Shown here one piece after another: positions 1 to 17,897 of a stretch of 17,897 bases of DNA (positions are counted from its first letter, which is position 1; each line of letters starts with the position of its first letter). The stretch comes from an uncultured delta proteobacterium (lineage in GTDB: Bacteria; Desulfobacterota; Desulfobacteria; Desulfobacterales; JAHEIW01): the NCBI GenBank assembly GCA_963706575.1, contig CAVPNL010000020.1, positions 1 through 17,897 on the forward strand, in the 5' to 3' direction. A program made the position numbers and the translations under genes. The notes beneath the pieces are model-generated. The model was not told the DNA's origin. It ran no database searches and saw only the letters and a list, made by a program, of their open reading frames with translations.

Positions 1-3
1 GCT

Positions 4-30
4 GTCATTCCCGCGAAGGCGGGAATCCAG
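4..30. repeat. Left palindromic REP-like repeat (GTC-tagged, dRS3-like core) flanking the GIY-YIG gene
   Basis: GTCATTCCCGCGAAGGCGGGAATCCAG; internal hairpin ATTCCC-N8-GGGAAT; inverted copy at 342-368 with 1 mismatch in 27. Confidence 0.9.
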
Positions 31-46
31 AAAGAACAAGATAAGC

Positions 47-340
47 GTGAATAAACAATTTTACGTGTATATATTGGCGAGCAAGCGCAATGGCACATTA
101 TACACGGGGATAACTTCCAATCTGATCCAAAGCGTATGGCGGCATTACAACAATATAATCGAAGGCTTCACTCAAAAATAGAATGTAAAAACGCTCTTAT
201 ATTATGAAGTCCACGACAACGTTGAAAGTGCAATTGCCAGAGAAAAACGAATAAAAAAATGGCGAAGAGCTTGGAAATTACAGTTAATAGAAAAAATGAA
301 TCCTCAATGGAATGATTTATTTGAAGAAATTTGCCAATAA
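47..340 (+). pseudogene. Small stand-alone GIY-YIG nuclease (YhbQ/UPF0213-like), inactivated
   Basis: Manual translation from GTG47: MNKQFYVYILASKRNGTLYTGITSNLIQSVWRHYNNIIEGFTQK*NVKTLLYYEVHDNVESAIAREKRIKKWRRAWKLQLIEKMNPQWNDLFEEICQ*. YVYIL/LYTG motifs, AREK and the W-R-WK-LIE-NP-W-DL tail are typical of the family. In-frame TAG at 179-181 replaces the usual Tyr, and Ser (AGC 131-133) sits where the conserved Arg is expected. Absent from the ORF track. Confidence 0.88.
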
Positions 341-341
341 G

Positions 342-368
342 CTGGATTCCCGCTTTCGCGGGAATGAC
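342..368. repeat. Right palindromic REP-like repeat (inverted partner of 4-30)
   Basis: CTGGATTCCCGCTTTCGCGGGAATGAC; reverse complement is GTCATTCCCGCGAAAGCGGGAATCCAG; separated from the nuclease stop codon by 1 nt. Confidence 0.9.
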
Positions 369-434
369 CCGATTACGACAGCCGGCAACTATTTAAAACG
401 ACAACCGGAATAGCCCAAAAACTTAAGAGGTAAT

Positions 435-2099
435 ATGCTACGCGAGTCACAAAAATTTAAAATCATTTATTTAATGTTAATCGGTTTTATCGCATTAACA
501 ACGTTAACCATCAGCTTTTCGGATGCCGCCGAACCCAAACGCATCGCCCTGCTGCCGTTTAAGATCAATGCCGAAAAGGATATGACATTTTTGCAAAACG
601 GCATCTTTGACATGCTCACATCACGCCTGTCAAAGGAGGGCGAGGTGGTCGTGATCGGCCGGCAGGAGGCCGAAAGCGCGGCTGAGGCGCTGGGTGGCCC
701 TGCTGCCGTTAATGAGCTTCTGGCCCGCAAAATCGGTTCGCAATTAAACGCGGATTACACTTTGTTTGGCAGTTTAACCGTTTTTGGAGACAGCATCAGC
801 ATTGATAGCAAAATGGTGGATGTTTCCGGAAATAGGCCCACCACGAGCTTTTTTGAACAAAGCCAGGATCTGGGTGGCGTCATTACCAAAATCAACCAGA
901 TCGCGGCAGAGATCAATGCCAATGTTTTCGGCAGGCAGGCAGAAGCGGCCTCAAAAACAGCACCGCCGGCTAAAGTATCAGAATCGACTCCAAAAGATGA
1001 TGCCCATGCTCACCCTGAAAAGCTTTTGAAAGGGCGCGGCGCAGATGGCGAAGGGGGGGCCATTATCATGATGGGCGAGGAAAAAGAGTCTCGAGGATTC
1101 TGGCGCAGCACCAGTTTTAAATACCTCATCAACGGCATTGCCTTGGGAGATGTGGACGGCGACGGCAAAATAGAAACCGTGGTGGTGACGCCCCATTCGG
1201 TGATAGTTTACCGCTTTGAAGCCGGAAAATTTTTTAAGGTCCATGAGGCCGACAAAGACAAGGGTAACTATCATATCGGGGTGGATGTCGCCGACATCAA
1301 TGGAAACGGGCCTGCTGAGATTTTTGTAACCAGCCTCAACCTTCAGCGAAACGCACTCACTTCCTTTGTGCTGGAATATAGCGGCAAGGGTTTCGAAAAA
1401 ATCGTCGAGAATGCCCGCTGGTATTTTCGCGTAGCCGATCCGTCGTCGAGAGGCAAAATTTTGCTTGGGCAGAAACACAAATACGACAATGCGTTTTCCG
1501 ATGACATTTACGAAATGATCTGGCAGGGCCATGAATACGTTCCCTCGGACACGATAAAGGTCCGTGCCGCCGTCAATGTGCTGGGGCTTACGCTCGGTGA
1601 CGTCACCAATGACGGCCAGGAAACAGCCGTTGCTTACAACGAATCCGACTATCTTCAGATTATCAAATCCGGCGGCGAAGTGCTCTGGAAGGTAGCCGAG
1701 CGTTTCGGGGGCAGCACGCTTTACTATCAACTCCCGCGAGACAATCTGGGAGGCATCACCAACCCGAAATATTATCCCATGCGGATCGTTGCCCGCAAAA
1801 ACAAGACCGGAAACGACAGCGAGGTCATTGCCGTTAAAAATCATGATATTGCTTTCGCAAAAATGGAGAAGTTCCGCAAATTCACAAAAGCGCACATCCA
1901 ATCATGGACCTGGGATGGGTTCGGTCTGAGACCGATCTGGAAGACGCATCAAATTTCAGGATACATCCGGGATTTTGCCGTCGGTGATTTTAACAACAAC
2001 GGGCAGCCGGTGCTGATCGCGGCCCTGGTCATGAGTGAGGGAACCACCATCATGACCGAAGCGAAAAGCCGTATCATCGCCTACGGCCTGCCGGATTAA
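435..2099 (+). CDS. Exported FG-GAP/VCBS-repeat protein with N-terminal TolB_N/CsgG-like domain
   Basis: RBS AAGAGG before ATG; signal-peptide-like N-terminus; IALLPF...FLQNGIFDMLTSRL and GSLTVFGDSISID segments; repeated motifs GDVDGDGKIE, ADINGNGPAE, GDVTNDGQE, GDFNNNGQP. Confidence 0.75.
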   Translation: MLRESQKFKIIYLMLIGFIALTTLTISFSDAAEPKRIALLPFKINAEKDMTFLQNGIFDMLTSRLSKEGEVVVIGRQEAESAAEALGGPAAVNELLARKIGSQLNADYTLFGSLTVFGDSISIDSKMVDVSGNRPTTSFFEQSQDLGGVITKINQIAAEINANVFGRQAEAASKTAPPAKVSESTPKDDAHAHPEKLLKGRGADGEGGAIIMMGEEKESRGFWRSTSFKYLINGIALGDVDGDGKIETVVVTPHSVIVYRFEAGKFFKVHEADKDKGNYHIGVDVADINGNGPAEIFVTSLNLQRNALTSFVLEYSGKGFEKIVENARWYFRVADPSSRGKILLGQKHKYDNAFSDDIYEMIWQGHEYVPSDTIKVRAAVNVLGLTLGDVTNDGQETAVAYNESDYLQIIKSGGEVLWKVAERFGGSTLYYQLPRDNLGGITNPKYYPMRIVARKNKTGNDSEVIAVKNHDIAFAKMEKFRKFTKAHIQSWTWDGFGLRPIWKTHQISGYIRDFAVGDFNNNGQPVLIAALVMSEGTTIMTEAKSRIIAYGLPD

Positions 2100-2131
2100 T
2101 ACCGCTCAAGTGTGCGCCGGATAAAAATTCT

Positions 2132-2295
2132 TAGTATTGTGTCCCAGAAATATTGTCTAAAATATTGTTAAATACTGAGGCTTGCTATCCGCCCGTCACT
2201 CCCGCGCAGGCGGGAATCCAGACTTCTTTGAACCGGACTCCCGCCTGCGCGGGAGTGACAATCATTTTGTAACCTATTTGTAGGACACAAAACTA
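2132..2295. mobile_element. MITE-like element with 21-bp imperfect terminal inverted repeats enclosing a REP doublet
   Basis: TAGTATTGTGTCCCAGAAATA (2132-2152) versus reverse complement of 2275-2295, TAGTTTTGTGTCCTACAAATA: 18/21 match. TAG occurs at both ends (2132-2134, 2294-2296). Confidence 0.6.
2195..2259. repeat. REP doublet (REPIN-like), same family as 4-30/342-368
   Basis: GTCACTCCCGCGCAGGCGGGAATCCAG (2195-2221), 11-nt spacer, inverted CCGGACTCCCGCCTGCGCGGGAGTGAC (2233-2259). Confidence 0.9.
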
Positions 2296-2405
2296 GAAAT
2301 CTTCCTTTTTCATGTTGCGGGTTCCGGGTCAGCGGGGGCGTGAGGAAACCAAAAAGGCTTAACAGAAAACGGATGCTGGCACCCTGCCAAGCGTACACAA
2401 TACAC

Positions 2406-2440
2406 AAAAAAAAGCCCGGGGTAAAAATACCCCGGGCTTT
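2406..2440 (-). terminator. Rho-independent terminator of the porin gene (possibly bidirectional)
   Basis: Perfect stem AAAGCCCGGGGTA/TACCCCGGGCTTT with a 4-nt loop; A8 at 2406-2413 gives a U tail on the minus strand about 45 nt after the porin stop. Confidence 0.85.
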
Positions 2441-2483
2441 GTGCTCATTGCCTTCTAAACAGCGCTGAAATTAAAGGCGCTTT

Positions 2484-3614
2484 TTAGAAGTCGACCTGCC
2501 ATTTGACACTGAAATACATCGAATCACCTTCCTCAGTACCGAAGGCATTGTCCATCAGGTCGATGTAGCCGATTTCCGGAATGATCGAGACACCCGGTGC
2601 AGCGGTGTAGTTCAGGTGCGCATAAACAGCCATGGTCTCGTCGTCTTTATTACCACGGGCACGTCCTACATCATCATTGGTGTTTTCATAGCCGACACCG
2701 CCCTCGATAGCCAGCTGATCGGTAAAACGCATGCCGACAACACCTAACAGAAGTAGGGTATCGTTATCATCCCAATCGCCATCAGCATCGGCCTTCCCGG
2801 TGTTCCTATCATTCGCCCTGTTGGTAACCATACCCAGATCGTTAATATTAACACCGTAACCGACGTTGGCTTTGATATATGCCGGACCCAGATTGAATCC
2901 GCCGCCGGCGGTGACTATCCAGGCGCTAAGCTTGTCGTCGGGTGAAACGGAAGTTCCATCACCTTCCATGTCATAGCTCGCAAAAGCACCGCCGACATCG
3001 AAGAAGAACGCATCGGCTGCAAAGTGATAATTGGCCTCGATGATGGGCATGTAGTCATCCCTGTCTGCATTGCCAATATCTGCATTGAGTTGAGTCTGAA
3101 CTAAGGCGATATGCAGGTTTTGGCCCTCGCCGATGATCAGCTTGAGCTGCCCATCGCGGTGGGAAATGACACCGCCCGCACCTTCCGGACCGGCCATACC
3201 GGCATCGTTAACCTGTTGACCACTGTAAAAATAGTTCAGCGGACGCCAGTCTTGACCGACGCGCAGCCTGAGGCCTGAGCTAATCTTCCACTGGCCCCAG
3301 AGCAGCCGGGTGCCAACGCCGTTGTTGAACTCGAAGCGTCCCTGGACGGGATCACCCTTGACTCTCGCGCCAACACGGGAGGTTCCCAGCACTTGCCAGT
3401 ACAGCCCGGAGTCATCATCGTTTTGACTGAAATCTACTGGTTGAGATGTCCAATCACTGGCGGCATCACTAAATACGTTGTCGGTCGCATCTTTTGAGTC
3501 CCACGTATGATACGATGTCTGAACACGTGCGGAGCCGTAAAAGTCCCACTCCAGTGCCATGGCCGGAGAAGCAATCAGGGCCAATGCGGCAATAGCCAAA
3601 ATAAGTTTCTTCAT
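2484..3614 (-). CDS. Outer-membrane beta-barrel protein (porin-like)
   Basis: Signal peptide MKKLILAIAALALIASPAMA; alternating amphipathic strands; Gly/Asp/aromatic-rich; C-terminal YFSVKWQVDF (terminal Phe, BAM signal); strong RBS AAGGAGG. Confidence 0.85.
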   Translation of the reverse strand: MKKLILAIAALALIASPAMALEWDFYGSARVQTSYHTWDSKDATDNVFSDAASDWTSQPVDFSQNDDDSGLYWQVLGTSRVGARVKGDPVQGRFEFNNGVGTRLLWGQWKISSGLRLRVGQDWRPLNYFYSGQQVNDAGMAGPEGAGGVISHRDGQLKLIIGEGQNLHIALVQTQLNADIGNADRDDYMPIIEANYHFAADAFFFDVGGAFASYDMEGDGTSVSPDDKLSAWIVTAGGGFNLGPAYIKANVGYGVNINDLGMVTNRANDRNTGKADADGDWDDNDTLLLLGVVGMRFTDQLAIEGGVGYENTNDDVGRARGNKDDETMAVYAHLNYTAAPGVSIIPEIGYIDLMDNAFGTEEGDSMYFSVKWQVDF

Positions 3615-3655
3615 CTTAATTTTCCTCCTTAACGGATAATTAAAGTTTAACGCTT

Positions 3656-3689
3656 TTGCCTAATAATTAAATTACATTGCCTAATAATT
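3656..3689. promoter_or_regulatory. 13-bp direct repeat in the porin leader
   Basis: TTGCCTAATAATT at 3656-3668 and 3677-3689, 21-bp period. Confidence 0.45.
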
Positions 3690-3838
3690 TCCTGTGCTGC
3701 GCTGAATGCTGAATTGGTGGGGTTTCACCTCCTTCCCGCGCGATATTTGGCCGGCATCAGAGGGATTATATGAACCGTTTTCCATAGGTCCCCTTGCAGC
3801 CTGACGATATACTGATGCCGAACGTGGAAATTCCATAA

Positions 3839-3867
3839 ATCATAGAATGATACAGGGGCGTTGTCAA
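3839..3867 (-). promoter_or_regulatory. Sigma70-type promoter of the porin gene
   Basis: Minus strand TTGACA (3867-3862), 17-nt spacer, TATGAT (3844-3839), with an AT-rich upstream tract. Implies a 5' leader of about 220 nt. Confidence 0.75.
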
Positions 3868-4013
3868 GCTTTTTTGCGATTTATTTAAGCCTTTTAAATT
3901 ATTGAAAATCCACTTATCAAGAACAGCAAAATAAAAATCTCTGATAGCGGCGCATTATCCCTTCAAGTGAAGTCCCGCTGGAATAAAATATGGCGATAAA
4001 AAGTGATCTTTAA

Positions 4014-4061
4014 GCACGAAAGAATTAAAACACGAAAAAAACAAAATTTCGTGCTTTCGTG
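4014..4061. repeat. CACGAAA/TTTCGTG inverted repeat cluster downstream of mutL
   Basis: GCACGAAA 4014-4021, CACGAAA 4031-4037, TTTCGTGC 4047-4054, TTTCGTG 4055-4061. Confidence 0.55.
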
Positions 4062-4145
4062 ATAATTTTTTTACCGCTTTTAACGTTCGGCACCCTATTG
4101 CCACAATTTATTTTAAAGCATCGACAACCATGCAAGCTCCTTGAT

Positions 4146-5899
4146 TTAAACAACACGCTTAAACGATTTTTCCAGGGCGTCCAGGTCCCAGCGGACCCAG
4201 GTGGGCCGTCCGTGGGGGCAATGGGACGGGTTTTCACAGTCATCCAACTGCTCAAGCAGCTTCCGGATCTGTTGGCCGTCAAGCGTCTGATTGGCCCGCA
4301 TGGCCCCATGGCAGGCCATCACCCTGCGGCACTCATCCAGAACCTCCTTCAAACCCGCTGAACCGCCCGCCGCCGCGGTTTTCTCAACGATTTCATAAAT
4401 CAGGGGTCTGACGTCCCGCCCGGCAAGCAATAGCGGTACCGCCTTGACGACAAAGGTATTTTTGCCAAACGGTTCAATCTCCAATCCCAGGGTCTTTAAA
4501 TCCGCCATCATCTGTCCCAGGATCTCGGCTTCTCTGAAATTTAACTCAAGGGTTTCGGGCACCACAAGCTTCTGGGCGACAGAAGGCTGATCGGCGGCGC
4601 GCCGCCGGAGCTGTTCATAGAGAACGCGCTCATGGGCGGCGTGGTGGTCAATGAGCACCAGACCGGCATCGGATTCACACACAATATAGGTGTTGTGCAG
4701 CTGGCCCACCACCCTTAAAGCGCTAAAGCCTTTGGTGTCAAACATCGGCTCCTGATTCCTCTGGCTGCTGGCTGCTGTTCTCGGTCCTCTGTTTTTAATT
4801 CCGAAATCCGAAATCCGAAATCCGAAATCGCCTTTGGCCGCCTCTGAAACCTGTCCGAATTTGGGTGTCGTATTGGCCGCCGGATAATTTGATCGGCCCC
4901 ATTGTAGGCGATCGACTTCATACAGTCTCTGGGCGATGGCGCTTTTTACGGCTTCATGCACCGCGTGCGGGTTTACAAAGCGAACTTCATTTTTGGTCGG
5001 ATGCACGTTGACATCCACCTGATCAAAGGGAATTTTGATAAAAACAACGGCGATGGGGAATTGCCCCTTGACCAGGCGCTGCGCAAATCCCTTAAAGATA
5101 CCGTGCTGAATCGTCCGGTCGCGTACGAACCTGCCGTTGACAAAGATATAGAGCCCCCGGGAGGTGCGGCGCGTCACCCGCGGAGAACAGATCCAGCCGG
5201 ATATCGAAAGGCCATTGCGGTTAAATTCGATGGCATGCAGATCCGGCCGGGAATCTTTGCCAAGCACATCCGCCACCCGGTCGAGATGCTGTGAAACCGC
5301 CGGCCAGCTTTTAACGGTTTTATTGTTGTGGCTCAGGCGAAACTGCACTGCGGGACGGCCCAGGGCCATGCGGGCAACGGTATCGGCAATGTGGCTCATC
5401 TCGGTGCCGACCGTTTTCAAAAATTTTTTGCGGGCCGGTGTGTTAAAAAAAGCTGCTTGACCGAAATCAGGGTTCCCACCGGGGCCCCGACCTCAGAGAC
5501 ACTTTTTGTTTTGCCGCCGTCAACAATGATCTGCGTGCCGGCATCTGATGACTTATCGCGGGTAATCAGTAGAAAGCGCGATACTGAGGCAATACTGGGC
5601 AGGGCTTCACCCCTGAAGCCCAGGGTGCGGATGGCAAACAAATCATCATCGCTGGATATTTTGCTGGTGGCGTAACGCTCGATGGCTAAAAGCGCATCCG
5701 CGTGATTCATGCCGACGCCATTGTCGGAGACCTGAATCAGGGACTGGCCGCCTTTTTCGACTTCTACGATAATGCGGGTGCTTTCGGCATCCAGCGCATT
5801 TTCCAGCAATTCTTTGACCACTGAAGCCGGCCGTTCAACCACCTCACCGGCCGCAATTTTGTTGGATAACGTTTCGGGGAGTATTTGTATTTTGGGCAT
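4146..5899 (-). CDS. mutL: DNA mismatch repair endonuclease MutL, split here by a 1-nt deletion at 5445-5451
   Basis: MPKIQIL..NKIAAGEVVERPASVVKELLENALDA, TLGFRGEALPSI, VDVNVHPTKNEVRF, DHHAAHERVLYE, ACHGA, CPHGRP. Adding one T to the T7 run restores QLFFNTPARKKFLKT and joins ORFs 5417-5959 and 4146-5420. The start is ATG at 5899; the ORF-track extension is repeat DNA. Confidence 0.95.
4801..4828. repeat. Perfect heptamer tandem repeat (CCGAAAT)x4 inside the mutL linker
   Basis: CCGAAAT at 4801, 4808, 4815, 4822; reads DFGFRISDFG on the minus strand. Confidence 0.95.
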
Positions 5900-5905
5900 G
5901 GATAG

Positions 5906-5940
5906 TGTTTGGTGTTTCGTGTTTGGTGTTTCGTGTTTGG
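5906..5940. repeat. Heptamer array (TGTTTSG)x5, downstream arm of the four-helix-bundle cassette
   Basis: TGTTTGG TGTTTCG TGTTTGG TGTTTCG TGTTTGG between the four-helix stop and the mutL ATG. Confidence 0.95.
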
Positions 5941-5942
5941 AT

Positions 5943-6308
5943 CTACTTATCTCTTCCAATGGATTTCAAATATGCGTTAAGGCTTGGACCTAATTCGTCG
6001 ATCATTTCCCGCAAAAAATCGCTTTGCTTATCGTTAATCAAACCCCGCCTTATGCACCTTCGAAGCCAATATTTTGTTTCATTCAAAGACCCTCTAGAAA
6101 TTCTGACAAATCGCTTGTTATCTTTGGGTGTTCCTCTGCCGGCGCCTTCTGCAATATTAGCACCGATGCTATCCGCAGCCTTTACGAGTTGCATACCAAC
6201 TGTGTTTTTCTCAAAATACTTCCAGGATATTGCGATACCCCAAATATCATCACATAATTTTTCAGCCAGTTTGAAAACTCTGAGATCTTCAAATCGCACA
6301 AAAGCCAT
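5943..6308 (-). CDS. Four helix bundle protein (23S rRNA intervening-sequence protein family, Avd-like fold)
   Basis: FEDLRVFKLA...QLVKAADSIGANIAEGAGR...RFVRISRGSLNETKYWL are family hallmarks; RBS GGAGG at 6320-6316. Confidence 0.92.
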   Translation of the reverse strand: MAFVRFEDLRVFKLAEKLCDDIWGIAISWKYFEKNTVGMQLVKAADSIGANIAEGAGRGTPKDNKRFVRISRGSLNETKYWLRRCIRRGLINDKQSDFLREMIDELGPSLNAYLKSIGRDK

Positions 6309-6320
6309 TTTTTATCCTCC

Positions 6321-6348
6321 CTAAACACTAAACACAAAACACTAAACA
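6321..6348. repeat. Heptamer array (CWAAACA)x4, upstream arm of the four-helix-bundle cassette
   Basis: CTAAACA CTAAACA CAAAACA CTAAACA; inverted relative to 5906-5940; contains the stop codon of the upstream gene. Confidence 0.95.
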
Positions 6349-6524
6349 CGATCTTTCTTCAACAACTTTGAAAGATACTCCGCATCCATCGGTGACAGGT
6401 CGAACTTCAGACAGGCCTCCTCAATAAGCTTGGATGTTTGGGCCTCCGGATTAAATTTGCGTTCTTCAGAAATCCATTTGACGGCTCTTCTTAAATCTTC
6501 ACCTTCCGGTTGTACGGTGGTCAT
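6342..6524 (-). CDS. Small hypothetical protein (60 aa)
   Basis: RBS AAGGAG; co-oriented between gatA and the four-helix gene; QPEGEDLRRAVKWISEE...LIEEACLKFDLSP resembles small proteins I recall from sulfate reducers (not verified). Confidence 0.75.
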   Translation of the reverse strand: MTTVQPEGEDLRRAVKWISEERKFNPEAQTSKLIEEACLKFDLSPMDAEYLSKLLKKDRV

Positions 6525-6565
6525 AAAAGGATTCTCCTTTGTTCGTTGTCATTTGTCCATCTAAT

Positions 6566-6656
6566 GGCACGGGGCATGGTGCTAGGGCATGGGGTATTGT
6601 CGGGCACGCTGAATTGTTTAATTCGCCTCCATGCTCCATGCCCCTTGCCCCATGCT
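6566..6656. repeat. Gene-less inverted heptamer arrays (GGCATGG)n ... (CCATGCY)n
   Basis: Left arm GGCACGG GGCATGG TGCTAG GGCATGG; right arm CCATGCT CCATGCC CCTTGCC CCATGCT (6629-6656); inner GAATT-GTTT-AATTC hairpin. Confidence 0.85.
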
Positions 6657-8115
6657 ACAAGTTTGGTTTTTTTTTGTGAAAATCCGTAGCCTGTTCGAAA
6701 TTATAGGCCACTTTAAAAAGCATCTCTTCGTTAAAATGCTTGCCCATTAATTGCAGCCCGATGGGAAGGCCCTGTTTTGAAAATCCACAGGGGATCGACA
6801 TACCGGGGATCCCGGCCAGGTTTGCCGAAATGGTGAAAATGTCCGACAGGTACATTGTCAGCGGGTCATCAACCTTCTCACCGATTTTAAATGCCGGCGT
6901 GGGCGCCACCGGGCATAACAGCACATCGCATTTTTCAAACGCTTTGGCAAAATCCTCCATGATCAAAGTCCGCACCTGGGAGGCTTTGCCGTAATAAGCA
7001 TCGTAATAGCCGGCCGAAAGGCAGTAGGTCCCGATAACGATGCGCCGCTGAACTTCGGGACCGAAACCATGAGAGCGCGTGCTGCGGTACATTTTAATCA
7101 TGTCGGTTTGATTTTTGTCCCGCATGCCGTATTTAACGCCATCGTAGCGCGCCAGATTTGAGCTTGCCTCTGAGGGCGCAATCACATAGTATACGGCCAC
7201 AGCATATTCGGTATGCGGCAGGGACACCTCCATTTTTTCAGCACCCAGATCCTCGATCACCTTGACAGCGCTATCGACTGCCGCCGACACTTCGGAATCG
7301 ATTCCCTCAGTGGCGTTGTACTCTCTGGGGATACCCACCCGGACGCCGTTTAATCCCTTTTGTAAAGCAGCGGTATAATCAGGCACCACCCGGGAAACGG
7401 ACGTAGAATCTGCAGGATCATAACCGGCAATTGTCTTGAGCATTATGGCGCAATCCGAGACATTCTTTGCCAGGGGCCCGACTTGATCCAGAGAGGATGC
7501 AAACGCCACCAGTCCGTATCGGGATACCCGTCCGTAGGTCGGCTTCATGCCCACCGTGCTGCAATATGACGCCGGCTGCCGGATGGACCCTCCCGTATCC
7601 GAGCCTAAAGCGCCCAGGCACATATCGGCGGCAACCGCAGCTGCCGAGCCACCGCTGGATCCGCCCGGCACATAGGCCAGATCCCAGGGGTTGCGGGTAA
7701 TTTTGTAACCCGAGTTTTCGGTGGACGAGCCCATGGCAAATTCATCCATGTTTGCTTTACCGGCAATTACCACCCCCGCTTTGTTGAGTTTGCCGATTAC
7801 CGTGGCATTATAGGGCGGCACAAAATTTTCAAGAATTTTAGAGCCGCATGTCGTTGGCACGCCCCGGGTGCAGATGACATCTTTGATGGCAAGCGGAATT
7901 CCGGTCAACGACTCACAATGACCGCTGGCAATCTTTTGATCTGCTTCTTTCGCCTGTTCCATTGCAGTTTTTTCCGAGATCGTAATAAACGCATCAACTT
8001 TTCCTTCCACTGTGTCAATGCGATCCAATACCGCGCGGGTTAACTCCACCGAAGATATTTCTTTGGTTTTTAATAACCGGTGAGCCTTTTCTATTGTTAA
8101 CTCAAATAATTCCAT
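6655..8115 (-). CDS. gatA: Asp-tRNA(Asn)/Glu-tRNA(Gln) amidotransferase subunit A
   Basis: Amidase signature [66 protein letters not shown]. Confidence 0.98.
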
Positions 8116-8152
8116 AATACCTTTTCGTTTTTTTCTTTTAACAATATTTTGT

Positions 8153-8298
8153 ATGATGCGTTTGAAAAAGGTTCATTTTGTTCAATTTCAAGGAAAGCGA
8201 GGATTTTAACCACAGGCATACTTGGTTGTATGTCGAGGATTAAAACCGGAGCTTGACACAGAAATTGGGCAAAAGGGGGCCTTTTTCAAATGCATCAT
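8153..8298. mobile_element. 146-bp MITE-like element between gatC and gatA
   Basis: Left end ATGATGCGTTTGAAAAAGGTTCATTTTGTTCAATTTC versus reverse complement of right end ATGATGCATTTGAAAAAGGCCCCCTTTTGCCCAATTTC; inner palindrome TTTTAA..CATAC..GTATG..TTAAAA. Confidence 0.75.
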
Positions 8299-8582
8299 CC
8301 GACGATCTTGGGAACCACAAATTGCCCATCTTCCTCTTCCGGGGCATTTGCCAGTGCCAGCCCACGCTCAATCGGTTCCTTTTTTTCGTCGTCGCGAAAG
8401 GCATTGGTCAGAGAGATGGCGTGCGAGGTTGGTTTTATGCCTTTGGTATCGACCTGGTTCAATTTTTCAATATAGCCCAGTATTTCGTCAATTTGACCGG
8501 CGAACTTCTCGATGGATTCCTCAGCCAGATCCAAACGCGCGAGGTGGGCAACGTATAGCACCTCTTCTTTGGTTATTTTCAT
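8295..8582 (-). CDS. gatC: Asp-tRNA(Asn)/Glu-tRNA(Gln) amidotransferase subunit C
   Basis: MKITKEEVLYVAHLARL...LNQVDTKGIKPTSH...NAFRDDE...LANAPEEEDGQFVVPKIV; start taken at ATG 8582 after AAGGAC. Confidence 0.95.
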   Translation of the reverse strand: MKITKEEVLYVAHLARLDLAEESIEKFAGQIDEILGYIEKLNQVDTKGIKPTSHAISLTNAFRDDEKKEPIERGLALANAPEEEDGQFVVPKIVG

Positions 8583-8652
8583 GTCCTTAAACCGCCTTTT
8601 GTCATTCACCTTCTAATATCGTGCTTTAGTATTCGAAAAAAGTTGAATTCAC

Positions 8653-8769
8653 CGAGTGTTTTGTGTTTCGTATTTGGTGTTTAGTATGAAATATAGGATC
8701 CTAAATCGGCATGTTCGATTACTAAACACTAAACACCAAACACTAAAAAATAAATACAAAACACACTCG
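8653..8769. repeat. Gene-less copy of the TGTTTNG/CNAAACA inverted heptamer element
   Basis: CGAGTGTTTTGTGTTTCGTATTTGGTGTTTAGTA (8653-8686), 33-nt spacer, TACTAAACACTAAACACCAAACACTAAAAAATAAATACAAAACACACTCG (8720-8769). Confidence 0.9.
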
Positions 8770-8818
8770 TAAAAAGACTGCGTTTATGACCGATATGACA
8801 TCGTCAACGTAGCGAAAG

Positions 8819-9598
8819 TCACTGCATTACCAGAATGGGTTTCATACCATCCTTTTTTAATTTATTCATCATGCTCTGCGCTTCAGATTTGCTCTGATAC
8901 TCTCCGATTCTGACCCGGAACCAGATCCCTTTTCCGGCAACCTTCCCGATCACCCGATAGGCCGGATAGCCGCTTTTTTTTAATTTTTGGACCAGTCGAT
9001 CCGCATCCTTGGGGTCTCTAACGGAAGCTGCCTGAATGGTGTATACAGGTCCTTTAGCGTTTGTCCGGACAACGGCCGCAGCTTTTTCCTTTTCCTCTGT
9101 TGGCTTTTTGATTTGAGAACTTGCGGCCGGTTCCGGTTTTTGCGGCCCTGCTATTTGAGAATCGGATTTTGGAGATGCCGGTTTGGGGGCAGTCTCCTTT
9201 TTCGGCTCTTGCGGAACGGTTTTTTCAGCCGGTTTTTCAATTTTGTCTTTGACCGCCTCCGGCTTTTTCAGTGCCGGAATATCCGGGTCTACTTTGTTTT
9301 CTTTGAGCGCTTCATAAAATTCGAGCTTGGTTTTATCCTTTACGGTAACCGGCGTATTTGGTGCCGGTGCTTTTCTCTGATCACCGCCATCATCCTCTTC
9401 AGGGGCTTCTAATTTTTTTTCAAGTGCGGCAATATCAAATTTGACCGGGGCCGTGCCTCTGCCGACCAATATTCCCAGTATAAACATCCAGGCGCACAGA
9501 AAAAAAATGATCAAAAACCATCCGGCAATTTTTCGGCGTGACAGGACATAAAAGGGTTTCTTAAATTCCGTCTCTTTGCGTTTGTTTTTTTTTCTCAT
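8819..9598 (-). CDS. SPOR-domain membrane-anchored cell division protein (FtsN/DedD-like)
   Basis: Basic N-terminus, one TM helix (FLIIFFLCAWMFILGILVGRG), LEFYEAL motif, Pro/Lys/Glu linker, C-terminal SPOR domain (YTIQAAS...WFRVRIG). The argS-SPOR gene order is common. Start taken at ATG 9598. Confidence 0.88.
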   Translation of the reverse strand: MRKKNKRKETEFKKPFYVLSRRKIAGWFLIIFFLCAWMFILGILVGRGTAPVKFDIAALEKKLEAPEEDDGGDQRKAPAPNTPVTVKDKTKLEFYEALKENKVDPDIPALKKPEAVKDKIEKPAEKTVPQEPKKETAPKPASPKSDSQIAGPQKPEPAASSQIKKPTEEKEKAAAVVRTNAKGPVYTIQAASVRDPKDADRLVQKLKKSGYPAYRVIGKVAGKGIWFRVRIGEYQSKSEAQSMMNKLKKDGMKPILVMQ

Positions 9599-9615
9599 CG
9601 TTGTTTTATGTTGTC

Positions 9616-9677
9616 TCGTGGCTGGAAGCCACTCCCACAAATCATCAATAAGCGGTGTGAGCGGCATCTTGCCGCGA
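9616..9677. repeat. GTGG-type REP doublet between argS and the SPOR gene
   Basis: TCGTGGCTGGAAGCCACTCCCACA (9616-9639; reverse complement TGTGGGAGTGGCTTCCAGCCACGA) and the degenerate inverted partner TGTGAGCGGCATCTTGCCGCGA (9656-9677). Confidence 0.8.
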
Positions 9678-9718
9678 AAACAGTCTCGCTACGCCACCGA
9701 CGGACTTGCGGTAAGATT

Positions 9719-11383
9719 CTACATGCGATCAGGGGCAGATACGCCCAAAAGCGTCAAGCCGTTTCTGATAACCTTCTGGACCGCTAAAACAAGATTGAGT
9801 CGGCCGCAGCGCAGCAAGGGGTCATCGGTTAAAACCCGGTGTTTATTGTAGTAGGTATGAAAAGCCGATGCAAGCTCCATCAAATAATAGGTAACCCGAT
9901 GCGGCTCCATATTTCTGGCGCTGCCCGCCAGGATATCCGGATAGCGCGCCAGGGCTTTTATCAGATCAATTTCCTCCGGCGCTTCCAGGCGTGCCACGGC
10001 CTTATCATCCCAGGAAACCTCGCAGGCGCCCCGTTCGTTTCCCTTGCGCACGATGCTTGAGATGCGGGCATGCACATATTGAACATAATAAACCGGATTA
10101 TCGTTGGTTTTTTGCCTGGCGACTTCCAGATCAAAATCAAGCGCACTTTCATAATGACGGGTTAAAAAGATAAAGCGCGCGGCATCCCGGCCCACTTCGT
10201 TGATCACCTCCCGCAGGGTCTCGAATTTGCCGGCCCGGGTCGACATGGCAACCGGCTGCCCGGCTCTGAGCAGATTCACCAGCTGCACCAAAATGACATC
10301 AAACTGATCCCGCCGATGCCCGGAGGCTTCAACAGCTGCTTTCATCCGGGGAATGTAACCATGATGATCCGCTCCCCAGACGTCGACCACCCGTTCAAAC
10401 CCACGGTCATACTTATCCTGATGGTAGGCAATGTCGGAGGCAAAATAAGTGGTTTCCCCATTGGCTTTGACGACCACACGATCCTTTTCATCACCGAACT
10501 CGCTGGTTTTAAACCACAGGGCCCCCTCTTTTTCATAAACAATCTGCTGTTTGCGAAAATTATCAAGAATCTCATCCACGCGGCCGGAATCATATAAGCT
10601 CTGCTCACTGAACCAGCAGTCAAATTCCACCCCGAATAATTTTAAATCGTCGCGAATGCCGTCCAGTATTTTCCCGGCTGCAAAGCGCGCGCATTTCACA
10701 ATGGCGTCTTGTTCCGGTTCGCTTAAAAGGGCAGCGCCTTTTTGAGTTTTGATGTCGGCGGCCAGATCACGAATATAATCCCCCTGATAGCATTCATCCG
10801 GGAATTTGACTTTTTGGCCGCACAGCTCCTGGTAACGCAGAAAAACCGATAGACCCAGGGTCCGGATCTGCCGGCCCGAATCGTTTATATAATATTCTTT
10901 TTGGACATCATAGCCGCAAAAGGAAAGAATATTGGCAACCGCGTCACCCACGGCTGCACCGCGGCCATGTCCGACATGCAGCGGACCGGTGGGGTTGGAA
11001 CTGACATATTCGACCTGAAATTTTTGGCCTTTACCGATATCGGTTGCACCGTAGGCGGTGTCGGCTTCATGGATCTCGCGCAAAACCGGGTGCCAGGCGG
11101 CTGGTTTGACAAAAAAATTAATAAACCCCGGCCCGGCAATCTCCGTCTTCTCAATCAATTCCTGCGGATCTTGAATGTGAGCAATGATGGCTTCCGCAAT
11201 TTTGCGCGGCGCCATTTTTTGAATGGATGCCATCACCATGGCAATATTGCTTGAAAAATCACCGTGGGCGTCAGCCCGTGGCTCTTCAACCTCAACCTCG
11301 GAAATGTCAGCTGACGGCAAATCTCCTTTTTCATAGGCGCTTTTAGCCGCACTGAGAATTAGATCATGTATTTTCTGTTTCAT
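9719..11383 (-). CDS. argS: Arginine--tRNA ligase
   Basis: [23 protein letters not shown] motif [54 protein letters not shown]. Start is probably MKQKI (ATG 11383); the longer ORF runs through repeat DNA. Confidence 0.97.
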
Positions 11384-11467
11384 ATTGCGTGATAGATAAA
11401 GACTTTTGCAGACCAAGTCAAGATGCTTTGCCCGGGTATGGCAATTCTCGGCGAGCTGCCCAGCGTT

Positions 11468-11548
11468 AAGATTGCTTCGCTTCGCTCGCAATGACCCGCA
11501 AATGTCTCGCACTGTCATTGCGAGGAGCGTAAGCGACGAAGCAATCTT
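11468..11548. repeat. GTCATTGCGAG-type palindromic doublet upstream of argS
   Basis: AAGATTGCTTCGCTTCGCTCGCAATGAC (11468-11495) and GTCATTGCGAGGAGCGTAAGCGACGAAGCAATCTT (11514-11548) are complementary at both ends. Confidence 0.85.
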
Positions 11549-11752
11549 TTGCTTAATTCCATCGAAAATTTCCGACCCGGACACGGTATTAAACCGTACG
11601 GTTGCGCTAAAATTGCGGATTCATAAATTTTATTTGCTTGATAGCACTTAAATGATAAGTTTCAGCACCTTAAAAGCCAGAGAATTTTATTTTTTCGGAC
11701 GATCAACTCAAAGAAAATCTGACCGAAAAACTTATCATACGAGGAAAACCAA

Positions 11753-12805
11753 GTGGGTCTTAAACAAAAACGTGTTCTGGTTACCGGCGCCTGCGGAACG
11801 GTTGGCAGAGAATTGATTCGTCAGCTTCTGGAACAGCATCAACCGGACGAACTTGTTGGCCTTGATAACAATGAAAGTGAGCTTTTTGCCCTCGAACAGC
11901 AGTTTGCCGAATATGGCCATGCAAATTTCTTTTTAGCCGATGTTCGCGATCGGGACCGGCTAAACGATAAAATGAAGGGCATCGATTGGGTGTTTCATAC
12001 AGCGGCGTTTAAGCACGTCCTGCAGTGTGAGCGGTCCCCTTTTGAAGCGGTGCAGACCAATATTCTGGGGGTTCAAAACATCATATACGCGGCTATCGAA
12101 AACAATGTTGAGCGGGTTATTTTTACCAGCTCGGATAAAGCCGTCAATCCGACAAATGTCATGGGAACATCAAAACTGATGGGCGAACGCCTAATCACCG
12201 CCGCAAACAGCAACCTGCGGGGCGACGGACCAATCTTTACATCCACCCGCTTTGGTAATGTACTCGGTTCCCGTGGCTCGGTGATCCCCATTTTTCGGGA
12301 CCAAATCCGGCGCGGCGGACCGGTCACATTGACCGATCCGGAAATGACCCGCTTTATTATGAGCATCGAAGAAGCGGTCCAGCTGGTCATCGATTCCGGT
12401 ATCCTGTGTCGCGGAGGAGAGGTGTTCGTCACCAAGATGCCGGCCATTCGCATACAGGATTTGGCCGACGTCATGGTCGAAAAGCTGGCCCCGGTCTATG
12501 GTCACCGGGCCGGAGATATCGAAATCAAAATTATCGGCCACCAACCGGGGGAAAAGCTATACGAAGAACTCTTAAACACGGAAGAAACCAGACGCTCATG
12601 GGAGTTGGCACGTTATTTTGTGGTACTTCCGGCCTTCAGGGAAATTTATCGCGATATTGCTTTCGAATACCCGGACCTGACATCAAAGGAAGTCACCCGT
12701 GCGTACCATTCAGGCACTGAAATACCCCTATCAAAATCCAAGCTTGCTGCGTTTCTGGAAAAAAACAAACTTCTTGAATCTGGAATGGCGGAATATTGGG
12801 GTTAG
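11753..12805 (+). CDS. NAD-dependent nucleotide-sugar 4,6-dehydratase/epimerase (Polysacc_synt_2; PseB/CapD-like)
   Basis: VLVTGACGTVG, FHTAAFKHV, SSDKAVNPTNVMGTSK, TRFGNVLGSRGSVIP, MTRF, PGEKLYEEL; GAGG RBS before the GTG start. Confidence 0.92.
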   Translation: MGLKQKRVLVTGACGTVGRELIRQLLEQHQPDELVGLDNNESELFALEQQFAEYGHANFFLADVRDRDRLNDKMKGIDWVFHTAAFKHVLQCERSPFEAVQTNILGVQNIIYAAIENNVERVIFTSSDKAVNPTNVMGTSKLMGERLITAANSNLRGDGPIFTSTRFGNVLGSRGSVIPIFRDQIRRGGPVTLTDPEMTRFIMSIEEAVQLVIDSGILCRGGEVFVTKMPAIRIQDLADVMVEKLAPVYGHRAGDIEIKIIGHQPGEKLYEELLNTEETRRSWELARYFVVLPAFREIYRDIAFEYPDLTSKEVTRAYHSGTEIPLSKSKLAAFLEKNKLLESGMAEYWG

Positions 12806-12808
12806 TTT

Positions 12809-13957
12809 ATGAGGATACTCATATTAGGCGGGGACGGATACCTGGGATGGCCCACGGCCATGAATCTGTCTGCGAACGGTCACCAAGTCGCCGTGGCGGA
12901 TAATTACTTGCGCCGCAGACTATGCCGCGAAGAAAACGTGATGCCCCTTTTTGATGTGCCGGACCTTATGGAACGGGCCGCCATCTGGAAATCGCAATCC
13001 GGCAGTGAAATTCAAGTATTTAGCGGCGACCTGGCCGAATGGGACTTTATAGCAGACGTTTTTAAAAAATTTAACCCGCAGGCTGTTGTACATTATGCCG
13101 AACAGCCCTCGGCGCCCTATTCGATGCTTAATCGCCAGGCGGCGACACTGACGCTGCGTAACAATTTATCGGTTACCGGCAACGTCATTTTTGCCGTGCG
13201 TGAATTTTGTCCGGATGCACACACTGTTAAACTGGGCACCATGGGCGAATACGGCACTCCCAATATCGACATAGAGGAAGGTTGGCTGGAAGTTGAGCAC
13301 AAAGGCCGGCAACACAAGTTTTTATATCCACGGCAGGCCGGCAGTCTGTATCATACTACCAAAATCATGGACACTGATCTGTTGTGGTTCTACGTCCGGA
13401 CCTGGGGGTTGCGGGTAACCGACCTGATGCAGGGTCCGGTCTACGGCCTTTTTACCGATGAAGCCCAAAAAGATGAACGCCTGCTGCCTTTTTTTAGTTA
13501 TGACGAAATTTTCGGAACCGTGCTGAATCGATTCGTGGTGCAGGCGGTGGTCGGGTATCCCCTTACGGTCTATGGTGAAGGCGGTCAAACCCGGGGCTAT
13601 TTAAACATTAAAGACACTCTGAATTGTGTTCGACTTTCAGTGGAAAATCCGGTCGAACCCGGCGAATTGCGCATTTTCAACCAGTTCACAGAAACTTTTA
13701 GCGTCAATGATCTGGCAGAGAAAGTCAGGGAGGCCGGCAATCAACTTAAATTAAATGTAAAAATCGATCATATTGAAAACCCCCGCATAGAGGCAGAAAC
13801 GCATTATTACAACCCCATTCACACCGGGCTGATCGACCTGGGATTAAAACCCCACTATTTATCTGAGGAAGTCCTTTTGGAAATGATGGAATTTGTCATC
13901 ACGCACAAAGGTTTAATAAATAGAGATCAAATCTGTCGAAATGTGAAATGGAATTAA
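12809..13957 (+). CDS. sqdB: UDP-sulfoquinovose synthase (SqdB/SQD1/Agl3 family)
   Basis: ILGGDGYLGWPTA, VHYAEQPSAPYSM, KLGTMGEYGTPNIDIEEG, GSLYHTTK, TDLMQGPVYG, FGTVLNRF, PLTVYGEGGQTRG, FNQFTE, NPRIEAETHYYN. Confidence 0.9.
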   Translation: MRILILGGDGYLGWPTAMNLSANGHQVAVADNYLRRRLCREENVMPLFDVPDLMERAAIWKSQSGSEIQVFSGDLAEWDFIADVFKKFNPQAVVHYAEQPSAPYSMLNRQAATLTLRNNLSVTGNVIFAVREFCPDAHTVKLGTMGEYGTPNIDIEEGWLEVEHKGRQHKFLYPRQAGSLYHTTKIMDTDLLWFYVRTWGLRVTDLMQGPVYGLFTDEAQKDERLLPFFSYDEIFGTVLNRFVVQAVVGYPLTVYGEGGQTRGYLNIKDTLNCVRLSVENPVEPGELRIFNQFTETFSVNDLAEKVREAGNQLKLNVKIDHIENPRIEAETHYYNPIHTGLIDLGLKPHYLSEEVLLEMMEFVITHKGLINRDQICRNVKWN

Positions 13958-14011
13958 CAAAAGATCAAAACAAAAGAGCGCTGCTTAAACTTGCCATTTG
14001 GGAATTGTAAG

Positions 14012-15054
14012 ATGTCAACATTAAGAATATTGGGTTGCATGCTAGGTGTTGTAGGGTTATTTGTAACATTTTATATCTGCCGTGGCACCCGCTGGAACCG
14101 GATCAATTTTATCTTTTTTATGCTCCTGAATTTAAGCCTGATTGCCGTTACCATTAATCCCAACATTCTAAATGCGCTAAGAGATGCGCTGGCTCTGCAT
14201 AAGGCTTACCGGGGAAGAATAATTGCCCTGTTGATTGTTTCGAATATTTTCTTGCTGTTCTACATTTTCTTCACAAAACTAAAAGTAGATAATATTCATT
14301 TTCAATTCGACCGCTTGGTCCGCTCATTGGGAACAAGAGAAATTGAAAAAAGCGCTGATTTTTCCCAGCAAATGAAGCCCATTATGATCCTCATCCCTGC
14401 TTATAATGAGGCCGAAAATTTGGAGGCATTGCTGCCAAGGATCCCGAAACAAATCGAAGGCATTGATGTTGGCATTTAGTGGTCGACGATGGCAGTGATG
14501 ATGGAACTTTTTCCATAGCGGAAAGCAATGGCGCCTTTGCTGTTAAAAACCTGATCAACCGGGGCGGCGGCGCCGCATTGCGACTGGGATATGATATTTT
14601 ACGAAAAGCAGCTGTGCGCTATTGTATAACCATGGATGCCGATGGGCAGCACCGGCCGGAAGATATCGCCTATCTCATATTGCCTATTATTGAAGGACAA
14701 TATGATTGCGTGATCGGATCACGAATTCTTGGCGGTAGAGAATCCGGCAGCCGGTTAAGAATTGCGGGGGTTTATGTTTTCGGCAGAATTGTCACCACAC
14801 TGTTGGGTAAAAAGATTACCGATCCCTCCAGCGGTTTTAGGGCTTTTCGCATGGATGCTTTAAGCGCCATCGGGCTGCATGAAGACCAATATCATACCAG
14901 TGAACTAATAATTGAAGCCGTCAAACAGGGCCTGCGCATCGGCGAAGTGCCCATAACCATTTTGAGACGCAAATACGGCAAAAGTAAAAAGGGAAAAGAT
15001 CTAATCTATGGCATTCATTTTGCCCGCATCATCATTAAGACATGGTGGCGATAG
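14012..15054 (+). CDS. DUF2304-like membrane domain fused to a GT2 polyprenol-phosphate glycosyltransferase (DPM1-like), split by a 1-nt deletion at 14475-14477
   Basis: Three N-terminal TM segments, then ILIPAYNEAENL. One extra T gives GILVVDDGSDDGT, continuing to NRGGGAALRLG, TMDADGQHRPEDI, VIGSR, ITDPSSGFRAF. Confidence 0.85.
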
Positions 15055-15076
15055 GATCATTTCTTAAAAATATATT

Positions 15077-16033
15077 ATGGCTGAAAAGACAATGGGAGAT
15101 GCGTTTGTTTTTATCGTCGGTTCACCAAGATCAGGTACGACAATACTGGGAGAATTGCTGGACAAACATCATCACATCAGCCAGTGGTATGAGCCCTATT
15201 TCGTATGGGACCGATTTTTCCGGACGGCACCTGACGATGAAAGAACAGAAGCAGATGCATCACCGCAGGTCAAAAAATGGATCTACCGCAATTTTTCCAA
15301 ATATAAAACGAAGAAAAAATGTGTGGTTCTGATCGATAAATCTCCTAGAAATAGTCTCAAGATACCTTTTATTTTAAAAATATTTCCTCAAGCGAAGTTT
15401 ATACATCTATTGCGCGATGGGAGAGATGTCACACTTTCGATAAACAAAGAATGGTTGCGCAGGCAAAATATCATAAAAAATCCGCTCTCTAAAGGTCGCT
15501 TTAATTATGGGGCGGCATATCAGGTAATCCATAAGTTTTTGGGTCGTCAGCCTTTCTTAAATGATAAATTAAGGGCATTGTGGTTTGAAACCCACGGGCA
15601 TCTCATAAATAAAGAAAAACACTTAAATCGGTTGCGTTGGAGAGGTGACATCGGTTGGGGCCCCAGGTTTAAACACTGGGAGCGAATTTATGATCAATCG
15701 TCACTACTGCAATTCAATGCCTACCAATGGTTACATTGCGTAAAACGCATCGAAACGCATTGGAAATTAATTCAAAAAAACTACCGCCTCATCGTTTGCT
15801 ATGAAGACCTTATTCAAAAGCCCCGCCAAACAATTACAAAGATATTCGACTTCTTAGGTTTAAATGCTAGCAAAGCGTTCTTTGCGTCTCTCCCTGAATT
15901 AAAGGCAGATAACTTCAATAAATGGAAAGCAGGGTTCTCAAAAGAAGATTTAAAAGAAATTAGCCCTATTTTAAGCACCCAGCTTAAAAAGCTAGGTTAT
16001 GCAGAAACAGAGGAATGGATAAACGGTATCTAA
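15077..16033 (+). CDS. PAPS-dependent sulfotransferase (Sulfotransfer_3-like)
   Basis: FIVGSPRSGTTIL (5'-PSB), IDKSP, FPQAKFIHLLRDGRDVTLS (3'-PB), YEDLIQKP..IFDFLGL. Confidence 0.9.
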   Translation: MAEKTMGDAFVFIVGSPRSGTTILGELLDKHHHISQWYEPYFVWDRFFRTAPDDERTEADASPQVKKWIYRNFSKYKTKKKCVVLIDKSPRNSLKIPFILKIFPQAKFIHLLRDGRDVTLSINKEWLRRQNIIKNPLSKGRFNYGAAYQVIHKFLGRQPFLNDKLRALWFETHGHLINKEKHLNRLRWRGDIGWGPRFKHWERIYDQSSLLQFNAYQWLHCVKRIETHWKLIQKNYRLIVCYEDLIQKPRQTITKIFDFLGLNASKAFFASLPELKADNFNKWKAGFSKEDLKEISPILSTQLKKLGYAETEEWINGI

Positions 16034-16962
16034 AAACAGTCTTGAAAATTGTTATATCCTCCCTTTTTATCGGATATCTTTCTTTCAAGGTCGACGTTTC
16101 TTCACTGGTCGATAAAATGGGCAGCATTGATGTTGGCCTTTACGTAATTTCTACACTCCTTGCTGTGTTATCAGGAATCATCGTAGCCGCAAAACATTAT
16201 TTCCTCATAAAAGGAAGCGCTATTAATCATTCGCTGTTTTCATTAGTAAAAATAAATTTCATTGCCAGATTTTATGCACTTTTCCTACCGTCAGCCGTCG
16301 GAAGAGAGGTTGTCAGATGGATTAAAGTTACCCGCAACAAAAATGGCAGGGCTCAATTTTTAGCTTCGATCGTATTCGAACGGTTAACCTTTCTACTCGT
16401 GCTTCTATGCTGTGGGATAATTCCGCTATTTTTCTATCAATCAAATTCCGCGATCGAGACAATAAGGATTCGCATTTTGCCAATAGCCATCATCGGGATA
16501 TGTCTGGTGTCGCTATTTATTTTGTTTTATATTTTTGCGCCAATACATGATCTGATTAAATCATTGGTATATTCAACACTGCAGCGAATACGATTTAAGT
16601 TAGATGTTGATGCTTATTTTGAAAACCCGAATCTCAATATAATGAACACGAAGACGTTTGCTGTTATTCTCGGGCTGAGTATTGTTTGGCAAATATTTTT
16701 TATCTGCAGACTGCTGGTTCTTATTAAAGCCTCATCTGTTCAGTTGGGCTTTCTGGATATCACATGGATCGGCTCACTGGTACTGCTGCTGCAAACGATA
16801 CCTATTTCTTTTGCTGGGATTGGATTAAGAGAAGGCGCTTTGGCCTATTTATTTTCTTTATTTAATTTACCCCCCGAAAAAGGGGTTCTAATTGGAATTT
16901 TATTTTTCTCCCAGATGTTGATCATTTCTTTTGTGGGGGGAATTCTTGAATTGGTTGAATAA
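16015..16962 (+). CDS. UPF0104/lysylphosphatidylglycerol-synthase TM-domain protein (putative lipid-linked sugar flippase)
   Basis: Multi-TM; FYALFLPSAVGREVVR, SIVFERL, IPISFAGIGLREGA motifs; overlaps the end of the sulfotransferase gene. Confidence 0.8.
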   Translation: MDKRYLKTVLKIVISSLFIGYLSFKVDVSSLVDKMGSIDVGLYVISTLLAVLSGIIVAAKHYFLIKGSAINHSLFSLVKINFIARFYALFLPSAVGREVVRWIKVTRNKNGRAQFLASIVFERLTFLLVLLCCGIIPLFFYQSNSAIETIRIRILPIAIIGICLVSLFILFYIFAPIHDLIKSLVYSTLQRIRFKLDVDAYFENPNLNIMNTKTFAVILGLSIVWQIFFICRLLVLIKASSVQLGFLDITWIGSLVLLLQTIPISFAGIGLREGALAYLFSLFNLPPEKGVLIGILFFSQMLIISFVGGILELVE

Positions 16963-17000
16963 AAGAAGTTCGAGACGCTATCAATCAAAAACGTGGAGCT

Positions 17001-17897
17001 ATGATGCAGAAATCCAACGAATTAAGCAGAAATCATTCTATTTTATTGATATTCTTGGTGCTTTCTGTTTTTTTGGTTTTGGGCTTTTTGCTTTATTCCA
17101 ACACCTTTGAAAGTCCATTTGTTTTTGATGATACACACAGAATTGAGGAAAATCAGAGCATTCGAATAACTGAGCTTAGCGCGGCAAACCTGATTGATAC
17201 CGCATTTGGCAAACAATCTGCAAAGACACGACCCATTGGCAATGTTACGTTTGCTTTAAATTATTACTTCCATCAGTACAACGTGGAAGGCTACCATCTT
17301 GTTAATATCGTTATACACATTTTAGCCGGTATATTCCTCTTCATTTTTGTCCAAACCACCTTAAATCTTCCTTCACTTAGACTGAAGTTGATCAAACTTT
17401 CATGGTTGCCTTTTTTGCGGCTTTGCTTTGGTTGGTTCATCCGATCCAAACCCAATCGGTTACCTATATTGTGCAGCGCATGAACAGTATGGCAGCCCTG
17501 TTTTATATTCTTGCTTTTTGGCTCTATGTGAAAGGGCGTCTTGCGGCGCACCCGGGCAGGAAATGGGGCTGGTTCGGCAGCGCTGCACTGGCATGGATAT
17601 TCGCACTGGGGAGCAAACAAAACGCTGCCACCTTGCCGTTTTTTGTTTTTCTTTACGAGTGGTATTTCTTCCAGGATCTTAGCGCCGATTGGTTGAAGCG
17701 AAATTTGAAAATTGTTCTGTTGGTTGTTTTTGTTTTTGGTATGATCGCGCTATTATATTTAGGTTTTGATCCTATAGAGAGATTATCGTCAATTAATGAC
17801 TTTGCAAACAAGGAATTTACCCTTTATGAAAGGCTAATGACTCAGTTTCGAGTGGTGATTCATTATATCAGCCTGATATTTTTCCCCCCATCCCTCT
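17001..17897 (+). CDS. TMTC-like GT-C membrane glycosyltransferase (protein O-mannosyltransferase-like); partial, with a frameshift near 17388
   Basis: LYSNTFESPFVFDD, TRPIGNVTFALNY, GYHLVNIVIH in the first frame. After a -1 shift the frame is open to the window end: ALLWLVHPIQTQSVTYIVQRMNSMAALFY...ALGSKQNAATLP...ERLMTQFRVVIHYISLIFFPHP. Confidence 0.82.

Follow-up and report, generated by a model that had tools for sequence, protein, structure and literature searches.

What kind of genetic unit is a small gene that lies between two protein genes of an operon, tightly enclosed by inverted arrays of a heptamer? The question is raised by a 121-codon gene upstream of mutL in an uncultured delta proteobacterium. 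The window, by which we mean the whole stretch of 17,897 nucleotides of contig C20 that was analysed, carries this cassette on its minus strand, where the transcript order is gatA-60aa-cassette-mutL. The features referred to below are the following.

6342-6524, minus strand: upstream host gene, conserved 60-aa protein
6321-6349, minus strand: left arm, 4.1 copies of GTGTTT(A/T), with the TAG stop of the 60-aa gene (6344-6342) inside
6314-6321, minus strand: strong Shine-Dalgarno (SD) sequence of the four-helix gene at the loop edge, -10.5 kcal/mol with the anti-SD
5943-6308, minus strand: four-helix-bundle gene, 121 aa, TIGR02436/PF05635, fold of Xcc0516 and of DGR Avd
5905-5940, minus strand: right arm, 5.1 copies of C(C/G)AAACA, 5 nt from the mutL ATG
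4146-5899, minus strand: downstream host gene mutL, SD-less
5867-6371: tract differing between the four-helix allele (window, C6) and the RAYT/REP allele (C19)
6568-6656: gene-less inverted heptamer doublet of the GGGCATG/CATGCCC class, gatA-60aa junction
8656-8764: gene-less doublet with arms as in the cassette and a 39-nt spacer, SPOR gene/gatC junction
2100-2483: FG-GAP/porin junction, with a REP-like palindrome in the window

The cassette and its host genes

TRF placed the right arm (3′ in the mRNA) at 5905-5940, as 5.1 copies of GTGTTT(G/C) on the forward strand, and the left arm (5′ in the mRNA) at 6321-6349, as 4.1 copies of C(T/A)AAACA. The enclosed ORF scored 90.8 bits against TIGR02436 (cut-off 24) and 97.3 bits against PF05635 (cut-off 33.8). 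A preliminary description of this locus had proposed a gene and its RBS bracketed by inverted heptamer arrays, and this was confirmed.

The predicted structure of the protein consists of four long helices (pLDDT 94). It superimposes on Xcc0516 (2GSC) with a TM score of 0.88 and an rmsd of 1.0, and on Avd with TM scores of 0.76-0.78 at an identity of 14-16%; a search by sequence does not find Avd. The preliminary description had named the fold shared with Avd. By analogy with 2GSC and 2RLD, which have five chains each, the protein would be a homopentamer. The invariant residues of the family contain no HUH and no other catalytic motif, and profile searches with the protein returned no match to the HUH/Y1 tyrosine transposase family.

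Among 301 genomes of the order, 265 have the upstream 60-aa protein, normally directly before mutL; it gave no match to Pfam or NCBIfam profiles. In the window, one base is missing from a T run near 5450 (5417-5460), which breaks mutL; the twin contig C6 is intact, and the split is probably an assembly error. C20 and C6 differ by 39 small indels within coding DNA, as is typical of error-prone long reads, so that both the mutL frameshift and a one-unit difference in an arm may be artefacts. ORFs near 14479 and at 17400-17483 likewise look split. The mutL linker itself carries in-frame heptamer arrays at 4761-4829 (TCCGAAA x4.3 and CTGGCTG x2.4, encoding GDFGFRISDFGI), and CTGGCTG units are more numerous in the linker of C19. 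At 2-367 the window holds what is left of a GIY-YIG gene, interrupted by an internal stop; a REP-like palindrome comes next, in which C6 has a second palindromic element nested. ORF-based counts throughout this work use crude longest-ORF gene calls, and kin are not independent in any of the counts.

A predicted stem would bring the flanking stop and start codons together

In the minus-strand transcript, positions 6349-6323 are predicted to pair with 5905-5931 (probability 0.74-1.0). The resulting stem has 25 bp over 27 positions, its seventh positions being two A·C mismatches and one U·G, and three further predicted pairs (p of about 0.7) extend it to 1 nt from the mutL AUG. The preliminary description had envisaged a stem of about 28 bp with a mismatch or wobble at every seventh position. 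The long stem stands as a prediction; an obligatory mismatch was ruled out, since among 84 homologous cassettes, in a register chosen so as to maximise pairing, the seventh position was mismatched in 163 of 504 cells as against 23/505 for its T neighbour and 13/517 for its G neighbour. The position is thus tolerated.

The arm duplex of this transcript has a free energy of -30.0 kcal/mol, and the 501-nt whole fold is only modestly unusual (z -2.2). As the opposite strand folds equally well or better (z -2.5, arm duplex -34.1), the fold neither singles out the mRNA nor proves a function in RNA.

As the preliminary description had noted, the upstream stop codon (UAG, 6344-6342) lies within the left arm and mutL lacks an SD. 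The mutL ATG (5899), located 5 nt past the right arm and at the base of the stem, shows an SD pairing of +0.1 kcal/mol, compared with -10.5 for the four-helix gene. The SD of mutL was absent in all eight four-helix alleles, and a pairing of -2.7 kcal/mol or better was found in seven of eight RAYT alleles. This absence may simply follow from the A/C-rich arm and be functionless.

A search of RNA and DNA runs returned 24 runs, none with half of the query words, and four were examined. Assembly of the two RNA runs had left 4 and 6 short contigs, of which most belonged to other organisms; such contigs cannot show RNA ends. Apparent skips of 380-401 nt in two DNA runs were considered as excision and rejected: their sides of less than 30 nt and foreign spacers identify them as doublets from other loci. 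The assembly encodes RNase III (rnc, 245 bits), and an Rfam search of the window gave no match.

Inverted arms are a property of the family

Heptamer arrays are common in this 5.67 Mb assembly, with 177 exact runs of period 7 as against 39, 29 and 37 for periods 6, 8 and 9. Even so, the inverted-flank score of the cassette gene was reached by only 5 of 1643 short ORFs (crude calls), namely two GxxExxY genes, two four-helix paralogs and one other. The assembly holds seven distinct four-helix paralogs, five of which have inverted flanks scoring at least 40, with units of 6, 7 or 9-10 bases; a general lack of such arms among paralogs, which would have spoken against the preliminary description, was therefore not what we found. 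There are four GxxExxY genes, two of which lead the inverted-flank ranking, and they are probably a parallel cassette family.

The association extends well beyond this genome. Under a strict two-arm test, 42 of 80 distant homologs passed (the best 80 of 527 homologous stretches, 54-70% identity, from several phyla), compared with 1 of 985 control positions. Among 167 loci collected, the 162 with enough flank were scored, and a score of at least 40 was reached by inverted flanks in 101, by direct flanks in 11, and by 6.4% of cross-locus pairs. An arm fitted its own partner better than that of a clade-mate (66% vs 26%), and arm length varied from 4 to more than 20 units between orthologs. Cassettes were co-directional with both neighbours in 75 of 96 cases, while the same was true for 2651 of 4925 gene triplets (54%) in G000. 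The combination of this gene with periodic, inverted arms is genuine and runs through the family as a module.

In a phylogeny of the 167 proteins, every clade was observed to keep its own repeat unit, as the preliminary description had suggested checking. The unit is GTGTTT in the clade of the window, GTCAGT or GTCATT in its sister group, and GAAACT, GATGCT, GGTTCAG or CTAAAGTGC elsewhere, and both arms switch unit jointly across clades. Since gene and arms are inherited together, this pattern alone does not show recognition. For the nearest 84 proteins, whose tree is of poor resolution, at least 15 changes are counted at one base of the unit. Arg5 is encoded by none of 34 G-ending cassettes and by 17 of 37 T-ending ones; for this position there are at most two independent pairs on branches with support. 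No residue code for the repeat unit was established, residue-to-unit covariation being powerless once kinship was corrected for.

The 60aa-mutL junction alternates between cassettes

The bin (6.4% contamination) contains three versions of the region: C20, which is the window, C6 and C19. C6 has the cassette as in the window, with an identical ORF. In C19 the cassette is replaced by a RAYT gene (131.9 bits, cut-off 80) between REP-like repeats. C19 differs from C20 and C6 from codon 52 of the 60-aa gene through mutL codon 11; there are 11 differences in mutL codons 2-11, followed by identity over the next 60 nt compared. That the tract of difference ends inside both flanking genes speaks for allele replacement through homologous recombination and against a fresh insertion. 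A recent transfer between C20 and C6 was also considered and rejected, the identical run of 438 nt in the cassette being unexceptional when gatA has one of 484 nt.

In loci from relatives, mutL adjoined the junction in 25 of 30 and in 16 of 21; together with C6 and C19 these give 43 junctions, which were classed by eye and are biased to close kin, since the loci came from the 30 top-scoring matches among 268 and from two family searches. Six held this cassette (one frameshifted) and four held arm remnants, of which one is doubtful and one retains the left arm and 11 codons. RAYT genes were present in eight (C19 and seven relatives, one gene being shortened), and REPs only in nine. The others comprised one four-helix gene of another clade with another heptamer, four other heptamer pairs, two other palindromes, and nine short or empty junctions; sites without the cassette, for which the preliminary description had proposed a search, therefore do exist. 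Two more copies were seen at contig ends, after the 60-aa gene in one genome (G047) and before mutL in another (G319). The spacing is well preserved: in six of seven copies the upstream stop and the beginning of the left arm are no more than about 5 nt apart, and in six of seven a gap of 4-10 nt separates the end of the right arm from the mutL start.

These alternatives were also confirmed in independent genomes. As seen on comparing loci L040 and L011, the RAYT and the four-helix alleles are each present in two or more families at this junction, a distribution suggestive of a long-lived polymorphism. The swap with RAYT/REP goes beyond the preliminary description, as do the gene-less doublets with cassette arms described below.

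Age, selection and movement

In the three pairs for which dS was measurable, the values for the cassette gene and for mutL (first 133 codons) were 0.57/0.59, 0.69/0.74 and 0.85/0.85. The cassette gene had a dN/dS of 0.08-0.15 in these pairs, indicating purifying selection. For RAYT and mutL the corresponding divergences were 0.79/0.77, 1.17/0.79 and 1.11/0.92, those of RAYT being similar or somewhat higher. As synonymous divergence lies near that of mutL, both the four-helix and the RAYT alleles are old at this junction.

Three Desulfobacterales records (L041, L049 and L107) carry the GTGTTT-armed clade behind the FG-GAP gene (window 435-2099), at the FG-GAP/porin junction, and a planctomycete has it in an unrelated operon. 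With three different junctions, the clade has changed site at least twice. The preliminary description had seen a mobile module that inserts at operon junctions. The module is indeed family-wide, mostly co-directional with its neighbours and present at three junctions, but the copy studied here is not a recent insertion, its dS equalling that of mutL. A phage search with the cassette gene gave no match, and 11 of 72,556 plasmids matched it. No target-site duplication was seen by eye at the cassette. The short junctions nearest to the window are deletion remnants or other alleles, and turnover of the cassette through recombination and deletion is supported.

Gene-less doublets share the cassette arms

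G000 contains 34 short intergenic doublets with cassette-type arms, and the order of the arms was constant, 33 to 0 in an independent count that included two gene-bearing pairs. One doublet lies inside the window at 8656-8764; at this place (window 8610-8818) C19 carries a GxxExxY gene with its own inverted repeats instead (L009:8582-9001). A 39-nt spacer is common to 19 doublets, and since 11 of these 19 lie inside a different palindromic element, doublets may spread as passengers. One such composite of palindrome and doublet, on C25, is missing from its C15 twin. Many other doublets have unrelated spacers between like arms. The idea that doublets are deletion scars of the cassette was rejected, as the 34 spacers scored on average 21.7 against the cassette interior and 20.3 when shuffled.

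Several further repeats were noted in passing. A palindromic element with CTCGTAAAAAGTC ends forms 117 clusters in G000, often carrying the 39-nt doublet (for example C12:176948-177091). At the gatA-60aa junction C6 and C19 hold a doublet of the AGCGCAT class where the window has the GGGCATG/CATGCCC class. Repeated palindromic elements occupy the junctions at 2129-2298, 4012-4071, 8171-8278 and 11485-11560, with copies elsewhere or swapped between twin contigs. G000 has nine or more classes of heptamer and is rich in arrays of 8- and 9-mers, and its units AGGTGTC, GGTTCAG and AGGACTG match four-helix clades that were not found in the assembly.

Within the order, the doublet pattern was present in 16 of 151 genomes (control 0), including all four with a close ortholog of the cassette gene; 12 of the 16 are without one. 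In ten doublet genomes lacking the ortholog, none of the family matches analysed (47 of 61 retrieved) had cassette-type arms. In the two nearest families, doublets occurred in 29 of 42 genomes and a close ortholog in 3 of 42, with no relation to doublet count. G332 had 34 doublet matches and the single-contig G302 had 11, both without the gene, and G194 and G281, with the gene, had four each. The comparison is weakened, not removed, by assemblies that are mostly fragmented and by a gene that is polymorphic even within the bin. Doublet number does not follow gene presence, which speaks against doublets that depend strictly on the gene. With respect to transcription the doublets showed no orientation bias (12 vs 8). 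By crude gene calls, 12 of 25 start within 10 nt of an upstream stop and 3 of 25 lie near a downstream start.

Proposed explanation and its alternatives

Our preferred reading, to which we give a probability of about one half, is that the cassette is an old, conserved unit of gene and inverted repeats, interchangeable with a RAYT/REP cassette: a REPtron-like resident whose predicted mRNA stem would be bound by its own Avd-like pentamer. Such a resident would resemble REPtrons and REPINs without having a transposase, its protein being an Avd-like and likely RNA-binding pentamer. By the fold prediction the arms would pair over about 27 positions and bring the upstream stop close to the SD-less mutL start. 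The stem may thereby make the insert nearly silent for the operon, much as the stem of an intervening sequence (IVS) does for 23S rRNA. Extrapolating from the Avd-RNA structure, the pentamer might read one repeat unit per subunit by way of the tolerant seventh base. One unit per subunit would explain the period and the clade-specific unit, and a T-x-G frame with a tolerant x fits an Avd-like recognition of a periodic stem. Day-to-day turnover would result from deletion and from homologous recombination between flanking genes, arm length would change by slippage, and moves to new junctions would be rare and would depend on an enzyme supplied in trans. As the doublets are unbiased in orientation and the antisense strand folds as well, an RNA target does not stand out from single-stranded DNA.

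The same stem could be read as that of a true mRNA intervening sequence, in which RNase III cuts the stem, the gene-bearing loop is released and the operon transcript is left split without religation. Precedent comes from the Coxiella IVS, which RNase III cuts in vitro and whose 28-bp stem with heptamers encloses a gene of the same family (PMC4990558), and from Xanthomonas, where heptamer arrays often mark the beginning or end of an assembled transcript (PMC4692102); the predicted stem here is of like size and rnc is present in the assembly. A cut, however, would separate the upstream gene from its stop codon and give mutL a leader that is short and SD-less; arms of 4 to more than 20 units among orthologs also speak against it. 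We regard this reading as unlikely, though it is compatible with the REPtron-like explanation and not exclusive of it. Less probable again is a domesticated host regulator whose binding to heptamer hairpins, at dozens of junctions within operons, would control read-through or the stability of the mRNA. Purifying selection and the long residence of the gene would suit such a role, as would doublets that are all intergenic and begin close to an upstream stop more often than they lie near a downstream start, and a post-transcriptional role has been proposed for the TAACTGA heptamers (PMC4679880). Yet the gene is repeatedly lost or replaced in close relatives, the doublets persist without it, and they vary in presence between sister contigs and show no orientation bias.

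We give little credence to the protein being an accessory of a reverse transcriptase (RT) encoded elsewhere, the pair copying hairpin RNA or extending heptamer arrays into new sites. The fold is shared with Avd, which DGR reverse transcription requires (PMC6182149), and like arms around unrelated spacers would agree with copying, but Avd is only distantly similar, no template/variable repeat pair was seen in a self-BLAST of 3501-9500, and there was no RT among the window ORFs examined. The sole RT of the assembly (C4:301693) is on another contig than the cassette and at least 150 kb from the nearest four-helix gene. The view that the arrays are neutral slippage products with a gene between two of them by chance could appeal to the abundance of period-7 arrays genome-wide, one of which lies in frame inside mutL (4800-4829). 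It is largely refuted by the bracketing counts: bracketing is specific to four-helix and GxxExxY genes and conserved across phyla, and the arms are inverted rather than direct, with a fixed polarity.

Returning to the REPtron-like resident, a wider generalisation is possible, although we consider it rather doubtful. Four-helix genes with periodic inverted arms may be a transposase-free counterpart of RAYT-REPIN systems, in which each clade would read its own hairpin unit of 6 to 10 bases, the gene would be hidden by folding stop and start codons together, and the cassettes would compete with REP and GxxExxY cassettes for junctions and be the source of the unexplained heptamer repeats of bacteria. 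Our observations provide a large family that is annotated without function with a concrete candidate ligand, the duplex of its own flanking repeats, and connect it with an excess of heptamer repeats that has long been known from bacteria. The locus also offers natural alleles (four-helix, RAYT/REP, remnant and empty) before one gene, mutL, for side-by-side comparison. It may be speculated that, if stem or protein alters mutL output, an allele swap would change the mutation rate.

Comparison with known systems

The cassette is real, widespread and partly anticipated. Its parts have been published separately: the ORF-bearing IVS with stem and heptamers, the biology of RAYT-REPIN systems, and the inverted heptamer pairs of Xanthomonas (PMC4692102). 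Our literature search, in which most subscription journals lay outside coverage, found no paper on this gene with inverted heptamer arms outside rRNA.

With the 23S IVS of Coxiella burnetii, described in PMC4990558 as having a terminal stem of 28 bp, heptamer repeats and an S23p-family gene, the cassette shares the protein family, the size of its predicted terminal stem and a gene in the loop. The tandem heptamers in the 5′ arm of that IVS, strain-variable in copy number, recall the heptamer arms of the cassette. In contrast, the cassette lies between protein genes and not in rRNA, with no Rfam match in the window, and its ORF is under purifying selection whereas that of Coxiella is described as decaying; cleavage by RNase III is reported for Coxiella.

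Four-helix protein and Avd share the fold, and it is Avd whose pentamer has been described to bind an RNA stem-loop by way of bases flipped out between protomers (10.1101/2023.10.23.563531). The cassette differs from a DGR in its low identity to Avd and in having no adjacent RT, template repeat or variable repeat. An insertion sequence or MITE does not match it either, as the tract of difference runs into coding DNA and no duplication was seen by eye.

The heptamers themselves have been described in Xanthomonas, where GGGAATC forms inverted pairs of roughly four units; Xcc has 70 of these intergenic pairs, which lie between aligned genes and near stop codons (PMC4692102). These gene-less pairs resemble the doublets described above, and XCC0516 is the crystallised member of the cassette protein family; the supplement of that paper places an array of four units across the XCC0516 start, 6 nt past bccP, its entry giving no partner arm. 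That paper and the one on the TAACTGA heptamers of Beggiatoaceae (PMC4679880) interpret such arrays as G-quadruplex formers or translational signals, and by a term search their main texts leave the four-helix family unmentioned.

RAYT-REPIN systems (REPtrons) and TIRtrons, as described in 10.1101/2021.07.10.451892 and PMC3733652, share with the cassette a gene flanked by inverted repeats, a fixed intergenic site and vertical inheritance, the last being based here on dS in only three pairs. RAYTs are likewise rare on plasmids and phages (10.1101/2021.07.10.451892), and dispersed gene-less doublets with variable spacers are a further shared trait. The differences from RAYT-REPIN are that the cassette protein is not an HUH/Y1 transposase, that the arms are tandem heptamers and not short palindromes, and that doublet number is independent of the presence of the cassette gene. 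By the features tested, the cassette belongs to the four-helix family and is neither an rRNA IVS nor a RAYT, nor is it a DGR or an insertion sequence; in the way it works it would be most like the rRNA IVS and the RAYT.

Follow-up and report, generated by a model that had tools for sequence, protein, structure and literature searches.

The stretch of DNA analysed here, a contig of 17,897 nucleotides from a sulfate-reducing bacterium, referred to below as the window, ends in a run of co-oriented genes in which an apparent UDP-sulfoquinovose (UDP-SQ) synthase stands beside genes for lipid-linked sugar transfer. This raises the question of which sulfonated sugar is made, how it is carried and what receives it. 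The original prediction was that UDP-SQ is loaded on a polyprenol phosphate, flipped and transferred to exported proteins or a surface glycan. It is proposed here, tentatively and with somewhat less than even confidence, that the cluster makes a C6-sulfonated amino sugar (UDP-N-acetyl-sulfoquinovosamine) and loads it on undecaprenyl phosphate (Und-P), from which a GT-C/TPR enzyme would transfer it to exported proteins in the periplasm.

The gene cluster and its assembly

As first observed, six co-oriented genes occupy positions 11753..17897 of the + strand, with spacings of 3, 54, 22, -19 and 38 bases:

11753..12805, + strand: dehydratase of the UDP-GlcNAc type (Polysacc_synt_2; profile match E 1.5e-98), with SSDK..MxxxK
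12809..13957, + strand: SqdB/SQD1-like predicted sugar sulfonate synthase, assigned by homology and catalytic residues, with Pro100
14012..15054, + strand: DUF2304-GT2 fusion of the GacJ-GacI / Rv3632-PpgS type, predicted polyprenol-phosphate sugar synthase; frame break at 14476-14479
15077..16033, + strand: sulfotransferase, predicted PAPS-dependent (Sulfotransfer_3 domain; PRSGTT and RDGRD motifs)
16015..16962, + strand: UPF0104 / LPG_synthase_TM membrane protein, predicted flippase-like (PF03706, 106.8 bits; TIGR00374, 39.8 bits, slightly below its 43.2 cut-off)
17001..17897, + strand: GT-C + TPR protein (TfpW/TMTC-like), N-terminal ~300 residues, with a DD motif; frame break near 17380-17390; contig end

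Since genome G005 and locus L075 keep the same gene order, the arrangement is not a product of chance. In genomes G022 and G011, and on contig C19 of the host's own assembly, the order recurs with additional sulfotransferases, GT2 or GT-C genes. A scan for promoters and terminators gave counts below the shuffle means (7 against 12.8, and 5 against 7.8). The window is the entire contig C20, and the last gene is therefore truncated after about 300 of some 800 residues. The breaks in this gene and between the DUF2304 and GT2 parts of the fusion are probably assembly errors, and genuine splits or pseudogenes are disfavoured by the in-frame fusion in both other copies of the assembly and in relatives, and by contigs of run X4, which carry an inserted letter behind 14476 and behind 17380 (one low-depth contig each). 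The mutL gene of the window is likewise split. The whole window, including argS, gatA and mutL, is repeated on contigs C6 and C19 at ~81-96% nucleotide identity, and this recurrence, together with 6.39% contamination in the host assembly (91.8% complete), disfavours paralogy of the three locus copies, which probably derive from sibling strains.

The SqdB-like enzyme and the donor sugar

The SqdB-like protein is homologous to SQD1 (1QRR) over its full length (phmmer E 2.4e-131) and retains His95, Thr144, Met145, Glu147, Tyr148, Tyr181 and Lys185 (including T145/Y182/K186 of the reference enzymes). Its score with NF041015, 436.9 bits, lies under the curated cut-off of 575 bits, a narrow limit that only one of two matching control genomes reaches. 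The departure is Pro100, at the site of Arg101 in SQD1/Agl3. Arginine occupies this site in SQD1 and in S. meliloti SqdB, and a passage of PMC4388408 describes the R101A variant of Agl3 as inactive, i.e., Arg101 is essential in that enzyme. Proline was found at the site in all 80 nearest relatives, in 27 of the 29 loci read in the phylum, in 119 of 120 haloarchaeal-type homologues among the matches listed, and in all three SqdB-like copies of the host assembly; it is also the commoner residue among retrieved family representatives (58 Pro, 13 Arg). It is distributed across the SqdB family tree and may be ancestral. Only two alignment columns tell the Arg group from the Pro group, and four of five alphaproteobacterial genomes contain both types. 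The change marks a subfamily without proving a switch of substrate.

The closest solved structure to the dehydratase is that of Pen, the UDP-GlcNAc 5,6-dehydratase of B. thuringiensis (PDB 6BWC; E 9.3e-79). The SDK..MxxxK motif of the cluster enzyme is as in PglF/WbpM, with Met at Pen's Tyr. According to passages of PMC8987622, the product of Pen is UDP-GlcNAc-5,6-ene, and SQD1/Agl3 yield UDP-Glc-5,6-ene when sulfite is withheld. The dehydratase lies within 10 kb of sqdB in 72 of the 80 nearest SqdB-like loci and, in the reverse direction, each of the 18 further genomes whose dehydratase is at least 53% identical has an adjacent SqdB-like gene, which suggests a dedicated partner of the Pro-type enzyme. 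Some Pro-type genes occur without it, and its role may therefore be auxiliary or modifying and not indispensable. Viral contigs carry Pro-type genes amid neuC/neuA/neuB, and most of the nearest 80 loci are of polysaccharide type. PAPS reductase-like genes occur in 8 of these 80, and the host genome encodes aprA.

A donor of UDP-SQ, formed from UDP-glucose and brought by Und-P to proteins or a glycan, would suit the retention of every other SQD1/Agl3 catalytic residue, the mere two columns between the groups, and the provision of SQ for an N-glycan by Agl3 (in a passage of PMC4388408). Against it stand the missing arginine, the presence of both types in single genomes, and partners (dehydratase, NeuC, GacI/PpgS-type GT2) that belong to UDP-HexNAc families, and we consider it quite unlikely. 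A C6-sulfonated amino sugar derived from UDP-GlcNAc is a likelier donor than UDP-SQ, and on this point the original prediction has to be revised. It follows that residue masses of 267.04 or 225.03 should be sought, and not only 226.01, the ~226 Da expected earlier.

The earlier view that the cluster does not serve synthesis of the sulfolipid SQDG is supported as far as testable. No sulfolipid synthase is present among the window ORFs, as had been noted, and the check then suggested for sqdD gave no PF01501 match (GT8, the SqdD family) and no tblastn match to the S. meliloti gene following sqdB in the host genome (91.8% complete). The three SqdB copies being of Pro type and none of Arg type, the SQDG reading is rejected to the same extent. 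An unlinked SqdX-type GT4 might lie among the 30 GT4 matches in this incomplete genome, but given the gene context as well, ordinary SQDG synthesis is extremely improbable.

Lipid loading, transfer and the acceptor

All seven PDB matches of the GT2 are of DPMS, ArnC or GtrB type, and the fusion is accordingly predicted to be of the polyprenol-phosphate-loading kind, in agreement with its earlier classification; with the PpgS equivalog model it scores 91.6 bits, below the cut-off of 370. Passages of 10.1101/180810 describe the production of HexNAc-P-polyprenol by the DUF2304-assisted GacI and PpgS, and already note fused DUF2304-GT2 forms in deltaproteobacteria. Co-occurrence of the fusion with SqdB-like genes extends well beyond the host genus: 44 of 80 metagenome loci have such a gene (33 of 50 among loci of at least 5 kb), as do seven of nine fusion-bearing genomes against 40 of 400 overall, four of the seven coming from one family and the two without an SqdB match being G198 and G212. 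Near the fusion, the 35 SqdB-like genes readable at site 101 have 31 Pro, 3 Ser, 1 Ala and no Arg. Four of the five plasmids with the fusion belong to the 23 with SqdB-like genes, all haloarchaeal, and one haloarchaeal plasmid also has UPF0104, two GT39 GT-Cs and a deacetylase.

These distributions bear on a reading in which two modules share one operon, the dehydratase and SqdB feeding another glycan through transferases elsewhere, and the GT2, sulfotransferase, UPF0104 and GT-C transferring an ordinary O-sulfated HexNAc. Consistent with it, loci L129, L143 (GT2 76% identical) and L150 retain GT2-UPF0104-TMTC but lack an upstream sqdB at the locus, genome G001 has UPF0104-TMTC alone, only 10 of the nearest 80 sqdB loci contain the fusion (70 lack it), and there are the GT4 matches already mentioned. 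We nevertheless judge it unlikely, as the link between the fusion and non-Arg SqdB-like genes persists across identities of 76% to ~33%, haloarchaea included, and all five other fusion-bearing genomes of the host family have sqdB. Co-conservation of the TMTC-like gene with sqdB, which had been put forward as a test, fails phylum-wide: TMTC-like genes occur in 35 of 150 phylum genomes, of which G065 alone also has an SqdB-like gene, on a different contig, and in 2 of the nearest 80 sqdB loci. It holds only in the host lineage and a few metagenome loci.

The naming of the last gene product as a TMTC-like GT-C is upheld by its intact orthologue, on which, and not on the truncated window gene, the assignment rests; a Pfam search of both pieces of the latter gave no match at E 0.001, DUF1736 (PF08409) included. 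The orthologue model (pLDDT 89.1) has a GT-C fold with TPRs, and the best 20 rows of the fold search (VIA) are all GT-C-fold chains, among them Pmt1-Pmt2 (Z 18.0; 6p2r_B, rmsd 4.6 over 338 aligned), Pmt4 and AglB. Foldseek with this model gave nothing at E 0.001 (best E 1.1e-3), phmmer of the membrane domain against the PDB gave no match, the 60 matches listed in a profile search were TPR proteins only, and no TMTC or TfpW structure was among the structural matches listed. In the first external loop the acidic DD motif is conserved (D43 in 83 of 83 sequences, D44 in 79). Of the TMTC motifs M1-M7 (PMC7801869), DD is kept, and RP, the R of RxD, the K of KE, the D of DW and an ExRxY-like motif are partly kept; KE is mostly KQ (E in 12 of 83) and RxD reads RxN. 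Of the TfpW motif YX6PFX7P, just YX6P (Y289, P296) remains. The family is large, with 5307 matches among 8000 scored candidates. As a lead only, a eukaryotic Atlas cluster with 25% DUF1736 scores 0.94.

The proposed acceptor is an exported protein. Of 29 TMTC-like loci, 6 have a pilin motif no more than 1.5 kb away and 6 have a DPM-like GT2 (five with DUF2304), and in the host genome pilA immediately precedes a paralogue cluster. The same lipid-linked sulfonated sugar could instead decorate a surface glycan, LPS or lipid A, as with GacL, Rv3779 and ArnT. The acceptor of PpgS is a polysaccharide or wall glycan, as holds for both characterised DUF2304-GT2 systems. For Gac this is described in a passage of 10.1101/180810. 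ArnT, AftB and ALG12 score well in the fold comparison too (Z 13.9-15.9), the studied locus is not flanked by a gene for a pilin or another acceptor, and Pro-type loci are mostly of polysaccharide type. However, protein glycosyltransferases come first in that comparison, the architecture with its DD motif and extended TPR tail is that of TfpW/TMTC, and paralogues adjoin pilins, so that a glycan acceptor seems improbable.

In the route to protein, the dehydratase would convert UDP-GlcNAc to a 5,6-ene or 4-keto intermediate, to which the Pro-type SqdB would add sulfite at C6, and the DUF2304-GT2 would form an Und-P-sugar, the sugar being suggested by co-occurrence. The sulfotransferase would O-sulfate the sugar with PAPS, probably once it is lipid-linked (an APS kinase is encoded elsewhere in the host genome), and UPF0104 might flip it. 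Agl23 of Haloarcula hispanica is a reported flippase, for which no protein family assignment was found. Finally, the GT-C/TPR enzyme would transfer the sugar to a TPR-held protein, as TfpW does with pilin. The lipid-carrier part of the original prediction holds, with support from the GT2 class and the GT-C/TPR enzyme, but what is carried is probably something other than plain sulfoquinovose.

Significance and comparison with known systems

A lipid-carried sulfo-amino-sugar route has precedent in salt-loving archaea and, for bacteria, is a prediction from sequence. If true, a carbon-sulfonated amino sugar joins bacterial glycobiology, bacteria possess a sulfonated protein glycan, and a large GT-C/TPR enzyme family gains a substrate. 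Many "sulfoquinovose synthases" of sediment genomes (to judge from the Pro-type majority read in the phylum) would make another organosulfonate, and estimates of SQ production that count Pro-type genes would be affected. Candidate genes for DolP-QuiNS of H. hispanica would also be at hand. With one residue and two enzymes involved, the prediction is directly testable in E. coli. A wider version is possible but doubtful: that exported proteins of bacteria are O-glycosylated with N-acetyl-sulfoquinovosamine bearing an additional O-sulfate (347.00 Da), by way of a Pen-like ene-forming dehydratase, Pro-type SqdB, Und-P and a TfpW/TMTC-like enzyme, and that Pro-type enzymes, from haloarchaea to phages, make sulfo-amino sugars and are wrongly named UDP-sulfoquinovose synthases.

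Among known systems, SQD1, SqdB and Agl3 are clear homologues that share the catalytic T/Y/K, His95, Met145, Glu147 and Tyr148; the cluster enzyme differs in Pro for Arg101, a sub-cut-off NF041015 score, its dehydratase partner and the absence of SqdD. Pen, the best PDB match of the dehydratase, has TDK..YxxxK and partners Pal, whereas the cluster dehydratase has SDK..MxxxK and partners SqdB. For H. hispanica, DolP-QuiNS, a 6-sulfo-QuiN S-layer N-glycan and DolP-HexA-SO4 are reported (PMC9943897), so that there, as proposed here, a sulfo-amino sugar passes from polyprenol monophosphate to a glycoprotein, but the system is archaeal, the N-glycan branch is AglB-dependent and the amine is free; the organism's own SqdB-like protein is not among the 120 matches listed. 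Haloarchaeal plasmids share the set of Pro-type SqdB and DUF2304-GT2 (with UPF0104 and GT-C), and the two loci read lack both a TfpW/TMTC-like enzyme and a Pen-like dehydratase. The Gac (S. pyogenes) and PpgS/Rv3632 (M. tuberculosis) systems differ in plain GlcNAc/GalNAc donors, polysaccharide acceptors and a Wzx flippase, and are without sulfonate synthase, sulfotransferase or TPRs. They resemble the cluster in that GacI/GacJ/GacK/GacL and PpgS couple a DUF2304-assisted GT2 to HexNAc-P-polyprenol for a GT-C (in a passage of 10.1101/180810). Animal TMTC1-4 (GT105; PMC7801869, which also notes prokaryotic homologues, one deltaproteobacterial) share the GT-C and TPR architecture, the DD motif and, in part, the RP, R, K, D and ExRxY-like motifs, but the cluster protein has no DUF1736 match, the KQ and RxN variants, and a predicted non-mannose donor. 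By analogy, the closer tested counterpart is the bacterial TfpW of Pseudomonas aeruginosa group IV, whose gene follows pilA and which uses D-Araf, unlike the cluster gene with its single YX6P and no pilin neighbour. Compared by architecture and motifs, not sequence, both are bacterial GT-Cs with a DD motif, ~11 TM helices and C-terminal TPRs, and TfpW joins a lipid-linked monosaccharide donor to a protein acceptor, the pilin (10.1101/2020.04.19.049825).

Gene order, assembly and relatives

The original prediction of six co-oriented genes was confirmed as a whole, all of them lying on the + strand at the place described, with intergenic spacings of 3, 54, 22, -19 and 38 bases.

11753 to contig end, + strand: six-gene cluster, divergent from argS
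Order within the cluster (+ strand): Polysacc_synt_2 dehydratase; SqdB-like SDR; DUF2304 + GT2; sulfotransferase; UPF0104 protein; start of a membrane protein

One frame break each is present in the DUF2304/GT2 gene and in the last gene of the window. The DUF2304-GT2 fusion is unbroken in relatives and on C6 and C19, two other contigs of the assembly, and contigs of run X4 have an extra letter behind 14476 and behind 17380 (one contig each, depth <5). The mutL gene (4146-5959) is also broken in frame near 5414-5450, in agreement with assembly indels. The entire window, which makes up contig C20 in full, recurs with its housekeeping genes on C6 and C19 at ~81-96% identity, and these three copies are probably sibling strains in one bin (5.67 Mb, 25 contigs, 91.81% complete, 6.39% contaminated). 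Frame breaks are numerous in the C6 copy, where two TMTC-like genes also stand in tandem. Since aprA is present and the nearest relatives are Desulfobacterales, the organism is a sulfate reducer.

The six genes occur in identical order in the genome G005 and the locus L075. Additional sulfotransferases and a second GT2 accompany them in genomes G022 and G011 and on C19, with a PMT_2 GT-C also in G022 and G011. Among the 24 other family genomes, most of them incomplete, an SqdB-like gene was found in seven, the fusion GT2 in five (all within those seven) and some TMTC-like gene in 23.

Several smaller features were noted. In the region 11430-11620, between argS and the cluster, a short element near 11512-11547 is common to many unrelated contigs, and several contigs omit ~175-190 bases there; a small mobile or repeated insert is likely. 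Between mutL and gatA is a 121-aa ORF (5943-6308), which we take to resemble four-helix-bundle (23S rRNA intervening sequence) proteins. In G022 a PF05635 gene separates the dehydratase and sqdB (L017:5499-5918).

The SqdB-like enzyme, the dehydratase and the predicted sugar

The alignment of the SqdB-like protein with SQD1 is full-length, and the protein retains His95, Thr144, Met145, Glu147, Tyr148, Tyr181 and Lys185, with Pro100 at the Arg101 site of SQD1 and Agl3; Agl3 R101A is reported to have no activity (PMC4388408, accessible text). Pro was found in all three copies of this genome, in all of the best 80 loci (genus relatives among them, so not independent), and in 27 of the 29 phylum loci read from 40 positive genomes. 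The S. meliloti SqdB is of the Arg type, and in four of five alphaproteobacterial genomes a single Pro-type gene coexists with a single Arg-type gene. In a midpoint-rooted tree of 235 near full-length sequences, from which SQD1 and Agl3 were left out, Pro (199) is widely scattered and Arg (25) clusters mainly in a single region, the deep nodes being weakly supported; Pro is therefore the majority type and not a recent loss. Many SqdB-like representatives (P0004, P0011 and similar matches of 680-850 aa) show two matching stretches around a long, intein-like insert.

A dehydratase lies within 10 kb of sqdB in 72 of the best 80 loci, and these sqdB-associated dehydratases form an SSDK/M clade separate from CapD-like neighbours. 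At identities of at least 53% the dehydratase was found in 18 of 400 phylum genomes, each with an adjoining SqdB-like gene (18 of 19 copies), and four weaker matches (45-46%) had none. Its top PDB match, 6BWC, is Pen, a UDP-GlcNAc 5,6-dehydratase, and SQD1/Agl3 without sulfite yield UDP-Glc-5,6-ene (PMC8987622, accessible text). An ene product of the window enzyme is offered only as a hypothesis, because Met stands in place of Pen's Tyr, as in PglF/WbpM. PAPS reductase-like genes in 8 of the best 80 sqdB loci (one representative scanned) are consistent with the use of sulfite. The genome has an APS kinase for PAPS.

The pathway originally proposed, in which sulfoquinovose is carried on a polyprenyl phosphate, is partly supported, with the sugar revised: since the partner families all act on UDP-HexNAc, we infer that the donor would be a 6-sulfonated HexNAc. 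A search of this genome (91.81% complete) found no SqdD. In S. meliloti the gene that follows sqdB is presumably SqdD, to judge by gene order.

Viral contigs (L246-L249, L253, L256-L259) carry Pro-type SqdB-like genes amid neuC-, neuA- and neuB-like genes, NeuC being above cut-off in L248, L256 and L258, and in L248 a ribonucleotide reductase gene follows next. Such gene content suggests that phages may encode a sulfonated sialic-acid-like sugar.

The proposed lipid carrier and the GT-C/TPR transferase

The intact fusion matched seven PDB entries, every one a polyprenol-phosphate glycosyltransferase. GacI and PpgS, which synthesise GlcNAc-P- and GalNAc-P-polyprenol, are stimulated by DUF2304 partners, GacJ and Rv3632, and DUF2304-GT2 fusions are already known from deltaproteobacteria (10.1101/180810, whose supplement may contain such loci). 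An SqdB-like gene accompanies the fusion in 44 of 80 metagenome loci (33 of 50 where the locus is at least 5 kb); among 35 readable at the Arg101 site, 31 have Pro, three Ser, one Ala and none Arg. The dehydratase is missing from many of the more distant of these loci. Nine of 400 phylum genomes have the fusion. An SqdB-like gene is present in seven of the nine, compared with 40 of the 400 genomes as a whole, and in five of the seven the two genes share a contig within ~25 kb. A single family accounts for four of these seven genomes. Of 72,556 plasmids, 23 carry an SqdB-like gene, five the GT2 and four both, all haloarchaeal.

Against a general tie between sqdB and the GT-C, TMTC-like genes occur in only two of the best 80 sqdB loci, and only one of 35 TMTC-positive phylum genomes (150 searched) has an SqdB-like gene (G065, unlinked). 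Nine of 80 GT2 loci have a TMTC-like gene, five of them with an SqdB-like sequence. Three loci (L129, L143, L150) retain the downstream module without sqdB or argS upstream, and one genome (G001) retains UPF0104-TMTC alone. This limited co-occurrence and the sqdB-less loci make the GT-C a platform of general use, to which the sulfo-sugar cassette is a lineage-specific input. UPF0104 is a predicted flippase by annotation. In H. hispanica, Agl23 has been reported as a flippase; the text and readable supplements of PMC11182771 do not name its protein family.

The G005 orthologue of the truncated last gene (801 aa, 53-65% identity to the window pieces) combines a membrane domain with a long tail of TPRs. 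Its model (pLDDT 89.1, pTM 0.91, 83 sequences) matched GT-C-fold chains in all top 20 VIA rows, with Z 18.0 to Pmt1-Pmt2, Pmt4 and AglB; Foldseek gave no match at E 0.001, the best being STT3 (1.1e-3). Conserved DD, RP, R160, K206, D304 and E368/R370/Y372 recall TMTC motifs, whereas the KE of TMTC is mostly KQ here (PMC7801869, accessible text), and no DUF1736 match was found in the protein. In architecture it is identical in type to TfpW, which glycosylates pilin (10.1101/2020.04.19.049825, accessible text). Of 29 TMTC-like loci in other genomes, six lie no more than 1.5 kb from a pilin motif (N_methyl match in five of the six ORFs tested); six contain a DPM-like GT2, five of those with DUF2304. 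The window copy has no neighbouring pilin.

Elsewhere in the genome (C3:121000-135900), the type IV pilin gene pilA immediately precedes a trio of TMTC-like GT-C/TPR paralogues. GT2s, methyltransferases, VKOR-DsbA and UPF0104 accompany them, and the whole is a probable pilin glycosylation locus; G013 (L126) has a similar one. In L236 (G410), four tandem TMTC-like genes are divergent from a DUF2304-GT2 fusion. Another pair of GT2 and DUF2304 genes lies alongside, together with genes for sulfotransferase and UPF0104, and a dehydratase-sqdB pair is distant on the same contig.

Proposed function and comparison with known systems

Tentatively, and at somewhat below even probability, the cluster may make a C6-sulfonated amino sugar and load it on Und-P, from which the GT-C/TPR protein would transfer it to exported proteins as putative acceptors. 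The locus contributes the union of dehydratase-SqdB, SqdB-GT2-GT-C and a TMTC-like gene in one conserved predicted operon, the link of the Pro signature to GT2, and a haloarchaeal precedent. In the literature covered, which mostly excludes subscription papers, nothing was found on a bacterial lipid-carried sulfonated sugar, the Arg/Pro split or the six-gene operon. The C-S monosaccharides named in the accessible text of PMC11407970 are SQ and sulfofucose only.

Among the haloarchaeal-type homologues in the matches listed, 119 of 120 have Pro, and plasmid loci of Natrinema and Haladaptatus combine Pro-type genes with a 33-35% identical DUF2304-GT2 fusion. The Haladaptatus plasmid NZ_CP085307 (L290, 6353-20236) carries a Pro-type SqdB, two epimerases, UPF0104, a deacetylase, DUF2304-GT2 and two GT39 GT-Cs, by gene content a candidate pathway for lipid-linked sulfoquinovosamine. 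In H. hispanica, DolP-QuiNS, a 6-sulfo-QuiN branch on the N-glycan and DolP-HexA-SO4 have been described (PMC9943897, accessible text), and the mass increment reported relative to DolP-Hex, 62.9, agrees with QuiN6S (62.98) and not SQ (63.96). The H. hispanica precedent is known from its reported sugar products, whereas the gene sets were read in other haloarchaea, Natrinema and Haladaptatus.
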